Shown here: piece after piece, positions 1 through 64,000 of the stretch | Layout of the letters: each line of letters begins with the position of its first letter | Numbering within the stretch: the stretch's first letter is position 1 | Source: Candidatus Omnitrophota bacterium | GTDB lineage: Bacteria; Omnitrophota; Gorgyraeia; Duberdicusellales; 4484-171 | Assembly (NCBI GenBank): GCA_043815185.1 | Contig: JBDRJF010000001.1 | Span: 89,690-153,689, forward strand | Length of the DNA stretch: 64,000 nucleotides | Direction: 5' to 3' | The notes under the pieces: generated by a model | Seen by the model: the letters and a program-made list of their open reading frames with translations, nothing else | What the model was told of the DNA's origin: nothing | The model's database searches: none | Made by a program: the position numbers and the translations under genes

Positions 1-259
1 TATTCTTGTTCAATCTTGCCTGATCAGAGGTAATTAAAATAGTATCTTCTTTTAGGTAATAATTTGCCTCCATCTCGCTGATGTCGATATGTTCATCATA
101 TATTACAGCTTCCTTGCCCTCTACTTCCCAATCTCGGCTGCCGTCGTCGTTAAAGTTAGAGAGATAAAAATCCTTGATTTTTTGCTGCTCATAGGCCTGA
201 ATACTTCCCGGCCCCAGCAAAAAAATAATAATACTTAAAATCAGCCCTTTTAAAAGCAT
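1..259 (-). CDS. LptC-like LPS export protein, N-terminal part (ORF runs off the window edge)
   Basis: Own translation from ATG at 259-257: MLLKGLILSIIIFLLGPGSIQAYEQQKIKDFYLSNFNDDGSRDWEVEGKEAVIYDEH..., open to position 1. It has one N-terminal hydrophobic anchor. It sits directly downstream of kdsD-kdsC, as lptC does in E. coli. It is not in the supplied ORF track. Confidence 0.4.
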   Translation of the reverse strand, partial: MLLKGLILSIIIFLLGPGSIQAYEQQKIKDFYLSNFNDDGSRDWEVEGKEAVIYDEHIDISEMEANYYLKEDTILITSDQARLNKN

Positions 260-287
260 ACTAAATATACCAAAATAAGCTTTAAAA

Positions 288-866
288 TTAACCTTCGGCA
301 GCATTCCAACCAGGGCTTTTAATAAGTCTGCGGATTCTTTTCTCTAAATTCTTAGCTTTAAAGATTAAGTCCGCTACTTCTCTAACTGCTCCCTCTCCGC
401 CTCGGGTTTTGGTGATATAATTTGCTGCTTTTTTAACCTCTGCCGGTGCATCCGAAACTGCTACAGCTACCCCCACCTTCTCCATCACGCCAATGTCTAT
501 CCAGTCATCACCGACAAAACAAATCTCAGCCTCTTTAACCTTATACTTCTTCTTGATTTTCCCCAAAACAGACTCTTTAGGCAGAATTCCGCCAATTATT
601 TCAGCTACCCTCATATCCTGGGCTCTCTTCCTAAGCACCGGGGAATTCTTGGCTGAAAGCAAGACAGTCTTAATCCCCATCTTGCCCAGAAGCAATACAC
701 CTAATCCATCTTTGACATTAAAAATTTTAAGTTCCCGGCCCTGATTATCATAAATAATCTCACCGCGGGTTAATACTCCATCCACATCCAAAATAAGCAG
801 CTTTACCAGCTTAAACAACTGATCTTTTCTCTCTCTTGTCACTCCCGCCACAGGTTCTTTCCCCAA
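288..866 (-). CDS. kdsC: 3-deoxy-D-manno-octulosonate-8-phosphate phosphatase (HAD family)
   Basis: HAD motif I LILDVDGVLT, followed by FNVKDG, GDDWID and GGEGAVRE, which are typical of KdsC. Lies in a kds operon. Confidence 0.85.
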   Translation of the reverse strand: MGKEPVAGVTRERKDQLFKLVKLLILDVDGVLTRGEIIYDNQGRELKIFNVKDGLGVLLLGKMGIKTVLLSAKNSPVLRKRAQDMRVAEIIGGILPKESVLGKIKKKYKVKEAEICFVGDDWIDIGVMEKVGVAVAVSDAPAEVKKAANYITKTRGGEGAVREVADLIFKAKNLEKRIRRLIKSPGWNAAEG

Positions 867-1847
867 TTAAATTATTCCGGCAGCAATCAAATCCTGAATA
901 TCAAGCATTCCTACCGGCCGATAATTTTTATCTACTACCGGAACTTCATCAATCTTTTTCCGCTCCAGAGTCTTTAGCACTTCAGAAGCTAAATCGTCGT
1001 TACGGACTACTACCGGATTTTTAGTCATAACTGTCTTAACCTTTCTTTTCAAGAGGTGCGGGTATTTCTCCAGGTTCCGCCGCAAGTCGCCATCAGTAAA
1101 TATCCCGATTAGTTTCCTATTCTGGTTGACAACAGTTGCTGCTCCGGCATGGGCAGTAGTTATCTTTAGAATAACCTCTTTAACCAAAGTATTTTCACCA
1201 ACAACAGGATTAAACTTACCCTTACGCATAATGTCTTTGACCTTAAGGAGCAATTTTCTTCCTAAAGAACCCCGGGGATGTAAGAAAGCGAAGTCTTTCT
1301 CTTTAAAACCCTTTAACTTCTGCAAAACTACTGATATTGCATCACAGATTGCCAGCATAGCGGTAGTAGAAGTAGTGGGAGCCAGGCCTACAGCACAAGC
1401 TTCCTTATCTACCTTAACATTAACTAGGCAATCAGCGTAACGGGCCAAACTTGAGGTAATATTACCGGTAACAGCAATTATCTTTGCTCCTAGCTTTTTT
1501 ATGAACGGGATTAAATTTTTTATCTCATCGGTCTCCCCGCTATAGGAAAGAACCACTACCAGATCATCTTCGCGCACACTGCCTAAATCACCGTGAACTG
1601 CTTCGGCGGCATGAAGCCAAAAGGATGAAGAACCAGTAGAAGAAAGAGTAGCTGAAAATTTCTGGCCGATAATTCCGGCCTTACCCATACCGGTAACCAC
1701 AACCCGGCCGCGGCAGTTAGAAATCGTTTCAATTACCTTTAAAAAACTCTCATCCAAATTGCGGGCTAGGTTGTCAATTCCCTTCTTTTCAGTCTCAAGC
1801 ACCTCTTTAGCCCATTTTATGACCTCTCTTTTATCAATTGCCCTCAT
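867..1847 (-). CDS. kdsD: arabinose-5-phosphate isomerase (SIS domain plus tandem CBS)
   Basis: SIS motif VVVTGMGKAGIIG, a C-terminal CBS pair, and kds context. Confidence 0.9.
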   Translation of the reverse strand: MRAIDKREVIKWAKEVLETEKKGIDNLARNLDESFLKVIETISNCRGRVVVTGMGKAGIIGQKFSATLSSTGSSSFWLHAAEAVHGDLGSVREDDLVVVLSYSGETDEIKNLIPFIKKLGAKIIAVTGNITSSLARYADCLVNVKVDKEACAVGLAPTTSTTAMLAICDAISVVLQKLKGFKEKDFAFLHPRGSLGRKLLLKVKDIMRKGKFNPVVGENTLVKEVILKITTAHAGAATVVNQNRKLIGIFTDGDLRRNLEKYPHLLKRKVKTVMTKNPVVVRNDDLASEVLKTLERKKIDEVPVVDKNYRPVGMLDIQDLIAAGII

Positions 1848-2631
1848 TTATTACCTCTCTTATTTTGAGAATCTTCGTAATCAAACCTCTAAGTTTAGCT
1901 AAAGGAAAAGAAGTGTGAGGGTCGGATAAAGCCATTGAGGGTTTAGGATGCACTTCCATGAACAAACCATCAACGCCGCAAGCTACTGCAGCCCGAGCCA
2001 GAGGTTCGGCAAATTCTCGATCGCCTCCAGAAACTCCCCCTTTTGCTGAAGGACGTTGTAAGGAGTGAGTAACATCATAAATTACCGGATAACCAAATTT
2101 CTTCATAATTAAAAAAGAACGAAAATCAACCACCAAACTATTATAGCCAAAACAACTTCCCCGTTCAGTGATAAAAATGTTTTTATTGCCGGTTGAGGCT
2201 ATTTTTTCAATTATATACTTAACATCAGCAGGTGAGATAAACTGCCCTTTCTTTATATTTATCGTCTTTTTAGTCTTTGCCGCCTCTAAGATTAAATCGG
2301 TCTGACGGCAGAGAAAAGCCGGTATCTGAATTATATCTAAAACATCTTTAACCGCCTTTACCTGTTCAATACAATGTACGTCGCTTAGAATCGGGACATT
2401 TAGCTTCCTCTTAACCGCCTCTAATATTTTCATCCCCTTAGCTAAACCGGCCCCTCGGGGCGACCTTATCGAAGTACGATTTGCTTTATCAAAACTGGCC
2501 TTAAAGATAAATCGCACCGGAAGAATCGAAAATAAATCCTTTAGATAAGAAGCAATGTCTAGAGTTTCGCTTTTATTTTCAATTGCACAAGGTCCGCCAA
2601 TAAAAATTAATCCTTTTTTTTCCGTCGCCAT
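1834..2631 (-). CDS. kdsA: 2-dehydro-3-deoxyphosphooctonate aldolase (KDO8P synthase)
   Basis: Motifs GPCAIE, FKASFDKANRTS, QIPAFLCRQTDL and VTHSLQ. Confidence 0.9.
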   Translation of the reverse strand: MATEKKGLIFIGGPCAIENKSETLDIASYLKDLFSILPVRFIFKASFDKANRTSIRSPRGAGLAKGMKILEAVKRKLNVPILSDVHCIEQVKAVKDVLDIIQIPAFLCRQTDLILEAAKTKKTINIKKGQFISPADVKYIIEKIASTGNKNIFITERGSCFGYNSLVVDFRSFLIMKKFGYPVIYDVTHSLQRPSAKGGVSGGDREFAEPLARAAVACGVDGLFMEVHPKPSMALSDPHTSFPLAKLRGLITKILKIREVINEGN

Positions 2632-2632
2632 A

Positions 2633-3409
2633 CTATTCCCTTCCAGCTAAGATCCGCTCTACTTCTTGAAGGTCCTCTTCAGTATCCACACCGCAAGAAT
2701 CAAATTTAGTTTCAATAACTTTTATCTTATATCCAGCTTCTATTGCCCTTAACTGCTCCAATTTTTCTGCCTTTTCTAAAACAGAAACAGGCAGATTTTT
2801 AAAGGTGTAAAGAAAATCCTTGGTATAAACGTATATCCCTAAATGCTTATAATAAACTTCACCGGAGGCTGTTTCGCTCTCAAGCGAATAGGGAGAACTT
2901 TCAGTTCGGCGGTAAAAGGGGACCGGGTGGCGGGAGAAATAAACCGCAAAATCTTCTCTGGTAGTTATAACCTTAACTACGTTAGGGTTGTTTACTTCCT
3001 CCCTTTTGTCTATCCGCTTTTTTACCGTCGCCATAACTAAATCGGGGTCAGCCAACATCTCCTGAACCAGTCGGTCGATTATTGAATGATTAATCAACGG
3101 CTCATCGGCTTGAATATTTACAACAATCTTAGCTTCGATATCCCTTACGGCTTCAGCTATTCTATCGGTTCCCGAAGAATGTTTAGGCGAAGTTAAAATG
3201 GCCTCAGCCCCAAACTTTTCGGCTTCTTTTTTTAGCTGAGGATGATCACAGGCAATAATCAACTTATCCAAATTATGAGCCAAAGCTGCGTTTTCCCAGG
3301 TCCACTGCAATAGGCTCTTGCCGCGAATAGAACGTAAAAGCTTATAGGGAAGGCGTGTCGATTCATGCCTGGCCGGAATCACTCCGATTATATTAAGATT
3401 ATTCTCCAT
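2633..3409 (-). CDS. kdsB: 3-deoxy-manno-octulosonate cytidylyltransferase (CMP-KDO synthetase)
   Basis: N-terminal IIGVIPARHESTRLPYK, then NIQADEPL and LEQLR motifs. Confidence 0.9.
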   Translation of the reverse strand: MENNLNIIGVIPARHESTRLPYKLLRSIRGKSLLQWTWENAALAHNLDKLIIACDHPQLKKEAEKFGAEAILTSPKHSSGTDRIAEAVRDIEAKIVVNIQADEPLINHSIIDRLVQEMLADPDLVMATVKKRIDKREEVNNPNVVKVITTREDFAVYFSRHPVPFYRRTESSPYSLESETASGEVYYKHLGIYVYTKDFLYTFKNLPVSVLEKAEKLEQLRAIEAGYKIKVIETKFDSCGVDTEEDLQEVERILAGRE

Positions 3410-4373
3410 TGATTGCTTTATTAAGCTCTTTTTTATTTACGGTGGCTGCTCCCAATTTACCGACTACAATCCCGGCAGCCAAATTAGCAATTATTGCTGC
3501 CTCATTATAAGTGGCCCCGGAAGCTAAACCTAAAGTAAAAACAGCAATTACCGTATCGCCGGCTCCGCTTACGTCAAAAACCTCTAAAGCTGCTGTGGGT
3601 ATATGATAGTGTTCCTTACCGGAAAATAGCAGCATTCCGTCCTCGCCTAAAGTTATCAGCAGCGCTTTAGGGTTTAATTTCTTCATAATTATTTTGCCCA
3701 AGAAAGGTAACTGATTTTTATTTCTTATCTTGATATTTGCTGCCACCTGAGCTTCTTGCAGGTTAGGGGTAAGAGCAGTTACGTCTTCATAATAACTAAA
3801 GTGTTCTTCTTTGGGGTCAACGGTAATTATTTTCTTTTTCTTGCGGCACAAACCTACTAACTTTTCTAACAGTAGAGGATTTATTACCCCTTTACCGTAA
3901 TCTTCGACAATTACCGCATCAAAATTATCTAGGCTCTTCTTGATTTTACTAAGAATCAAGCGGTTTATACTAGCCGCAAGAAATTCCAATGATTCCCAAT
4001 CAACCCTTAACATTTGCTGACGATGGGCAATTATTCTTGTTTTTAAAGTCGTTGGCCGCTGGTCATCTTTAACAATTAAATCAGTGCAAATGCCGCTATC
4101 ATTGATAAGCGAAAACAAACTTTCACCAAAATGATCTTTGCCAATGACTCCGCAAAGGCTTACCTTAGCACCTAAAGCACTAAGGTTTAATCCTACATTG
4201 GCTGCCCCGCCGGGGACAAACTTCTCCTTGTTGGCCCAAACTACCGGAACCGGAGCTTCCGGCGAAACCCGCTCTACCGCTCCAAAAATATGGTGGTCAA
4301 GGATTAAATCCCCGATCACCAGGATATTCTTGCCTCTAAAACGGGAAACAATATTCTTGAGCTTCTCTTTCAT
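3399..4373 (-). CDS. rfaE: D-glycero-beta-D-manno-heptose-7-phosphate kinase (RfaE domain I type, PfkB family)
   Basis: ILVIGDLILDHHIFGAVERVSPEAPVPVV and the C-terminal DVSGAGDT PfkB motif. Only the kinase domain is present. Confidence 0.75.
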   Translation of the reverse strand: MKEKLKNIVSRFRGKNILVIGDLILDHHIFGAVERVSPEAPVPVVWANKEKFVPGGAANVGLNLSALGAKVSLCGVIGKDHFGESLFSLINDSGICTDLIVKDDQRPTTLKTRIIAHRQQMLRVDWESLEFLAASINRLILSKIKKSLDNFDAVIVEDYGKGVINPLLLEKLVGLCRKKKKIITVDPKEEHFSYYEDVTALTPNLQEAQVAANIKIRNKNQLPFLGKIIMKKLNPKALLITLGEDGMLLFSGKEHYHIPTAALEVFDVSGAGDTVIAVFTLGLASGATYNEAAIIANLAAGIVVGKLGAATVNKKELNKAINGE

Positions 4374-4424
4374 CGATTTCAGCGTCTAAATCTACCTCTT
4401 GAGACTACCCAACATAACCAACCA

Positions 4425-4433
4425 ATTATACCA
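4425..4433 (-). promoter_or_regulatory. extended -10 promoter element (TGGTATAAT on the minus strand) upstream of rfaE-kds operon
   Basis: The minus strand reads ...attacaaTGGTATAATtgg about 50 nt upstream of the rfaE start. No good -35 was seen. Confidence 0.35.
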
Positions 4434-4469
4434 TTGTAATAAAAAAAATCTACAATAAAACTTGATAAT

Positions 4470-5594
4470 TTACAGGAAGGAGCTGGAGACAGTATCAGCG
4501 AAACAAAAGCCCTTTTTAGTCAAACAAACTCCGGTTATTTGCTTATTTTTCCGGCGGTATTTAAGCAGTCCCTTAGCTAAAAGCTGGGCCAAAGCCTTAT
4601 TTTCTAAACTGGGAAAGTCATAGCCGGTACGCTGCTTAAACCACTCAAAATCTATACCCTCTTTAGTTCTCACCTTGATCGCAGCTAGTTCCTGAGCCTG
4701 CCGCCGTTTCGACAAAGATTCACTAAAGACAACCGGATTTTGGCCCCTATTTAGACGTTCTATATATTCAATAACACCAGAAATATTCCTCTCTCGCTTA
4801 CCCCCAATAAAAGATACTGCTGCCGGCCCTAAGCCTAAATAGGAGTTCCCTTGCCAATAATTCATATTATGTTGGGATTCAAACCCTGGCTGGGCAAAGT
4901 TAGAGATTTCATAGTGTTCAAATCCCTGCTGGGTAAGATAATTAACAGCACCGGTATACATTTTAGCCAGAATGCCGTCATCGAGAGGCGTGATAAACTT
5001 CCGCTTAATCTGCAAAAATAAGGGAGTATTTTTCTCATAAGTCAGGCAATAGGTTGAAATGTGATTGATGCCGGATGAAACTGCCTGCTTTAATTCAGCC
5101 AGCCAATCAGCTAAGGCCTCTCCGTCTGCGCCGAAAATTAAATCAACCCCCAGGTCCTTAAACCCGGCTCTTTTCGCCAGTTTAATTGCCCGCATTGCTG
5201 CTTCCGAATTATGAGCTCGGCCTAACTTTTTTAACTTGGGATCAAAGAACGACTGAACACCTATACTGATCCGGTTAACTCCCGCTTCAATAAATAACTT
5301 AAGCTTATCCTGGTCAATGCTTTCAGGATTAACTTCAATGGTAAACTCACGCAAATTCCTTGATATTAACCGCAAACTTCCTAATAATTTTTTCAAACTG
5401 GTTATACTTAAGCTGCTCGGGGTTCCTCCTCCGATATAAAGAGTCGAAAAATCGCTGCCTAAACCGGCTATTTGCCGGCACAAAACTTTTAGGTAAGCAG
5501 CAGCTAAACGCGAATCATAGACCAGGCTATAAAAATCACAATAAGGGCATTTTTTACTACAAAAAGGTATATGAATATATAATGATTTCGGCAT
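4470..5594 (-). CDS. hemW: radical SAM heme chaperone / oxygen-independent coproporphyrinogen oxidase-like protein
   Basis: YIHIPFCSKKCPYCDF radical SAM motif, GGGTPS, and a C-terminal HemN_C-like region. Confidence 0.8.
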   Translation of the reverse strand: MPKSLYIHIPFCSKKCPYCDFYSLVYDSRLAAAYLKVLCRQIAGLGSDFSTLYIGGGTPSSLSITSLKKLLGSLRLISRNLREFTIEVNPESIDQDKLKLFIEAGVNRISIGVQSFFDPKLKKLGRAHNSEAAMRAIKLAKRAGFKDLGVDLIFGADGEALADWLAELKQAVSSGINHISTYCLTYEKNTPLFLQIKRKFITPLDDGILAKMYTGAVNYLTQQGFEHYEISNFAQPGFESQHNMNYWQGNSYLGLGPAAVSFIGGKRERNISGVIEYIERLNRGQNPVVFSESLSKRRQAQELAAIKVRTKEGIDFEWFKQRTGYDFPSLENKALAQLLAKGLLKYRRKNKQITGVCLTKKGFCFADTVSSSFL

Positions 5595-5615
5595 TTGTGC
5601 TATAATTATACCTCA

Positions 5616-7028
5616 ATGGAAGAACTTTGCAAAAACTTAAATCACGACCCCCTGCCTAACCGCTTGAAAAAGTTAATCGGAGATACCTTTTCTCTTGGCT
5701 TGAGTCAAAATCAATTGCGCGATTTAACCCGGCTTATCTTCGAGATTGTCCGAAGAAAAAAAATTAGCCCCCAGGAAATTATTGCTGATCTGAAGAAAAA
5801 TGTTCCCAGCCCGAAGTATCCCGGAAAGAATAAATTCCGGGCTTTAAAAAATATCCTGATCAACTATCGTTTTCCTGAAACAGCCAAATACGGCCGAATC
5901 GATAGTAAAAAAATATTCCTAAGCCAACTGAGAAAACCTTTAGCCAACAATTGGCAAGTGGCGGAACAGTTTAAGCCTTTGAAGATCATTGTGGAGCGGG
6001 CAGCCAAACAAAGCCGTCTCTTGGCTAACTTCCAGCGAAAGTTTCCTGATGCTGAGGTTGAAGAAATTGATTATTATAGCCGCTATTTAACCGGGAATAA
6101 ATTTAGGGTTTCTCAGTTAAAAAAACCTCTGGTATTTATCATCAAAGAAAGGGGTGACTTTATAAAAAGATGCCCCTGTACTAAAGGCCACCTAAACTGC
6201 GGCTACTGGATATTCAATCTCGGTTTTGGCTGCCCTTTTGACTGCTCCTATTGTTTTCTCCAGCAATATAGTAACTTTCCGGGAATAATTTTGCCGGCGA
6301 ATATTGAGGACTTTTTGGTTAGTTTTGATAAATTTTACCGGAATCTAAAAAAACCGACCAGAATTGGAACCGGTGAATTCTCTGACTCGCTGGCTCTTGA
6401 TGACATAACTGAATACTCACAACTTCTAATTCCCTACTTTGCCCAAAAAAACCTTCTCTTTGAGCTTAAGACAAAAAGCAACAAAATCACTAACCTGCTT
6501 AAGTTAAAAATCTCTTCGCCAAGGATTATCATCTCTTGGTCTTTAAGCCCGCAGGCGATTATTGCCGGTGAGGAAAAAGGAACTGCCAGCTTAGATCTGA
6601 GACTGGAAGCCGCCAAAAAGATTCAACAGGCCGGATTCCGGGTCGGCTTTCACTTTGACCCGATTATCCATTTAGAAGGATGGGAGAAACTATATGAGGA
6701 ACTGATCAATAAGTTATACGCCTATCTTTTGGGCCCTTTCGCCTGGATAAGTTTAGGTACTTTGCGCTGCCGGCGCCAGCTAAAAACAATTGCCGAGTTG
6801 CGCTTCCCCCAAAGCAATATCTTTTACGGAGAGTTATTCCTGGGGAAAGATAAAAAACTGCGTTACCCTGGATTTATCCGGGATGAAATCTACCGGAAAA
6901 TAATTAAAGGGATAAGAAACTTTGATCAGAAGACCCCGATTTATCTCTGCATGGAAGACAAACCAACCTGGGCTAACCAGAAGGGATTGGTCCCAACTTC
7001 TGATGTCGCAGGCTCCCTTATTGCCTAG
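5616..7028 (+). CDS. SPL (spore photoproduct lyase)-family radical SAM protein with about 120-aa N-terminal extension
   Basis: GCPFDCSYCFLQ (CxxxCxxC) lies in a context collinear with B. subtilis SplB as I recall it (ATGCMGHCHYCYLQ). The track ORF starts at TTG 5595; the ATG at 5616 is preferred. Confidence 0.7.
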   Translation: MEELCKNLNHDPLPNRLKKLIGDTFSLGLSQNQLRDLTRLIFEIVRRKKISPQEIIADLKKNVPSPKYPGKNKFRALKNILINYRFPETAKYGRIDSKKIFLSQLRKPLANNWQVAEQFKPLKIIVERAAKQSRLLANFQRKFPDAEVEEIDYYSRYLTGNKFRVSQLKKPLVFIIKERGDFIKRCPCTKGHLNCGYWIFNLGFGCPFDCSYCFLQQYSNFPGIILPANIEDFLVSFDKFYRNLKKPTRIGTGEFSDSLALDDITEYSQLLIPYFAQKNLLFELKTKSNKITNLLKLKISSPRIIISWSLSPQAIIAGEEKGTASLDLRLEAAKKIQQAGFRVGFHFDPIIHLEGWEKLYEELINKLYAYLLGPFAWISLGTLRCRRQLKTIAELRFPQSNIFYGELFLGKDKKLRYPGFIRDEIYRKIIKGIRNFDQKTPIYLCMEDKPTWANQKGLVPTSDVAGSLIA

Positions 7029-7039
7029 AGAACTAAACT

Positions 7040-8950
7040 TTAGTAGAGTTTTTCGATCTTGGTCTGGGGAAAGTAGTGGTTAATTATCTGATGATAATTA
7101 TAACCATTGTCGGCCATGCCCACTGCCCCATCCTGACACATACCGGCTCCGTGGCCAAATCCTGCTCCCCATAAAAAAAGCATTGAAGACTGGCCATCAG
7201 GAGATAATTTCCTTTCCAGCTTAAAAGCACTGCTCCTTAAGCGGTCAAAGTAATTTCTTATGGTTAAACTCCCCTTTAAATCTTTACTGCCACTGGAGGT
7301 AATGATTTCGATCTCGTTATAACGAAAACAATCTCCTCTCTTCTTGGGAAGAACAGCTTTTAAAGCATTGATTTCATACCCAAAGGCAATCAAAAAATCT
7401 TCTTGATCATAGACCCTTTGCCAGCGAAATTTACTGCGGCTATTTTTAAAACAAAAACTTATCTCCGGGCTATCAAACCAACGCTCCTGGCTATAGGCTG
7501 AATCGGGAATCTCTAAATTAAGTGTATCGCGCTTATTGACCAAATAGTCGCTCCGGCCAAAGACATCGGCCGCTAAACATCCGCCGCAATTAGCATGGAA
7601 AAGCGCTTCTATGGGATTATCTTGATAAACAATAATTTCACCTCTAGTATCTTTAATTGCCGCCTCAGTAGCTAAAACTTCGGCTGATATTCCCTGATAA
7701 ACCTGGCAATGCACCTGGGGGCAAAAATCAAAACCTTCATTTTTATGCCGCCCGAGGTTCCGATAGGCAAAAGTCCGCGCTGCCACAGCCTGGGCCCTGA
7801 GTGCTTGGGGATGGGCCTTAGCCGAAATTTCAGCTGATAAAACTCCGTAGAGGTATTCTTCGATTGTTAAGCTATTAATTAAGTTCAAAGCCCCATTGTT
7901 TATAACTACCTCTAGATCGCCGCGGTAGGCCCGATCAGCTTCAGTATACCAAAAGTCACCCTTACCAAAAATAAGATCTAAGACGTAAAATGATGATTTT
8001 CCTTCTTGCGAATCTTGAGCCACGATTTTGAGCGGGCCGCTAAAAGATGCGTATTTGCCTCCCTGTTCATAGTCACTTAAGACTATTTCCTCACCGCTGA
8101 CAATAAGGGTATAAAGTTTATTGGCCCTGGCCGGGAAAGAAACATCGGCACTGCTAATTAAGAATTTACTTCCGCAAAAAAAAGAAAACTTATTTAAATC
8201 TCTAGCTAGGCCGACTCTGACTAAAGGAATGTTTTCTTCCTGAAGGTAAACAGCTAGTTTAACTTTTTTCCTCTTGGCTTGCTGCTTTTCCTTTTGAGCC
8301 CTAAAGAAATCCTCACCTAAGCTCTGCTTCAAGGCCTTGAACTTTTTCTGAATTATTCCAACCTCGGGATAAAAATTTATTGCCTTCGAGAACAGCTTAT
8401 AAGCATCCTGATCTGCACCTTGCTCATAAAGGCACTGGCCCAAATAGTAATAAGCTAACCTTATACTGGAATCAAACTTAATCAGGGAGGAAAAATACTG
8501 GGCAGCTTTTTTATACTCGCCATTCCTACGGTAAATCTTTCCTAAACGAAAGTAAGCGATAGTATTGGGTTCTAACTTTAAGGATTTTGTGTAATTAGCT
8601 ATTGCCAGAGCCTCTTTACCTAAGTCTTCATAGATTAAACCGAGATAAAGAAAGTCCGGCCAACCTTTATCCTTCAGATTCTTAAAACTAATCAAGGCTT
8701 GCCTGCTTCTTCCGTTAAGAAATTCCAATTTTCCCCGGTATCGCAGCAGCTGAGGATTCTTGCTAAAAACCCTGGCCTTATTTAAAACATCAATAGCTTT
8801 AGCGTATTCCCCTGATTCTTTAAACAAAGCGGCAATGTCCAAGTAATCCTCAAGCGCTGTTTCTTTGCTCTGATGCGATAAGGATTTTGCCAATGAATTT
8901 GGCGGGAAGAATAATAACCCGGAGATTAAGAGTAAAATCAGGAATCGCAT
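7040..8950 (-). CDS. secreted TPR-repeat / SpoIID-LytB domain protein
   Basis: Signal peptide MRFLILLLISGLLFFPPNSLA, followed by TPR repeats across roughly aa 40-200. The C-terminal half has SpoIID motifs (RTFAYRN, HCQVYQG, HANCGG, GHGAGMCQDGA). Confidence 0.8.
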   Translation of the reverse strand: MRFLILLLISGLLFFPPNSLAKSLSHQSKETALEDYLDIAALFKESGEYAKAIDVLNKARVFSKNPQLLRYRGKLEFLNGRSRQALISFKNLKDKGWPDFLYLGLIYEDLGKEALAIANYTKSLKLEPNTIAYFRLGKIYRRNGEYKKAAQYFSSLIKFDSSIRLAYYYLGQCLYEQGADQDAYKLFSKAINFYPEVGIIQKKFKALKQSLGEDFFRAQKEKQQAKRKKVKLAVYLQEENIPLVRVGLARDLNKFSFFCGSKFLISSADVSFPARANKLYTLIVSGEEIVLSDYEQGGKYASFSGPLKIVAQDSQEGKSSFYVLDLIFGKGDFWYTEADRAYRGDLEVVINNGALNLINSLTIEEYLYGVLSAEISAKAHPQALRAQAVAARTFAYRNLGRHKNEGFDFCPQVHCQVYQGISAEVLATEAAIKDTRGEIIVYQDNPIEALFHANCGGCLAADVFGRSDYLVNKRDTLNLEIPDSAYSQERWFDSPEISFCFKNSRSKFRWQRVYDQEDFLIAFGYEINALKAVLPKKRGDCFRYNEIEIITSSGSKDLKGSLTIRNYFDRLRSSAFKLERKLSPDGQSSMLFLWGAGFGHGAGMCQDGAVGMADNGYNYHQIINHYFPQTKIEKLY

Positions 8951-8971
8951 AACTTTTTAAGAAAACAGTTT

Positions 8972-9796
8972 TTAAACCGGGTGGGCAAGCTTTTGCTTTC
9001 CTACTATAGGGATTCCCCATCTTTTTGCTAAAGACAAAAACTTATCTTTCTCTAAAATGATTACCTTACTATCCTCCAATACTAAGGCTGCTGCCCCGAT
9101 ACGCTTAAGGAGCTTTAATGTGGAAATTCCTACCACCGGAACATCAAAACGTAAATCCTGATTAGCTTTGGCGAATTTCAATATAAGGCATCCCTTACCA
9201 GCTAAGTTATAAACACGCTTGATGGTGTTATCAGTCCCTTCCAGAGATTCTAAAGCAACTACCCCTCTAGCCTTTACGCCTATAGTTTGTCCAACATCTA
9301 ATTCTACGAACTTGGATACTATATCTAAACCAAAATCAATATCTTTTACGGTTTCATTGGTTAACCTTAAACCATTGATCACCCCGGCTCCAGCTAGATC
9401 GTCCTTGAGATAAAGCGTAGAATCCAGGAACTTGACTCCCGTATTCTCTAAATAACTGATCATCTTCTCAAATATAGTGTGGGGGCGGAAATCATCAGTA
9501 TCACTCAACAAGGAAGTTAATTCTTGATCCCAATAACTCTTGCGGAAAATATATAGAGGGTTGATCTGGCCGGCCATGATAACTTGGCTAAGGCTCTCAT
9601 CCTTTAAGGCTCGGCGCAAATCCGCCAATGCCCCCACCGAAAACCAATAACACTTATCAACATACTGATTAATAGCCTTAAGGGTCTGCCCCTTAAAACA
9701 GAAAGCGATAACTTCACAACTCTTATTCTTTTCTTTGATTCTTTGGGCAAGAACTAAAGGCAGGAGGCGATTACCAGCAATAATTCCTAATCTCAT
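8972..9796 (-). CDS. lpxI: UDP-2,3-diacylglucosamine pyrophosphatase LpxI (DUF1009)
   Basis: N-terminus MRLGIIAGNRLLP, DVGQT, and position next to lpxA. Confidence 0.75.
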   Translation of the reverse strand: MRLGIIAGNRLLPLVLAQRIKEKNKSCEVIAFCFKGQTLKAINQYVDKCYWFSVGALADLRRALKDESLSQVIMAGQINPLYIFRKSYWDQELTSLLSDTDDFRPHTIFEKMISYLENTGVKFLDSTLYLKDDLAGAGVINGLRLTNETVKDIDFGLDIVSKFVELDVGQTIGVKARGVVALESLEGTDNTIKRVYNLAGKGCLILKFAKANQDLRFDVPVVGISTLKLLKRIGAAALVLEDSKVIILEKDKFLSLAKRWGIPIVGKQKLAHPV

Positions 9797-10575
9797 TTAC
9801 TTAAGCCTCGCTTCGAGGAAGCAATGAAGTCAAAAAGGTTTTCTAACTCTTTAGAAGGCAATAAGTTCTTCCCAACCAGTTTTCTGCTTTGGGTCAAGGA
9901 ATGGTTGTCAAAAAAGATTATTTTAAATGCTTTCTTTAAATTCCTGATTCGAGAAGATGAGAACTTTGCTCGTCTTAATCCTACTAAATTAAGTCCACAA
10001 ATCACCGCGGGATGGCCGTCACACATTGAGTAAGGCGGAATATCCTGGACGACTTTCGAACAACCCCCGACTATCGAAAAATCACCTAAGCGGCAGAATT
10101 GGTGTACTGCCACTAATCCTCCGATAACGACTTTATTCCCGATTTTTACATAACCGGCCAAGGTTGCAACATTAGCTAAAACATTATCATCGCCAATCTG
10201 GCAATCATGGGCAATATGAGAATAAGCCATGATCAGATTATTATTACCGATAATTGTCTTAGTATCTTTATCGGTTCCAGGATTAATGGTAACAAACTCT
10301 CTTATTCGGTTGTTGTCGCCAATGATCAGAAAACTTTTCTCGCCTTTATATTTTAAATCTTGGGGTATATTTCCCACTACCGCATATGGAAAGATATGAC
10401 AACCTTGGCCCATCTCAGTATATCCTAAAACCTGGGCAAAAGAGTCAATAAGGCAATTGGCGCCAATCTTGACTTTTTCTCCAATTACCGCATAGGGGCC
10501 GATTTTTACATTCTGGCCTAACTTGGCCTTGGGGCTAACTATGGCTCTGGAATCAATCTGAACAGACACACTCAC
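9793..10575 (-). CDS. lpxA: acyl-ACP--UDP-GlcNAc O-acyltransferase
   Basis: Left-handed beta-helix hexapeptide repeats and a C-terminal GLNLVGLRR motif. GTG start. Confidence 0.9.
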   Translation of the reverse strand: MSVSVQIDSRAIVSPKAKLGQNVKIGPYAVIGEKVKIGANCLIDSFAQVLGYTEMGQGCHIFPYAVVGNIPQDLKYKGEKSFLIIGDNNRIREFVTINPGTDKDTKTIIGNNNLIMAYSHIAHDCQIGDDNVLANVATLAGYVKIGNKVVIGGLVAVHQFCRLGDFSIVGGCSKVVQDIPPYSMCDGHPAVICGLNLVGLRRAKFSSSRIRNLKKAFKIIFFDNHSLTQSRKLVGKNLLPSKELENLFDFIASSKRGLSK

Positions 10576-10619
10576 CTCAAGTAATTGTTTTGTTTAAAAA
10601 CACCTGTTAATTCGTGGTA

Positions 10620-10648
10620 ATTATATCAAAAAAGTAAAGGTGAGGCAA
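10620..10648 (-). promoter_or_regulatory. sigma70-like promoter TTGCCT-17-TATAAT upstream of lpxA
   Basis: The minus strand reads TTGCCTcacctttacttttttgaTATAAT, about 45 nt upstream of the lpxA GTG. Confidence 0.4.
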
Positions 10649-10670
10649 TATAAAGTCCAGGGAGGCATTT

Positions 10671-11990
10671 TTAAGCTTCCACCAGGGCAAACATAAGTTC
10701 AGCCTCGGCAACTACCTTCTCATCAACAAAAGCCTTGGTGATAACTGATCCGGTCTTGTGTCTTATTTTTCCAGAAACAACCTCTATAACTAGCTGGTCG
10801 CCCGGTACAACGGTTTTTCTAAATTTAATATTGTTGGCAGCCATAAAATAGGCCAGTTTGCCCTTATGTTCTTCGCAGGCCAGCATCAGCACTCCGCCAA
10901 CCTGTGCCATTGCTTCCACGATTAAAACACCAGGCATAATCGGTTTACCGGGAAAATGTCCCTGGAAAAAATACTCATTCATGGTGACACTCTTTATCCC
11001 CACTGCTTTCTTGCCCTTTTCAAGGTAAACTATTCTATCTACCAAGAGAAAAGGATATCGATGAGGTAATATCTGCATTATTTCTTGGGCATTAAGTTCT
11101 GGCTTTTGCGGGATATGAAGAGTTTGAGACCCTATTCCAGCGCTACGAGACCTTTCTTTGTATTTGCGCAATTTCTCCAATAATCTTATATTCAATGAGT
11201 GTCCGCCTCTTACGGCAATCACATGCCCTCTAACCGGACCGGCCAAATATAAGTCGCCGATTAAATCTAAAATTTTATGCTTAACAAACTCATCTTCAAG
11301 CCTCAACTCATTATCAAGAATCTTTTTATCCGACACAACCAGAGTATTCTTGTAGTTTGCTCCTTTTCCTAACCCCATGTTTAACAATGATTTAACCTCA
11401 GTATCTAAGCAAAAGGTTCGAGCCTCGTAAAGGTCAGTCTTTAAATCGTCGTTAATGGTTATATCAATGTAACCTGCGCCGACTATGGGATTATCATAAC
11501 TTAAAACATAAGATATACGCAGGCTATGATAAGGCAAAGCTACGATGCTGGCCGAATCTTCCTCAACCCATAAAGGTTCTCTTATTATTAAACGGTTTCG
11601 TATTGATTCCTGCTCCTGCCAGCCAACTTTTCTTATCGCCTCCACAAAATCTTTAGCGCTTCCGTCTAAACCAGGAACTTCGTCACCCCAAATATTTACC
11701 TGCAGATTATCAATACCCAAAAGATGTAAAGCTGCCATCAGATGCTCAACAGTATGAACATATACTCCGTTTGCACCTACAGAAGTGCGCCGTGGGAATT
11801 GCTCAGGATCTAGGACAGAATAAGAGCTTGCCTTAACTAAAGAAGAAGCCTCGATATCCTTCCTCAAAAAAGTTATTCCCGAATCTAGCGGTGCCGGCAG
11901 AAGTTCCAACTTAGTCTCCTTTCCGGTATGAAGTCCAATACCTTCTAATGATATCTTACTTTTAATGGTCCTTTGTTTATCCGCCTTCAT
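10671..11990 (-). CDS. lpxC/fabZ: bifunctional UDP-3-O-acyl-GlcNAc deacetylase / 3-hydroxyacyl-ACP dehydratase (LpxC-FabZ fusion)
   Basis: The N-terminal 280 aa are LpxC-like (GIGLHTG, TVEHLMAAL, HKILDLIGDL). The C-terminal 150 aa are FabZ-like (LPHRYPFLLVDR, FFQGHFPGKPIMPGVL). Confidence 0.9.
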   Translation of the reverse strand: MKADKQRTIKSKISLEGIGLHTGKETKLELLPAPLDSGITFLRKDIEASSLVKASSYSVLDPEQFPRRTSVGANGVYVHTVEHLMAALHLLGIDNLQVNIWGDEVPGLDGSAKDFVEAIRKVGWQEQESIRNRLIIREPLWVEEDSASIVALPYHSLRISYVLSYDNPIVGAGYIDITINDDLKTDLYEARTFCLDTEVKSLLNMGLGKGANYKNTLVVSDKKILDNELRLEDEFVKHKILDLIGDLYLAGPVRGHVIAVRGGHSLNIRLLEKLRKYKERSRSAGIGSQTLHIPQKPELNAQEIMQILPHRYPFLLVDRIVYLEKGKKAVGIKSVTMNEYFFQGHFPGKPIMPGVLIVEAMAQVGGVLMLACEEHKGKLAYFMAANNIKFRKTVVPGDQLVIEVVSGKIRHKTGSVITKAFVDEKVVAEAELMFALVEA

Positions 11991-13020
11991 TGTTTAATTT
12001 CCTGGCTAAATCGTTTACCTTTTTTTCAAGTTCTTTTACCTTCTTATAAAGATCGGGTAAACGCTGTAAACAAGCATTTACCCTGCATGCCGTCTGGTGA
12101 GGTTTTGCCGGATATCCTGAAACCTTGGTTCCGGCAGGGACAGATTTTGTTACTCCGGCCTGAGCAGCGACAATTGCTTTATCGCCAATACGGATATGTC
12201 CGACTATTCCGGCTTGGCCAGCTAAAATCACTTCTTTACCTAAAACAGTACTTCCGGATATGCCGACCTGAGCAATAATAATACAATTTTCACCGGTCAC
12301 TACGTTATGGGCAATTTGAACAAGATTGTCAATCTTGGTTCCTTTACCAATAATTGTCTTATCAAATCTAGCCCGGTCAATAGTAACATTTGCACCAATT
12401 TCAGCATCATCTTCTATCGAAACCGTTCCAATTTGAGGTATTTTCGTTTGTACCCCTTTAACCATAGTAAAACCAAATCCATCGCTGCCAATCACCGCTC
12501 CGGAGTGAATAATTACCCGGTCGCCTATTTCAGTACGCTCTCTTATCGAAACATGAGGATAAAAAAGACACTTTTCCCCGACTTTAACCAAACGGCCAAG
12601 ATAACAGCCAGCATAGATAATTGAACCTTGCCCCACTTCGACGCCGTCTTCAATAACTGCATGGGCACCCACAACCACACCTTTTGCCAGATTGGCTCCG
12701 GCAGAGATTACTGCGCTGGGATGAATTCCCTGAGGATGTTCAACCTTATTGGGAGTAGCTAAACTAACCACCTTGGTAAAAGCCATTGAAGGATTATCAG
12801 TCTTAATTAAAGGCTTAGTGGTTTCAATATCCTCCCGAGAAGTAATTATCGCTGCCGCTTTTGTTGTCTCCACTAAAGAGATATACTTAGGGTTAGCCAA
12901 AAAAGTTATATCACCATCTTTAGCTTCTTCTATCCCCGAGATGCCGGTAATAGTAATCTTGGGGTCACCGACTAACTCCCCTCCGACTAAATCGGCAATT
13001 TCACCGAGGGTAAATCTCAT
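11977..13020 (-). CDS. lpxD: UDP-3-O-acylglucosamine N-acyltransferase
   Basis: N-terminal MRFTLGEIADLVGGEL, hexapeptide repeats, and lpx context. Confidence 0.9.
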   Translation of the reverse strand: MRFTLGEIADLVGGELVGDPKITITGISGIEEAKDGDITFLANPKYISLVETTKAAAIITSREDIETTKPLIKTDNPSMAFTKVVSLATPNKVEHPQGIHPSAVISAGANLAKGVVVGAHAVIEDGVEVGQGSIIYAGCYLGRLVKVGEKCLFYPHVSIRERTEIGDRVIIHSGAVIGSDGFGFTMVKGVQTKIPQIGTVSIEDDAEIGANVTIDRARFDKTIIGKGTKIDNLVQIAHNVVTGENCIIIAQVGISGSTVLGKEVILAGQAGIVGHIRIGDKAIVAAQAGVTKSVPAGTKVSGYPAKPHQTACRVNACLQRLPDLYKKVKELEKKVNDLARKLNNEGG

Positions 13021-13532
13021 TTCTGCTTATATTTTTGGTTAGAAATCTTAAGAATATCGGAAGTTATCTCCAGAGCTTTTGCGCCGTAGAGAACAGCATT
13101 TGAATTGACGATTAAATCAAAACCATTGTCTTGGGCATATTTTTTAATTATCGCATCGATATCTTCAACTATAGCTTTCATCTTTTCATCTCTTTCTTTT
13201 TTCACATCAGTAAATACTTCTCTTTCTAAATCTCGATACTCTTTAATTTCTTTACTGAGAGTTTCTTCTTCTTGAGCCTTTTCAGCTTCTTTAAGCAAAC
13301 TTAGTTTATTCTGCAGCTTCTCAATGGTCTCTTTCTTATCCTCCAGCTTCTTCTCAGCTGCCTTCTTTTTTTCTTCTAATTTATTATCACAATCTTTAGT
13401 CTTCTGATATTCATTAAAAACCTCAAATATATTCACATAGCCAATCTTCAACTCCTGCGAAAAACAAGGAGAAGAAAACGACATAATTACTGCTAAGACT
13501 AACAAACAACTAAAAAAACGCCTCATAAACAC
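13017..13532 (-). CDS. skp: OmpH/Skp periplasmic chaperone
   Basis: Signal peptide, a KIGYVN motif, and a long Lys/Glu coiled region. Lies between bamA and lpxD. Confidence 0.8.
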   Translation of the reverse strand: MFMRRFFSCLLVLAVIMSFSSPCFSQELKIGYVNIFEVFNEYQKTKDCDNKLEEKKKAAEKKLEDKKETIEKLQNKLSLLKEAEKAQEEETLSKEIKEYRDLEREVFTDVKKERDEKMKAIVEDIDAIIKKYAQDNGFDLIVNSNAVLYGAKALEITSDILKISNQKYKQK

Positions 13533-13538
13533 ACCTCC

Positions 13539-15812
13539 CTAGAACGCTCTGCTTACATTAAAGTGGAATCTTCCTTCTTTACTTTCCTCCCCTGGCTCAG
13601 TGTCCAGAGGCCAACCGTAGTCAACGCTTACCGGGCCGATAGGAGTCTTTACCCGAAAACCTAAACCGACACTAGACTTAAACCCACTCTCATCAACATT
13701 ACTGCTCTCATTCCCCCAAACCTTCCCCGAATCAACAAAGGTAGCAACTTTGAAGAAGTCAGCTAAAGGATAAGTATATTCTATATTGCCGATAATCATC
13801 TTGTCACCGCCTACCGGATCTTCGGTATTTTTGTCGATAGGCCCAACCTTTCTTTCTTGATAACCACGGACAGTATCGGCACCTCCGGCAAAGAACCGCT
13901 CATAGATGGGTATTTTTGAGGTGTCGCCGAAGTCCTCAGCAAAACCACCGCGGAGCTTTAATTCAACTACTGATTTCTTAGGAACCGGCAGATAAAAACT
14001 TACCCGGCCAAAATATTTAAAGAAATCTTTATCACCAGCAAAAGGCCCTCCAAAGAGTTGTAAGGTGTTTCGAATATACAGTCCTTTTGAAGGAGAAAAA
14101 ACATTATCCCGGCTATCATAGCTTAGATAAGTTTCTCCGCTACTTAAATCAGTACTTCCTATCTCGTCAGTAAGCTCTGAAGTTGCTCCGCTAACAACGT
14201 CACCGATAGTTACATTGTCAAATCTATAAGCAACTCCTCCATGCCAGTAATCATTAAATTCTCTACCCAGGCGTAAGACTCCGCCCCTTACCTCTTCCTC
14301 ATAGGCATAACCAACATTATCATCCTGTTGATGCCCCCGCTTATAGCCGTCAATCCCGAATGAAACCGGTTTATCAAATATCCAAGGGTTGGTAAAACTT
14401 AACTGAAACTTTTCAGTTAAAGTTCCCATGCTAAACATTAAGCTTAAATCTTGACCGGCGCCGGTAAAGGTAGAAAAATTCCGATAGTCAAAATTACGCT
14501 GTCTTATTTCCACAAACCCAATAAACTCATCTATGGAACTATACCCTCCGCCAAAGCTAAAATATCCTGTCTTAGCCTCTTTTACGTCGACAACCAAATT
14601 AACATTATCAGGTTGTGACCCCGGGTCAGTGCCAAATCTTATTTCTTCAAAAAACCCTAAATTCTCGATTCTTTCCTTACTTTTCCTTATCTTTTTACCG
14701 TTAAATCTCTCTCCGGGATAAACTCTCAGCTCGCGGCGAATTACCTTATCTTTAGTCTTGATATTTCCTTTAATATTGATATCTTCGATATAGGCAATCT
14801 TATTCTCGGTAATCTTATAAGTAATATCTACCTCTTCAGTATCAGGGTTAAAGAGGCTGAGCGGGTCGATCTGCGAAAATATATAGCCCCTATCGACATA
14901 AACCTCTCTTATGTGTGAAGAGTCGATATAGATAGCTTGCTCACTAAAAACACTGCCTCTTTTTAACTCTAAGGCTGCAGTCAGGTTCTCAAGCGGAATC
15001 TCTTTTGCGCCCTCGATCTTTATCTGCCCTACCCGATAACGCCTGCCTTCATCAATATTAACCCTAAGGTAAACACCTTTGGGCCGATATTCAACATCGA
15101 CGTCTACAACTACATCGTTAAATCCCTCTAATTTATAAAAATCACTTATTCTTCTTATATCATCATCAAGAACTTCTTTTTTAAAGATTCCTCGATTGAG
15201 TAACCATGCTTTCTTGGTCTTCATTAATTTTATAATTCTACCTGCCCTTATAATTGCATTTCCCTTAATCATTACGTCTCTAACTTTCAAAATTCCTTTC
15301 TCATTAATTATTAACTTTACGCTAACTTTATTCTGATCATCAAGGGGAATTATCTGGTAGGAAATCTCAGCTTGGGAAAAGCCTTTGGCACTATAAAGAT
15401 CTTTTATTTTTCTTATTGCCTCTTTTACCCTATATTCATCGATAAAAGATCCTTCTTCTATGTCTAATGAGTCTAGAATCTGTTTCTTGCGAATGAAGCG
15501 CATGCCTTCAATGCTTATCTTATCCAGTAAAGGCTTCTCTCTAACTTTAAAAAGAACAATTACTCCTTCCGGAAGTTCTTCTTTCTCTGCCTCGACAATT
15601 TCAAAAAACCCAGTGGCATAAAGATTTTTTACATCTTCATTAATAACATTTTCATTATAAGCCTGGCCAGCCCGAATCTTAATTTTAGAGATAATTGTGG
15701 CATCGCTAACCAATTCATTACCTTCAATATCAATACGAGATATCGAACTTTGGGAGTAAGCAGTTAAACTGAAGCAAGAAAGGAGTGAAAACAACAGGAT
15801 TTTTCGCATCAT
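13539..15812 (-). CDS. bamA: outer membrane protein assembly factor BamA
   Basis: POTRA repeats followed by a C-terminal beta-barrel ending in F. The start is uncertain: the track uses TTG 15848, overlapping the dnaB stop. The signal peptide MMRKILLFSLLSCFSLTAYSQ favours ATG 15812. Confidence 0.9.
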   Translation of the reverse strand: MMRKILLFSLLSCFSLTAYSQSSISRIDIEGNELVSDATIISKIKIRAGQAYNENVINEDVKNLYATGFFEIVEAEKEELPEGVIVLFKVREKPLLDKISIEGMRFIRKKQILDSLDIEEGSFIDEYRVKEAIRKIKDLYSAKGFSQAEISYQIIPLDDQNKVSVKLIINEKGILKVRDVMIKGNAIIRAGRIIKLMKTKKAWLLNRGIFKKEVLDDDIRRISDFYKLEGFNDVVVDVDVEYRPKGVYLRVNIDEGRRYRVGQIKIEGAKEIPLENLTAALELKRGSVFSEQAIYIDSSHIREVYVDRGYIFSQIDPLSLFNPDTEEVDITYKITENKIAYIEDINIKGNIKTKDKVIRRELRVYPGERFNGKKIRKSKERIENLGFFEEIRFGTDPGSQPDNVNLVVDVKEAKTGYFSFGGGYSSIDEFIGFVEIRQRNFDYRNFSTFTGAGQDLSLMFSMGTLTEKFQLSFTNPWIFDKPVSFGIDGYKRGHQQDDNVGYAYEEEVRGGVLRLGREFNDYWHGGVAYRFDNVTIGDVVSGATSELTDEIGSTDLSSGETYLSYDSRDNVFSPSKGLYIRNTLQLFGGPFAGDKDFFKYFGRVSFYLPVPKKSVVELKLRGGFAEDFGDTSKIPIYERFFAGGADTVRGYQERKVGPIDKNTEDPVGGDKMIIGNIEYTYPLADFFKVATFVDSGKVWGNESSNVDESGFKSSVGLGFRVKTPIGPVSVDYGWPLDTEPGEESKEGRFHFNVSRAF

Positions 15813-15844
15813 TTTAGCTATTATAAAGGTATTACCTATCAAAG

Positions 15845-17197
15845 TCAATCCTCCTTTTCTCTGGCCATATCGGCAAATTTGGTATATTCCTTTAAGAAAG
15901 TCAACTTGATAGTCCCTACCGGCCCATTTCTTTGCTTGGCAATAATAACATCAGCTATACCTGTATTTTCATCAGTAGGCTTATAATATTCCTCCCGGAA
16001 AAGAAGAACCACTACATCAGCATCTTGTTCAATCGCTCCTGATTCTCTTAAATCCGACAACTTAGGACGGTGACCTTCGCGCGATTCAACAGCTCTTGAT
16101 AGCTGGCTTACGGCAATCACCGGAACATTTAATTCTTTGGCCAAAGCCTTTAAACTCTGTGAGATATCTGATATTTCCTGCTGACGATTATCTCCCCGGC
16201 GTATACCTCTGATCAACTGCAGGTAATCCACAAGAACCAGCTGAACACCATAGTGCGCTTTTAGACGCCTTGCTTTTGCCCTTATTTCAAAAATATTCAT
16301 CGCTGGGGTATCGTCGATATAAATCGGGGCCTCAGATAATTTTCCGGCAGCATTAGTCAAAATTGGCCACTCCGAAGGAGCAAGAAAACCGGTTCTAACC
16401 CGGTTAATCTCGACCTTTGCCTGAGAACATAAGAAACGCTGCATAAGCTGTTCCTTGGACATCTCTAAACTAAAAATAGCTACCGGGATTTTTTCCTCTA
16501 CAGCAACATAACTAGCGATAGAAGTAACAAAGGCACTCTTACCCATTGAAGGCCGGCCAGCAACAATTATTAAATCGGCTTTTTGCAAACCAGCAGTCTT
16601 TAAATCAAAATCCTTAAATCCGGTAGGAACCCCGGTTACCCGCGATTTTTTATGATAAAGAGATTCAATAAGTTCTATACCATCTTTAATTATATCCTTT
16701 ATATGAACATAACCGCCCTCTATACGGCGGTCACTTATTTCAAAAATCAGTTTCTCAGCTTTATCTAAAATACTGCTAACTTCTTCCTGTTCCCTATAGA
16801 CCAAAGAAGCAATTTCATTGGCACTGTCAATTAGAGAACGTAAAATACCTTTCTCCTTAACAATACGCGCATAGTGGATAGCATTGGCAGAGGTGGGGAC
16901 AAAATCGGCTAGGGTAGTTAAGTAGACACTGCCACCTGCCATCTCTAATAACTTCCTTTTATTTAAGGCTTCAGAAACTGTTAGGATATCGACTTTTTGT
17001 CGCGCATCAAAAAGAGATAGGATAGTTTTGAAAATGGCCTGATGTTCTGTCTTGTAAAAATAGGCCTCATCAATCACCTCGAGGATTTCAGCAATGATTT
17101 TTTCGTCAATGAGCATGGCACCTAAGGTAGCCATCTCAGCATCAATATTTTGGGGCGGGATTTTGCTCAATCGCTGGACAGGACTATCCACACTCAT
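15845..17197 (-). CDS. dnaB: replicative DNA helicase
   Basis: PPQNIDAEMATLGAML N-terminus and Walker A GRPSMGKSAF. No intein-sized insertion. Confidence 0.95.
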   Translation of the reverse strand: MSVDSPVQRLSKIPPQNIDAEMATLGAMLIDEKIIAEILEVIDEAYFYKTEHQAIFKTILSLFDARQKVDILTVSEALNKRKLLEMAGGSVYLTTLADFVPTSANAIHYARIVKEKGILRSLIDSANEIASLVYREQEEVSSILDKAEKLIFEISDRRIEGGYVHIKDIIKDGIELIESLYHKKSRVTGVPTGFKDFDLKTAGLQKADLIIVAGRPSMGKSAFVTSIASYVAVEEKIPVAIFSLEMSKEQLMQRFLCSQAKVEINRVRTGFLAPSEWPILTNAAGKLSEAPIYIDDTPAMNIFEIRAKARRLKAHYGVQLVLVDYLQLIRGIRRGDNRQQEISDISQSLKALAKELNVPVIAVSQLSRAVESREGHRPKLSDLRESGAIEQDADVVVLLFREEYYKPTDENTGIADVIIAKQRNGPVGTIKLTFLKEYTKFADMAREKED

Positions 17198-17216
17198 TTT
17201 ATAATTTTCCTTAGTT

Positions 17217-17660
17217 TTACTTCTTCACAACCCAAACCCGCAAAGTTGCCTCTATTTCAGGATAAACGTTCACTTTTAAGTTGTAAACTCCTAATTTCCT
17301 TATCGACTCCTCTATCACCAAGGCACTCTTATCTAACTCTATTCCTTCAGCCTGGAGAAGTTTCAAGATTTGAGTTTCGCTAATTGTTCCGTAAAGTTCC
17401 TCATCTTTCTTAACTTCAGCGGTGATAGTTAAAGAAACTTTCTCGATTTTCTCTTTTAGCTTTAAGAAATCTTGTCTCCTCTTCTCTCCAGCCTTGGCTT
17501 TGACTCTTTTTATCTCTTCAAGCCGCTTAAAATTCCCATCTACAGCTACCATAGCTAACCCTTGAGGAATAAGGTAATTACGGCCGTAACCATCTTTAAC
17601 CTCTACTATAGCCCCTTCTTTACCTAGTTTATTTAAATCTTTAAGCAGAATTACTCGCAC
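17217..17660 (-). CDS. rplI: 50S ribosomal protein L9
   Basis: MRVILLKDLNKLGKEGAIVEVKDGYGRNYLIP. Confidence 0.9.
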   Translation of the reverse strand: MRVILLKDLNKLGKEGAIVEVKDGYGRNYLIPQGLAMVAVDGNFKRLEEIKRVKAKAGEKRRQDFLKLKEKIEKVSLTITAEVKKDEELYGTISETQILKLLQAEGIELDKSALVIEESIRKLGVYNLKVNVYPEIEATLRVWVVKK

Positions 17661-17732
17661 CTTGTTACAACCTCCTCCTAGTCTACTTAAGTCAAACTCT
17701 GCTTGCCAGCAGACAGAGACTCAACCTTTTTT

Positions 17733-18002
17733 TTAAGAAAAAACTCTTCCGGTATAAGGAATTAGATTAAGGAACCTTGCTCGTTTAACTTCCCGGGCTA
17801 CTTTCCGTTGATGTTTCGCGCAATTACCGCTGATGCGTCGAGAAAGAATCTTTCCCCGGGAGGAAACATAGCGCGTAAGGAGCTCTATGTTCTTGTAGTC
17901 TATTTCTAACTCATTTTTACAAAAAACACAATCTTTCTTAAGCTTTATTCCTGTCCCCTTTCGGGGATCCCTTTTATCCATTCTTGTTTTATCTCGCAGC
18001 AT
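17733..18002 (-). CDS. rpsR: 30S ribosomal protein S18
   Basis: [35 protein letters not shown]. Confidence 0.9.
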
Positions 18003-18003
18003 T

Positions 18004-18429
18004 TTAAATCGCCTCTCCTACTTTTTCGTTATCATTCTCTAAATTTATCGGCTCTTGTGGCTCTTCACCTAAATCTACTTCCGGGACCTCTTGTCTTGTG
18101 CCTTGAGGCAGAAACTGTACTCTATTAGCTACCACCTCTAAAACATTTCTGTTTTTACCTTCATTATTCTGCCAACTTCTTGATTTAAGCCTTCCTTCAA
18201 CAAAAATCGGCTTTCCTTTCTGCAAGTACTGATTGCAAACTTCGGCCAAATGGGCCCAGACAACAACATTGACAAAACAAGTATCTCTCTGCATTTGGCC
18301 GCTTTTGTCTTTAAAAGAACTGTTCAAGGCCATTCCCAAAGTTGCCACTGCCGTGCCTTGCGGTGTATATCTTAATTCCGGGTCCCGGGTTAAGTTTCCG
18401 ATCAATAATACTTTATTGAGCTCAACCAT
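18004..18429 (-). CDS. ssb: single-stranded DNA-binding protein
   Basis: [24 protein letters not shown]-fold start and an acidic C-terminus. Sits in the rpsF-ssb-rpsR arrangement. Confidence 0.9.
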
Positions 18430-18430
18430 T

Positions 18431-18775
18431 TTAATCCTCCTTGCTCAGCCGGGATTTAATCTTACTTTCTCGATTTATAATCAGATTCCGCAGTATCCTC
18501 TCTTCCAATCTTAGGGTTTCTTTTAACTCTGAGAGCTTATCGCTATCGAATGTAAAATTAACCTGCCAATAACAGCCTTTATGGTATTTTTTCTTTTCGG
18601 CCTCTCTTCCGCGTAAAAAATAATAAAATTTTCTCTCTTTGGCCCATATTTTAGAGGCTAAAACCTCACCTCCTGAATCCTTAATCCGTTTAGTAATTTT
18701 TTCAAAAATTTCCTCTCGGACCTGGTCCTCCAAGTCTGGTCGCAAAATAATCATGCTCTCATAATCCCTGTTCAT
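18431..18775 (-). CDS. rpsF: 30S ribosomal protein S6
   Basis: YESMIILRPDL start and a strong AGGAGG Shine-Dalgarno sequence. Confidence 0.85.
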   Translation of the reverse strand: MNRDYESMIILRPDLEDQVREEIFEKITKRIKDSGGEVLASKIWAKERKFYYFLRGREAEKKKYHKGCYWQVNFTFDSDKLSELKETLRLEERILRNLIINRESKIKSRLSKED

Positions 18776-18855
18776 TAATTGCCTCCTGCAACTCTTTGTT
18801 CCCTTTATTACTACATTTTACCTATGAAAACCTATGCCATTTATTAATAACATTG

Positions 18856-18916
18856 ATGGATACAATATGCGGTTAAGATCAGATCTCGACCGGCTCCGCC
18901 TATGGCGGAGATTGTA
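18856..18916 (-). repeat. copy A of a 61-nt two-hairpin intergenic element (second copy at 40102..40163)
   Basis: Minus strand: TACAATCTCCGCCATAGGCGGAGCCGGTCGAGATCTGATCTTAACCGCATATTGTATCCAT. Nearly identical flanks and first hairpin occur at 40102..40163. Confidence 0.7.
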
Positions 18917-18923
18917 GGCACTA

Positions 18924-19493
18924 TTATCCTCCTCGTTGATTATATTTTCTCATCGTAAAATCTATTCCCTTATCAATCCACTCCCGAGTTGCCGATACCG
19001 CCACCTGAATAACCTCGGCTAGGGTTTCGGCCTCTGATGAAAAAAAGTCAGAAAGAACATAATCAGATAACTCCTCTATCTCTACACCGCCAATGCCTAC
19101 CCGCAATCTGTTAATTTCCTCACTCCCAAGCGCACTTTTTATCGAGGCCATACCCCGATGCCCGGCAGTAGACCCTCGAACTCTAAACCGGATCACACCC
19201 AAAGGCAAATCCACATCATCATAAACTATCAAAATATCTGATCTTGAAACTTTATACTTTTCTAGGACTTTCTTCACACATAACCCAGAATTATTCATAA
19301 AAGTGCGCGGTTTAATTAAAAAAAACCAGCCTGGGGGATATTTTTTCTTAGCAATATAAGCTGATAGCCTAAAACTCCTCTTGAATTCCAGGCTTTGTAC
19401 ACTCGCCAGGTTCTCGATGACCTGATAACCGATGTTATGGCGATTATTTTTATATTTCTGACCGGGATTACCCAGACCAAAGATTATTTTCAC
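18924..19493 (-). CDS. pth: peptidyl-tRNA hydrolase
   Basis: MKIIFGLGNPGQKYKNNRHNIG and MNNSG motifs. Confidence 0.9.
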   Translation of the reverse strand: MKIIFGLGNPGQKYKNNRHNIGYQVIENLASVQSLEFKRSFRLSAYIAKKKYPPGWFFLIKPRTFMNNSGLCVKKVLEKYKVSRSDILIVYDDVDLPLGVIRFRVRGSTAGHRGMASIKSALGSEEINRLRVGIGGVEIEELSDYVLSDFFSSEAETLAEVIQVAVSATREWIDKGIDFTMRKYNQRGG

Positions 19494-19510
19494 TCTCTTT
19501 CCAACCAGGA

Positions 19511-20200
19511 TTAATCTTTACTCTTTTTCTTTTCTTCCTTCTTGGCCGGTTCTTCTCCCTCTGCTTCTTTCTTCTCCTTAATGACTTCCGGCTCAGCCGC
19601 AGCCTCCGTTTCAACCGGAACTTCTTCCTCAGGTTCTTCTTGTTTAGCCAAAGCTGTAACTATCAAGGTCTGCATATCAGTAACAATTGTTATATCGCCG
19701 GGAACCGTCAGATCAGAAACATGCAGGGAATGTCCAATCACCAACTCCGAGACATCTATCTCTGCTTTCTCAGGAATATTTAAAGGCAGGCCTTCTATCT
19801 CTAATTCTCTTAGGATCTGCTCCAGAACTCCACCTTCTTCTTTAACTCCTTTTGGCTCTCCTTTAAGCACTATCGGAATATGCACCTTTATTTTCTCTTT
19901 TAGGGAAACCTTTAAAAAATCAATATGAATAATCTCTTCGGTAAGAGGGTGATATTGAACAGCTTTGATCAGAACTGGAAGCGATTTATTTTTCTGCCCT
20001 GCTATCTCCATATCAATTACGGTACTTTCAGAAAAATGTATTGCCTGTAAAGTTTTCAGCCCGGCAAAGGGGATGGTTAAAACTATATTGGTATCCTCAC
20101 TATAGACGACTGCCGGGACAAACCCCTGTTTACGTAATTTCTTTACGCCTTCTTTGCCTATTTTATCTCTCTTATCAACCTTAATCTCCACTCGCTCCAT
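19511..20200 (-). CDS. rplY: 50S ribosomal protein L25 / general stress protein Ctc
   Basis: GKEGVKKLRKQGFVPAVVY and an acidic/Lys-rich tail. The start was moved to ATG 20200, which has a GGGAGA Shine-Dalgarno sequence 7 nt upstream. The track start 20233 overlaps prs. Confidence 0.85.
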   Translation of the reverse strand: MERVEIKVDKRDKIGKEGVKKLRKQGFVPAVVYSEDTNIVLTIPFAGLKTLQAIHFSESTVIDMEIAGQKNKSLPVLIKAVQYHPLTEEIIHIDFLKVSLKEKIKVHIPIVLKGEPKGVKEEGGVLEQILRELEIEGLPLNIPEKAEIDVSELVIGHSLHVSDLTVPGDITIVTDMQTLIVTALAKQEEPEEEVPVETEAAAEPEVIKEKKEAEGEEPAKKEEKKKSKD

Positions 20201-20204
20201 AGCA

Positions 20205-21152
20205 TCATCTCCCGATTGAATCGAAAAGTACACTTATTGACTGCTCAAAATGAATTCTCTTTATTGCCTCAGCAAGAACACCACTCACAGAAAGAATCTT
20301 TATCTTCTTTGATTTTTTACTCTTATCCAGCGGTATAGAATCGGTGATTATTAAAGCGTCTATCGAGGATTTATTTATCTTCTCCACTGCATTGTTGGAC
20401 AGAATACCATGGGTAATAGCAGCAAAAATCTTTTTTGCTCCGTCCTTCTTCAAGGCTTTAGCTGCCTCAACTAAAGAAGAACCAGTAGCAACTATATCAT
20501 CGACTATAATCACATTCTTGCCCTTAACCTCTCCTAATATATGCATAACTTCTGTTGCCTCCGGCGTGTTCCTTCGCTTATCAACAATTGCTAATCCTGC
20601 GTGGAACCTCTTAGCATAAGCCCTGGCCATTTTTATTCCCCCTACATCAGGAGAAGCAATCACTAGATTATTAATCTTTCTTCGCTTAAAATAATCTACA
20701 AAAGTATTAATCCCGTAAAGATGGTCCAAAGGGATATCAAAAAACCCTTGAATCTGTCCGGCATGTAAATCCAATGTTAGGACTCGGTTTGCTCCGGCCC
20801 CATCAAGAATATTAGCCACTAATCTAGCCGTAATCGGCACCCGAGGTTGGTCTTTTCTATCTTGACGGGCATAGCCGAAATAAGGAATTACTACGGTTAT
20901 TCTGGAAGCAGAGGCTCGGCGTAAAGCATCAAGAATAATCAACAACTCTACTAAGTTTTCATTCACTGGCGGACAAGTAGGCTGGATAATAAAAACATCC
21001 TTGCCTCTTACGTTCTCATGAACTTTTACTCCGATTTCGCCGTCACTAAAACGCCAAACGTCCAACTTCCCCAATTTAATTTTCAGGTTCTTAGAAATAT
21101 TTTCTGCTAACTTTACATTGGCTGTGCCGCTAAAAACTATCAACTTATCCAT
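20205..21152 (-). CDS. prs: ribose-phosphate pyrophosphokinase
   Basis: YARQDRK and the DLHAGQIQGFF, IVDDIVATGSS PRPP motifs. Confidence 0.95.
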   Translation of the reverse strand: MDKLIVFSGTANVKLAENISKNLKIKLGKLDVWRFSDGEIGVKVHENVRGKDVFIIQPTCPPVNENLVELLIILDALRRASASRITVVIPYFGYARQDRKDQPRVPITARLVANILDGAGANRVLTLDLHAGQIQGFFDIPLDHLYGINTFVDYFKRRKINNLVIASPDVGGIKMARAYAKRFHAGLAIVDKRRNTPEATEVMHILGEVKGKNVIIVDDIVATGSSLVEAAKALKKDGAKKIFAAITHGILSNNAVEKINKSSIDALIITDSIPLDKSKKSKKIKILSVSGVLAEAIKRIHFEQSISVLFDSIGR

Positions 21153-22449
21153 ATACTACCCTCTTTTTTTTCTTTAACTCCCTTGCCGGAACACCTACTA
21201 CTACTGTATTAGGTTTAACATTTTTAGTCACTACACTTCCGGCACCAGTAATCGCGCCCTTACCAATTTTAACCGGAGCCACCAAGATAGTATCTGACCC
21301 AATAAAAGCATACCTTTCAATATCGGTCCTCTGCTTGGATTTACCGTCATAATTAGCTGCTACAGTCCCGGCACCGATATTAACCCCTTCGGCTATCTGC
21401 GTATCGCCCAAATAGCCAAAGTGCTTTATTCTTACCTTCTTTCCTACTTGGGTACGGTTTATTTCCAAGAAATTGCCCACCTGAGTATTATCCCCGACAG
21501 AACTACCTTTTCTTAAACGCAAATATGGCCCCAGGGAACAATTGTTGCCAATTATAACACCTTTCTCAATGAAGGTAAAGGGGTAAATTAAGGTATTTTT
21601 CCCGATTACTACCCCACTCTCGATAAAGGTAGTTTCGGGATCAATAATCTTAACTCCCTTGCAAGAAAGCTCTTCCAAGACTCTCTGGCGTATAACTTTA
21701 GCTGCTTTCCAAAGGTCTTTTTGGGTATTTATGCCTGAGATTTCTTGAGCACTATCCAAAAGATAAGTATCTATTCTCTCTCCTTGATTATAAAGAATTT
21801 CCACTATGTCAGTAAGAAAATACTCTTTTTTTCGCTTATTTTTAGTTATTAGGGATAAATTCTGCTTCAGGAGCTGATATTTAAAACAATATATCCCGCT
21901 ACTTACTTCCTGATTGATAAGTGTTGACTTTTTTCTCCGGGTGCTGCCCAGACCAATCTCAGCCTTTTCTTGGATAGCTTTAAGCTTTCCTTTCCTATCT
22001 CGTGTAATGACTCCCAGTGAATTATCATCAGCTTCATTAGCCGTAATCAAGGAACAGGAAAGTCTTCTCCTAATAAAAGAAGCAATAAAAGCTTTAAGAG
22101 TTTCGGCTCTAATTAGAGGCGTATCAGCACAAAGGACTAAGACATTCTTATACTTTATCTTTTGGGTGGCCACAGCCAAAGCATTAGCTGTTCCTAACCT
22201 TCTGGGCTGATCGACAAATTTTATCTTCGTCCCGGCAGAAAAACATTTTTTTACTTCCTGCTCAACCATTTTCCCTTTATGCCCCACGACGACGATAATC
22301 TCCTTAAGGTATCGTTTTAACCTCAATACTTCCTTTAAAGGGTAAAAAACCAGGGGTGAGCCGATTAAATCATAAACAGCTTTAGGTAAAGCTGACTTCA
22401 TCCTCTTACCCTGGCCAGCGGCTAAAATTACTACACTAAAGTTTTCCAT
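21145..22449 (-). CDS. glmU: bifunctional GlcNAc-1-P uridyltransferase / GlcN-1-P acetyltransferase
   Basis: ILAAGQGKRMKS N-terminal motif and C-terminal hexapeptide repeats. Confidence 0.9.
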   Translation of the reverse strand: MENFSVVILAAGQGKRMKSALPKAVYDLIGSPLVFYPLKEVLRLKRYLKEIIVVVGHKGKMVEQEVKKCFSAGTKIKFVDQPRRLGTANALAVATQKIKYKNVLVLCADTPLIRAETLKAFIASFIRRRLSCSLITANEADDNSLGVITRDRKGKLKAIQEKAEIGLGSTRRKKSTLINQEVSSGIYCFKYQLLKQNLSLITKNKRKKEYFLTDIVEILYNQGERIDTYLLDSAQEISGINTQKDLWKAAKVIRQRVLEELSCKGVKIIDPETTFIESGVVIGKNTLIYPFTFIEKGVIIGNNCSLGPYLRLRKGSSVGDNTQVGNFLEINRTQVGKKVRIKHFGYLGDTQIAEGVNIGAGTVAANYDGKSKQRTDIERYAFIGSDTILVAPVKIGKGAITGAGSVVTKNVKPNTVVVGVPARELKKKKRVVYG

Positions 22450-22497
22450 AATTACCTACCTCTTGACAATATGATTGTCCGTCACTACAGGAACGGT

Positions 22498-22525
22498 TTT
22501 ATAAAATTGGGTTAAAGGTTCACAA
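22498..22525 (-). promoter_or_regulatory. candidate glmU promoter TTGTGA-16-TATAAA
   Basis: The minus strand reads TTGTGAacctttaacccaatttTATAAA, about 50 nt upstream of the glmU ATG. Confidence 0.35.
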
Positions 22526-22530
22526 ACCTC

Positions 22531-22559
22531 TTGACAAATAGCCTTTCTTAAGGTATATT
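22531..22559 (+). promoter_or_regulatory. plus-strand consensus-like promoter TTGACA-17-TATATT pointing into the 3' end of the DUF3800 gene
   Basis: TTGACAaatagcctttcttaaggTATATT. It lies back-to-back with the glmU promoter candidate. Confidence 0.4.
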
Positions 22560-22560
22560 T

Positions 22561-22606
22561 AAAATGCGGGCGTTGACTGGGTCGATGGCTCGCATTTTTT
22601 ATTTCT
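22561..22606. terminator. bidirectional hairpin at the DUF3800 stop codon
   Basis: aaaATGCGGGC-16 nt-GCTCGCATtttttatttct. On the plus-strand RNA all 8 core pairs form (one G-U) and a T-run follows. On the minus strand it has one A-C mismatch and a shorter U-run. Confidence 0.5.
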
Positions 22607-23342
22607 GCTTCGGTTCAAACTCCCACACGCTAAAGTAATTCGGTTGATGCTTTGTAAAGTTCCTCGCTAAAGATTCTACTCCTAATTTCCCTTTGAGAAA
22701 ATCACAAACTTTTCCTTTAAATATATCCGCCTTCCTGTCTGGTTGACGGTTTCTTTTGAAATCCAACACAATACATCCTATCAAAACATCTACCAATTGA
22801 ATAAAAAGCGATGCGTGCGACTCAAGCACAGTTGCATTGTAGACAGTCGGTAAAGTTCTAATTTCTGGCTCATAGTATTTATTACTGGTTTTCGGTTTTC
22901 CTAAGAAATCCGCAATAACGCATATTTTATCATCCGGTTTCATGTTATTATTGATTACCATCTTAGAATAACCTATGTATGCTTCCCAAGTATCCGGGAA
23001 AACCTCTTCAATTTTAACTCCGGGATTTGCCTTATCAATCACAAGACTACAAAATTGAAGTTTTGTAAATTTAAAATATAGTCCTATAAGATCATAATAA
23101 AATTCGTGTGAGCCACGAGTAATGCTTGAAAATTTAAACTCAAAACAACCCTTTTTTACCGGTAGTCCTTTTGTTTGCCTTTTAAGGTCAAGCTTCGATT
23201 CAGCTCTGTTTTTCAATACGCGCAATTCTTCATATAAAGCTGAAGTATCTTCGCACCTCAATAGACCTATTGCAAAGAATCGCTGATCGGGATCATTATG
23301 CAATACGCCAGTTTCATCAATAAAACCAAAATAGTTTGCCAT
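22599..23342 (-). CDS. DUF3800-family protein
   Basis: N-terminus YFGFIDETG and C-terminal ESHASLFIQLVDVLIG match the DUF3800 pattern as I recall it (IDESG ... DS..s.giQlAD). No neighbouring partner genes. Confidence 0.65.
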   Translation of the reverse strand: MANYFGFIDETGVLHNDPDQRFFAIGLLRCEDTSALYEELRVLKNRAESKLDLKRQTKGLPVKKGCFEFKFSSITRGSHEFYYDLIGLYFKFTKLQFCSLVIDKANPGVKIEEVFPDTWEAYIGYSKMVINNNMKPDDKICVIADFLGKPKTSNKYYEPEIRTLPTVYNATVLESHASLFIQLVDVLIGCIVLDFKRNRQPDRKADIFKGKVCDFLKGKLGVESLARNFTKHQPNYFSVWEFEPKQK

Positions 23343-23379
23343 AGTTATTTTTGCTTCTTCGTTCGCCTGAGCATCAAGT

Positions 23380-23454
23380 TGGTTGCCCGGCCTGGACTCG
23401 AACCAGGAAACTCAGCTCCAAAAGCTGATGTGTTACCGATTACACTACCGGGCA
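23380..23454 (-). tRNA. tRNA-Gln (anticodon UUG), CCA encoded
   Basis: Hand-folded cloverleaf: acceptor TGCCCGG/CCGGGCA, D stem GTGT/ACAC, anticodon stem TCAGC/GCTGA with loop TTTTGGA, T arm CCTGG-TTCGAGT-CCAGG, then ACCA. Confidence 0.85.
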
Positions 23455-23517
23455 GGTGTTTTTAGATTATGGGTTAGCGTACTTTTTTTATTTTATGCTT
23501 ACCCTTAGGCCTGCTCT

Positions 23518-23943
23518 CTACTCTCCTCCGCTTGCTTCTTCGGTTGTAGCCTTTTCCTTAATTATCTCACTGCGCGGTGCTGCTTTTTCATCATGGTAAG
23601 CATCTAGAACCTTACTCTGCAAGTAATCCCGAAATTCCTGGTTGATCGGATGTGCTAAATCTTGATGTGTCGTGTGGCGGTTATCATCTGATTCCCGAGG
23701 AGAAGGAGGTAATTGTACTCCACAATGATTACAATATTGGCTGCCAACATCAATTTTTTTGCCGCAACGAGGACAAAACTGCTTTAACTTCCTTGCCGGC
23801 ATTGCAACAAATAAGCCGTTATTACCTTCAATAACCTTAATGTTTCTTACCACAAAAGAATTATCAAAGGTAATTGTTGCATAAGCCTTAAGTCTCCTGC
23901 CCTCACTTTCCCGAAGAGAAACTCTGACTTCTGTAATCTCCAT
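23518..23943 (-). CDS. spoVG: SpoVG-family protein with an inserted zinc-ribbon
   Basis: MEITEVRVSL...LKAYATITFDNSFVVRNIKVIEGNNGLFVAMPARK followed by DLAHPINQEFR forms the SpoVG core. Between them lies CPRCGKKIDVGSQYCNHCG. Confidence 0.8.
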   Translation of the reverse strand: MEITEVRVSLRESEGRRLKAYATITFDNSFVVRNIKVIEGNNGLFVAMPARKLKQFCPRCGKKIDVGSQYCNHCGVQLPPSPRESDDNRHTTHQDLAHPINQEFRDYLQSKVLDAYHDEKAAPRSEIIKEKATTEEASGGE

Positions 23944-23973
23944 AGAACCTACCTCCTTTAGTTATCAGATGCC

Positions 23974-24909
23974 TTAAAATGTCTTAGCTGTAAACATCAG
24001 CCAATTATCTTTTGCCAAATTCTTTATTTTAGACAGAGAAAAATTGTCAAAGATTGTGTACAGTGCGCTCCCGGAACCGGTTACCTTGGTAAAAATACCT
24101 TCTCCAGCTAAGAGTGCTTTCGCACTTCTTAACTCCTTACAAACAGCCAGAGCGCTTGGCTCTAAAGCATTGAAAATATTCGCCTTAATTAAATGAATAT
24201 CTCCTTTTTTTAGAGCATACCGCAATATCTTAGCATTATTAAAAAATTTTGTCAATTCCTGCCTGCCGCCTGTCTTGTGGTAAACAGGACAAGGCAGGTT
24301 ACTTTCGAGTCTTTCATAAACCCTTTTAGTAGATAGGGATATTCCCGGCCAGATAATAAGATAACGGAATTTAGGCTTTACTTTAAAAGGGGTTACTCTC
24401 TGCCCTCTCCCCTCAAGAAAGGCAAATTGGCTCTCAGAGAGGAAAAAATTGACATCACTACCAAGCTTTGGGCCTAATCGATAAAGCTGATCAGGTTTTA
24501 AACCCAATTTAAGCAGTTCGTTTATCCCTAAAAGGACACTGGCAGCATTAGAAGAACCTCCTCCTAAACCGGCCCCGATAGGGATATTCTTTTTAAGGAA
24601 AATATCAAAGCCAAAAGGAATCTTAAATTTCTTTTGCAGAAGTTGTGCAGCCTTAAATACAAGATTCCCACTGGTTTCTAAACTCTTATTGTTTGAAGAT
24701 ATCTTTATTGTCGGGTCCGGCAGGATTCTGATTGAAATCTGATCCGCTAATGAGATGCGTTCAACAATACTCTCTATACGATGGAACCCATTTGAATACT
24801 TATCCTTTATATTAAGGTAAAGGTTTATTTTGGCGGGGCTTAAAATTCTAATCTTACTACCGCAACAACTTTTCTGCTTTCTCAGCGATAAAATTAGCGG
24901 AGAGGCCAT
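23974..24909 (-). CDS. ispE: 4-diphosphocytidyl-2-C-methyl-D-erythritol kinase
   Basis: SPAKINLYLNI and the GHMP motif PIGAGLGGGSSNAA. The start overlaps the transketolase C subunit by 53 nt, so the exact start is uncertain. Confidence 0.85.
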   Translation of the reverse strand: MASPLILSLRKQKSCCGSKIRILSPAKINLYLNIKDKYSNGFHRIESIVERISLADQISIRILPDPTIKISSNNKSLETSGNLVFKAAQLLQKKFKIPFGFDIFLKKNIPIGAGLGGGSSNAASVLLGINELLKLGLKPDQLYRLGPKLGSDVNFFLSESQFAFLEGRGQRVTPFKVKPKFRYLIIWPGISLSTKRVYERLESNLPCPVYHKTGGRQELTKFFNNAKILRYALKKGDIHLIKANIFNALEPSALAVCKELRSAKALLAGEGIFTKVTGSGSALYTIFDNFSLSKIKNLAKDNWLMFTAKTF

Positions 24910-25783
24910 AAAAATCCATCAACTCCTGAGGTGAACCGGATTGACCAAACTCATCCTCTACCCCTACACGCTCCACTTGCGTCGGGTATTTACGAATCAG
25001 CACTTCAGCTATGGCTGAAAAGAGACCACCGGTAACCTGATGCTCCTCACAAACAAGAACCTTCTTATGTTTTTTAGCAACAGACACAAGTAAATCCTCA
25101 TCAATCGGTTTTATAGTGTGAAGATTTACTACAGTTGTTGATATGCCCTTCTTTTTTAAGATTTCCGCTACCATTAAGGCTTCATAAACCATAACACCAC
25201 AGGCGATTATTGCTAAATCTTCACCCTCCTCAATTATCTGTCCCCTCCCAAACACAAACTTATCTTTCATAGCAAGGGTGGGAACTTTTGAACGGCTTAA
25301 ACGAATATAAAATGGTCCCGGATTTTTATAAGCAGCGATAACTGCTTCTTTGGTCTGAGGGGCATCAGCAGGAACAACTATTTTCATGTTAGGAATTGCC
25401 CGGAAAAAATTAATATCCTCCAAAGCTTGGTGTGATGCCCCATCTTCACCTACGCTTATCCCCCCGTGGGTAGCCACAATCTTAACATTAAAGTTGCTGT
25501 AACAAATTGTGTTTCTGACTTGATCCAGGGCCCGGGCCGTAGCAAACATAGCAAATGTAGAAGCAAAAACGATTTTATTGCAACTAGCTAAACCAGCAGC
25601 AGCAGCCATCATATTCTGTTCGGCAACACCAAAATTAAAAAACCGCTCGGGAAACTCCTGGGCGAAAAAGGAAGTACGGGTTGAACCGGAAAGGTCAGCA
25701 TCTAAAACGACTATATTCTTATCCTTCTTACCCAGCTCTAGGAGTGTCTTACCGTATACGTCACGGGCGTATAATTTTTCCAT
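24857..25783 (-). CDS. transketolase, C-terminal (pyrimidine-binding) subunit
   Basis: FNFGVAEQNMM and HGGISVGEDGASHQ motifs. About 308 aa, the split form. Confidence 0.9.
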   Translation of the reverse strand: MEKLYARDVYGKTLLELGKKDKNIVVLDADLSGSTRTSFFAQEFPERFFNFGVAEQNMMAAAAGLASCNKIVFASTFAMFATARALDQVRNTICYSNFNVKIVATHGGISVGEDGASHQALEDINFFRAIPNMKIVVPADAPQTKEAVIAAYKNPGPFYIRLSRSKVPTLAMKDKFVFGRGQIIEEGEDLAIIACGVMVYEALMVAEILKKKGISTTVVNLHTIKPIDEDLLVSVAKKHKKVLVCEEHQVTGGLFSAIAEVLIRKYPTQVERVGVEDEFGQSGSPQELMDFYGLSANFIAEKAEKLLR

Positions 25784-25816
25784 TCTTTAGTTTATTTAGT
25801 TTTTATTATTTATATT

Positions 25817-25865
25817 GTTAATATAGTTTAAAACAAACTAAACCAACTAAATCAACTATATTAAC
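25817..25865. repeat. 12-bp perfect inverted repeat (GTTAATATAGTT / AACTATATTAAC) in the spacer between the transketolase subunits
   Basis: Read directly. The arms are at 25817..25828 and 25854..25865, and TTTAGTT-type direct repeats lie in the loop. Confidence 0.6.
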
Positions 25866-25876
25866 TAAAATAACTA

Positions 25877-26704
25877 TTAACCGTTTTTGTCTAGTTCGCC
25901 TAAAGCGATATCTCTTTCTTCTTCAGTAGGAGCCCTTCCGTGAAAATCAACCACATGTTCCATAAAGGATACTCCTTTACCCTTAACCGTGTTAGCAATA
26001 ATTACTGTCGGTTTTTGCTTAATTATTTTTGCTTCCTCAAATGCTTCCAGCAACTCGGCGATATTGTGTCCATCACATTGAATTACATGCCAGCCAAAAG
26101 ACTCCCATTTCATGGCTAAAGGGGCTAGTTCCATTATCTCTTCAATCTTTCCGTCAATCTGAAAGTGATTATAGTCAACTATCCCACAGAGGTTGTCTAA
26201 TTTAAAATGGGCTGCTGACATTGCTGCTTCCCAGATATTCCCTTCCTGAAGTTCACCATCGCCCATAAGACAGTAAACGCGGTAATTGCGCTTATCAATC
26301 TTTGCTGCCAGGCTCATACCACAAGCAACCGATAGACCCTGGCCTAAAGAACCACTAGCTACTTCTATACCGGGAGTACCGCAATCAGGATGACCCTGAA
26401 GAAGACAGCCAAGTTTTCGTAAATGCATCAACTCGTCAGTAGAAAAATACCCACACAGGGCTAAAGCCGAATAAACAACCGGACAGCAATGCCCCTTAGA
26501 AAGATGGAATCGGTCTCGATCTAACCAACCAGGTTCCTGGGGATTATGATTCATAACTTCGAAGTAAAGACAAGTGACAACTTCGGTTGCCGAGAGAGAA
26601 CCTCCGGGGTGCCCACTCTTAGCTTCGGTTAACATCTTAATGATAAGTTTTCGAATTGTATTGGCTTTATTCTCCAGCAGCCTTATTTTATTCCTCATGT
26701 TCAT
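25877..26704 (-). CDS. transketolase, N-terminal (TPP-binding) subunit
   Basis: SGHPGGSLS and GDGELQEGNIWEA motifs. Confidence 0.9.
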   Translation of the reverse strand: MNMRNKIRLLENKANTIRKLIIKMLTEAKSGHPGGSLSATEVVTCLYFEVMNHNPQEPGWLDRDRFHLSKGHCCPVVYSALALCGYFSTDELMHLRKLGCLLQGHPDCGTPGIEVASGSLGQGLSVACGMSLAAKIDKRNYRVYCLMGDGELQEGNIWEAAMSAAHFKLDNLCGIVDYNHFQIDGKIEEIMELAPLAMKWESFGWHVIQCDGHNIAELLEAFEEAKIIKQKPTVIIANTVKGKGVSFMEHVVDFHGRAPTEEERDIALGELDKNG

Positions 26705-27641
26705 TCTCGTTAACTTTTACCTTTAAATCCTTATCGTCGGGGAATTGCTGGAGCCCTTCCCGATAATAGCTAACTCCCTTTTCCCGATCGCCAATTTCGA
26801 TATAAATATCTCCTAGATGTTCATAGATATCAGGATCCTTAACCAAACCTATGGCTTTGAGGATATGTTCTTTGGCTTTTTCTATTTCTCCTTTTTTAAA
26901 ATAAACCCACCCCAAACTATCAAGATAAGCTCCATTTTCCGGCTCCTTCTCTAAGGCCTTTTTTACCAGTTCCTCAGCCAGGTCTAGATTTATCCCTTCC
27001 TCAGCATAGGTATAACCCAAACAATTTAAGATTGGGGTAAATGAAGAATCAAGAACTCTCCCTTTCTCCCAGGTCTCTAAAGCTTTTTCGCGTTGGCCAC
27101 GCTCATCGTAAAGAAAACCTAACCAAAAAAAAGCCTCGACATAATCAGGATTGGTTTCTAAAATTTTTTCATATATTTTAATTGCTTCCTGAGGTCTTTT
27201 TTTATGAAAATAAAATTGAGCTAGGTATGCGGATATACCTATATCTTTAGGCTTTTCCTTATGTGCCTGTTTCAAAAAGCTCTCATACTCTTCTTCCAGC
27301 TCTTGGTTCTTCTCACTATAGGAGTAAACAAAAATTAAAGCTAAGTGGATATCCAGATTGTCGGGGTCAATCTGCTTAGCTTCTTTTAAGACTGTTTCAG
27401 CTTCATTGAGGCGACCCATAAGAATTAAGACTGAGGCGATTTTTAAACGGATATGGATAGATTGAGGGTCTGCGGCTTTGGCTCTCTCCAATTCCTCTAA
27501 TCCCTGAAGATACTCTCCCTCCTGAGCATAAAGAAGGCCTTTTAGGTAATTGCTGTAAAGATTAGTAAGCGACCTTTGACTTTGAGCAAAAGATAAAGGT
27601 ACGATAAGAGAAGAAATAACTAATATCAGGAAAAATCTCAT
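26688..27641 (-). CDS. secreted tetratricopeptide-repeat protein
   Basis: Signal peptide MRFFLILVISSLIVPLSFAQ, then repeated A..Y..AL..DP TPR-like units. Confidence 0.7.
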   Translation of the reverse strand: MRFFLILVISSLIVPLSFAQSQRSLTNLYSNYLKGLLYAQEGEYLQGLEELERAKAADPQSIHIRLKIASVLILMGRLNEAETVLKEAKQIDPDNLDIHLALIFVYSYSEKNQELEEEYESFLKQAHKEKPKDIGISAYLAQFYFHKKRPQEAIKIYEKILETNPDYVEAFFWLGFLYDERGQREKALETWEKGRVLDSSFTPILNCLGYTYAEEGINLDLAEELVKKALEKEPENGAYLDSLGWVYFKKGEIEKAKEHILKAIGLVKDPDIYEHLGDIYIEIGDREKGVSYYREGLQQFPDDKDLKVKVNENEHEE

Positions 27642-27647
27642 TGATGA

Positions 27648-27737
27648 TTATTTCGACTTATGCCTCTGTTGTTTTCGTCTTTTCTTAAACCAGTGTCTTT
27701 TTACCTTCTTCAATTTCCTTTTCTTTCCACAAGGCAT
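27648..27737 (-). CDS. 29-aa highly basic peptide (ribosomal-protein-like; not in ORF track)
   Basis: Own translation: MPCGKKRKLKKVKRHWFKKRRKQQRHKSK*. A GGAGA Shine-Dalgarno sequence lies about 6 nt upstream. It fills the hisG / TPR gene gap. Confidence 0.5.
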   Translation of the reverse strand: MPCGKKRKLKKVKRHWFKKRRKQQRHKSK

Positions 27738-27778
27738 ATTATCTCCAAAAGTTTGACTGCTAATTTAGCTAATATACT

Positions 27779-28654
27779 TTAGTATATAACCTTATTTAAT
27801 GGATATTCAATTATTCCTTGAGCACCGTTTTCTTTTAACAAGGGCAGGATTTTACGTACCTGGCTCTCCTCCACAATAACTTCACAGGCAACCCAATTTT
27901 TTAGGGTTAGGTGAGAAATTGTTGGTTTCTTTAAAGCCGGGAGAATCGCTAAAACCTTTTCTAAGTTATTTTCTCTTACATTAAGCTTAAGGCCGACTTG
28001 AGCTCTGGCTTCAAGCGCCCCCTTAAGCAGCAGTAAAATTTGCTGTAGCTTCTTTTTCTTCCACTTATTTTTATAAGAAGACTTGTTGGCAATAAATTGA
28101 GTTGTGGAAGAGCAGACTGTATCAATAATCTTTAAACCATTAGCCCGGAGGCTCTCACCGGTTTCGGTAAGTTCTACTATGGCATCGACAAGACCGCTTT
28201 TTACCTTAACTTCGGTAGCTCCCCAGCTAAACTCGACTTCCAGATCGATTTTTTTAGCCTTAAAAAACCTCTTGGTATACTTCAGTAATTCAGTAGCCAC
28301 CCGTTTTCCCTGTAAATCTTTTAGTTTTTTTATTCGGGAATCATCCCTTACTGCCACTACCCATCTTACCGGGTTAAGGGTTCTCTTAGCATAAGGTAGT
28401 TGAGATAGCTTTAAAACATTTGAACCATTCTCTAATATCCAATCCTCACCGGTAATTCCACAATCTAAAATGCCTTCTTCGACATAACGCGACATCTCCT
28501 GAGCCCGGATCAGCACAACTTTAATCTCGTCATCATCAATAGAAGGGAAATATGACCGTGAACTCAGGTAAATATTGAACCCGGCCATGCGAAAGAGTTC
28601 TAAGGTCTTTTCCTGCAGGCTCCCTTTGGGTATTCCTAACCTTAACAGCTTCAT
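27779..28654 (-). CDS. hisG: ATP phosphoribosyltransferase, long form
   Basis: MKLLRLGIPKGSLQEKTLELF start, about 291 aa including the C-terminal regulatory domain, and an AAGGAG Shine-Dalgarno sequence. Confidence 0.9.
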   Translation of the reverse strand: MKLLRLGIPKGSLQEKTLELFRMAGFNIYLSSRSYFPSIDDDEIKVVLIRAQEMSRYVEEGILDCGITGEDWILENGSNVLKLSQLPYAKRTLNPVRWVVAVRDDSRIKKLKDLQGKRVATELLKYTKRFFKAKKIDLEVEFSWGATEVKVKSGLVDAIVELTETGESLRANGLKIIDTVCSSTTQFIANKSSYKNKWKKKKLQQILLLLKGALEARAQVGLKLNVRENNLEKVLAILPALKKPTISHLTLKNWVACEVIVEESQVRKILPLLKENGAQGIIEYPLNKVIY

Positions 28655-28675
28655 TTTTACTCCTTAAAGAAGTAA

Positions 28676-28704
28676 ATTATACAATGCCTATATGGAGTTG
28701 TAAA
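28676..28704 (-). promoter_or_regulatory. sigma70-like promoter TTTACA-17-TATAAT for hisG
   Basis: The minus strand reads TTTACAactccatataggcattgTATAAT, ending about 20 nt upstream of the hisG ATG. Confidence 0.45.
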
Positions 28705-28835
28705 GGAAAATATTAAACCAGCCAGATTGAAGAATTGAAAACGGTTTCATCAAGGACTCCCTAACTCCTTGAATGGCAAACGAAAACAATGTTATCCTTT
28801 AATAAGGATTCCCTTCGGGGGATTAAATGCCACGG

Positions 28836-28867
28836 ACCCTCTCCCTTTTTGGGGGGAGGGTTTCTTT
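28836..28867 (+). terminator. GC-rich hairpin with T-run on the plus strand only (orphan terminator-like)
   Basis: ACCCTCTCCC-ttttt-GGGGGGAGGGT followed by ttcttt. There is no T-run in the minus orientation. Confidence 0.35.
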
Positions 28868-28911
28868 AAATAAAAATGGTGTTCTGATCCTAAAGATAAA
28901 AACACCATTTT
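28868..28911 (-). terminator. intrinsic terminator candidate after the purF-like gene
   Basis: Minus strand: AAAATGGTGTT-17 nt loop-AACACCATTTTtatttaaag. The stem is AT-rich and the loop is large. Confidence 0.45.
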
Positions 28912-28941
28912 CTGCTTTAATTATATAAAATCCAGACGATT

Positions 28942-30390
28942 TTATTTTGATTGCTGATGGGCCGGGCAACTCGTGCCTTTACCTTCTGTTTGAGCTGGAC
29001 ACTTACCAGTCCAACAATAAAGACAAAGTTTTTCCTTGGGCAGACCGATCGCTTCAACCATATCGTCTACGGTTTGATACCTTAAAGTAGTAACCCCTAA
29101 ATCTCTGGCAATCCAGTCTACCATCTGCTTATATTTCTCAGAAGTGCAATCAGTATATTCACAAACATCTTCTAAATCATTACCTTCAATAGCTCGTATA
29201 GCTTTTCGAGCAGCAAGCTCATGGATACTACGCGTGGATAAGTTAAACCGGCAAGGGAACATTAAAGGGGGGCAAGCCGGCCTTACGTGAACCTCTTTGG
29301 CTCCCGAATCCCAGAATTTCTTTATGGTGAAATTCTTGAGCTGGGTTCCTCTTACTATAGAATCATCACAAACAACAATCTTGTTACCTTCAATTATCTC
29401 CTTTATGGGAATAAGCTTCATCTTAGCAACTAAATCACGTGTTTCTTGAGAAGGTGGAGTATAGCTTCGGCCATATCCCGGTGTATATTTTATCAAGGGT
29501 CTGCGGTAAGGACTACCGCTCTCCATGGCATAGCCTATTGCATGGGCAGTCCCGGAATCGGGGACTCCCGAAACTACATCTACCTTTAGATTTTTATCGC
29601 GCCGGGCCAGAATACGTCCGCATCTTTCTCTTACTACTTCGGTATTGATTCCCTCATAATCTGAGGCCGGAAATCCAGTATAAATCCATAAAAATGCACA
29701 GATTTGATTTGCTTCCCTGCCAGGTTTTTTCTCCTTCATTCCTTGCTCAGTTATCAGGATTATTTCACCCGGCCTTAAGTGCCTGATTATCTTAAAGTCA
29801 CTATTAGGGAAAGCGCAAGTCTCAGAAGTAACAGCCAAAGCATCATCCCGTTCACCAACCACAAGGGGTGTATAACCGAATCGATCTCTGGCTGCATATA
29901 TTCCATCCTTATGCAGCAATAGCAGCGAACAGGAACCCTTTATCTTGTCAAACATCTTCTCTATACCGTCGACCAAATCATTCCCCTGGCTGATCAGTTT
30001 TGCTATCAGCTCGGTAGTATTAACCCCGCCCTTGCTTACTTCAGTAAAAGATACTCCCTGATTAAAAAGACTGGCTGTTAATTCTTCGGTATTTTCGATA
30101 AATCCGTTGGTAACTAAACAAAAGGGGCCAAATTTAGAGTTTAAATACATCGGCTGCTCTTCAAAAGCGCTAATCACCCCAATACCTTTATTACCTTTCA
30201 TCTGCTTGTAGTCATCATGGAATTTTGACTTGAATTGGCTCTGAGATATTTTATGTATTTGCCGTATAAGCTCTTTTCCCAAAACTGCCATACCCCCATA
30301 TTCGGTTCCTAGATGGGAGTGATAATCGGTACAATAAAATAAAAGATCCATGCAATCCTTTTGTGAAACTACGCCACAAATTCCGCTCAT
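28942..30390 (-). CDS. PurF-like class II (Ntn) glutamine amidotransferase / phosphoribosyltransferase
   Basis: MSGI-CGVV gives an N-terminal Cys after a short propeptide. It has the PRTase loop VVCDDSIVRGTQ, and C-terminal CLYCWTGKCP resembling the Fe-S type PurF CxxCFTGKYP. The glutaminase-domain R/G motifs are diverged. Confidence 0.7.
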   Translation of the reverse strand: MSGICGVVSQKDCMDLLFYCTDYHSHLGTEYGGMAVLGKELIRQIHKISQSQFKSKFHDDYKQMKGNKGIGVISAFEEQPMYLNSKFGPFCLVTNGFIENTEELTASLFNQGVSFTEVSKGGVNTTELIAKLISQGNDLVDGIEKMFDKIKGSCSLLLLHKDGIYAARDRFGYTPLVVGERDDALAVTSETCAFPNSDFKIIRHLRPGEIILITEQGMKEKKPGREANQICAFLWIYTGFPASDYEGINTEVVRERCGRILARRDKNLKVDVVSGVPDSGTAHAIGYAMESGSPYRRPLIKYTPGYGRSYTPPSQETRDLVAKMKLIPIKEIIEGNKIVVCDDSIVRGTQLKNFTIKKFWDSGAKEVHVRPACPPLMFPCRFNLSTRSIHELAARKAIRAIEGNDLEDVCEYTDCTSEKYKQMVDWIARDLGVTTLRYQTVDDMVEAIGLPKEKLCLYCWTGKCPAQTEGKGTSCPAHQQSK

Positions 30391-30460
30391 TTCAGCTCCT
30401 CCATTATTATTCCCATTATTATTTTAAATACTCCCATCGCGCTACTTAATAGCTTACAGT

Positions 30461-31978
30461 TTATGTCACAAAAAGACTCTTGGAAGAAAAGTTCGGTGCA
30501 CTAGTAAGATTAACTCCCAGTTTACGTAACCCTGCCTCATCTCCCGGGGTAGGCATATGAGTCGTATGTACCTCACAACCTCCGAGCTCTTTAAGTTTCT
30601 CCATAGCCAATTGAGCTGTAGGATTTGTAGCGCTACTGATACTCAAAGCAATTAAAGCCTCTTCCAAATCTAAACTTATTGTCTTTGTACCGGAAAGATT
30701 CTTTTTCAACCTTCCTATTGATTCGATTATAGTCGGTGATAAAAGGTGGATCTTATCCGGTATCTCACCTAGCTTCTTTATAGCATTAAATACAAGACTA
30801 GCTGTTGCATGCATGAGATCTGAGTTCTTACCGGTAACAATAGAACCATCTCTAAGTTCTATGGCCGCACCACAAAAGACACCTTCGTGTCCCTTCTTTT
30901 TCTCTTCAGCCTCTTTAAGCGCATCGTTCGCGGGTTTAACTACCCGGCGATCTTCGGGGCGAAGATTAAGCTCCTCCATAAGTTGTTCGACTCTCTGAAC
31001 TGTTCCTTTGTCGCTAAAACCTATGGCATATTCGCATCTATACCTAAAAAACCGGCGTATAATCTCCTGTTTGGCAGCATCTCTGACTACCGCATCATCG
31101 ATAATTCCGAAACCAGCTCTATTCACCCCCATGTCGGTAGGAGATTTATATATTGCTTCATCTCCGGTGATTTTCTCCAATATCCGCTCAAGAAGAGGGA
31201 AAGCATCAACATCCCGATTGTAATTAATTGCTGTCTTCTGGTAAGTTTCCAAGTGAAAAGGATCAACAAGGTTAAAGTCTCTTAGATCAGCTGTAGCTGC
31301 TTCATAAGCTATGTTAACCTCGTGCTTAAGAGGAAGATTCCAAATGGGAAAGGTCTCGAACTTTGCGTAACCTGCCTTTACTCCTCTTTTATATTCATGA
31401 TAAAGCTGACTAAGGCAAGTAGCAAGTTTCCCGCTTCCTGGGCCTGGGCCGGTAACTACTACTAAGGGCTTCTCGGTCTCAATATAAGTATTCGCACCGT
31501 AGCCTTCATCGCTTACAATTAAATCGACATCTGTAGGGTAACCCTTGGTAAAAAAGTGAGTATAAACTCTAATGTTTCTGCGTTCTAATTTATTTTTGAA
31601 AATTATAGCTGAGGCCTGATTATCAAAACGGGTTATCACCACTGCTGCTATATTAATATCCCAGCTTCTTAAATCATCGATAAGTTTTAAGGCATCGACA
31701 TCGTAGGTAATGCCAAAATCTGCCCGGACCTTCCTTCTTTCAATGTCACCGGCATAGATACAGAGGATAATGTCTGCTTTACCTTTAAGCTTCTGCAAAA
31801 GTCTCATTTTTACGTTAGGGCCAAATCCCGGTAAAACCCTTGAAGCATGGTAATCAAAAACAATCTTGCCGCCAAACTCTAGATAAAGTTTATTATTAAA
31901 CCGCTCAACCCGTTCTAATATAGCGCCTGTCTGCTCTTTAAGGTATTGTTCATTATCAAAACCTGACCGCTTTAGCAT
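30461..31978 (-). CDS. DUF1846 / UPF0371 family protein (P-loop containing)
   Basis: [15 protein letters not shown]...[25 protein letters not shown] and [15 protein letters not shown] closely follow the UPF0371 pattern as I recall it from streptococcal proteins. Confidence 0.8.
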
Positions 31979-32047
31979 CGCTACCCCTTTTAATATTATC
32001 GTCTTTTATTTACTGGTAAAACTTATGCGAGTCATTTCAAGTTTTCT

Positions 32048-35000
32048 TTACACTATTTCTCTATGATACTCCTGAAGAGATTTTAGTGAGATTTTCTTGT
32101 TCTTAAGAGCTTCTATTCCTTCAAGACTGGCGGAAGCCGCAGCCATAGAGGTAATATAAGGAACCTTCTGTTGTATGGCCATAATACGGATATAACTATC
32201 ATCAGTCTTGCTATCCCTTCCCACCGGTGTATTTATGATAATGTGAATGTCTCCGTTTTTAATTGCATCAGCAAGGTTAGGTCTTCCTTCATGAAGCTTC
32301 TTCACCTCTGTATTATTTATTCCGTTTTCCTTAAGAAAGCGGCTAGTTCCTATTGTAGCATAGATATTAAACCCGAGTTTGCTAAACTCTTTGGCTATGT
32401 TAAGTAACTCCGGTTTGTCTTTGTCGGTTACGGTAAGCAAAGCATTTCCCTCTATAGGAAGCTTTAAGTTAGCTGCTGCTTGAGCTTTATAAAAAGCAAT
32501 CCCAAAGGTATCGCCGATTCCCATCACCTCTCCGGTAGCCCTCATCTCAGGGCCAAGTAAAGGGTCTACTTCCGGAAACATATTAAAGGGGAAAACTGCC
32601 TCTTTAACTCCTACGTGAGAAATCTTACGGGGCTTCTGAAGCTCGGGAAAATCTTTTATCTTTTTGCCCACCATTAATTGAGTTGCTATCCGTGCTATGG
32701 AGAGTCCCATGACTTTTGAAACTAACGGTACCGTCCGAGATGCCCGAGGATTAGCTTCCAGAACATATACTTTATCATCACAGATAGCGTACTGGATATT
32801 CATCAATCCAACAACCTTAAGTTCCTTTGCTATTTGAACTGTGTACTTCTTAATAAGCTTTAGATGCTCCTCTTTTATGGTTCTGGTGGGAATCGCACAA
32901 GCAGAATCGCCGGAGTGGACACCGGCAAGTTCTATATGTTCCATCACCGCTGCAACATATACATCCTCTCCGTCAGAAAGAGCATCGACTTCTGCCTCAA
33001 CAGCATGTTCCAGGAATCTGTCAATAAGCATAGGAAAATCGGGGCTCACTTTGATTGCTTCCTGAGCATACTTTTCTAGCATCGTCTGATTATAAACAAT
33101 TTCCATACCCCTGCCTCCCAAAACAAAAGAAGGGCGTACCATAAGCGGGTATCCGATCTTATTGGCAATTTTTATCGCCTCATCTAAAGAACGGGCTGTA
33201 CCGCTCTCGGGCTGGGGAATATCCAGGGCAATCAAGCTTTGCCTAAAATATTCTCGATCTTCGGCTAAACGAATACTTTCCGGCGAAGTGCCGATAATTT
33301 TTAAACCGTTATCTTTCAACTCCTGAGCTATATTCAAAGGAGTTTGGCCGCCAAACTGGACAATAACTCCTTCGGGCTTTTCTTTTTCATAGATAGTTAA
33401 CACATCTTCTACGGTCAAAGGTTCAAAATAGAGTTTGTTAGAAGTATCATAATCAGTAGATACTGTCTCAGGGTTACAATTTATCATAATTGATTCATAG
33501 CCTTCATCCCGCAGGGCAAAAGCAGCATGAACACAGGTATAATCAAACTCTATTCCCTGACCGATCCGGTTAGGTCCTCCGCCTAAAATTAATATTTTCT
33601 TATTTGGCGATACCGACACCTTATCTTCTCCGATATAGGTTGAATAATAGTAAGCGGCATTTTCTACTCCGCTAACCGGAACAACATCGTAACGACCGTT
33701 CTTCTTAAGCCTAATTCTCCTTTCTCTTACTTCTTTCTCCTTCAGCTTAAAAAGCTGAGCTAAATACTTATCTGAGAATCCCAGCTCTTTTGCCTTAATC
33801 AGCTCTCCATCAGCTAAATCTTTCCATTTATTTTTAATTATCGCTTCTTCGAAATCGACAAGCTCCTTCATCTCCCGAATAAACCAAGGGTGGATATAGG
33901 TAACTTTATGAAGCTCCTCAACAGAAATACCTCTGCGTAAAGCTTCATAAATTAAGAATATTCGCTCACTGGAGGGAGCGCTTAACTTGCCTTTTAACTT
34001 GGACAGAGGAAAAGCTTTGAATTCTTCAACACCTAAACCGTACCGGCCTATTTCCAAAGAACGAATAGCTTTCTGAAAAGCCTCTTTGAATGTCTTACCG
34101 ATACTCATTACCTCACCAACAGCCTTCATCTGGGTTCCTAAAATATCCTTGGCTTGAGGAAACTTCTCAAAGGCCCAGCGGGCAAATTTAACAACCACAT
34201 AATCACCGCTAGGTTCATACTTCTCCAAAGTCCCTTCTTTCCAGTAAGGAATCTCATCCATTGTTAGACCGGCAGCTAACTTTGTTGAAATACGGGCTAT
34301 CGGAAAGCCGGTTGCTTTGGAAGCAAGAGCTGAAGAACGCGATGTTCTGGGGTTAATTTCGATAACTACTATTCGATCATCCTTAGGGTTGTGAGCAAAC
34401 TGAATATTTGTTCCGCCAACAACCCCGATTGCATCAACTATCTTGTAGGAATATTCCTGCATTTTATCCTGTAACTCTTTTTTTACGGTAAGCATCGGGG
34501 CAGAACAAAAGCTATCTCCGGTATGAACACCCATAGCATCAATATTTTCGATAAAGCATACGGTAATTTTCTGATTTTTATGATCCCGTACCACTTCCAG
34601 TTCTAATTCTTCCCAGCCGATAACTGCTTCTTCAACTAGAACTTGATGAACAAGACTTGCCGCTAAGCCACGAGTTACAATAATCCTTAATTCCTCTACA
34701 TTGTAAGCAATTCCTCCTCCGGTTCCGCCCATGGTGTAAGCCGGCCTTAATACCACCGGGTAGCCTATCTTCTGGGCTATAGCCTCAGCGGCTTCAACCG
34801 AATGGCTAATTTCCGATTCAGGAAGAGGAATTCCTAATTTCTTCATTGTCTCTTTAAAAATCAGACGATCTTCCCCGCGTTCAATAGCATCAACTTTAAC
34901 CCCGATAATTTTAACCTCGTATTTGGCTAAAATTCCTGCTTTATGAAGACTGGAGGAAAGATTAAGGCCGGTTTGCCCGCCTAAATTAGGCAGCAGAGCA

Positions 35001-35251
35001 TCGGGACGTTCCCGCTTAATAATGGCCTCTAAGCTTTCGATAGTGAGCGGCTCAATATAAGTTTTATCAGCCATACCGGGGTCGGTCATAATCGTTGCCG
35101 GGTTGGAATTAACCAAAACAACTTCATAGCCTTCTTCTTTTAAAGCCTTGCAGGCTTGAGTACCAGAATAATCAAATTCACAGGCTTGCCCGATAATTAT
35201 CGGCCCGGAACCAATAATTAAAACTTTTTTAATATCCTCATATCGCGGCAT
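32048..35251 (-). CDS. carB: carbamoyl-phosphate synthase large subunit
   Basis: 1067 aa with duplicated ATP-grasp halves. N-terminus VLIIGSGPIIIGQACEFDYSG; second half ILILGGGPNRIGQGIEFDY. Confidence 0.95.
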   Translation of the reverse strand: MPRYEDIKKVLIIGSGPIIIGQACEFDYSGTQACKALKEEGYEVVLVNSNPATIMTDPGMADKTYIEPLTIESLEAIIKRERPDALLPNLGGQTGLNLSSSLHKAGILAKYEVKIIGVKVDAIERGEDRLIFKETMKKLGIPLPESEISHSVEAAEAIAQKIGYPVVLRPAYTMGGTGGGIAYNVEELRIIVTRGLAASLVHQVLVEEAVIGWEELELEVVRDHKNQKITVCFIENIDAMGVHTGDSFCSAPMLTVKKELQDKMQEYSYKIVDAIGVVGGTNIQFAHNPKDDRIVVIEINPRTSRSSALASKATGFPIARISTKLAAGLTMDEIPYWKEGTLEKYEPSGDYVVVKFARWAFEKFPQAKDILGTQMKAVGEVMSIGKTFKEAFQKAIRSLEIGRYGLGVEEFKAFPLSKLKGKLSAPSSERIFLIYEALRRGISVEELHKVTYIHPWFIREMKELVDFEEAIIKNKWKDLADGELIKAKELGFSDKYLAQLFKLKEKEVRERRIRLKKNGRYDVVPVSGVENAAYYYSTYIGEDKVSVSPNKKILILGGGPNRIGQGIEFDYTCVHAAFALRDEGYESIMINCNPETVSTDYDTSNKLYFEPLTVEDVLTIYEKEKPEGVIVQFGGQTPLNIAQELKDNGLKIIGTSPESIRLAEDREYFRQSLIALDIPQPESGTARSLDEAIKIANKIGYPLMVRPSFVLGGRGMEIVYNQTMLEKYAQEAIKVSPDFPMLIDRFLEHAVEAEVDALSDGEDVYVAAVMEHIELAGVHSGDSACAIPTRTIKEEHLKLIKKYTVQIAKELKVVGLMNIQYAICDDKVYVLEANPRASRTVPLVSKVMGLSIARIATQLMVGKKIKDFPELQKPRKISHVGVKEAVFPFNMFPEVDPLLGPEMRATGEVMGIGDTFGIAFYKAQAAANLKLPIEGNALLTVTDKDKPELLNIAKEFSKLGFNIYATIGTSRFLKENGINNTEVKKLHEGRPNLADAIKNGDIHIIINTPVGRDSKTDDSYIRIMAIQQKVPYITSMAAASASLEGIEALKNKKISLKSLQEYHREIV

Positions 35252-35275
35252 AAATAATCCTCCTTTACTTACTGC

Positions 35276-35340
35276 TCCAAAAATAGAAAAAGCGCCCCTT
35301 CTACATCATTGGTTTAGAAAGGACGCCATCATCCACATTG
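35276..35340 (-). promoter_or_regulatory. carB leader: conserved hairpin plus U-tract motif (copy Y)
   Basis: Minus strand: GGATGATGGCGTCCTTTCTAAACCAATGATGTAGAAGGGGCGCTTTTTCTATTTTTGG. The 12-bp stem is complete only on the minus-strand RNA (two G-U pairs). A related copy lies at 41041..41101. Confidence 0.6.
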
Positions 35341-35346
35341 GGATTG

Positions 35347-35375
35347 ATTATCCGATAAATTTGGCTAATAGTCAA
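35347..35375 (-). promoter_or_regulatory. sigma70-like promoter TTGACT-17-GATAAT for carB
   Basis: The minus strand reads TTGACTattagccaaatttatcgGATAAT, with an A/T-rich stretch upstream. Confidence 0.5.
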
Positions 35376-35468
35376 GAAAAAAAATAACCTTTTTTTTATC
35401 TAAAAAATCTTAAAAAAGCTAATATTTATAGGCATTCTTGCATGGTGTAAAAAAAAATAAAAAACTAC

Positions 35469-35497
35469 TTGACAAGTGTAAAGTAATAGTTTACACT
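35469..35497 (+). promoter_or_regulatory. sigma70-like promoter TTGACA-17-TACACT for the HTH-glnA gene
   Basis: TTGACAagtgtaaagtaatagttTACACT. It is overlapped by the inverted repeat at 35472..35500. Confidence 0.45.
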
Positions 35498-35500
35498 TGT
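35472..35500. promoter_or_regulatory. perfect 11-bp inverted repeat ACAAGTGTAAA-N7-TTTACACTTGT (candidate operator)
   Basis: Read directly. It spans the -35/-10 spacer and the -10 of the glnA promoter. Confidence 0.6.
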
Positions 35501-35512
35501 AATGTAGAATGA

Positions 35513-35666
35513 AGCTTAGGTTTACAGAACAAAGTGAAAGTAAACCTTTAGCTGAATTCACCCGAAACATTCTTTAAAAATTTCATAGAAATTTTTAAAG
35601 TATTTAGATGTTTCGGGATAATTCGCACTTATCACTTATGTTCACTTCGTTCCGTAAGTGATGTGC
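35513..35666 (+). promoter_or_regulatory. structured 5' UTR of HTH-glnA (three adjacent hairpins)
   Basis: P1 at 35513..35553 (AGCTtAGGTTTAC/GTAAACCTttAGCT). P2 at 35554..35624 (GAATT, CCCGAAACA and a 12-bp CTTTAAAAATTT stem). P3 at 35625..35666 (GCACttATCACTTA/TAAGTGATGTGC). The Shine-Dalgarno sequence is left unpaired. Confidence 0.45.
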
Positions 35667-35683
35667 TCATTAAAGGAGGAAAA

Positions 35684-37219
35684 ATGGAACAGGAATATTT
35701 AAGCCCGACTCAAGCCGCTAAAATTCTAAAAATATCCCGTCAAGCAGTTATTGAACGCATAAAACATGGAGCCCTTTACGCTGAGCGGGTGGGAAAACGA
35801 TATATAATCCCCCGGGGTGAACTTCCCACCGAAGATGCTCTCTTAAAAGATCGGAAAACCAAAACAAACATTTCCTTGGAGAGTAAGAAGAGCCGGAAGG
35901 ATATGATAAGAAAAGTTTTAGAAAAGGTGCATCGGGAAAATATAAAGACCATACAGCTCTGGTTTGTGGATATCTTAGGAACCTTAAAATGCGTTTCGAT
36001 TACCCAAAGAGAATTAAAAGATGCTTTAGGCCATGGCAAGGGGTTTGACGGTTCTTCTGTTACCGGTTTTGCCGAAGCTGAAGAAAGTGATATTGTTGCT
36101 TTGCCAGATCCTGCCACTTTTAAAGTCTTGCCTTGGACGATTGAAACCGGTCCTATTGCCAGAATGCTCTGCGATATACTCAGCCCTGATTTTACCCCTT
36201 ATGCTGGTGATAGCCGCTATGTTCTTAAAAGAGCCTTGGCCCGGGCAAAGAAGTTAGGCTTTACTTTCTATGTCGGACCAGAGTTAGAATACTTTTACTT
36301 TAAGTCTGCTCGAAAACCAGAAATTATAGACGAAGGTTCTTACTTTGAGCTAATACCCAACGATTTAGCCAATACCTTAAGAAATAAAACCGTAAAAGTC
36401 TTAGAAGAGATGGGTATACCGATGGAGGCAACCCACCATGAAGTTGCCCCTTCACAACATGAAATTGACCTAAAATATAACGATGCTCTTACTATGGCTG
36501 ACAACGTAATAACTTGTAAATATGTGATCAAGGAAATTGCCCAACAGAATGGCGTCTATGCTACTTTTATGCCCAAACCCCTCTTTGGAGTGAATGGTTC
36601 AGGAATGCATGTTCACCAATCGTTGTTTAAGGGCAGCCAAAATTCTTTCTTTGATAAAAAAGACAAGTATCACCTTTCATCCGTGGCCAAAGGATTCATT
36701 GCTGGTGAACTAAAGCATGCCCGGGAAATTTCCTCTCTAACTGCTCAGTGGGTAAATTCCTATAAACGTCTGGTTTCCGGGTATGAAGCGCCGGTATATG
36801 CTTCCTGGGCTCAAAAAAACCGTACTGCTCTGCTGCGAGTTCCGGTATACCGGCCGAGAAACGAAAAAGCAACCCGGGTAGAATTACGCTGCCCTGACCC
36901 CGCTTGCAACCCCTACTTAGCCTTTGCCGTAATGCTAGCAGCCGGGTTGGAAGGTGTAGAAAAGAAATATCAGCTTCCTCCTGCTGTTGAACCTAATATC
37001 TACCGGATGGCTATGGAAGAAAGAGAACGAAGGGGGCTTACCTCACTTCCCGGGAATCTTTTTGAAGCCATTATTGAAACTGAAAAAAGTACCTTTGTGC
37101 GGGAAACTTTGGGAGCCCACATCTTCAACAGATTCTTGTTCAATAAAAAGAAAGAATGGGAAGATTACCGGATCCAGATTACTGAACATGAAATTAAGAA
37201 ATACCTTCCCCTGCTCTAG
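35684..37219 (+). CDS. glnA: type I glutamine synthetase with N-terminal excisionase/MerR-type HTH domain
   Basis: ATG 35684 follows an AAGGAGG Shine-Dalgarno sequence (the track start GTG 35663 is rejected). Residues 4-48 (EYLSPTQAAKILKISRQAVIERIKHGALYAERVGKRYIIPRGEL) look like HTH_17. From about aa 85 it is a full GS (QLWFVDILG, GSGMHVHQS, NRTALLRVP). Confidence 0.85.
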   Translation: MEQEYLSPTQAAKILKISRQAVIERIKHGALYAERVGKRYIIPRGELPTEDALLKDRKTKTNISLESKKSRKDMIRKVLEKVHRENIKTIQLWFVDILGTLKCVSITQRELKDALGHGKGFDGSSVTGFAEAEESDIVALPDPATFKVLPWTIETGPIARMLCDILSPDFTPYAGDSRYVLKRALARAKKLGFTFYVGPELEYFYFKSARKPEIIDEGSYFELIPNDLANTLRNKTVKVLEEMGIPMEATHHEVAPSQHEIDLKYNDALTMADNVITCKYVIKEIAQQNGVYATFMPKPLFGVNGSGMHVHQSLFKGSQNSFFDKKDKYHLSSVAKGFIAGELKHAREISSLTAQWVNSYKRLVSGYEAPVYASWAQKNRTALLRVPVYRPRNEKATRVELRCPDPACNPYLAFAVMLAAGLEGVEKKYQLPPAVEPNIYRMAMEERERRGLTSLPGNLFEAIIETEKSTFVRETLGAHIFNRFLFNKKKEWEDYRIQITEHEIKKYLPLL

Positions 37220-37247
37220 GGCTTAAACTGAAGAGAATTTGCGATAT

Positions 37248-37285
37248 AAAAAGGCGCCTCCTCAAAACCGGAGGCGCCTTTTATT
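37248..37285. terminator. bidirectional intrinsic terminator between convergent glnA and gdhA
   Basis: aaaaaGGCGCCTCC-tcaaaacc-GGAGGCGCCttttatt. It has an A-run upstream and a T-run downstream. Confidence 0.8.
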
Positions 37286-37310
37286 ATCTTTATTAAACTT
37301 AATTCTCTAC

Positions 37311-38666
<1,356 letters not shown>

Positions 38667-38679
38667 TTAAAATATTTTA

Positions 38680-40098
38680 TTACTTTTGAGAAAGATGTCT
38701 AATTATTCCTTGGCATGCCTTCTTTGCCATACCCATAGCTTCGATGACTGTTCCTTCTCCTCCGACAATATCTCCTCCGGCAAATACACCCTTTACAGAA
38801 GTCTCCATACTTTCCGAATCTACTTCCAGATCGCCGTATTTATCAACTTTTAAATCCGGAGTAACACTAGTCAAGACTCTGTTGGCGCCTAAACCCACTG
38901 CCACTATAGCTAAATCGCAATGATTTTCAAAATCACTGCCTTCAATAGGTAAAGGCCTCCTTCGCCCCGATTCATCCGGCTCACCCAAGCGGCACTCTAA
39001 AGATCTTATTTTCTTCACAAAACCTGAGCCATCACTGCTAAACTCCTGGGGCTGAACTAAAAATTTAAAAAGAACTCCTTCTTCCTTAGCATGCTCAATC
39101 TCTAAGCGCCTTGCCGGCATCTCAATTTCTCTACGTCGATAAAAGATTGTTACGCTCGGCTTAATTCCCTTTATCTTCTGCAGGCGCAAAGCAACTCGGG
39201 CCGCATCCATAGCGGTATTACCTCCACCGATAACAACCATATTCTCACCGACATTAATCGGAGTATGGAATTGAGGGAATTTATATGCTGACATAAGATT
39301 TACCCGAGTTAGAAACTCATTAGCCGAATAAACATTGCAGAAATTCTCACCCTTTATCTTTAAAAAAGATGGCACACCAGCGCCTAAACCTAAAAATACC
39401 GCTGAAAACCTCTCTCTGAAAAGTTCATCCAAAACCTTGGTTCTTCCGATAATAAGATTAGGTATAAATTCCACTCCTAACTTTTTAAGATAGTCTAGCT
39501 CAAAGTCTAAAATATCCCGCGGTAACCTGAAAGGCGGAATGCCATATCTTAAGACTCCTCCGGTTTTATGTAACCCTTCAAAAATAACTGATTGTATACC
39601 CTGGCGGCTTAATTCTCCAGCTACAGACAAACCAGCCGGCCCGGAGCCCACAATTGCTACTTTAAATTTAGAAAACCTTCCTTTTTTTTGCAAAGGAACT
39701 TCTAAATTATTCCTGATCCCGTAATCACCGACGAACCTCTCTAGAAAATGAATGTTAATTGCTTCCTCGGAAGCAAAAGGTAAACCCTTTTTACTAAATA
39801 CACAAGTCTTCCGGCATTGATACTCAGCCGGACAAACCCTTCCGCAGATAGAAGGAAAATCATTCTTTTCTCTAATCTTAAAATAAGCTCCCTCATAGTC
39901 TTTCTCTGTAATCTGGGCGATGAATTTCTTTATATCTATTTCTACCGGACAACCATCAATACAAGTAGGATTCTTACATTGAATACAGCGCTTAGCTTCA
40001 AGAAGAGCCTCTTCTTCATTGTAGCCAAGAGCAACTTCTTCAAAGTTACTTGCTCTAACTTTCGCCTCTAATTCTCTTATTCTTACCGGTTCTTTCAT
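38680..40098 (-). CDS. nfnB: GltD-like NADPH-dependent oxidoreductase, large subunit (NfnB / SudA type)
   Basis: N-terminal Cys clusters CIQCKNPTCIDGCP, VAIVGSGPAGLSVA, and a second GGGNTAMD fold. Paired with a PyrK-like subunit. Confidence 0.75.
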   Translation of the reverse strand: MKEPVRIRELEAKVRASNFEEVALGYNEEEALLEAKRCIQCKNPTCIDGCPVEIDIKKFIAQITEKDYEGAYFKIREKNDFPSICGRVCPAEYQCRKTCVFSKKGLPFASEEAINIHFLERFVGDYGIRNNLEVPLQKKGRFSKFKVAIVGSGPAGLSVAGELSRQGIQSVIFEGLHKTGGVLRYGIPPFRLPRDILDFELDYLKKLGVEFIPNLIIGRTKVLDELFRERFSAVFLGLGAGVPSFLKIKGENFCNVYSANEFLTRVNLMSAYKFPQFHTPINVGENMVVIGGGNTAMDAARVALRLQKIKGIKPSVTIFYRRREIEMPARRLEIEHAKEEGVLFKFLVQPQEFSSDGSGFVKKIRSLECRLGEPDESGRRRPLPIEGSDFENHCDLAIVAVGLGANRVLTSVTPDLKVDKYGDLEVDSESMETSVKGVFAGGDIVGGEGTVIEAMGMAKKACQGIIRHLSQK

Positions 40099-40101
40099 TT
40101 C

Positions 40102-40163
40102 ATGGATACAATCTATCGGTTGAGGCTTAGCCTCAACCGGCTCCGCCTTCGGCGGAGATTGTA
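40102..40163 (-). repeat. copy B of the two-hairpin intergenic element (first copy at 18856..18916)
   Basis: Minus strand: TACAATCTCCGCCGAAGGCGGAGCCGGTTGAGGCTAAGCCTCAACCGATAGATTGTATCCAT. It occupies essentially the whole nfnA-nfnB spacer. Confidence 0.7.
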
Positions 40164-40167
40164 TACC

Positions 40168-40998
40168 TCATAACTTGTAAAGATTACAAATATGTTTCTC
40201 TTTGTCCTCGTATACCTTATTCCTCTTAATTAGCTCATCCCAATCGATTAGAGAAGCATCAAATTCCGGACCATCTACACAAGTAAATTTGACTACTCCA
40301 TCCACGGTAACCCGACAACCTCCGCACATACCAGTAGCATCAATCATCAATGAATTTAATGATACTAAAGTCTTTATCCCCGAATCTTTAGTGACTAACG
40401 AAACTTTTTTCATCATCGGGACCGGGCCAACAGCATAAATAAGACCATGCTGCTCCTTACTAATAAGTTCTTTTAATATATCGGTAGTAAATCCCTTCTG
40501 ACCGCAAGAGCCGTCGTCAGTAGCGATAAGTAGCTCATCAGAAACTGTTTTTAGCTCCCCTTCTAAGATTAAGAGATCTTTTGTCCTTGCTCCCAGTATA
40601 GTAGTCACCTGATTCCCGGCAGCCTTTAACTCTCTAGCTGCCGGATAGATCTCGGCAATACCGACCCCTCCTCCTACTAAAATTACCTTCCCGTATTTTT
40701 TTATCTCGGTATGGTGGCCTAAGGGGCCAACTAAAGCGTAGAGGGACTCACCGATCTCTAAGCGGCCTAGGAGCTTAGTAGTCAACCCTACCTCTTGGAC
40801 AATTAAGGTGATAGTGCCGTCTTCTGTATCTTTCTCAACTACGGTTAACGGCACTCTTTCCCCGACTTCCGATACCATCAAAATTACGAATTGACCCGGC
40901 TTTGCTTTTTCAGCAATATCGGGAGCGACTACCTTTAATTGAGTAATCCTTACCCCTAAAGCATCAACTAAGATATTCTTTTCCACTATTTTTGCCAT
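40168..40998 (-). CDS. nfnA: PyrK-like FAD/[2Fe-2S] electron-transfer subunit (NfnA / SudB type)
   Basis: Ferredoxin-reductase fold (GQFVILM, VGGGVGIA) and C-terminal MCGGCRV...CVDGPEF. Confidence 0.75.
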   Translation of the reverse strand: MAKIVEKNILVDALGVRITQLKVVAPDIAEKAKPGQFVILMVSEVGERVPLTVVEKDTEDGTITLIVQEVGLTTKLLGRLEIGESLYALVGPLGHHTEIKKYGKVILVGGGVGIAEIYPAARELKAAGNQVTTILGARTKDLLILEGELKTVSDELLIATDDGSCGQKGFTTDILKELISKEQHGLIYAVGPVPMMKKVSLVTKDSGIKTLVSLNSLMIDATGMCGGCRVTVDGVVKFTCVDGPEFDASLIDWDELIKRNKVYEDKEKHICNLYKL

Positions 40999-41040
40999 TA
41001 TTCTCTCTAATTACTAACCTGATTCCCTAAGGATTCTCGC

Positions 41041-41101
41041 CATAAAATAAAAAAAGCGCCTTTTCTTTTACATCTTGTATAAAGAAAAGACGCCTTCGTC
41101 C
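41041..41101 (-). promoter_or_regulatory. nfnA-nfnB-gdhA leader: conserved hairpin plus U-tract motif (copy X)
   Basis: Minus strand: GGACGAAGGCGTCTTTTCTTTATACAAGATGTAAAAGAAAAGGCGCTTTTTTTATTTTATGG. The 13-bp stem has a G-U at the same position as copy Y. Confidence 0.6.
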
Positions 41102-41107
41102 TTCCTT

Positions 41108-41135
41108 AATATAACAATACAAATTAAATTGTCAA
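41108..41135 (-). promoter_or_regulatory. sigma70-like promoter TTGACA-16-TATATT immediately upstream of leader motif X
   Basis: The minus strand reads TTGACAatttaatttgtattgtTATATT, lying 18 nt downstream of the stop of the preceding gene. Confidence 0.5.
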
Positions 41136-41152
41136 GGGATTTCTTAATCGAT

Positions 41153-41623
41153 TTACGGGGTAAACCACAGTTGAACTATTCCGCTAACTGCTAAACTTAC
41201 TATTAAACCAGCAACAGCCACACCCAAAAAAATTGCTAAAAACGCTCTCCTTACTGGTATCTCAAATAAAGTTGCAGCTACTGTTCCAGTCCAGGCTCCA
41301 GTTATTGGCAAGGGTATAGCCACAAAAAGAATCAGGCCCCAGAATCTCCAACGTTCCACAAGCTTTGATCTTTCCTCTACCTTACTAAACCACCACTTAA
41401 AAAACTTATCTAGAAATTTTATGTTCTCCAGGTGATGAAAAGAATACTTAAAGAACAATAACAATGGTAAGACTGGAATCAAATTGCCTAAAAGAACCAG
41501 AAAGTAAAGACGAGTCAAAGGCACTCCTAGGGCAAAACCTAAAGGTATCGCGCCCCGTAACTCAAAAATAGGCAGGGCTGCTGTCCCGATTACTTTAAAT
41601 TCATCGACTCCAACCATATTCAC
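41153..41623 (-). CDS. small integral membrane protein (COG2426 / small multidrug export-like)
   Basis: ALPIFELRGAIPLG motif and four predicted TM segments. Confidence 0.55.
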   Translation of the reverse strand: MNMVGVDEFKVIGTAALPIFELRGAIPLGFALGVPLTRLYFLVLLGNLIPVLPLLLFFKYSFHHLENIKFLDKFFKWWFSKVEERSKLVERWRFWGLILFVAIPLPITGAWTGTVAATLFEIPVRRAFLAIFLGVAVAGLIVSLAVSGIVQLWFTP

Positions 41624-42272
41624 CTACCAAAGGAACAAATCTGCATCCACAAACCTCTTGCTCACTTATTTTATCTTGAGAAACTCTATCTATGACCGTT
41701 AAATCCTGATGAAACCGCTCACCTAAAGGAATCACAATCTTCCCCCCTATTTTAAGCTGTTCAATAAGTGCCGGCGGCGTCTGGGAAACGGCAGCAGTAA
41801 CAATTATTCGGTCATAAGGAGCTTGCTCCGGCCAGCCCAAAGTTCCGTCTCCCACCTTTATCTTAACCGCTAGCTTCAAAGAATCTAAAACTTTCTTGGC
41901 TTTCTTTGCTAAAGAAGGAAATCTTTCTATAGTATAAACCTGAGCTCCTAAAAAAGCAAGAATTGCTGCCTGATACCCACTACCACAACCAACCTCAAGA
42001 ACCCGCATCTTTGGTCTAAGCTTTAAATGCTGAGTCATTAAGGCTACCATATAGGGCTGGGAAATGGTCTGCTCGCTACCAATAGGCAGGGGCGAATCAC
42101 TGTAGGCAAATCTCTTTTGGGCATCCGGGACAAAAATATGACGGGGGATGCTTTTAAAAGCCTCAAGGATTCTGGCATCATCAATCCGCCGGCCAAGAAT
42201 TTGTCGAGAAACCATCTCTTCCCTTAAACTGACAAAAGCATCCTCACTCATCTTTTGATTACAATGGCTCAT
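41601..42272 (-). CDS. pcm: protein-L-isoaspartate O-methyltransferase
   Basis: TISQPYMVA and VLEVGCGSGYQAA motifs. Confidence 0.9.
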   Translation of the reverse strand: MSHCNQKMSEDAFVSLREEMVSRQILGRRIDDARILEAFKSIPRHIFVPDAQKRFAYSDSPLPIGSEQTISQPYMVALMTQHLKLRPKMRVLEVGCGSGYQAAILAFLGAQVYTIERFPSLAKKAKKVLDSLKLAVKIKVGDGTLGWPEQAPYDRIIVTAAVSQTPPALIEQLKIGGKIVIPLGERFHQDLTVIDRVSQDKISEQEVCGCRFVPLVGEYGWSR

Positions 42273-42284
42273 TTATGCTTTTAT

Positions 42285-42995
42285 TCACTTTTCCAACTGT
42301 AAAATAAATTTTATGAACCTTATCGTATCGATGAAAGGGTTTATCCTGCTGCGTAAGCTTTTAAAATAAATACTCTTTATTGGTATGCTTTTTATGGGAA
42401 ATCCTAAACGGGCAGCTTTTATGAGAATTTCGGACTCAATTTCAAAGTTATTGGTCTCTATTTTTATTCTTTCCAAAGTTTCTCTCTTGATCAGGCGAAA
42501 CCCACATTGAGTATCAGGTATCCGCTGCCGGGCTATTCGTGAGATAAGCCAGGACATAAACTTATTAGTAATAACTCGTAACTTCGGCATTCCGGAATGG
42601 TTAAACATTCGGTTACCAACAGTAAAATATGTACCCGAGGCTGCTTCCTGTAAAAACTTATCCAGTTCTACTGGTGAATGTTGGCCATCAGCGTCCATAG
42701 TAATTATATAATCAAAGTCAGCCTTATTAAGAAGATAGGCAATGCCTCGCTTCAAAGACATTCCCTTACCTAAATTCCTATTGTTTCTGATAACAAAATC
42801 GGCTTTCTTTTTAGCTAGTTCATAAGTATTATCTATCGACCCATCATCGACTACAAGCACAGAAAGATTTCGGCTCTTTACCTCATCCAAGATTCCCGAT
42901 AAGCTAAATCGCTCATTGTAGGCAGGAATTATAACCCAAATTTTTATACCTTCTTTATCCTTCATAATTATCAGTCCAGTATTTCTGAAACACAT
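42285..42995 (-). CDS. family 2 glycosyltransferase (polyprenyl-phosphate sugar transferase-like)
   Basis: VIIPAYNE, VVDDGSIDNT, DADGQH and QCGFR motifs. Confidence 0.8.
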   Translation of the reverse strand: MCFRNTGLIIMKDKEGIKIWVIIPAYNERFSLSGILDEVKSRNLSVLVVDDGSIDNTYELAKKKADFVIRNNRNLGKGMSLKRGIAYLLNKADFDYIITMDADGQHSPVELDKFLQEAASGTYFTVGNRMFNHSGMPKLRVITNKFMSWLISRIARQRIPDTQCGFRLIKRETLERIKIETNNFEIESEILIKAARLGFPIKSIPIKSIYFKSLRSRINPFIDTIRFIKFILQLEK

Positions 42996-43803
42996 ACCAC
43001 TGCTGTGGATATTTTTTTATGTATTTTTCTAATACTAAGTTGCATTGCTTAATTATGGCTACCTGGTCTTCGCCAGCCGCACTGTAAGAAATAGCTTTGT
43101 CAAAAATCAGATGATAATAATTCTTGTTTTCGCGAACTAAAAAAATCGGAATAATCGGCGCTTTAGTCTTTAAGGCAAAAAAAGCAACTCCCCGGGGGAA
43201 ATGGGCATATCTGGAAAACATTTCAAGCTTCACTCCTTGACCAGAAAAATCTCTGTCCCCCAAAAGCGCAAGTGTATCTCCTTGTTTAAGGGCCAAAAAA
43301 CAACCGCGAATGGCTGCTCCGGTAGGAATTACTTTCATCCCCACTCTTTGTCGCTGTCGATCAAAGAAATTATTTATTCGCCTATCTTCATGGGTACGGG
43401 CAACTACCGAAAGGGGGTAACCTAAGAGGGCCACAATTGCTCCGGCCAGTTCATAATTCCCCAGATGAGCAGCAAAGATAATGGCTCCCCTACCCTTAGC
43501 TAAAACATTCTTGAGATTATCCAGACCACTAATCCGTACGTATTTTTTTATAAACTTCAGGTTTAGCTTCGAATAACGAAAAAAATCTACCAAATAATAA
43601 GCAAAGTTGATAAAAATTTCTTGAGCGTATTGTTTTAATTTACTCTTATCCACAACTATTGGAGAAAGATTGTAAATTACGGACTCACGATCCCTTTTGG
43701 AGATATAGTAACAGATTACTGCGAAGAATTTAGCCAATAGATAACAAATTTTTCGGGGTAAGATTGAAGTTAGTACGTTTCCCAGACAATAAAGATAGTA
43801 CAT
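42955..43803 (-). CDS. lysophospholipid / lipid A (LpxL-HtrB family) acyltransferase
   Basis: AHLGNYE catalytic motif and the expected size. Confidence 0.7.
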   Translation of the reverse strand: MYYLYCLGNVLTSILPRKICYLLAKFFAVICYYISKRDRESVIYNLSPIVVDKSKLKQYAQEIFINFAYYLVDFFRYSKLNLKFIKKYVRISGLDNLKNVLAKGRGAIIFAAHLGNYELAGAIVALLGYPLSVVARTHEDRRINNFFDRQRQRVGMKVIPTGAAIRGCFLALKQGDTLALLGDRDFSGQGVKLEMFSRYAHFPRGVAFFALKTKAPIIPIFLVRENKNYYHLIFDKAISYSAAGEDQVAIIKQCNLVLEKYIKKYPQQWYVFQKYWTDNYEG

Positions 43804-44930
43804 TAACTTATTAACTCTAAGATTAGATCAACGATCCTTAAAGAAGAATCAATGTAAGAATTTTCTTTCGCCCTTTCTCTTAAGGAATACATTCTTTTCT
43901 TATTTTGCAGCAGGCTGTTGATAATTTCACCTATATCTTTGGCATGATCAGATTTTATTATCGCCTGCTTTTTAGAGAGATAACTTACATTTCTTTCTTC
44001 CTGGCCGGGAATGGAGTAAGTGACAATTATACATAAACCCTTGGCTAAAGCCTCGGAAATAGTTATGCCGCCGCCTTTGGTAATAATAATATCAGAAAAA
44101 TCCATCACTTTATGGATATTTTCTGTATAACCAAAGACAAAAAGCGGTTTTTTAAATTTTTCTCTTTTCTTAAGAAACCAATTATGAAGCTTTTTGTTCC
44201 TACCACAAACTACTATAATCTGAAAATTATCCTCAAGAACATCCAGCTTCCTGGCAATACTTTTTATCGGACCGATACCTAACCCACCTCCCATTATTAA
44301 TACTGAATCTAAATCAGCTACAAAACCCAATTCACGGCTAATCTGTTCCTTAGGGTAACTGGTCAAGAATTTCACTGAAATAGGTATTCCCAATATTTTT
44401 ACTTTTTCTGCGTCTATTCCCTCACTAATTAAAACATTTTTTGCTTCCTGGCAAGCAACAATATATCGATCAACAAAAGGATGAATCCAGAAACGATGAG
44501 GATGATAGTCGGTTATTATCGCCACTAAAGGACACTTTAATCCCATTTTTTCTTTAAAGTCGGCAATTAAACCGCAAGGGAAAGCCTGAGTAGCTACAAA
44601 ACAATCAGGTGGATAGCGAGTTATCAACTTATTCAATCGGGAAAAAGTAAATCTATTTATTATTTTACGATAAGGAGTAAGAGCTTTTACCACTTTACGC
44701 CGGTCATAAGCTTTCCCCCAAATATGCGGAAAGTGTTTTATAATTGTAATATAAATAGAGTTAACTATCTTCTCCCCCCGGGGATAAAAATAACCAAGAC
44801 CATTGAGATTCAAAACATCAATCTGGGGATTCTTATAATGGAGAGCTTCTTTTAAATTCTGAGCAGCCTTATTATGGCCACCAGATTCCGAAATATGAAA
44901 AATATGAACTTTCTTTGGCTTCTTATGCAT
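43803..44930 (-). CDS. GT28-family glycosyltransferase, MGDG-synthase / UgtP-like
   Basis: An N-terminal MGDG_synth-like region (SESGGHNKAAQNL) and a C-terminal GT-B half (ITKGGGITISEALA). Confidence 0.7.
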   Translation of the reverse strand: MHKKPKKVHIFHISESGGHNKAAQNLKEALHYKNPQIDVLNLNGLGYFYPRGEKIVNSIYITIIKHFPHIWGKAYDRRKVVKALTPYRKIINRFTFSRLNKLITRYPPDCFVATQAFPCGLIADFKEKMGLKCPLVAIITDYHPHRFWIHPFVDRYIVACQEAKNVLISEGIDAEKVKILGIPISVKFLTSYPKEQISRELGFVADLDSVLIMGGGLGIGPIKSIARKLDVLEDNFQIIVVCGRNKKLHNWFLKKREKFKKPLFVFGYTENIHKVMDFSDIIITKGGGITISEALAKGLCIIVTYSIPGQEERNVSYLSKKQAIIKSDHAKDIGEIINSLLQNKKRMYSLRERAKENSYIDSSLRIVDLILELIS

Positions 44931-44969
44931 AGTCTGTTAGTGTAAACAACTGTCTATTCTTGCCAATAG

Positions 44970-46307
44970 CTATATTAAATCAAAATAATCTTTACCTTCA
45001 CTCAATGGGTTAAGCGACTGCTCTACCTTTATATCTTTTCTACTCTTTAAGTCGATTAACTCACCCTTAACCCCGCCAACCACCTCAACCACCGGAGAAA
45101 ATATATCATCTTCATTCTGGTCTCTGACTATAGCTACCTTGCCGTCATTGAGCCGGACAATTGTCCCGGCCGGGAAAACACCTAAAGTTTTGAAAAACTT
45201 ATCTAAAAGCTTGGGGTCAAATCTCCTACCCTTATCGCTTACCATCGCCTCATAAACCTTCTCCGGAGGATAATCCCTCTTATAAGATCTTCTTTGCAGG
45301 AGTGCATCATAGACATCACAAATCATAATAATCAAAGAAGCTATACGAAGTTTCCGCGGAAAAAATAGCTTAGGATAACCTTTCAAATCATATCGTAGGT
45401 GATGCTCAAAAGCAACCACTACTGGTAAAACCGTTAGAGTATCAACGTGCCTTAAGAGAATTTCTGCGCCGAGAACAGTATGGCTTTTTATTTTATCAAA
45501 CTCTTCTTTATCTAGTTTATCTTTCTTCTGGAGTATTTTTTTAGCAATATAGAGCTTACCGATATCATGGAATAGACCAGCTATTCCAATATCCAAGCAA
45601 TCGTTTCGGGAAAATCCTAACTTGTGTGAAAGATAGATTGAAAGAATGCTTACGTTCAAAAGGTGCATAAAAGTTGCGGTGTCATAACTCTTGGTCTGTC
45701 TAAGTTTGGAAAAAATTTGATACTTACCACTCAAGTTTTCCATAATATCGTTAGCAATAAATTTTAAATTTACATGGTCAACCCTATCGCTATTAATCAA
45801 TGCATCTAAAGAGTGCGAAAGTCTATCCAGACATCCTTTGTAGTGCATAAATTCAATCTTCTCGTCTGACTGCTGTTCAGGAGAGCTCTTGGTGGGAGAT
45901 TTAATTTTAGCCACCGTAATACCGTTTACCCCGGCAGCAGACAGGTATTCCTGAGGCAGAAGTTGCATATTTTCCACCGGGGTAATCAGGAAAACAATAA
46001 ATTTAACCAATTCTTCGCGGCTTACTCCTCTACGGAAGGCTATCCTCTCAACATTAATTTTCTTTAAATAATCGATAGCCTGGACTGCTCGTTTACTTAA
46101 TTCAAAAAATATATCCTCGCCGCTGGCTAGTTCCCGATCCAATATGCCCACAACCAATTCATCCCGATCGCTTAGGATTACAGCTAAGCTACCATAAGCC
46201 TTCTGGAGAGCCTCAAGGAACAGCTTGTGTTCAGTTCCATACACCCGGGCTGCCTGCCAAGACGACATTAGATTTTTTAAGAACAATTCGATCCGATCAA
46301 ACTCCAT
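44970..46307 (-). CDS. HD-GYP domain protein (putative cyclic-di-GMP phosphodiesterase) with N-terminal domain shared with upstream ORF
   Basis: GLFHDIGK, EHHLRYDLKGYPK and CDVYDAL motifs. Confidence 0.8.
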   Translation of the reverse strand: MEFDRIELFLKNLMSSWQAARVYGTEHKLFLEALQKAYGSLAVILSDRDELVVGILDRELASGEDIFFELSKRAVQAIDYLKKINVERIAFRRGVSREELVKFIVFLITPVENMQLLPQEYLSAAGVNGITVAKIKSPTKSSPEQQSDEKIEFMHYKGCLDRLSHSLDALINSDRVDHVNLKFIANDIMENLSGKYQIFSKLRQTKSYDTATFMHLLNVSILSIYLSHKLGFSRNDCLDIGIAGLFHDIGKLYIAKKILQKKDKLDKEEFDKIKSHTVLGAEILLRHVDTLTVLPVVVAFEHHLRYDLKGYPKLFFPRKLRIASLIIMICDVYDALLQRRSYKRDYPPEKVYEAMVSDKGRRFDPKLLDKFFKTLGVFPAGTIVRLNDGKVAIVRDQNEDDIFSPVVEVVGGVKGELIDLKSRKDIKVEQSLNPLSEGKDYFDLI

Positions 46308-48228
46308 CTCTCTCCAAAATTTCCTCAGCTTTTCGTCTTATCTTCCTATTCCAGAAAAACCGATACTTGCTTAAATCAAATAAATATCCCCGGGCCTGGG
46401 GGAAAAAGGCTTCAGCAATAAGATTCAAATTCTTTTCAATAATCTTGCTTCTTAACCCGAAAGGATTCGAAATAGCTAAGAGCATCTTAGCGGCTTTGGA
46501 AAGTAAAGCCGGGCTCTTAGCTAGAACTAGTAAAACTTGTTTGGATTGGGAAAAATCTCCTTTATTAAGAAGCGAAAACAAAAATTCTTCATCCACTAAA
46601 TTGAATTCTTCCATTTTCTTCAACAGCTTTAGTTTTATGAAGTTATTGGATAAAGAAAAAATATGCTTAAGAATATCAAGACTTAAAACCGGCTCTACCA
46701 TATTTAAACTTTCCATAATTCTTTCAACAAATCGAAAATCAAAAATTTTCTGATCGAGCTTTTGGTAAAAAAGAGGCAGGGTGTGGCTAAAAAGTTTGAA
46801 AAATAATTTTAAAATGCAAGGATTTACTCTACCTTCCTTAAATATTTTATCCAGATAAAACTTTGTATCCAAGCTACTGGCATCTACAATATCTATCAAG
46901 GCTTCTAAGTCCAAAGAGTCATCGCTGCTAAAAATAACTTTTTCTACAAAAGCCGCTATATTTTTATTCACCTCCGGAAAAAGCGATTTAAATTCAATGG
47001 TTTGCTTCTTTTTTTCGTCGAAAGCTTTTATAAAGCTTTCGATATATTTTAGGTCATCCTCGCTTAAAGCCTGTTCAAGTTCGGGCAAGATACGGCTTAC
47101 GACTAAACCCAGCCTTTTTGCGCTCAATTCCAAGATAAAAAGGTCCAGGAGAACGAAACGATAGTTTTCGATGAGCTGCTCGCGGTTAAAACATAAACCT
47201 TCCCCCAAAGAAATGTTCTCCAAAATCGCAGCCAAGTTATCATGATAAGTATTTCGCCCCTGCGAAGAAAAATCCGGTAAAGAAATCAGTTCCTTGATCC
47301 CGGCGATTGCCTTGATGTTATTCCGTAACGCTTTATCTTCTTCGAATTTTTTAGCAAAAAAAGCAGCAACTTCTTGGTGTTTCTCTCGATCCACGAGTTT
47401 AGAAAACAATTTAAGGCTTACTGGATCAAGCACAGTATCGCTTTGCAGCTGCTCTAATAAGGCGTTGGAGATATCTTCCGCATTCAATCCTTGCAAAAAT
47501 GTCTTGAGTCCGTCAATCTGTTCTTTGTTGAATTTGCTTCCGCTCTTTAAAATTGATTTCGCTAAAGCCTTTGAGCATTGGAGAAATTTGTTCTTATTTT
47601 TATCTTTAAGATAATTGAAAAGTTCACTGATACTTTCCATTATGTCTTTATTGTCTACTATATCCTCAATCCGAATTCTTTCTAAGACTTTCTGAAAATC
47701 ATCGGTTAACTCATCGATTCTTTTAGTATCACCTTGATTAAAGCTCCTCTTTAATAAATATGTCCAAATATCGACATACTCTTCACCTTCACCCTTAAGG
47801 AGCTGTGAATAATCTAGCTCTTCAATCATAATATGTTCCAGGCGGTCTTTGCTAAAAAGGGTATTTAGGCCTCCCTTTAGCAAAATGTCTTTCGGCGACA
47901 ATTTGGTCTGGCCAAAAAATGTAATTAACTCTTCATTAGACACCCCGGCCTTAAAACTTATCGCCTTTACCTTGCGGCGATGGAAAAAATGAGCAATCTC
48001 CTGATACAATTTTTCACCCTTCAAGTGCTTATTGTTAAACACCAAGGAATCCGGTGTAATGCCCATTCTTAAAGGATCTACTGCAATTAAAACCTCCCTG
48101 ATCGCCCTTATTAAATTGTCTACAGATTTTACCAAAAGCGGATGTCCTTTGAAGTAAACAGAGGCATTGGTTAGGACTACCCGGAAACTCTTTAGGAAAC
48201 CATCGTAAACTTTATCCTCATTAGCCAT
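46297..48228 (-). CDS. 643-aa hypothetical protein; N-terminal about 110 aa paralogous to the HD-GYP protein, remainder helical-repeat-like
   Basis: Long ORF that overlaps the downstream gene by 11 nt. No catalytic motif was recognised. Confidence 0.6.
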   Translation of the reverse strand: MANEDKVYDGFLKSFRVVLTNASVYFKGHPLLVKSVDNLIRAIREVLIAVDPLRMGITPDSLVFNNKHLKGEKLYQEIAHFFHRRKVKAISFKAGVSNEELITFFGQTKLSPKDILLKGGLNTLFSKDRLEHIMIEELDYSQLLKGEGEEYVDIWTYLLKRSFNQGDTKRIDELTDDFQKVLERIRIEDIVDNKDIMESISELFNYLKDKNKNKFLQCSKALAKSILKSGSKFNKEQIDGLKTFLQGLNAEDISNALLEQLQSDTVLDPVSLKLFSKLVDREKHQEVAAFFAKKFEEDKALRNNIKAIAGIKELISLPDFSSQGRNTYHDNLAAILENISLGEGLCFNREQLIENYRFVLLDLFILELSAKRLGLVVSRILPELEQALSEDDLKYIESFIKAFDEKKKQTIEFKSLFPEVNKNIAAFVEKVIFSSDDSLDLEALIDIVDASSLDTKFYLDKIFKEGRVNPCILKLFFKLFSHTLPLFYQKLDQKIFDFRFVERIMESLNMVEPVLSLDILKHIFSLSNNFIKLKLLKKMEEFNLVDEEFLFSLLNKGDFSQSKQVLLVLAKSPALLSKAAKMLLAISNPFGLRSKIIEKNLNLIAEAFFPQARGYLFDLSKYRFFWNRKIRRKAEEILERDGV

Positions 48229-48249
48229 GGAACCTGCTTAATCTTTCTC

Positions 48250-49452
48250 CTAAAAATACTCCCGATACATATCTAAAACACGCCGAAGTATTGGTTCGTT
48301 CCTTTTATGATTAAGCTCTAAGAAACGCGATACTCCATAATGCAAGCATCCATAGGAAGAAGATACGGTTAATTTTTGCAGCGGGGTTTTTAAATTATAG
48401 GGAACGTAATCCTTCAAAAAACCGTAAAAACCCTCTTTAAGGTTTAACCTGCCGATAAATGAAACCGTAAAATCATCCTCAGGGATACCTTCTTTTATTT
48501 CTTGCAAGATATAACAAATTTCACTCTTAATGTAATCTTTAACAAATGAATTTATGGTCTGGGTACTTAATTTTACATACCCTGAATCTCTTTTAACCGT
48601 TATTTCTTTAAAATAAGGTATCTCTTTGAAAGAGATGTAACGTTGGAATATCTCCTCGGCTAAAGAAACTTTAAGGATAAATCGCTTTGCCAATTCCTCA
48701 ATTATTTTGCGAAAAGAAAAATTGAATTCTTTGTCAAAAACAAAATTATTGCTACTCCTGGCAATAAAACGGCTCTTATCATAATCAATACTCACCACAA
48801 CCTGCCCCCTATCCCTACCGGTAAGCCCGCCGAGAAGTCTTGGACCTTTTTCCTTTAATTCGGATAGATCTATGGCGGTAAAGACAGAAGAAAATCGGCT
48901 TATCTGGGGAGCAATCATGCCGCCAAGGTTTCGATCTAAATTATCAAAAATATCTTCAACCCCCTTCTGCACCTTGTCTTTAATCCAAACCAAGAATGAC
49001 TGTAATTTTATCTTTTTTGCCCAGACTCCTAAAGGAAACTTATAGTAGCTAGTTCCTTCTACTTCATATTTTATGACGATGTTATGAATACAAAAATCGT
49101 CCCAATTAAGGAATTTTTCTTCAATCTCGCGTTTAGCCCGGGTGATGTCACGGGAAGTAATCTTTTTTCTTGTCTTTAAGGTAACTGTATCCTCAACAAC
49201 TTTTTGTTGCGCTGTTTCCCAAGGTAATTCTAAGAAAACCTTCTCACATCGACAAGAAAATTTTTCTTCGTTCTCCTTTATCTTCTGATCCAGAATTTCT
49301 AAATTTTCTTTTAAAAAAACAATAATATCATTACTATTATTCACAATCGGAACTTCCGATTCTTTGAGAAAGATGAGGCGGGTTCCTTTTAGGCGCCCGA
49401 AGGAAATAAATATTTTATCTCTGTCCAGGGTAATAGCACAAACTCCCCTCAT
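48250..49452 (-). CDS. divergent FtsA-like actin-fold protein with degenerate nucleotide-binding motifs
   Basis: Directly follows ftsQ and is collinear with E. coli FtsA as I recall it. KITSRDITRAKREIEEKF aligns with EVTQEDVENVVHTAKSV. VVVSIDYDKSRF aligns with CVVDIGGGTMD. SSSYGCLHYG aligns with STAVGLLHYG. It also has a C-terminal amphipathic tail. Confidence 0.55.
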   Translation of the reverse strand: MRGVCAITLDRDKIFISFGRLKGTRLIFLKESEVPIVNNSNDIIVFLKENLEILDQKIKENEEKFSCRCEKVFLELPWETAQQKVVEDTVTLKTRKKITSRDITRAKREIEEKFLNWDDFCIHNIVIKYEVEGTSYYKFPLGVWAKKIKLQSFLVWIKDKVQKGVEDIFDNLDRNLGGMIAPQISRFSSVFTAIDLSELKEKGPRLLGGLTGRDRGQVVVSIDYDKSRFIARSSNNFVFDKEFNFSFRKIIEELAKRFILKVSLAEEIFQRYISFKEIPYFKEITVKRDSGYVKLSTQTINSFVKDYIKSEICYILQEIKEGIPEDDFTVSFIGRLNLKEGFYGFLKDYVPYNLKTPLQKLTVSSSYGCLHYGVSRFLELNHKRNEPILRRVLDMYREYF

Positions 49453-50252
49453 CGTTTAAATTCCATATAAACCTTTTTAAATCGTAGGTCGATATAGTTA
49501 ACTGAAGACATTTTCTCTTTCAGTTCCTCAGCTCTAAGATTTTTAAAAAGTTTTAATTTTCGCCTAAAATCATCTTTGCCCACGATTACCCTTATCCCAC
49601 CATCCGGAGCTTGCTCTTCAGCTGCGCGGTTTTTCTGGATAAAGATAAAATCAATGGCTTCTATGCGACTGACATTTATCAGCTTTATTTCTCCTTGATC
49701 AAGAAGCCCTTCAGCAGCTAAGGCTTCGATTAAACCAAAAGCATATTCCAACTTCTTGCTTTTAATACTGGCCCCCTTCCTGAAATCCCTGCCGCTGCTA
49801 TCCATCTCTATAAGAATAAGGTCATCTAATGGCTTACGGTTGCCCTCGCTTAATATAACCGCTTCTTTGTCCACCGGATAAAAATTTTTATCTTTTATCT
49901 GGGCAAAGGGATTTCTCTTTGTTGCTTCAATCGTTAACGAAGAAGGAAACACACGATAAACCTGGATTTCTTTATATTCGGGATGTGCCCTTATGAGAGA
50001 GGAATAAATTGATTTAATGTCTAAGCTGAATAAAGATTTATCGGTTATTCTTTCTTTTAAACTTTTACTCAAAAGTTGCTGGGGATCTTTTATGCCTTCA
50101 GCTTTTATTTTAAAAACACCGGAAGTATAAATGGCATACCCTAGACCGATAAGCAGGATCAGGCCGCAAACTACTATACTCATCCACCAAATGGCTTTGG
50201 AATCTAAGCGAAAATTAAATTGTCTAAATCTTTTGCGTCTTTTTCTTCCCAT
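49449..50252 (-). CDS. ftsQ: cell division protein FtsQ (POTRA-containing)
   Basis: Basic N-terminus, one TM segment (WWMSIVVCGLILLIGLGYAIY), and a POTRA-like region. Positioned after ddl. Confidence 0.7.
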   Translation of the reverse strand: MGRKRRKRFRQFNFRLDSKAIWWMSIVVCGLILLIGLGYAIYTSGVFKIKAEGIKDPQQLLSKSLKERITDKSLFSLDIKSIYSSLIRAHPEYKEIQVYRVFPSSLTIEATKRNPFAQIKDKNFYPVDKEAVILSEGNRKPLDDLILIEMDSSGRDFRKGASIKSKKLEYAFGLIEALAAEGLLDQGEIKLINVSRIEAIDFIFIQKNRAAEEQAPDGGIRVIVGKDDFRRKLKLFKNLRAEELKEKMSSVNYIDLRFKKVYMEFKR

Positions 50253-50277
50253 ACAAACTCCCTTATAAATATCATCT

Positions 50278-51249
50278 TTACCCCGTCACCACTCCTAATT
50301 TATAACCGGGTAAAGCTAATTCTACCATTTGAAGTATTAAGTCATTAAAATTAATTCCATATACCCCGGCGGCAAACGGAAGGAGGCTGTGAAGAGTTAG
50401 TCCGGGGATTGAGTTAACCTCTAAAACAAAAGGAACATTATCTTGGTCCAGACGGATGTCTACGCGGGAGAAATGCCGACACCCTAGAGCCTTGTGAGCT
50501 GCTAATCCTACAACCTGCACTAATTTTGTAACCGCTTGATCTAAGGAAGCCGGGGCAATAAATTCGCTCCCACCTTCACTATATTTAGCATCAAAGTCAA
50601 AATGTTCTTTTTTAGGAATAATCTCTACTACGGCTAAGGGCTGGTTATCTAAAATTCCCACCGTCACCTCTCTACCTTCAATGTAGTCCTCCAAGATTAC
50701 CTCAGCCGAATAAAAAAAAGCCAGTTTCAGCGCGGCTGCAAGATTATTCTTCCCCCTTAAGATAGAAACTCCGATACTGGAACCAGAAGAACAGGGTTTG
50801 ACTACCACCGGATAGTTAATTGCTGAGGGAGTTCTTTGGCCTGGAGTAAGAACAGTAAAATCAGGGGTAGTGATTCCCTGGGTTTTAAAAATCCGCTTGG
50901 AAGCAGCTTTATCCATAGCCAGAGCACTCGCCTCTGGTCCTGAGCCAGTATAAGTAATATCCAATTCTTCCAAGATGGTCTGAATCCGGCCATCCTCGCC
51001 GAATTCTCCGTGAAGAGCAATAAAAGCTAAATCGATACCGGAGCTGACAATAAGCTCTTTGACTTTAGCTTCTTGGTTAGTACAGATATCAATAAAAACT
51101 ACCTCTAGGCCCTTAGCTACTAAAGCCTTATGAGCTTCTCTTGCCGAAATTAGTGAAATTTCGCGCTCTGCTGATACTCCTCCGCCTAAGACACCTACTC
51201 TCACCGTTTCTCTTCTTTTTTCTTTACCGCTTAACTTTACTAAACCCAA
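50278..51249 (-). CDS. ddl: D-alanine--D-alanine ligase
   Basis: GGVSAEREISL, FIALHGEFGEDG and EVNSIPGLT motifs. Confidence 0.9.
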   Translation of the reverse strand: MGLVKLSGKEKRRETVRVGVLGGGVSAEREISLISAREAHKALVAKGLEVVFIDICTNQEAKVKELIVSSGIDLAFIALHGEFGEDGRIQTILEELDITYTGSGPEASALAMDKAASKRIFKTQGITTPDFTVLTPGQRTPSAINYPVVVKPCSSGSSIGVSILRGKNNLAAALKLAFFYSAEVILEDYIEGREVTVGILDNQPLAVVEIIPKKEHFDFDAKYSEGGSEFIAPASLDQAVTKLVQVVGLAAHKALGCRHFSRVDIRLDQDNVPFVLEVNSIPGLTLHSLLPFAAGVYGINFNDLILQMVELALPGYKLGVVTG

Positions 51250-52094
51250 CGTTTAATTTCTTCTTGTAAAATTATACTATACTTTTTATAAATCTGGTCT
51301 TTAATTTTTCGAATTAGATAATCAACATCTTTATATTTTGCGGAGCCTAAATTAACAATAAAGTTAGCATGTCGTAAAGAAACTTGAGCCTGACCTCTCT
51401 TTCGCCCCTTAAAGCCACAAGAATCAATCAGGAATCCGGCACTGGACTCCTGAGTGTTCTTAAAGATACAGCCGCAACTAGGAAAGCTAAAATCCTGCTG
51501 GCAGAGCCTTTGCCCCAATAGTTCATTCACCTTATCCTTTATTCTTACTTCTGAAGATAGTTTAAATTTAGCTCCTAAAATAACGTAGTTTTGCAGTGAA
51601 GAAGACCTATAACCAAAAATAATCTCTGATTTTTTTAAGGTTTTAATCTCTCCTTTATAACCCATAACCTTAACCTCGCTAACCAAAGTAGAGATGCTTC
51701 GGCCAAAAGAACTGGCATTCATAGCTAACAGACCGCCTAGGCTAGCTGGAATACCTGCTAGACTTTCTAATCCCGAAAGATAATTTTTAAGACAATAACC
51801 AATTAAATAAGCCAGGGGGGTTGAGGCGCCTACCTCCAAATAGCTCCCCGCCCTTTTGATAAAGCTGAAACTATTCCCCAAGTGTATTATCGGCCTCTTA
51901 ATCAAGCAATCTTTTATGAGCAGATTAGAGCCTTTACCTAATAGATAAAAGTCTGAATTAAAGTCCTTGATCAGCTTACCTAAACTATCGGGATTATAAA
52001 CAGTGTAAAAATGTTTTGCCTTCCCCCCTATTCTTATCGAAGTACGGCTTTTTAAATCAAGGTCTTGCTTCAGATCTGCTTTTCCCGAAAACAC
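51240..52094 (-). CDS. murB: UDP-N-acetylenolpyruvoylglucosamine reductase
   Basis: TSIRIGGKA, GKGSNLL and PSCGCIFKN motifs. Confidence 0.85.
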   Translation of the reverse strand: MFSGKADLKQDLDLKSRTSIRIGGKAKHFYTVYNPDSLGKLIKDFNSDFYLLGKGSNLLIKDCLIKRPIIHLGNSFSFIKRAGSYLEVGASTPLAYLIGYCLKNYLSGLESLAGIPASLGGLLAMNASSFGRSISTLVSEVKVMGYKGEIKTLKKSEIIFGYRSSSLQNYVILGAKFKLSSEVRIKDKVNELLGQRLCQQDFSFPSCGCIFKNTQESSAGFLIDSCGFKGRKRGQAQVSLRHANFIVNLGSAKYKDVDYLIRKIKDQIYKKYSIILQEEIKRWV

Positions 52095-53443
52095 CTACGG
52101 ATATCCTCCATAATAATATTTATATCTCCAGCGCCTAAAGCCAATACAAGATCGCCGGGTTTAAGCTGAGAAGGGATGGTAGCAATAAGTTGATTTTTAG
52201 GAACATATTCGACTCTAGTCGCAAGATTTTTGCTCACCTCTCTAGCCAACTCTTTAGCGCTAACTCCGGAAATATTTTTTTCGTTGGCAGCGTAAATGTC
52301 GCTTATCGCTAAGTGATCTACCCCGGAAAAACATTGGCTAAATTCAAGTTTTAAAGAGCTGAGACGGGAAAAACGGTGAGGCTGAAAAATTACAAATAAC
52401 CGCTTAGGCTTTAAGAGCTTTCCGGCACTTAAAACTGCCTTTATCTCTGTAGGATGATGGGCATAATCATCAATGAAGGCTACTCCTTTGATTTTTCCCT
52501 TAGCTTCAAAACGCCGCTTAGTTCCTTTAAAATCTAAAAGTGTTTGCTTAACCTTCTCTAAATCTTCGCCTAAATAACGGAAAAAAGCAAAAGTGGCCAG
52601 AGTATTAAGACAATTATGTCTACCGACAAGGGGTGTTTTAACTGCAGTAATGAAATCGCCCTCGAGGTATAAATCAAAGAAACTAAACTCACCGTCAAAT
52701 CTAAAATTTACCCCCCTTAGCCAGTTATGTTCCCCCCAACCAAAACTAACACCGCCTATCTTGCTAATAATTTCGGCTAGATAAGGTTCATCACCTAAAG
52801 CTATAACTTTCCCTCGAGTTGCTTTAGCAAAATTTAGAAAACGCCTCCTTAACTCCTCTAGACTCCCGTAATAATCAAGGTGTTCTCGGTCAATATTAGT
52901 GATTATCGATACCCAGGGATCAAAGGCCAGAAAACTTCCGTCGCTTTCATCAGCCTCAATAACAAAATAATCATCCCCCCACCAAGCTCCCTGGGAATAG
53001 TTAAGGGGCAAGCCTCCTACAAACACCGCTGGTTTATATCCTAAAGAGGTAAGAAGATATCCTAACAAAGAAGTAGTAGTGGTCTTACCGTGGCTTCCTG
53101 AGATCGCAATTGTTTTTTTCCCTCTACAAAGCTGGGCCAAGAGTTCGGCCCTTTTAAAAATATCTACTCCTCTGGCTTTTGCCTTAAGTATCTCCGGGTT
53201 CTTCTCGTCTACTGCCGAGGAATAAGCTAAGATATCAATATCCCCGCTGAGCTGTTCTTGTTTATGACCGATAAAGACTTCAATGCCTTGGGCTTTTAAC
53301 ATCTTTACATTATCCGAAATCTTGCTATCCGAACCTTTAACTGTAAATCCCCTATCTTTAAGCAGAAGAGCCAGGCCGCTCATACCCACTCCCCCAATAC
53401 CTACCAGGTAAATACTCTTTACTTTTGATAATATTCCTTCCAC
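52070..53443 (-). CDS. murC: UDP-N-acetylmuramate--L-alanine ligase
   Basis: GIGGVGMSGLA, GSHGKTTTT and DDYAHHP motifs. Confidence 0.9.
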   Translation of the reverse strand: MEGILSKVKSIYLVGIGGVGMSGLALLLKDRGFTVKGSDSKISDNVKMLKAQGIEVFIGHKQEQLSGDIDILAYSSAVDEKNPEILKAKARGVDIFKRAELLAQLCRGKKTIAISGSHGKTTTTSLLGYLLTSLGYKPAVFVGGLPLNYSQGAWWGDDYFVIEADESDGSFLAFDPWVSIITNIDREHLDYYGSLEELRRRFLNFAKATRGKVIALGDEPYLAEIISKIGGVSFGWGEHNWLRGVNFRFDGEFSFFDLYLEGDFITAVKTPLVGRHNCLNTLATFAFFRYLGEDLEKVKQTLLDFKGTKRRFEAKGKIKGVAFIDDYAHHPTEIKAVLSAGKLLKPKRLFVIFQPHRFSRLSSLKLEFSQCFSGVDHLAISDIYAANEKNISGVSAKELAREVSKNLATRVEYVPKNQLIATIPSQLKPGDLVLALGAGDINIIMEDIRRCFREKQI

Positions 53444-54237
53444 TTCATCTCCAATTTATCGAAATTATTAAAATTGTAGAAAACCTTGGCCAGAGCCTCC
53501 TCAATCTCATCTCCCTTTCTAAGCCAGCGGAGCATCTGTGAAAATTTATACTTACCATACTTACTGATGATAAAGTTGACTATCGAGAAAGACTCTAGGT
53601 AAAAGAGGTCAACATAGTCACTCGGCGCTTTATTCAAACTACCAATTGTTACTTTATGCAATTGGGGTAACTTTATATAAGTATTATCTTTTATCTTTTC
53701 CCTTAGCAAATAAAGGCTGCTTGCATAATTGTTGCTGCCGTATTTACTCTCCATGTAAGTAGCAACTCCCTCATCTAACCAGAGAGCGAGCTTGTTCTCC
53801 CCGATATACTCACTAAAAATTATATGCGTCAGCTCATGGACTAGTATAGTATAGAACTTTTCCTGATCCGGGTAGGTATAAATTATCTTAGCCCGATGGT
53901 TAACGCAAGCAGCAGACCATCCAGAACAATTAAAACTATTTAAGTAATCGTCTCTATCGTTGGCTATAAAGATTTTAGCCCGGTTTTCCCAGATCCAGAA
54001 TTTATCCCGGTAGAAATTAAAATCTTGAGTTATAATCCGATAATACTTCTCGGCTATATTCTTTAGCTTGGTAATATAGGCTTTATCAACACCTTTTTTG
54101 TAGTTAATTATAAAATGCTCGGAGCGTAACTGGTAAAATTCCTTCTCCTTTGCGTAAACCAAAAAGTTTTGCCCGGCCAAAGTGCCTAAACTGCTGCTGA
54201 AGATGCTAAGAATAAGCGCTGCTGTCAAAATTCTCAT
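53419..54237 (-). CDS. secreted MA-clan zinc metallopeptidase-like protein (HEXXH...E)
   Basis: Signal peptide, then VHELTHIIF followed 20 aa later by LDEGVATYME. It overlaps both murG and murC. Confidence 0.55.
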   Translation of the reverse strand: MRILTAALILSIFSSSLGTLAGQNFLVYAKEKEFYQLRSEHFIINYKKGVDKAYITKLKNIAEKYYRIITQDFNFYRDKFWIWENRAKIFIANDRDDYLNSFNCSGWSAACVNHRAKIIYTYPDQEKFYTILVHELTHIIFSEYIGENKLALWLDEGVATYMESKYGSNNYASSLYLLREKIKDNTYIKLPQLHKVTIGSLNKAPSDYVDLFYLESFSIVNFIISKYGKYKFSQMLRWLRKGDEIEEALAKVFYNFNNFDKLEMKWKEYYQK

Positions 54238-55219
54238 AACTAACTCCTAATTTTATCTTATTGAGATTATCCTTCAACTTCTGGCGCAGGCTTGCATCCT
54301 CAATGAGTTTATTAAGTGAGCAGCTAAAATCATCGAAAGAAAACCCACTTTGTAAATGAACCATAGCGGCATCAATTCTTTCTAAAAAAAGGGCATTTTC
54401 CTCCTGATGCCCTCCGCCTCCTGGATGGGGCAGGAGAATGGCTGGTAAGCCGTAAAATGAAATTTCTGCCAAAGTAACTGCGCCGGCCCGAGAAACTACC
54501 AGGTCGGCGGCACTATACAAAATTTCTATATCGTAGTAAAAATCCTTAACAAAACTCCGATTTTTTATTTTCTTATATAAAGAGAGAATTTTTGAGTATT
54601 CAGCTTTACCGGTAAGATGAATCACCTGATAATTTCCTTGATAATTCCGGATAAACTTTATAAATGTTTGATTGATAAAAGAAGAACCTTGGCTGCCGCC
54701 CAGACAAAATACAACTGGTTGGTCATTAAAATCCAAAATTCTCCGGGCCTTGCGCTTATCAATTATTTTTATGTTTTCTCTTAGGGGAATACCAATGGTC
54801 CGGCCTTTTCTGCCGGTAACTTCAAAACCACGCAATACCTCGCCGACAAAAGGTACTAACAGCCTATTGGCTCTGCCCAGCTTTAAATTAGGCTCATAGA
54901 TAGCAGTCTTTAGCTTTAAAAAAGAGCTAAACAAAACTAGGAAAAATGAATCGCGGCCTCCGAATCCAATAACTTTCTTCGGCTTTATCTTTAGAATAAG
55001 ATAGAGAGCCTCAATTAGACGCCAAACTCCCTCAACCATGAAATTTCGAAATTTAAAACTCCGGCCCAAACAAGAAAAACCTTGTTTTTCAATATATTTC
55101 TTAAGAAAGGGTGAGCTAACAAAGAAATAAACCTGGAATTCTTCACTCAGCTTCTTGGCAAAGCCTAAAGCCGGAAAAATATGCCCAGCGCTCCTCTCGC
55201 AAGCTAATAACACTCTCAT
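54206..55219 (-). CDS. murG: UDP-GlcNAc--lipid I GlcNAc transferase
   Basis: GHIFPALG, CLGGSQGS and RAGAVTLAE motifs. The glycine loop is atypical (CERSAGH instead of GGTGGH). Confidence 0.85.
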   Translation of the reverse strand: MRVLLACERSAGHIFPALGFAKKLSEEFQVYFFVSSPFLKKYIEKQGFSCLGRSFKFRNFMVEGVWRLIEALYLILKIKPKKVIGFGGRDSFFLVLFSSFLKLKTAIYEPNLKLGRANRLLVPFVGEVLRGFEVTGRKGRTIGIPLRENIKIIDKRKARRILDFNDQPVVFCLGGSQGSSFINQTFIKFIRNYQGNYQVIHLTGKAEYSKILSLYKKIKNRSFVKDFYYDIEILYSAADLVVSRAGAVTLAEISFYGLPAILLPHPGGGGHQEENALFLERIDAAMVHLQSGFSFDDFSCSLNKLIEDASLRQKLKDNLNKIKLGVSYENFDSSAYS

Positions 55220-55273
55220 TTATCTTACAAAATAAATCTTATTTTATGGGGGTAAATTGATCTTGCACTTAAT

Positions 55274-55302
55274 ATTATAAAGAAATTACAGCTCTCCTTC
55301 AA
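55274..55302 (-). promoter_or_regulatory. internal dcw promoter candidate TTGAAG-17-TATAAT upstream of murG
   Basis: The minus strand reads TTGAAGgagagctgtaatttcttTATAAT within the 111-nt ftsW-murG spacer. Confidence 0.4.
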
Positions 55303-55330
55303 GGGTTATTTTAATCCCCAAGGTATTGCC

Positions 55331-56461
55331 TTAGTCGACTGGCTTGGATTTTTCAGGCCGGGAAGCGTTGAAAAATAGGCCCAAAAGAATATAGTGGGCA
55401 ACTAAATTGCTTCCTCCATAACTCATAAACGGCAGAGGCAAACCCTTGGTAGGAAAGAGGCCACAGCTAACCCCGATATTTATCGCAATTTCCAGAAAAA
55501 AGATAAGCACTATGCCCCAAAGCAGACCTCTGCGAAAACCCGGCCGGGTGAATTTAGCAATTCTAAACATCTTGTGAAAGGTCAGAAAAAGGATAAAGAT
55601 TAACCCTAAGGCACCCCAAAGGCCGAATTCCTCAGCAATAATCGAAAAAATAAAATCAGTGTGGGCGGCTGGAAGAAAAAATAACTTTTGTAAACCTTCG
55701 CCTAAACCTACCCCCCAAATGCCACCAACTCCATAAGCAATTTGGGATTGAATTAATTGAAACCCTGCTCCTTGAGGGTCGCCAAAAGGATTAAGGTAGG
55801 CAATGATCCGGCTTAAGCGATAAGGATATAAATTTATCAGGAAGAGGACGCTAATTGTTCCCCCTAAAATAATAAATATTAAATGCTTCTGCCGGGCGCC
55901 AAATAGAAAGAGAAAAAGGATCATCCAGATAACCCAAAAAACAGCGGTTCCGAAATCAGGCTGTGAAATAAGCAAAACAGATACTAGTAATAAGATAAGT
56001 CCTAAAGGGATAAGCCCGGAACGAATACTTTTTAAGAGGCTGCGCTTTCGCTGACAATAATCAGCACAATAAAGTAAAAACGAAATTTTTAAAATTTCCG
56101 ATGGCTGAAAGCTAAGCGGCCCTAATTGTAACCAGCGTTTTGCTCCGCCGGCTTTCTTACCAAAAAAAATAACTGCTATTAAACAAAAGATGGTAACAAG
56201 CATAAATTCTTTACTATATCGTTGCAAAAACTCTAAGTCGGCAAGGAGCGTGAGGAAGAAAAAGAAGATAGCTACAAGAAAAAAAAGAAATTGCCGTTTA
56301 AAAAAATAAGCAGCATCGGTATTGGACTTAAAAGCATACATACTCGATGCTTCATAAATCATCAGGATGCCAAAAAGGGTTAGAGTCAAAAAAATTATAA
56401 ATAAGAACTTCCTCTCGCGGTTTAAATTTCTTGAAACTACTATTTTGGCATCGGTTCGCAT
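55331..56461 (-). CDS. ftsW: SEDS-family lipid II flippase/polymerase FtsW
   Basis: Ten-TM profile, with QPSEILK, HTDFIFS and PFMSYGGS motifs. Confidence 0.9.
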   Translation of the reverse strand: MRTDAKIVVSRNLNRERKFLFIIFLTLTLFGILMIYEASSMYAFKSNTDAAYFFKRQFLFFLVAIFFFFLTLLADLEFLQRYSKEFMLVTIFCLIAVIFFGKKAGGAKRWLQLGPLSFQPSEILKISFLLYCADYCQRKRSLLKSIRSGLIPLGLILLLVSVLLISQPDFGTAVFWVIWMILFLFLFGARQKHLIFIILGGTISVLFLINLYPYRLSRIIAYLNPFGDPQGAGFQLIQSQIAYGVGGIWGVGLGEGLQKLFFLPAAHTDFIFSIIAEEFGLWGALGLIFILFLTFHKMFRIAKFTRPGFRRGLLWGIVLIFFLEIAINIGVSCGLFPTKGLPLPFMSYGGSNLVAHYILLGLFFNASRPEKSKPVD

Positions 56462-56465
56462 AAGG

Positions 56466-57716
56466 TCAAGGCTTGAGACTATTTACAATTTCGATAAATT
56501 TATCGCCCCGGGCCTGGTAATCAGAAAACATATCGAAGCTAGAGCACATCGGGGAGAGAAGAACCGTATCCCCTGGCATAGCTTCCCGGTAGGAGGACAA
56601 GACGGCTTGCTCAAAGGATGAAAAAATCTTAATTTCTAGCTTAGAGTTCAGAACATTTTTTATTTTATCTGCGGCTTCTCCAAAAAGACCTATCTTTCGT
56701 ATTTTTCTTGAGTGGGCTAAAATTGCGGAATAATCTAAACCTTTATCTTTCCCGCCGGCAAGAAGGATTATCGGGGCTTTAGTATTTTTTAAAGCCCAAA
56801 TAGTAGCAGCGGGGTTGGTAGCTTTAGAATCATTGATAAAAGTTACCTTATTGACCTGTCTAACCAGCTGCAAGCGATGACGCAGGCCTTTAAATTGCGA
56901 AAAAATGTTCAGACAATCAACTTTTCCTAATCCCAAGATAGTTGCAATTTTAAAGACACAGGAGAAGTTCTGGTTAGGAAATTCTTCTGCAAAATAAACA
57001 ATTCGAGATTTTATCACCCTGGCAATCTGAGAACGAAAGTCAATATTTTGATTTAAGAGAGCCCAATCCTCTTGGGTTTGGTTTTTAAATATATTTAACT
57101 TTGCCTGAAAATAATCCTTAAAGTCTCGATAGCGGTCGAGGTGATCTGGCTCAATATTTAAAAAAACAGCCAGATAAGGCTTGAATTCAACTATAGTTTC
57201 AAGTTGAAAAGAGCTTAGCTCCAAAATGATAAGGTCTCCTTTTTTGGTACCAAGAACAAAGGAAGAAAAGGGAGTTCCGATATTACCCCCCAAGAAAACA
57301 CCCTTTCGCTTTTGCTTAAGCACCTGATAGGTTAACTCTGCGGTGGTAGTCTTGCCGTTGGTGCCAGTAATAGCTATCAATTTTGCCGGAGTTAACCAAG
57401 AAGAAAATTCTATCTCTCCCACATAGGGTATATTATGAGTTCGGATAATTCCCAAAATCGAAGAATTAGCTATGTCCACCCCCGGGCTTAAAATTAATAA
57501 CTGGGCCGCTTTTATAAATTTCTCGCTATGGCCGCCAAATTCAAACTTCACCCCTTTTTTAACAAAATCGTTGATTAGTTGTTGGGGGAAATTACCCGGC
57601 TGCCCCAACTCACTAACCCAAACCTTCTTTTTTAAGCTTAAAAGTAGATTACAAAGTGAAATTCCGCTCTGGCCCCAGCCAACAACACAAATCCTCTTGA
57701 AATCGTCAATACGCAT
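56466..57716 (-). CDS. murD: UDP-N-acetylmuramoylalanine--D-glutamate ligase
   Basis: ITGTNGKTTT and NDSKATN motifs. Confidence 0.9.
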   Translation of the reverse strand: MRIDDFKRICVVGWGQSGISLCNLLLSLKKKVWVSELGQPGNFPQQLINDFVKKGVKFEFGGHSEKFIKAAQLLILSPGVDIANSSILGIIRTHNIPYVGEIEFSSWLTPAKLIAITGTNGKTTTAELTYQVLKQKRKGVFLGGNIGTPFSSFVLGTKKGDLIILELSSFQLETIVEFKPYLAVFLNIEPDHLDRYRDFKDYFQAKLNIFKNQTQEDWALLNQNIDFRSQIARVIKSRIVYFAEEFPNQNFSCVFKIATILGLGKVDCLNIFSQFKGLRHRLQLVRQVNKVTFINDSKATNPAATIWALKNTKAPIILLAGGKDKGLDYSAILAHSRKIRKIGLFGEAADKIKNVLNSKLEIKIFSSFEQAVLSSYREAMPGDTVLLSPMCSSFDMFSDYQARGDKFIEIVNSLKP

Positions 57717-57727
57717 CTTCGATTGTT

Positions 57728-58810
57728 CTATCGCAGTTTGAGGGTAAGTAAAGCTAAGCAGGCACAGATAATTGAGATAATCCAGAAACGAATGATTATC
57801 TTAGGCTCTCCCCAGCCGGCAACTTGAAAATGATGGTGTAGAGGGGCAGCTTTAAATAGTCGCCTGCCTCTGAACTTCACCGAAAACATCTGTAAAATAA
57901 CACTTAAAGCTTCAATTACAAATAAACCTCCACTGATAAAAAGCAGGAATTCTTGTTTTATTAACAGAGCTATTGCACCGATAGCTCCGCCTAAAGCTAA
58001 AGCCCCTACGTCTCCCATAAAGACCTCTGCCGGATAAGAATTAAACCATAAGAAAGCTAGGCCGGCACCGATTAACGAAAAACAAAAAACAGTTAACTCT
58101 CCCGCACTCTCAATGTAAGGGATAAAAAGGTAGTTGGCAAATTGCATGTGCCCGACGATATAGCTTAAAAGACCGAAAATAAAAGTATTTCCAATTAAAG
58201 CTCCGATAGCTAAACCATCAAGACCATCGGTAAAATTAACTGCATTAGAGGTAGCTACAATCATCAGGGCGGCCCAGAAGATATAAAAATACCCCAGGTC
58301 AACTACTACTTTCTTAAAGAAAGGAAAACTCCAGGTAGCCGGAAAATTTTTATTAACCACAATTAGAGCTCCCAGTAATATTCCGATTAAGCTCTGCCAA
58401 AATAGTTTCTTGCTTCGGCTTAAACCTTTTCCGCGTTTGATTTTCAGAAAATCATCACGCAGCCCCAAACTACCTAAGGAAACAATCACCAGAGTAACTA
58501 GCCAAATAAAACAATTATCCCACCTGGCCCAGAGAAGTGTGGCAGTAAGAATTGCAAAAATAATTAAGACTCCGCCCATGGTAGGAGTTCCCTTTTTATC
58601 CTCATGGAGAGATTCCAGACGAACATGCCCATACATATCTACCTTCTCCGCTATCTTTAACCGTTTCAATCTTTTTAAGGTGAACTTCCAGAATAGCATT
58701 ACAATAATAAATGAGGTAACGAAAGCGCAACCACTGCGAAAAGTAATATATTTGGTGAGATTAAAGATGAAAAAATACTTAGTTAGGGGGTAAAGAATAT
58801 GATAAATCAT
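57728..58810 (-). CDS. mraY: phospho-N-acetylmuramoyl-pentapeptide transferase
   Basis: KKGTPTMGG, NAVNFTDGLDGLA and APLHHHF motifs. Confidence 0.95.
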   Translation of the reverse strand: MIYHILYPLTKYFFIFNLTKYITFRSGCAFVTSFIIVMLFWKFTLKRLKRLKIAEKVDMYGHVRLESLHEDKKGTPTMGGVLIIFAILTATLLWARWDNCFIWLVTLVIVSLGSLGLRDDFLKIKRGKGLSRSKKLFWQSLIGILLGALIVVNKNFPATWSFPFFKKVVVDLGYFYIFWAALMIVATSNAVNFTDGLDGLAIGALIGNTFIFGLLSYIVGHMQFANYLFIPYIESAGELTVFCFSLIGAGLAFLWFNSYPAEVFMGDVGALALGGAIGAIALLIKQEFLLFISGGLFVIEALSVILQMFSVKFRGRRLFKAAPLHHHFQVAGWGEPKIIIRFWIISIICACLALLTLKLR

Positions 58811-60165
58811 CTTAAATATTTAGTTACTTTCTCTAATTCCATCTTACGCGAACCCTTAAGGAAAATCAAATATCTTTTCTTGCGTTGTAAACTCGGCCCT
58901 ATTCTTTTGTTGATAAATTGGGCAATAGCTTTATGGGAAGCAAAATGAAAAGCTCCCCGGTATCCTGAATCGCGCAACTTTTTATTTAAATATACAGTAT
59001 CTTCACCCAAAGTAAGGCAGTAATTAAACCCGCCCCTCATAATCTGTCCGGCTAAGAGCTGATGATAATAGCGGCTCTTTTTACCTAATTCCCGCATATC
59101 ACCGACTACCGCCACCTTCTTTAAAGGGTATCTTTTTAAATTCGTAAGTGCTACTTGAAAAGAATGGGGATTAGCATTATAGGCATCATTGAGAATAGAG
59201 AACCCTTTGTATTGCAACATCTGCATCCGTAAAGGTAAAAAGTTCTCCCACCGGCCGGTTTGGTTAACTAATTCCTCTAAAGCTATACCCTTAATCATCG
59301 CTCCGGATATAGCCGCTAAGATATTGGTAATAAACCCTTGAGAGTAGGAAGAAATGGTTAACTTATACTTGTCTTGAATAAGAAAAGTAACATTCTCTCT
59401 TCTTCGCTTCAGCAGACGGGCAAAAAGATAATTACTGCGCCCTTTACCAAACCAATAAATTTTACCGGGACGGCTAAATTTAGCTAAATAAGGGTCGTCA
59501 CGGTTGAGAATAGCCATCATCCTGGGATTAGCTTTAAACAAAGAAGTTTTCTCCTCAAACACCCCCTTTATATTCCCCAGCCCTTTTAAGTGAACCGGGT
59601 TTATCGAAGTAATTATGCCTACATCAGGAACAACAAGCTTGGCTAAAGACTCTATCTCCCCTGGCATATTGGTCCCCAATTCTAAAATCATTATTTCTTC
59701 ATCTTGGAGCGAAAAACAAGTCTTTGCCACTCCCAGAAGATTATTCTCTGTCCCTTTGTTCTTTAAAACTTTAAACCGTGAAGATAGAAGAAAACTAAGC
59801 ATCTCCTTAGTGGTCGTCTTACCAAGTGAACCGGTCACACAATAGATAAAAGGGTTTTTTTTCTTACAGATATAAGTAACAAGTGACTTTAAAGCTGTGT
59901 AGGTATCATTGACGATGAAAAAAGGAACTTTGGGCTTAAGCGGTATATATTTTTCGGCCACGATAAATGAAGCTCCTTTACCGATCGCTTCTTGAATAAA
60001 AGAGTGCCCATCATAGTGTTTCCCTTGGATAGCCACAAAAGCTTCACCCTTGGCTATTGAACGGGAATCAAGTGAAAACCTTCTTACCGGCTTAAAATAA
60101 TAAAGATTATAAATTTTATTGGGTTTTAAAATCCGCTCTAAAATTTTAAAATCAGAAATTATCAT
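58807..60165 (-). CDS. murF: UDP-N-acetylmuramoyl-tripeptide--D-alanyl-D-alanine ligase
   Basis: VTGSLGKTTTKE and NDAYNANP motifs. Confidence 0.9.
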   Translation of the reverse strand: MIISDFKILERILKPNKIYNLYYFKPVRRFSLDSRSIAKGEAFVAIQGKHYDGHSFIQEAIGKGASFIVAEKYIPLKPKVPFFIVNDTYTALKSLVTYICKKKNPFIYCVTGSLGKTTTKEMLSFLLSSRFKVLKNKGTENNLLGVAKTCFSLQDEEIMILELGTNMPGEIESLAKLVVPDVGIITSINPVHLKGLGNIKGVFEEKTSLFKANPRMMAILNRDDPYLAKFSRPGKIYWFGKGRSNYLFARLLKRRRENVTFLIQDKYKLTISSYSQGFITNILAAISGAMIKGIALEELVNQTGRWENFLPLRMQMLQYKGFSILNDAYNANPHSFQVALTNLKRYPLKKVAVVGDMRELGKKSRYYHQLLAGQIMRGGFNYCLTLGEDTVYLNKKLRDSGYRGAFHFASHKAIAQFINKRIGPSLQRKKRYLIFLKGSRKMELEKVTKYLR

Positions 60166-61370
60166 CTTTGGCTTCTTAAAATTTTTTTTACAATCTGCTT
60201 ATCATTGAAGGGTATTTTTTTATCCTTAATAATTTGATAATCCTCGTGGCCTTTTCCAGCTATTAAAAGACAAGCCTTACCCTCCGAAGTTCTGCTGGGC
60301 CAAAACCCAGCAGAATGAATTCTCTTACCGGCAGCTTCACTCAACTTGCCACTGAGAAAAAACCTTATCGCTTCCTTAATTGCTCTATGCCTGTCACTAA
60401 TAACTAGGTAATTATCCTTGCTGAACCCCCTCTTTATTTGAGCACAAATTTGTAAAGGAGATTCACTCCGCGGGTTATCTGAAGTGATAAAAGTAAAATC
60501 TGCTTTCAAAGAAGCAATTTGGCCCATAATTCGGCGTTTGCCCCTGTCTCTATCTCCTCCGCAACCAAAAAGGCAAATAATCTTTTCATAACCGACCTGG
60601 CGCAGGCTTCTTAATACCCTATCCAAAGCATCGGGGGTATGGGCATAATCAACGAATATATCTCTGGCTACCGGCTCAAGTCTACCGGTTACTGGCCGGA
60701 AACTGCTTGCGGCCTTAACTATCTTAGAAAGAGAAAATCCTAAAGAAAAAACCAGGCCTGCTGCCCCTAAAATATTTAAAATATTGTGCCGTCCAGTGAG
60801 CCGCGTTTTTATTAAATAAGACCTTCCTGATGAAACTAGTTTAAAACAAGAGCCTCGCTTACTAAGAACTATATCTTTAGCATTAAAATCAGCCGGGGTC
60901 TTAATTCCAAAACTTAAGCCTTGTTTTACACCTTTAAATATTTTTTTTCCGTATTGATCGTCAATATTTACTATCGCCAAGGGATTTCCTTCGGTAAAAA
61001 ACAACTTTTCCTTAGCCTTAAAATAATTGCTTATCGTCTTATGATAATCAAGGTGATCCCGACTTAAGTTAGTAAATAGGCAGCGAGAAAATTTTAAATC
61101 TTTAACTCTTCCCTGGACAAGGCCGTGAGATGAAACCTCCATAACTACAAAATTACTGTTGGTGTCTTTGATTTTTTTTAAAATCTTGCGAAGATCAATA
61201 AAGCTGGGAGTAGTAAGCTTTGCTTTATATACCTTTGAACCAATGATGTATTTTATTGTGCCTATCAACGAAGTTTTCTGGCCCATCTTCTTCAGCAGAT
61301 GGTAAATAAGAAAAGCAGTAGTAGTCTTGCCATTAGTGCCGGTAATACCAATAATTTTTAGATTCTTCAA
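60162..61370 (-). CDS. murE: UDP-N-acetylmuramoyl-L-alanyl-D-glutamate--2,6-diaminopimelate ligase lacking the usual N-terminal domain
   Basis: GITGTNGKTTT already appears at aa 8-18, whereas it sits near aa 110 in E. coli MurE. It has the DNPR motif (SDNPRSE) of the meso-DAP type. The start overlaps the ftsI stop by 4 nt. Confidence 0.85.
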   Translation of the reverse strand: MKNLKIIGITGTNGKTTTAFLIYHLLKKMGQKTSLIGTIKYIIGSKVYKAKLTTPSFIDLRKILKKIKDTNSNFVVMEVSSHGLVQGRVKDLKFSRCLFTNLSRDHLDYHKTISNYFKAKEKLFFTEGNPLAIVNIDDQYGKKIFKGVKQGLSFGIKTPADFNAKDIVLSKRGSCFKLVSSGRSYLIKTRLTGRHNILNILGAAGLVFSLGFSLSKIVKAASSFRPVTGRLEPVARDIFVDYAHTPDALDRVLRSLRQVGYEKIICLFGCGGDRDRGKRRIMGQIASLKADFTFITSDNPRSESPLQICAQIKRGFSKDNYLVISDRHRAIKEAIRFFLSGKLSEAAGKRIHSAGFWPSRTSEGKACLLIAGKGHEDYQIIKDKKIPFNDKQIVKKILRSQR

Positions 61371-63037
61371 TTTCCTGCTCCCTCGATATAGCTAATAACC
61401 TTCCGGGCAATGTTCCTAAAAACCGGTGCTGCTACAACTCCTCCAAAATGCGACTGTTTAGGTTCATCTATAGTAACTCCGATTATCAAAGGCGGATCCA
61501 AATCAGCGATAAAGCCGACGAATGTCGCCCGATATTGGGAAGGCGAATATCTCTTAATTTTAGGGTCAAACTTCTGAGCAGTGCCAGTTTTGCCGCCAAT
61601 TCTTCTTCCCTCTATCTGGGCCATCCGGCCAGTCCCTTCTCCAACTACAGTAATAAGAATATCCTTTGCCCGCTCAACGCTGGCTGGGGGAAATACCTGT
61701 TTCTTGCTCTTAGGAAAAACATCTTCGCAAAAACCTTGGGAACAAATGCTGGTTACTAAATGCGGTTTGACCAGATAGCCTCCATTAACAATGGTAGCAA
61801 AAGTACGCACCAACTGTAAAAGACTCACTCCAATCTCCTGGCCGATAGGAATAATATAGGCTGAGGTCTTTGACCACTCACTGAGAGGCTTAAGCAAACC
61901 ATTTGTTTCTCCCGGCAAATCAATACCGCTTAAACAACCAAATTCCAATCGCTTCAAATAACTATAGAAAGTAGCCGGTTTTAAAGCTTGAACAATTTTG
62001 GCCACCCCGATATTGCTTGACTTCATAAAAACCTCTCTAAAAGACAACTGGCCATAGGGCTTCCAGTCATGAAGGATAGATCCGGGTATTTTGAATGTAC
62101 CATTTTCACAAAAAAACTCATCTTGATCGGAAAATTTATTTTCATTAGTCGCAGCCAAGAGGGCAACCACCTTAAATACAGAACCCGGCTCAAATATATC
62201 CGACACTGTACGATTACGCATCTGTTCCGGTAAGATGCTGCCTAACTCATTAGGGTTAAAACTAGGGTAATTAGCTAAAGCCAGGATTCCTCCGTTGGAT
62301 GCATCCATAACCACAACGCCTCCTCCAACAGCTTTAAACCTCTTAACCGTCTCCTCCAAACATTCTTCAGACCAATATTGTATTTGCGCGTCTAAGCTCA
62401 AAATAATATCGGCACCTTCCTGAGGGGTTATTATTTGGGGAGAAAGAATAACCTTGCGGGAAGCAGAATCTTTAAGAACTCTTACCAAACCGTCTTTACC
62501 GCGGAGACGATTATCGTAGGTAACCTCAAGACCTTCTAAACCTTCATTGTCAATATTAGCAATACCAATAACTGCAGCTGCTAAATCACCCTGGGGATAA
62601 AACCGTTTCTCTTCCCTTATAAAACCTACTCCCTCGAGTTTGTGCGATTTTATCTTTTCCTTATCCCCCCAAGAAATCTTCCGCTTTATCCAGATAAATC
62701 TCTTTTTTTTCTTTAGGTTAGCCAGCAAATCTTCTTTGTCTAAACTTAAATCAGCGGAAAGGATTTTTGCAGCCAATTCAGGTTCCCTAATCAGGGCCGG
62801 ATCAGCAAAGACAGAATAACAACTCATACCAGTAGCCAAAACTCTCTTTTGGCGGTCGAGGATATCACCTCTTCCGCCCTTTAAGCTTACCAGATGATAG
62901 CGTTGATCCTGAGCCAGGCTCTGGAAAAAATTACTTCTGAATACTTGAAGATAAAAAATCCTGGAAGCAATAACAAGGAACAAAATAAGAAAAGAAAAAT
63001 ATATAGCGGTTGTCCTTTGGTTATGCTTTTTGCTCAC
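61367..63037 (-). CDS. ftsI: peptidoglycan D,D-transpeptidase FtsI (class B PBP)
   Basis: N-terminal TM, PBP dimer domain, and the SVFK (SxxK), SSN and KTGT motifs. GTG start. Confidence 0.9.
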   Translation of the reverse strand: MSKKHNQRTTAIYFSFLILFLVIASRIFYLQVFRSNFFQSLAQDQRYHLVSLKGGRGDILDRQKRVLATGMSCYSVFADPALIREPELAAKILSADLSLDKEDLLANLKKKKRFIWIKRKISWGDKEKIKSHKLEGVGFIREEKRFYPQGDLAAAVIGIANIDNEGLEGLEVTYDNRLRGKDGLVRVLKDSASRKVILSPQIITPQEGADIILSLDAQIQYWSEECLEETVKRFKAVGGGVVVMDASNGGILALANYPSFNPNELGSILPEQMRNRTVSDIFEPGSVFKVVALLAATNENKFSDQDEFFCENGTFKIPGSILHDWKPYGQLSFREVFMKSSNIGVAKIVQALKPATFYSYLKRLEFGCLSGIDLPGETNGLLKPLSEWSKTSAYIIPIGQEIGVSLLQLVRTFATIVNGGYLVKPHLVTSICSQGFCEDVFPKSKKQVFPPASVERAKDILITVVGEGTGRMAQIEGRRIGGKTGTAQKFDPKIKRYSPSQYRATFVGFIADLDPPLIIGVTIDEPKQSHFGGVVAAPVFRNIARKVISYIEGAGN

Positions 63038-63124
63038 TTCTGATTTTCTATTTTAAGGACTTTAGAAAAACTTCACCCGGTGAGGGCGAAGACCTCTAAT
63101 GTAAATTCGCACTATAGAAACTGA

Positions 63125-63490
63125 TTATCTTTTCTCTTTTGCCAAGGCTGTTGAAGTAGGTGATGAGGCTCTTAAGATTCGATCAAGCAATAAAGATATT
63201 TTGTTATCGCTGACGATCTCTGCTTGCCTTTTTATATTCAAAGCCATTTTTCTGTCCTTGTCTACAGGGGTAAAATCTTTGAGACTTGCCCACTGATTAA
63301 CTTTAGCCAGAGTTGCTTGGTTAGCAAAATTATACATCAAGTAATCCCGCTTATCAATAAGTTCCTTATGATAACCAAAGGAGTTGCTTAAACGATAGGC
63401 CTCGACATAAAGTTGAACTTTATGATGCAGGTAGATAAGGACCGGAAGGAATATAATCACTGGTAGAACTAAAGGTAGAATCTTCTTCAT
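63125..63490 (-). CDS. FtsL-like bitopic division protein
   Basis: Lies between rsmH and ftsI. MKKILPLVLPVIIFLPVLIYL is a single TM segment followed by a helical region. The start was moved to ATG 63490 because the track start 63553 overlaps rsmH. Confidence 0.5.
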   Translation of the reverse strand: MKKILPLVLPVIIFLPVLIYLHHKVQLYVEAYRLSNSFGYHKELIDKRDYLMYNFANQATLAKVNQWASLKDFTPVDKDRKMALNIKRQAEIVSDNKISLLLDRILRASSPTSTALAKEKR

Positions 63491-63500
63491 AAGATAAATA

Positions 63501-64000
63501 TTAAATTTTTTCAGCCACCCGCAATTTAGCCGAACGGGAAGGCAAATTTTCACTTCTCTCTTCTTCTGTAGGAGTCAAGGGTTTCTTAGTAATAATCTTT
63601 AATACACCTTTTGCAAAATAATTCTTATAGGTACGCTTAACAATTCGATCTTCCAAAGAGTGAAAAGATATAACCCCTATTCTTCCTCCGGTCTTGAGGT
63701 AGGATATGGCTTGGATAAAAGCTGCCTCTAAAATCTCCAGTTCGCCATTAACAGCAATCCGTAAAGCCTGGAATACCCTGGTTGCCGGATGAATTCTAGC
63801 AAATCGAGCTTTGCTGGGATTACAATCTCTGATTATTTCTGAAAGTTGAATCGTGGTAGAGATTGGCTGATTCTTTCGAGCCTCAACTATAGCACGGGCT
63901 ACCCTCCGGGAATAAGGCTCTTCGCCAAACTTCCTGAAAATGTTCTCCAGCTCCCCCTCGCTCAAATTATTTACCAAATCGCAGGCCGAAAGAAAAGCAT
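63501..64000 (-). CDS. rsmH: 16S rRNA (cytosine1402-N4)-methyltransferase, C-terminal part (continues beyond window)
   Basis: HPATRVFQALRIAVNGEL, ISFHSLEDRIVK and NPRSRSAKLR-like (NLPSRSAKLRVAE) motifs. The reading frame is open to position 64000. Confidence 0.85.
   Translation of the reverse strand, partial: AFLSACDLVNNLSEGELENIFRKFGEEPYSRRVARAIVEARKNQPISTTIQLSEIIRDCNPSKARFARIHPATRVFQALRIAVNGELEILEAAFIQAISYLKTGGRIGVISFHSLEDRIVKRTYKNYFAKGVLKIITKKPLTPTEEERSENLPSRSAKLRVAEKI

Follow-up and report, generated by a model that had tools for sequence, protein, structure and literature searches.

Paired palindromes on the promoter of a glutamine synthetase gene with a fused helix-turn-helix domain: a candidate for direct autoregulation in Omnitrophota

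Glutamine synthetase (GS) is among the most studied of all regulated enzymes, and in Gram-positive bacteria it is linked to transcription via separate partners, GlnR and TnrA. What is to be made of a GS gene whose own product carries a helix-turn-helix (HTH) domain and whose promoter is covered by a palindrome? Such a locus is found in a stretch of 64,000 nucleotides from a Candidatus Omnitrophota genome, referred to here as the window. In it, glnA (35684-37219, plus strand, ribosome-binding site AAGGAGG just upstream) encodes a fusion protein of 511 residues. The gene carB (32048-35251, minus strand) is divergent from glnA, and gdhA and a gltD-like gene lie downstream in convergent orientation. 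The comparison presented here covers these 64 kb and about 9.5 kb from each relative.

The fusion of an HTH to the downstream synthetase, which an earlier note on this DNA had read from its letters, is confirmed by Pfam: a single open reading frame contains HTH_17 (30.1 bits, cut-off 27), Gln-synt_N (86 bits) and Gln-synt_C (418 bits). The HTH_17 domain is a winged HTH at the N-terminus, covering residues 5-47 (35696-35824, plus strand), and no MerR-family Pfam model matches it at E <= 0.01. The same architecture occurs in nearly all of the best 120 homologues listed (69-100% identity), among which an entry from a Candidatus Omnitrophota MAG is identical in sequence. Across relatives in this identity range K13, R19, Q20, G37 and Y40 of the HTH are invariant together with the GS core. 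The linker between HTH and GS, of 20-35 residues, varies freely, and residues ~44-64 are predicted to be disordered. An AlphaFold model of residues 1-94, built with 37 sequences, is a winged helix of beta-helix-helix-beta-beta order, in which residues 5-6, 34-36 and 39-43 form the strands and residues 8-15 and 19-27 the helices. Residues 11-40 reach a pLDDT of about 85; the linker at 54-64 is of low confidence, and a helix at 65-84 runs into the synthetase. Its best Foldseek matches, weak ones (E about 0.01; target-normalised TM about 0.78), are BldC (6ama), Pukovnik Xis (4j2n), RacA (5i44), RdfS and MerR-family proteins, and weaker ones include RbkR (5trd) and BirA (1hxd). By sequence, the HTH finds only marginal matches in the PDB (Pukovnik Xis, E 0.09). 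A side observation concerns the top matches of the HTH profile in a library of 1.8 billion proteins (P0121-P0133), which consist of 3-9 tandem HTH_17 repeats, typically four in about 240 residues.

The synthetase part is assigned by sequence to type I-alpha. Its best PDB matches are 8ufj, 8tfb and 8s59 (E about 1e-141), which we take to be GS of M. mazei, and the chains 4lnf, 4s0r and 7tf* match at E about 1e-130 over residues about 76-511 and presumably come from studies of B. subtilis and other Gram-positive GS with GlnR; E. coli/Salmonella-type chains match from about residue 217 only. The assignment of species to the codes draws in part on a published study (PMC10651883). Current annotation calls proteins of the fused kind no more than GS or 'beta-grasp domain-containing protein', which makes the architecture relevant for annotation. 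Full-text searches and a 2025 review of GS yielded no description of an HTH-GS fusion; enzyme-regulator fusions and GS-dependent repression are both known, and a GS with a fused DNA-binding domain is undescribed in the literature that we found.

The promoter upstream of this gene contains the perfect 11-N7-11 palindrome ACAAGTGTAAA-gtaatag-TTTACACTTGT at 35472-35500. It had been claimed for 35469-35500, a start that adds the TTG of TTGACA. An imperfect extension reaches 35465-35507, with 21-nt arms that are 86% complementary. The pattern is single in the window even when up to three mismatches are allowed and has no match in 100 dinucleotide shuffles; it is not a product of chance. Perfect inverted repeats in general (arms >=11, spacer <=12) number five in the 64 kb, against a simulated mean of 0.33 and a maximum of 2 in 30 first-order Markov simulations; among the other four, two are terminator-like and one lies within the glnA leader. 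A consensus scan places TTGACA at 35469-35474 and TACACT at 35492-35497, separated by a 17-nt spacer (10 of 12 matches), so that the proposed overlap of the palindrome with -35 box, spacer and -10 box holds. The inner half-sites TGTAA and TTACA are 9 nt apart in the window, as had been stated.

The 29-bp perfect palindrome is the inner part of two adjacent sites, running from position 4 of the first to position 11 of the second. The putative operator O1, TTGACAAGTGTAAA (35469-35482), is a 14-bp near-palindrome whose left half is the -35 hexamer, and O2, TTTACACTTGTAAT (35490-35503), includes the -10 hexamer; their centres are 21 bp apart in the window.

Is this arrangement peculiar to one genome? 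Similar palindromes recur upstream of fused GS genes, with TTKACA-N2-TGTMAA (14 bp) as the constant unit. Scanning one genome per GTDB species gave 80 loci. The fused gene is present in full length at 57 of them; at the other 23 the GS begins near query residue 63-91 and is devoid of the HTH. When sites with at most one mismatch are counted within 300 nt upstream, at least one is present at 54 of the 56 fused loci with at least 120 nt of upstream sequence, and 39 loci have two or more. Sites are found at none of 20 unfused GS genes, nine of which are labelled Omnitrophota (Fisher p = 2e-16, without correction for phylogeny). The earlier note had made conservation in orthologous glnA upstream regions a touchstone for its palindrome, and the element is indeed kept there, in exclusive association with the fused genes. 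Because the fused genes form one clade, this co-occurrence of fusion and operator is confounded by phylogeny. The background is low, with four matches in 411 kb of flanking DNA (about 0.01 per kb); the background matches at loci L022 and L036 and the extra sites at L042 and L054 lie inside coding regions. At the two fused loci that have no site, the upstream sequence available is short, 143 nt and 223 nt, and in the latter this stretch is occupied by a long leader. Locus L020 has a fused glnA with variant sites and a second, unfused GS, part of an amtB-glnK-GS2 cluster, that has none. No separate HTH of this type was found near unfused GS genes. About 50 orthologous promoters have TTGACA-NN-TGTAAA as site 1, and the information content amounts to 1.1-2.0 bits at all 12 specified positions, in both halves of both sites.

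The spacing of the sites is informative as well. Within a site the N2 spacing is invariant, and between sites it is either 21 bp or 26-28 bp. In class A, comprising 20 promoters including that of the window, O1 and O2 start 21 bp from each other, and O2 contains the -10 box (TACAAT or TACACT). In class B, with 28 promoters, 26-28 bp separate the sites and an extended -10 box, TGnTATACT, lies between them; O2, often the perfect CTTTACAAnTGTAAAG, a 16-bp palindrome at +1, starts at the last base of the -10 box and covers the start region. Judged by these positions, both layouts would occlude the promoter. N2 stays fixed whatever the distance from one site to the next, and the 14-mer is therefore the functional unit rather than TGTAA-N9-TTACA. 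The -35 and -10 hexamers are kept in all relatives, with TGnTATACT in class B, and a sigma-70-type promoter is predicted from them, which should be a strong one.

Class A is further marked by flanking half-sites. In the window, TGTAAA occurs at 35445-35450, 24 nt 5' of the start of O1, and TTTACA at 35521-35526, 31 nt 3' of where O2 begins, early in the transcribed region. Exact copies of the former are found at -22 to -24 of O1 in 10 of 20 class-A promoters and, at scattered positions, in two of 28 class-B promoters; exact copies of the latter lie at +31 or +32 of O2 in 13 of 20 and 0 of 28, respectively. Together with O1 and O2, the flanking half-sites form an array of ~82 bp that is symmetric about 35486. 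At four loci a third operator-like site, TTGACAACTGTAAA or TTGACAAATGTAAA, occurs at ~-190, 186-200 nt upstream of glnA (L042 at ~3798, L047, L054 at ~3803, and L065). At L042 and L054 it is located inside the 3' end of an upstream gene of 377 residues. It could be an auxiliary operator or belong to a second promoter.

Which protein would occupy these sites? With a probability of roughly 0.65, we consider the HTH-GS itself the most likely binder, repressing its own glnA through O1 and O2 over the -35 and -10 boxes. Enzymes of the GS-I type are large oligomers, and such an oligomer would hold several HTH domains close together; that HTH-GS is a dodecamer is assumed from its homologues. Each 14-bp palindrome would be occupied by two HTH domains and the pair of operators by four. 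O1 and O2, two helical turns apart, would offer the same face of the DNA, and the class-A half-sites at about -24 and +31 might be contacted too. Occupancy of O1 and O2 would exclude RNA polymerase, by which GS would repress its own synthesis, possibly modulated through its catalytic or oligomeric state by glutamine, 2-oxoglutarate or ATP. The half-site centres are 8 bp apart, which is a tight fit for two HTH domains. A precedent is provided by RacA, a MerR-like winged HTH protein devoid of a dimerisation domain, of which two subunits sit on a 14-bp palindrome and touch only on the DNA; its DNA-binding domain superimposes on those of GlnR and TnrA (PMC4914108). RacA, BldC and excisionase-type winged helices are what the N-terminal model of HTH-GS resembles most in structure. 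These proteins work on their own, as small DNA organisers or as recombination directionality factors, whereas the HTH discussed here is tethered to an enzyme. BldC binds direct repeats in head-to-tail fashion (PMC5859096), whereas the sites described here are inverted repeats.

Enzymes with a fused DNA-binding domain are familiar from the trigger enzymes BirA, PutA and NadR. The archaeal RbkR is a bifunctional kinase and regulator (PMC5397151). As in these four, the enzyme and an N-terminal (winged) HTH share one polypeptide, here a 511-codon reading frame, and the operator, to which binding is predicted, lies at the promoter of the own pathway. The difference is that the enzyme is a GS, whose presumed oligomer would display a dozen DNA-binding domains instead of two.

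The other obvious comparison is the circuit of GlnR or TnrA with GS, as in the glnRA operon. The glnA promoter of B. subtilis has two adjacent palindromic operators, through which the gene is repressed. Two adjacent palindromic operators are also found on the glnA promoter here, O1 on the -35 and O2 on the -10/+1 region; the predicted binder is again a MerR-like winged HTH, and the GS is likewise of type I-alpha. In contrast to GlnR, a separate protein with a GS-binding C-tail, the HTH is covalently attached to the N-terminus of the synthetase and belongs to HTH_17 rather than MerR in Pfam. The operators are 14-bp TTKACA-N2-TGTMAA units instead of 17-bp TGTNA-N7-TNACA boxes. In the Bacillus-type system, GS in its feedback-inhibited form brings two GlnR monomers together as a dimer that binds DNA (PMC9249791), and the GS of M. 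mazei assembles into dodecamers in response to 2-oxoglutarate (PMC11957540, PMC10651883). Either principle could gate a tethered HTH. It is possible, and we suggest it only tentatively, that the Omnitrophota GS oligomer is a nitrogen-sensing repressor in which GlnR and GS are merged, bound to up to six half-sites between 35445 and 35526 (dyad at ~35486) in a manner gated by its state of catalysis or assembly, and that it would be the first GS to bind DNA directly. If true, HTH-GS and its phylum-wide operator would constitute the most direct feedback from enzyme to gene known for nitrogen assimilation, and a simple system, one protein and one 90-bp DNA, in which the state of an enzyme oligomer would be translated into promoter occupancy.

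Could a different protein read the operators? A separately encoded transcription factor of Omnitrophota might bind them, with the fused HTH acting otherwise or binding elsewhere, and we regard this as unlikely, though as the main rival. The link between HTH and site is not found directly, and covariation between the recognition helix and the operator, which would tie one to the other, is absent: no clean correspondence of helix variants and operator variants was seen across the loci. A candidate for it had been the combination of an SRQAVNDKI helix with the variant O2 TTGTCAATTGACAA at L012 and L020; it was dismissed, as L024 has a related variant O2 (TTGTCGATTGACAA) yet the standard helix.

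Double palindromes of a similar kind are also used elsewhere by TetR-type and other regulators. When metagenomes were scanned for the double site, 104 loci were returned, 16 of which precede a fused GS. At another four, a glnA-type promoter is cut short by a contig end or an IS110 insertion, and the remainder belong to unrelated systems (HEPN/MNT-like and HigB-like genes, and TetR with a central CG); the 104 loci added no member to the regulon. Because the double site thus occurs at TetR and toxin-antitoxin promoters too, the sequence itself does not identify an HTH_17 binder. In soil metagenomes, double palindromes of the form TTGACACGTGTAAAG-N-CTTTACACGTGT are found in promoters beside TetR-family regulators, AMP-ligase-like genes and conserved genes of ~150 residues (L082, L085, L089, L103, L111, L118, L133, L141 and others), an unrelated system with the same half-site shape. 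The tandem HTH_17 proteins mentioned above could also read arrays of half-sites; their recognition helix is SRVAV or SRIAV, as opposed to SRQAV in HTH-GS.

The gene neighbourhood argues against a separate regulator. The sites are confined to loci whose regulated gene carries the HTH, and no conserved gene for a regulator with a DNA-binding domain accompanies the locus. Among 58 loci, the upstream neighbours are GAF-ANTAR (16), LpxB (15), carB (9) and amtB (7), and the downstream neighbour is gdhA in 17. The commonest neighbour with a regulatory domain is GAF-ANTAR, which is RNA-binding and present at only 16 of the 58 loci. The position of the operators relative to glnA stays constant while the upstream neighbours vary. 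As an observation in its own right, the GAF-ANTAR gene, of the antiterminator type, is divergent from the fused glnA at these 16 loci and shares with it the intergenic region that contains the operators (L077 2991-3749 and L036 3128-3853, both on the minus strand, plus 14 further loci).

The same data bear on the reach of the operator. Co-regulation of the divergent carB had been proposed, as had a search for the palindrome upstream of other nitrogen genes. Neither is supported: carB is the upstream neighbour at just nine of the 58 loci, and in the related loci no separate sites lie upstream of neighbouring gdhA, gltD-like, amtB, DUF1846, carB, LpxB or other genes. In the 64-kb window, further copies of the operator amount to three one-mismatch matches, all inside open reading frames and, with 0.85 expected, compatible with chance. 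Within the window and the related loci no regulon beyond glnA was detected, which is another difference from GlnR and TnrA.

If HTH-GS is the binder, need it repress? It might activate or tune its promoter, for example by recruitment of polymerase or by promoter remodelling, and we judge this improbable. The domain is MerR-like in fold, and MerR proteins bind between -35 and -10, both of which speak for activation. Promoters activated by MerR have a spacer of 19-20 nt, however, and the spacer here is the optimal 17 nt; the near-consensus hexamers and the extended -10 box of class B should make the promoters strong unaided, and sites over -35 and -10/+1 are the classic positions of a repressor.

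Still less probable is that the palindrome represents a variant TnrA/GlnR box, TGTNA-N9-TNACA, read by a MerR protein of the GlnR/TnrA type, a kinship to which the resemblance of the inner half-sites had pointed in the earlier note. TGTAA and TTACA are present, the gene is glnA, and the fused HTH is related to GlnR and TnrA in fold class. The N9 geometry does not hold among the orthologues, though: the gap between inner half-sites is 9 nt in class A only and 15-16 nt in the 28 class-B promoters, and the invariant unit is TTKACA-N2-TGTMAA. The fused domain is HTH_17 without a MerR match at E <= 0.01, and no GlnR-like open reading frame lies beside glnA in the window, the HTH_17 of the GS being the sole HTH at the locus. 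The weakest explanation, that there is no dedicated binder and that the symmetry is a by-product of -35, -10 and UP-like elements or forms a DNA cruciform or RNA hairpin, can appeal to the AT-richness of the region and to TTGACA and TACAAT/TACACT being part of the sites, and is very hard to reconcile with TGTAAA after the -35 box and the class-B O2 CTTTACAAnTGTAAAG at +1, which match no promoter consensus yet are conserved like the hexamers, with O1 lying upstream of the transcription start, where it cannot be part of an RNA, and with the lack of symmetry in unfused GS promoters.

Repression by HTH-GS through O1 and O2 may not be the only control of this gene. Between the operators and the start codon lies a structured leader (35549-35687, plus strand), which consists of hairpin P2 (ACCC...GGG), AAUUCGC, hairpin P3 and GCUCAUUAAAGGAGG followed by ATG; the 5' leader of glnA in the window folds with z = -6.9. 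About 130 nt of it are absent from the closest relatives. The idea of a unique insertion was ruled out, as the element is recurrent. Its architecture, ACCC-hairpin-GGG, AAUUCGC, a second hairpin and GCUCAUURAAGGAGG-N5-8-AUG over about 110-150 nt, is found again in the glnA leaders of L011, L023, L077 and L166. It also occurs upstream of the gltB-like gene, the second GS and, in a weak form, amtB of L020, of an Rrf2 gene in L077, and of a tiny Cys-containing reading frame, MWTK[RK]YMLRA[VI]AHCKEGC, in L077 and L112. The copies are located at 2870-2990 in L011, 101-225 in L023, ~340-480 in L166 and 1093-1182 in L112; at 3882-4002 and, on the minus strand, 2301-2443 and 1942-2050 in L077; at 7264-7419, 789-904 and 2758-2830 in L020, all on the minus strand; and at 1795-1993 and 2071-2281 in L021.

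With a covariance model made from trimmed sequences, more copies are detected, some of them between convergent genes and many scoring on both strands. Over 18 matches, 89.6% of the cells pair, compared with 33-42% in slid controls, and 25 of the 29 pairs have changed on both sides; these figures come from an alignment fitted to the model, in which two-strand matches of one palindromic element are non-independent. Rfam yields nothing relevant to the palindrome or the leader, whether the whole window is searched at the gathering score or 35250-35720 at E <= 10, and this includes the glutamine riboswitches (glnA RNA and Downstream-peptide). The dual-hexaloop target of ANTAR proteins was a candidate explanation for the leader hairpins and was set aside, as their loops vary in size. 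The element could be a nitrogen-linked cis-regulatory RNA or a palindromic repeat element with a ribosome-binding site. Upstream of glnA, the second GS, the gltB-like gene and amtB, it may add a second, RNA-level layer of control. Within the leader, downstream of the operators, a promoter-like TTTAAA-17-GATAAT is seen at 35594-35622 (plus strand, 9 of 12 matches), which, if active, would bypass operator control.

Several minor features of the window and its relatives accompany these results. On the carB side, the leader at 35258-35330 (minus strand) contains a strong hairpin, GGCGUCCUUUCUA...UAGAAGGGGCGC, followed by UUUUUCUAUUUUU, just upstream of the carB ribosome-binding site. With a fold z of -2.9 it looks like an attenuator or terminator. 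A match to the PyrR site at 35285-35421 is weak and sub-threshold (21.7 bits versus a gathering score of 54). Some contigs labelled as a Methanosarcinales archaeon (L004, JAIWAR010000001.1) or as Planctomycetia carry the Omnitrophota type of fused GS together with its operator. Their GS has 81-96% protein identity, many of the records read 'uncultured Planctomycetia', and the labels are probably errors of binning or taxonomy. At L166 (249-1607) a class-A glnA promoter and the leader element lead, right at the start codon of glnA, into a transposase gene of the IS110 family, and glnA appears to have been disrupted by the insertion sequence. Finally, the intergenic region of the convergent glnA and gdhA contains a 13-bp perfect inverted repeat, AAAAGGCGCCTCC...GGAGGCGCCTTTT, at 37249-37282; it has A/T runs on both sides and is probably a bidirectional terminator.

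What the first reader, a model, noticed from the sequence alone, without database searches (positions are those of the whole stretch)
41041..41135. Copy X of the shared leader motif, placed between a consensus promoter and nfnA-nfnB-gdhA
The order on the minus strand is:
- the stop of the small membrane gene at 41153,
- TTGACA-16-TATATT at 41135..41108,
- then, about 7 nt after the -10, GGACGAAGGCGTCTTTTCTTTATACAAGATGTAAAAGAAAAGGCGCTTTTTTTATTTTATGG.

The promoter sits between the upstream stop codon and the hairpin. The hairpin could therefore terminate the upstream transcript and also act on transcripts initiated at this promoter. The G-U pair falls at the same stem position as in copy Y (fourth base pair). 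The downstream operon couples an NfnAB-type ferredoxin/NADPH module to NADP-GDH, so a shared control element with carB would tie carbamoyl-phosphate synthesis to ammonium assimilation.
Basis: partly seen in the sequence, partly recalled or inferred. Interest (0 to 1): 0.55.

Follow-up and report, generated by a model that had tools for sequence, protein, structure and literature searches.

The report
Single-hairpin ANTAR-type nitrogen attenuator before nfnAB-gdhA
The hairpin between the promoter and nfnA is a transcription stop signal whose first half can instead fold into the small six-base-loop hairpin bound by ANTAR antiterminator proteins; this marks nfnAB-gdhA and carB as parts of one nitrogen regulon in an uncultivated Omnitrophota bacterium, in an unusual form with one hairpin instead of the classical two.

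Summary
A near-consensus promoter (TTGACA-16-TGtTATATT, 41135..41108, minus strand) is followed about 6 nt later by a strong terminator hairpin plus U-tract, then nfnA-nfnB-gdhA. A related module precedes carB.

The shared 5' part is not just a stem base. It is a mini-hairpin, GGAC[GAAGGC]GUCU in X and GGAU[GAUGGC]GUCC in Y. Its loop and 3' half form the 5' arm of the terminator, so the two folds exclude each other. This is the P2 element of ANTAR-target antiterminator RNAs (hexaloop with G at position 4).

A genome-wide pattern scan found the same GAC[AANGGC]GUC-plus-terminator in many phyla before nitrogen genes. Outside Omnitrophota a first hexaloop hairpin (P1) precedes it in 63 of 92 cases. 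In Omnitrophota-type loci P1 is found in 1 of 22, and the promoter sits directly upstream.

Related Omnitrophota encode a conserved GAF-ANTAR protein inside this gene island, once immediately upstream of a P2-only nfnA leader with the same GAC[GAAGGC]GUCU core.

Best explanation: an ANTAR-dependent attenuator in a single-hairpin variant. No ANTAR gene lies in the 64-kb window, so the regulator in this genome is inferred.

The parts
41108..41135 (-). Sigma-70-type promoter of the nfnA leader: -35 TTGACA at 41135..41130, extended -10 TGtTATATT at 41116..41108. The predicted transcription start is about 41102..41100.
   Evidence: Best site in the scan, 11 of 12 matches plus TG. It is conserved almost base for base in L001, L003, L005, L008, L093 and L143. 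The start site is predicted, not mapped.
41088..41101 (-). P2 antiterminator mini-hairpin GGAC[GAAGGC]GUCU. The loop is 41097..41092 and the invariant loop G4 is G41094. The stem can extend to AAGGAC/GUCUUU (41103..41086).
   Evidence: Read directly from the sequence. It folds alone at -4.3 kcal/mol. In 37 Omnitrophota leaders 87% of stem cells are paired and pair 9-22 shows GC 19, AU 12, GU 5. The fourth pair covaries in 115 hits, Fisher p = 2.8e-11.
41055..41094 (-). Intrinsic terminator stem-loop: 5' arm GGCGUCUUUUCUUU (41094..41081), loop 41080..41069, 3' arm AAAGAAAAGGCGCU (41068..41055). The 5' arm reuses loop positions 4-6 and the 3' stem of P2.
   Evidence: Energies of -22.7 to -23 kcal/mol, 0 of 200 shuffles as stable. 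In orthologues the loop sequence varies while the arms stay complementary.
41042..41055 (-). U-tract of the terminator (TTTTTTTATTTTAT).
   Evidence: Sequence. It is present in all orthologous leaders.
37311..40998 (-). Controlled operon: nfnA (40998..40168), nfnB (40098..38680) and an ELFV-family glutamate dehydrogenase, gdhA (38651..37311).
   Evidence: Pfam and NCBIfam hits. The nfnB product passes the TIGR01316 cut-off (494 bits against 472). The operon is syntenic in L001-L010, L129 and L143.
35347..35375 (-). Promoter of the carB leader (TTGACT-17-GATAAT), belonging to copy Y.
   Evidence: Promoter scan. Conserved in L001, L003, L005, L007, L008 and L128.
35281..35334 (-). Copy Y: P2 GGAU[GAUGGC]GUCC (35334..35321), overlapping terminator (35327..35291), and U-tract (35290..35281). 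The carB ATG at 35251 follows.
   Evidence: It lies in a divergent intergenic region, so it cannot be the terminator of an upstream gene.

Best explanation
X is a transcription attenuator of the ANTAR-target type, in a form with one hairpin.

Proposed mechanism:
- RNA polymerase starts about 6-8 nt after the -10 hexamer.
- The first roughly 15 nt of the RNA can fold into a small hairpin, P2: GGAC[GAAGGC]GUCU.
- Left alone, this weak hairpin (about -4 kcal/mol) is displaced by the much stronger terminator (about -23 kcal/mol), which reuses GGCGUCU as its 5' arm. Transcription then stops at the U-tract, about 45 nt before nfnA.
- When an active ANTAR-domain protein binds the hexaloop hairpin, the 5' arm is held back, the terminator cannot form, and nfnA-nfnB-gdhA is transcribed. 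The likely protein is the GAF-ANTAR regulator conserved across Omnitrophota.
- The same element before carB places both operons in one nitrogen regulon. In relatives that regulon also includes gdhA, gltB, pyrG, purL and GS-III with P2-only leaders, and glnA and amtB with classical two-hairpin leaders.

Shown here: the anatomy, the mutual exclusivity of the two folds, conservation and covariation, the regulon content, and the link to ANTAR genes in relatives.

Inferred: the start site, protein binding, that a single hairpin suffices, the presence of the regulator in this genome, and the signal sensed by the GAF domain.
For: 1. Anatomy. The P2 loop and 3' stem are the terminator's 5' arm.

2. 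P2 is a real helix.
- 87% of stem cells are paired in 37 Omnitrophota leaders, against 44-58% when the partner is slid.
- The compensatory pair shows GC 19 and AU 12.
- The stem pair not fixed by my search pattern covaries: A-U 47, G-C 38, G-U 14, A-C 5; p = 2.8e-11.
- Loop positions A2 and G4 are invariant in 37 of 37 leaders.

3. The same GAC[AANGGC]GUC-plus-terminator appears in 118 or more loci of many phyla.
- Outside Omnitrophota it is preceded by a first hexaloop hairpin in 63 of 92 cases, against 6.5% in shuffles. That is the classical dual-hairpin ANTAR target.
- It stands before gltB, nrtA-like genes, nirB, glnA and amtB.

4. Literature.
- ANTAR targets are hexaloop hairpins with A1 and G4, the second one overlapping a terminator, mostly before nitrogen genes (PMC3369931).
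- The Geobacter ANTAR regulator GnfR is proposed to bind CAGGCAANGGCGCC, which carries the same AANGGC loop (PMC2995071).
- The minimal ANTAR binding unit was redefined as a single hexaloop (PMC8934654).

5. GAF-ANTAR genes sit in the same island in relatives.
- L010: glnA-ANTAR-amtB-glnB-gltB, with classical dual leaders.
- L129: nfnAB-gdhA, gltB, glnA-ANTAR, carB.
- L131: nfnAB-icd-ANTAR.
- L143: ANTAR directly upstream of a P2-only nfnA leader, AGAC[GAAGGC]GUCU, in a genome with the same HTH-glnA and carB layout as the window.
- The protein is 75-89% identical across many Omnitrophota.

6. Downstream genes of Omnitrophota P2-only leaders are nitrogen-assimilating or glutamine-using enzymes.
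Against: - No ANTAR ORF is found in the 64-kb window or in the closest syntenic loci L001-L008 (tblastn). The rest of this genome could not be read.
- The classical defining feature, a P1 hairpin, is absent. There is room for only a few nucleotides between the start site and P2. P1 was found in 1 of 22 Omnitrophota-type leaders, at chance level.
- For EutV, both hairpins and the correct linker length were needed in vivo, and a single stem-loop bound more weakly (PMC3369931).
- Loop position 1 is G in X and Y, not the canonical A. G1 could pair with C6, giving a tetraloop in the free RNA.
- The marine relative L131 has an ANTAR gene but no such leader before nfnA.
- No expression or binding data exist.
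Confidence: 0.75

Rival explanations
1. This is an attenuator with a different effector. The terminator directly after the start site would be controlled by something other than an ANTAR protein: another RNA-binding protein, a small ligand, or NTP-sensitive reiterative transcription as in the Bacillus pyrG leader. The resemblance to ANTAR P2 would then be inherited or convergent.
For: P1 is absent and no ANTAR gene lies in the window. The architecture, with a terminator right at the 5' end, a purine-rich start and a pyrimidine-rich 5' arm, recalls the pyrG leader; Rfam gave a weak PyrG_leader match (16.5 bits, E = 6.3). pyrG itself carries the element in L039 and L087.
Against: The conserved positions are exactly those of ANTAR hexaloops: A2 and G4 invariant and the stem covarying. 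The initially transcribed sequences differ among copies (one search list), which argues against a start-site slippage signal. At about 50 nt with one helix, the leader is too small for a known riboswitch, and no Rfam family reaches threshold. ANTAR genes are physically linked to the element in four relatives.
Confidence: 0.1
2. This is a decayed or constitutive element. It would be a former dual-hairpin ANTAR leader that lost P1 and now acts only as a leaky, unregulated terminator that damps expression and stops read-through from the upstream operon.
For: P1 is missing. The upstream gene in the window has no terminator of its own before the promoter. EutV needed both hairpins in vivo.
Against: The P2-only layout recurs before at least eight different gene families in more than 20 Omnitrophota, Auribacterota and related MAGs, with an invariant loop and a covarying stem. 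A -23 kcal/mol terminator with a seven-U tract in front of central genes (GDH, CarB, CTP synthase) would be costly if never relieved. Copy Y has no upstream gene to terminate.
Confidence: 0.08
3. This is a plain terminator of the upstream membrane-protein operon. The promoter match would be fortuitous and nfnA would be transcribed from elsewhere.
For: The hairpin lies about 60 nt after the stop codon at 41153, and promoter-like sites are not enriched in the region overall (30 found against 27.6 expected).
Against: The promoter is the best match in the region and is conserved base for base while flanking DNA diverges. In L008 a separate terminator precedes it. In L143 the upstream gene is different (ANTAR) but the promoter-P2-terminator module is the same. 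No room or signal for another promoter exists between the U-tract and the ATG.
Confidence: 0.04
4. This is a DNA operator. The inverted repeat would be a binding site for a dimeric transcription factor, for example the HTH-fused glutamine synthetase encoded next door.
For: It is a long inverted repeat just downstream of a promoter. A DNA-binding domain is fused to GS in this genome.
Against: The arms change by compensatory substitutions rather than keeping a sequence. Arm lengths and spacing vary between copies, with loops of about 4 to 20 nt. A U-tract always follows and the orientation relative to the gene is fixed. The palindrome at the glnA promoter (AGTGTAAA-N7-TTTACACT) is unrelated and occurs only once in the window.
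Confidence: 0.03

Closest known systems
ANTAR-target dual-hexaloop antiterminator RNAs (EutV at eutP/G/S/A, NasR at nasF, AmiR at amiE; Ramesh et al. 2012, PMC3369931)
   Same: A mini-hairpin with a stem of at least 3 bp and a six-base loop with G at position 4. Its 3' half is the 5' arm of an intrinsic terminator. It precedes nitrogen-metabolism genes, and an ANTAR-domain protein is encoded nearby in relatives.
   Different: There is no first hairpin (P1) and no linker, because the element starts within a few nucleotides of the predicted start site. Loop position 1 is G in X and Y instead of A. The presumed regulator has a GAF sensor domain, not a receiver, NIT or AmiR-type domain, and is uncharacterised.
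Geobacter GnfK/GnfR antitermination of nitrogen-fixation and assimilation genes (Ueki and Lovley 2010, PMC2995071)
   Same: The proposed binding sequence CAGGCAANGGCGCC is a GGC[AANGGC]GCC hairpin at or overlapping terminators. It has the same AANGGC loop as the family found here, and it belongs to a nitrogen regulon.
   Different: GnfR is a response regulator. The Geobacter stem is GGC/GCC rather than GAC/GUC. Those leaders follow RpoN promoters and are not reported as single hairpins at the 5' end.
Single-hexaloop ANTAR binding proposed by Walshe et al. 2022 (PMC8934654)
   Same: That work redefined the minimal ANTAR binding unit as one hexaloop and asked what single-hexaloop sites do. X is a natural single-hexaloop site.
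   Different: [quoted passage not shown] Here the single hexaloop overlaps a terminator, which implies co-transcriptional action.
BglG/SacY RAT antiterminators
   Same: One protein-stabilised hairpin that overlaps the terminator's 5' arm.
   Different: RAT is an unrelated sequence and structure of 29-30 nt, bound by a CAT domain, with sugar-PTS control.
Bacillus subtilis pyrG leader
   Same: A terminator placed immediately after the start site, with no room for a conventional upstream antiterminator. pyrG is one of the genes carrying the Omnitrophota element.
   Different: The pyrG mechanism relies on CTP-sensitive reiterative addition of G residues at a GGGC start. No such conserved start sequence exists here, and the Rfam PyrG_leader score is far below threshold (16.5 against 65 bits).

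Membership tests
ANTAR-target antiterminator RNA (dual-hexaloop definition, Ramesh 2012) | Mini-hairpin with at least 3 base pairs and a six-nucleotide terminal loop | tested here: met
   X is GGAC[GAAGGC]GUCU, with 4 bp extendable to 6; Y is GGAU[GAUGGC]GUCC. The stem is supported by covariation. Caveat: G1-C6 could close to a tetraloop in the free RNA.
ANTAR-target antiterminator RNA (dual-hexaloop definition, Ramesh 2012) | Loop position 4 is G and position 1 is A | tested here: inconclusive
   G4 is invariant in 37 of 37 Omnitrophota leaders. Position 1 is G in X and Y, and across the set it is A in 23 and G in 14. G1 also occurs in P2 of clear dual-hairpin leaders such as L048, L125 and the L010 gltB leader, so it appears to be tolerated. 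The effect on binding is untested.
ANTAR-target antiterminator RNA (dual-hexaloop definition, Ramesh 2012) | The hairpin nearest the gene (P2) overlaps the 5' arm of an intrinsic terminator, so the two folds are mutually exclusive | tested here: met
   Bases 41094..41088 belong both to P2 (loop positions 4-6 and the 3' stem) and to the terminator's 5' arm. The terminator is -22.7 kcal/mol and P2 is -4.3 kcal/mol.
ANTAR-target antiterminator RNA (dual-hexaloop definition, Ramesh 2012) | A first hexaloop hairpin (P1) lies 5-12 nt upstream of P2 | tested here: not met
   Only about 6 nt separate the -10 hexamer from P2 in X. A P1-like hairpin within 40 nt was found in 1 of 22 Omnitrophota-type leaders (shuffles 8.6%), against 63 of 92 in other phyla. 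The terminator loop does not supply a consistent second hexaloop.
ANTAR-target antiterminator RNA (dual-hexaloop definition, Ramesh 2012) | An ANTAR-domain protein is encoded in the same genome | not testable with these tools
   None is found in the 64-kb window or in the loci L001-L008, and the remainder of the genome cannot be read. It is present in related Omnitrophota within the same gene island (L010, L129, L131, L143). Contig lengths suggest it shares contigs with the HTH-GS gene; this is confirmed directly in L143 and L145.
ANTAR-target antiterminator RNA (dual-hexaloop definition, Ramesh 2012) | Association with nitrogen-metabolism genes | tested here: met
   The element precedes nfnAB-gdhA and carB in the window. 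In relatives it precedes gdhA, gltB, pyrG, purL and GS-III with P2-only leaders, and glnA and amtB with dual-hairpin leaders.
Minimal single-hexaloop ANTAR site (Walshe 2022 redefinition) | One hexaloop hairpin with G4 available for stacking on the ANTAR domain | tested here: met
   Sequence and structure fit. Actual binding was not tested.
PyrG-type reiterative-transcription leader (RF02371) | Match to the covariance model and a conserved GGGC start sequence | tested here: not met
   16.5 bits against a gathering score of 65, E = 6.3. The sequences between the -10 hexamer and the hairpin differ between copies.
Any Rfam 15 family | Score at or above the gathering threshold | tested here: not met
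   The window yields only a tRNA, and nothing significant appears at X or Y. Rfam also fails on a classical dual-hairpin example (L013), so this library has no ANTAR-target model and the negative result is uninformative.

The most novel reading that the evidence does not exclude
Omnitrophota and neighbouring lineages may use a P2-only ANTAR attenuator. In this reading, one hexaloop hairpin at the very 5' end of the transcript is enough for a GAF-ANTAR protein to prevent termination co-transcriptionally. It would control a broad nitrogen regulon that includes NADPH supply (NfnAB), GDH, CarB, CTP synthase and PurL. That would contradict the view that ANTAR antitermination needs two correctly spaced hairpins, and it would provide the natural single-hexaloop targets that the 2022 structural work asked for.
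Probability: 0.45. Interest if true: 0.65.

Novelty: new variant of a known kind. Interest (0 to 1): 0.5.

Why it matters
It assigns a mechanism and a regulon to an unannotated leader in an uncultivated phylum. NfnAB-GDH, CarB and, in relatives, glutamate synthase, CTP synthase, PurL and GS-III appear to share one antitermination switch.

For the ANTAR field, it offers a set of natural leaders in which one hexaloop overlaps a terminator with no P1. This makes an open question directly testable: is the second hairpin mechanistically required, or is it only a kinetic aid? It also points to the uncharacterised GAF-ANTAR architecture as a nitrogen-related sensor.

Tried and rejected
- Rfam at gathering and permissive thresholds gave nothing. 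It is also blind to a canonical ANTAR leader.
- Mini-ORF in the loop. ATG-TAA occurs in X and ATG-ATG-TAG in Y, but this is not conserved in orthologues. Rejected.
- Purine-rich 5' end as a pyrG-like poly-G antiterminator. The purines simply extend the P2 stem to 6 bp against the U/C tract. Rejected as a separate mechanism.
- TnrA/GlnR-like operator at the X or Y promoters. The glnA-promoter palindrome occurs once in the window. Rejected.
- A second hexaloop inside the terminator loop. It is seen in L001, L003, L005 and L093 (GU[AACGAA]AC) and in L034, but not in the window or most other copies. Not general.
- An ANTAR ORF in the window or syntenic loci by tblastn. None found.
- Finding the ANTAR gene of the window's own clade by looking up homologues.
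- A covariance model built from the pattern hits was not made. Those hits were selected with a pattern derived from X and Y, so a match back to X and Y would be circular.

Full report
**1. Observation**

On the minus strand, the PF06695 membrane-protein ORF ends at 41153. A promoter-like site follows at 41135..41108: TTGACA-16-TATATT with a TG extended -10. It is the best match in a 12-kb scan, at 11 of 12 positions.

Six nucleotides after the -10 hexamer the sequence reads GGACGAAGGCGTCTTTTCTTTATACAAGATGTAAAAGAAAAGGCGCTTTTTTTATTTTATGG. It folds into a hairpin of -22.7 to -23 kcal/mol, and 0 of 200 shuffles fold as well. A U-tract follows, and the nfnA ATG is at 40998.

- Downstream genes are an NfnA-like FAD/NAD protein, an NfnB/GltD-like protein that passes the TIGR01316 cut-off, and an ELFV-family glutamate dehydrogenase, gdhA.
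- Copy Y has the same layout upstream of carB, at 35375..35281.
- A structural descriptor scan of both strands finds only X and Y in intergenic DNA. Three further hits lie inside genes and match the shuffle background.

**2. Source organism and conservation**

NfnA homologues of 70-90% identity come from Candidatus Omnitrophota MAGs. The window's GS is 100% identical to an NCBI Omnitrophota MAG protein.

- Loci from eight related genomes keep the surrounding gene order.
- The nfnA leader is retained with its promoter, its 5' motif and terminator arms, while the loop sequence changes. The carB leader behaves the same way.
- One relative (L007) has lost the nfnA leader, and there nfnA overlaps the upstream gene.

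**3. What the shared motif is**

The conserved 5' part of X and Y is a mini-hairpin with a six-base loop:

- X: GGAC[GAAGGC]GUCU
- Y: GGAU[GAUGGC]GUCC
- Orthologues: GGAU[AAAGGC]GUCC, GGAC[AAAGGC]GUUC, GGAC[AAGGGU]GUCC and AGAC[AAGGGC]GUCU

Loop positions 4-6 and the 3' stem (GGCGUCU) are also the start of the terminator's 5' arm, so the two folds exclude each other. Alone, the small hairpin is worth about -4 kcal/mol against about -23 kcal/mol for the terminator. Termination is therefore the default, and something must stabilise the small hairpin for read-through.

I aligned 37 non-identical Omnitrophota leaders:

- Loop positions A2 and G4 are invariant.
- The stem is 87% paired, against 44-58% when the partner columns are slid.
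- One pair shows true compensation: GC 19, AU 12, GU 5, unpaired 1.

**4. Link to ANTAR**

The more distant Omnitrophota locus L010 has glnA followed by a GAF-ANTAR gene, amtB, glnB and gltB. Its glnA, amtB and gltB leaders are textbook ANTAR targets: two hexaloop hairpins (AAAGAG/AAAGCC, AAAGCA, AAAGAA/GAAGAC), with one hexaloop hairpin overlapping the terminator's 5' arm. Its nfnA leader has only the hairpin that overlaps the terminator.

The published definition is two hairpins of at least 3 bp with hexaloops, A at position 1 and G at position 4, P2 overlapping the terminator, mostly before nitrogen genes (PMC3369931). The Geobacter ANTAR regulator GnfR is proposed to bind CAGGCAANGGCGCC, which has the same AANGGC loop (PMC2995071).

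**5. Genome-wide scan**

I searched GAYRANGGCGTCYYTT-N(12-35)-GRCGCYTTTT, entered as its reverse complement, against one genome per GTDB species. My rough estimate was that about two matches would occur by chance.

*Outside Omnitrophota (Desulfobacterales, Nitrospira, Burkholderiales, Comamonas, Pseudomonas and others):*
- 63 of 92 hits have an upstream hexaloop hairpin within 40 nt, for example gCAC[AAAGGC]GUGc. Shuffled sequence gives 6.5%.
- The downstream genes are gltB, nrtA-like genes, nirB, glnA and amtB.

*In Omnitrophota, Auribacterota and similarly structured MAGs:*
- Only 1 of 22 hits has such a hairpin, at the chance level of 8.6%.
- Instead, a TTGACA-17-TATATT promoter ends 6-12 nt before the motif.
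- The downstream genes are nfnA, gdhA, carB, an archaeal-type gltB, pyrG, purL, GS-III, a 6-phosphogluconolactonase/NagB-like gene and a porin.

The stem pair not fixed by my pattern covaries across all hits: A-U 47, G-C 38, G-U 14, A-C 5; Fisher p = 2.8e-11.

**6. The regulator in relatives**

The GAF-ANTAR protein is 75-89% identical across many Omnitrophota. Its position in four relatives:

| Locus | Gene arrangement |
|---|---|
| L010 | glnA-ANTAR-amtB-glnB-gltB |
| L129 (bin66 chromosome, CP070684) | nfnAB-gdhA, gltB, glnA-ANTAR, carB-DUF1846 |
| L131 | nfnAB-icd-ANTAR-PII-amtB |
| L143 | ANTAR, then promoter plus AGAC[GAAGGC]GUCU plus terminator before nfnAB, then gdhA, divergent HTH-glnA, carB |

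- In L129, single-hairpin and dual-hairpin leaders coexist, with three attenuators in tandem before gltB.
- L143 has the same layout and the same GAC[GAAGGC]GUCU P2 core as the window.
- Matching contig lengths suggest that HTH-GS and ANTAR genes share contigs in several Omnitrophota, and L143 and L145 show this directly. The GS fusion therefore does not replace ANTAR.
- In the window itself no ANTAR ORF is present. In L141 the gene sits elsewhere in the genome, so a distant location is plausible, but this remains untested here.

**7. Mechanism and its status**

- *Shown:* the anatomy, the mutual exclusivity of the two folds, conservation, covariation, the regulon content and genomic linkage to ANTAR.
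- *Inferred:* the start site at about 41101, binding of GAF-ANTAR to P2, antitermination with one hairpin, and the signal sensed.

The 2022 EutV-RNA structures showed that an ANTAR dimer contacts one hexaloop at a time. That work redefined the minimal site as a single hexaloop and left the role of such sites open (PMC8934654). However, EutV needed both hairpins in vivo. The Omnitrophota leaders are therefore a variant and not a member of the classical dual-hairpin family.

**8. Rivals**

| Rival | Main argument against it |
|---|---|
| Plain upstream terminator | Copy Y has no upstream co-directional gene, L008 has a separate terminator, and the promoter is conserved |
| DNA operator | Compensatory arm changes, variable spacing and an obligatory U-tract; the glnA-promoter palindrome is unique |
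| pyrG-like or riboswitch mechanism | No model match and no conserved start sequence |
| Decayed relic | Recurrence before many genes in many species under clear constraint |

**9. Verdict**

The element is an ANTAR-type attenuator of a nitrogen regulon, in a single-hairpin form that has not been described to my knowledge. Two targeted literature searches found no report of it.

- Confidence in the ANTAR-type attenuator reading: 0.75
- Interest: moderate (0.5)
- Novelty: new variant of a known kind

Noticed in passing
window 35684..37219 (+) and 35472..35500 (+): The glutamine synthetase has an N-terminal HTH_17/excisionase-type DNA-binding domain fused to a type I GS. Nearly all of its 120 best homologues, all from Omnitrophota where a name is given, carry the same fusion. 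Its own core promoter (TTGACA-17-TACACT) is covered by a perfect palindrome, ACAAGTGTAAA-N7-TTTACACTTGT. The half-sites resemble the TGTNA/TNACA of GlnR/TnrA boxes (recalled from my own knowledge) but sit 2 bp further apart. The palindrome is conserved in L001, L003, L004, L007, L008, L020 and L025 and occurs only once in the window. This may be a GS that acts as its own transcription factor.
   Followed up: partly
window 35520..35657: There is a long imperfect hairpin (CCCGAAACATTCTTTAAAAATTTC...AAATTTTTAAAG..GTTTCGGG) in the glnA 5' UTR. It gave a microRNA-precursor-like Rfam match at E = 1e-4, far below that family's threshold. The orthologous leader in L001 is much shorter and seems to lack it, so it may be an insertion.
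   Followed up: no
window 28942..35251 (-): carB is followed by a DUF1846/PRK13663 gene and a class II (purF-like) glutamine amidotransferase that scores below the purF cut-off. No carA is nearby. The carB-DUF1846 pair is conserved across Omnitrophota loci. This may be an alternative amidotransferase partner for CarB.
   Followed up: no
L129 6340..6640; L129 10980..11190; L131 6550..6760; L096 about 3490..3560: ANTAR-type attenuators occur in tandem in front of one gene: three before gltB and two before carB in bin66, three before PII-amtB in L131, and two before GS-III in L096. Where seen, the first is usually a dual hairpin and the later ones are single.
   Followed up: partly
L129 10717..10953; L141 4993..5229: A conserved 78-residue protein (MPYN..LDEC.F.K.WE....RLTV.V.SYNKG.KKLQI.RENK...) with no Pfam hit directly follows the GAF-ANTAR gene in two unrelated genomic contexts. 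In L131 a 78-residue P-II fragment occupies that position instead.
   Followed up: no
L025 (JAIWAR010000001.1); L011, L020, L032, L070, L090, L093, L128: A contig labelled Methanosarcinales archaeon carries an Omnitrophota-type carB leader and a CarB 86.5% identical to the window's, so it is probably mis-binned. Several MAGs labelled 'uncultured Planctomycetia' carry loci syntenic with Omnitrophota.
   Followed up: no
L031, L076, L098 (Exiguobacterium and a Bacillales bacterium): The search pattern also hits GAUAAAGGCGUCCC plus a terminator; the downstream gene is pyrB in L031, the one case checked against Pfam. These are possibly PyrR-type attenuators that resemble the motif by chance. No GAF-ANTAR link was examined.
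   Followed up: no
window 37249..37282: A 13-bp GC-rich hairpin (AAAAGGCGCCTCC...GGAGGCGCCTTTT), flanked by A and T runs, lies between the convergent gdhA and glnA genes. It looks like a bidirectional terminator.
   Followed up: no
L131 2220..2334: A marine Omnitrophota relative with nfnAB-icd-ANTAR in one cluster has no hexaloop or terminator leader before nfnA. Control of nfnAB by this element is therefore lineage-specific.
   Followed up: partly
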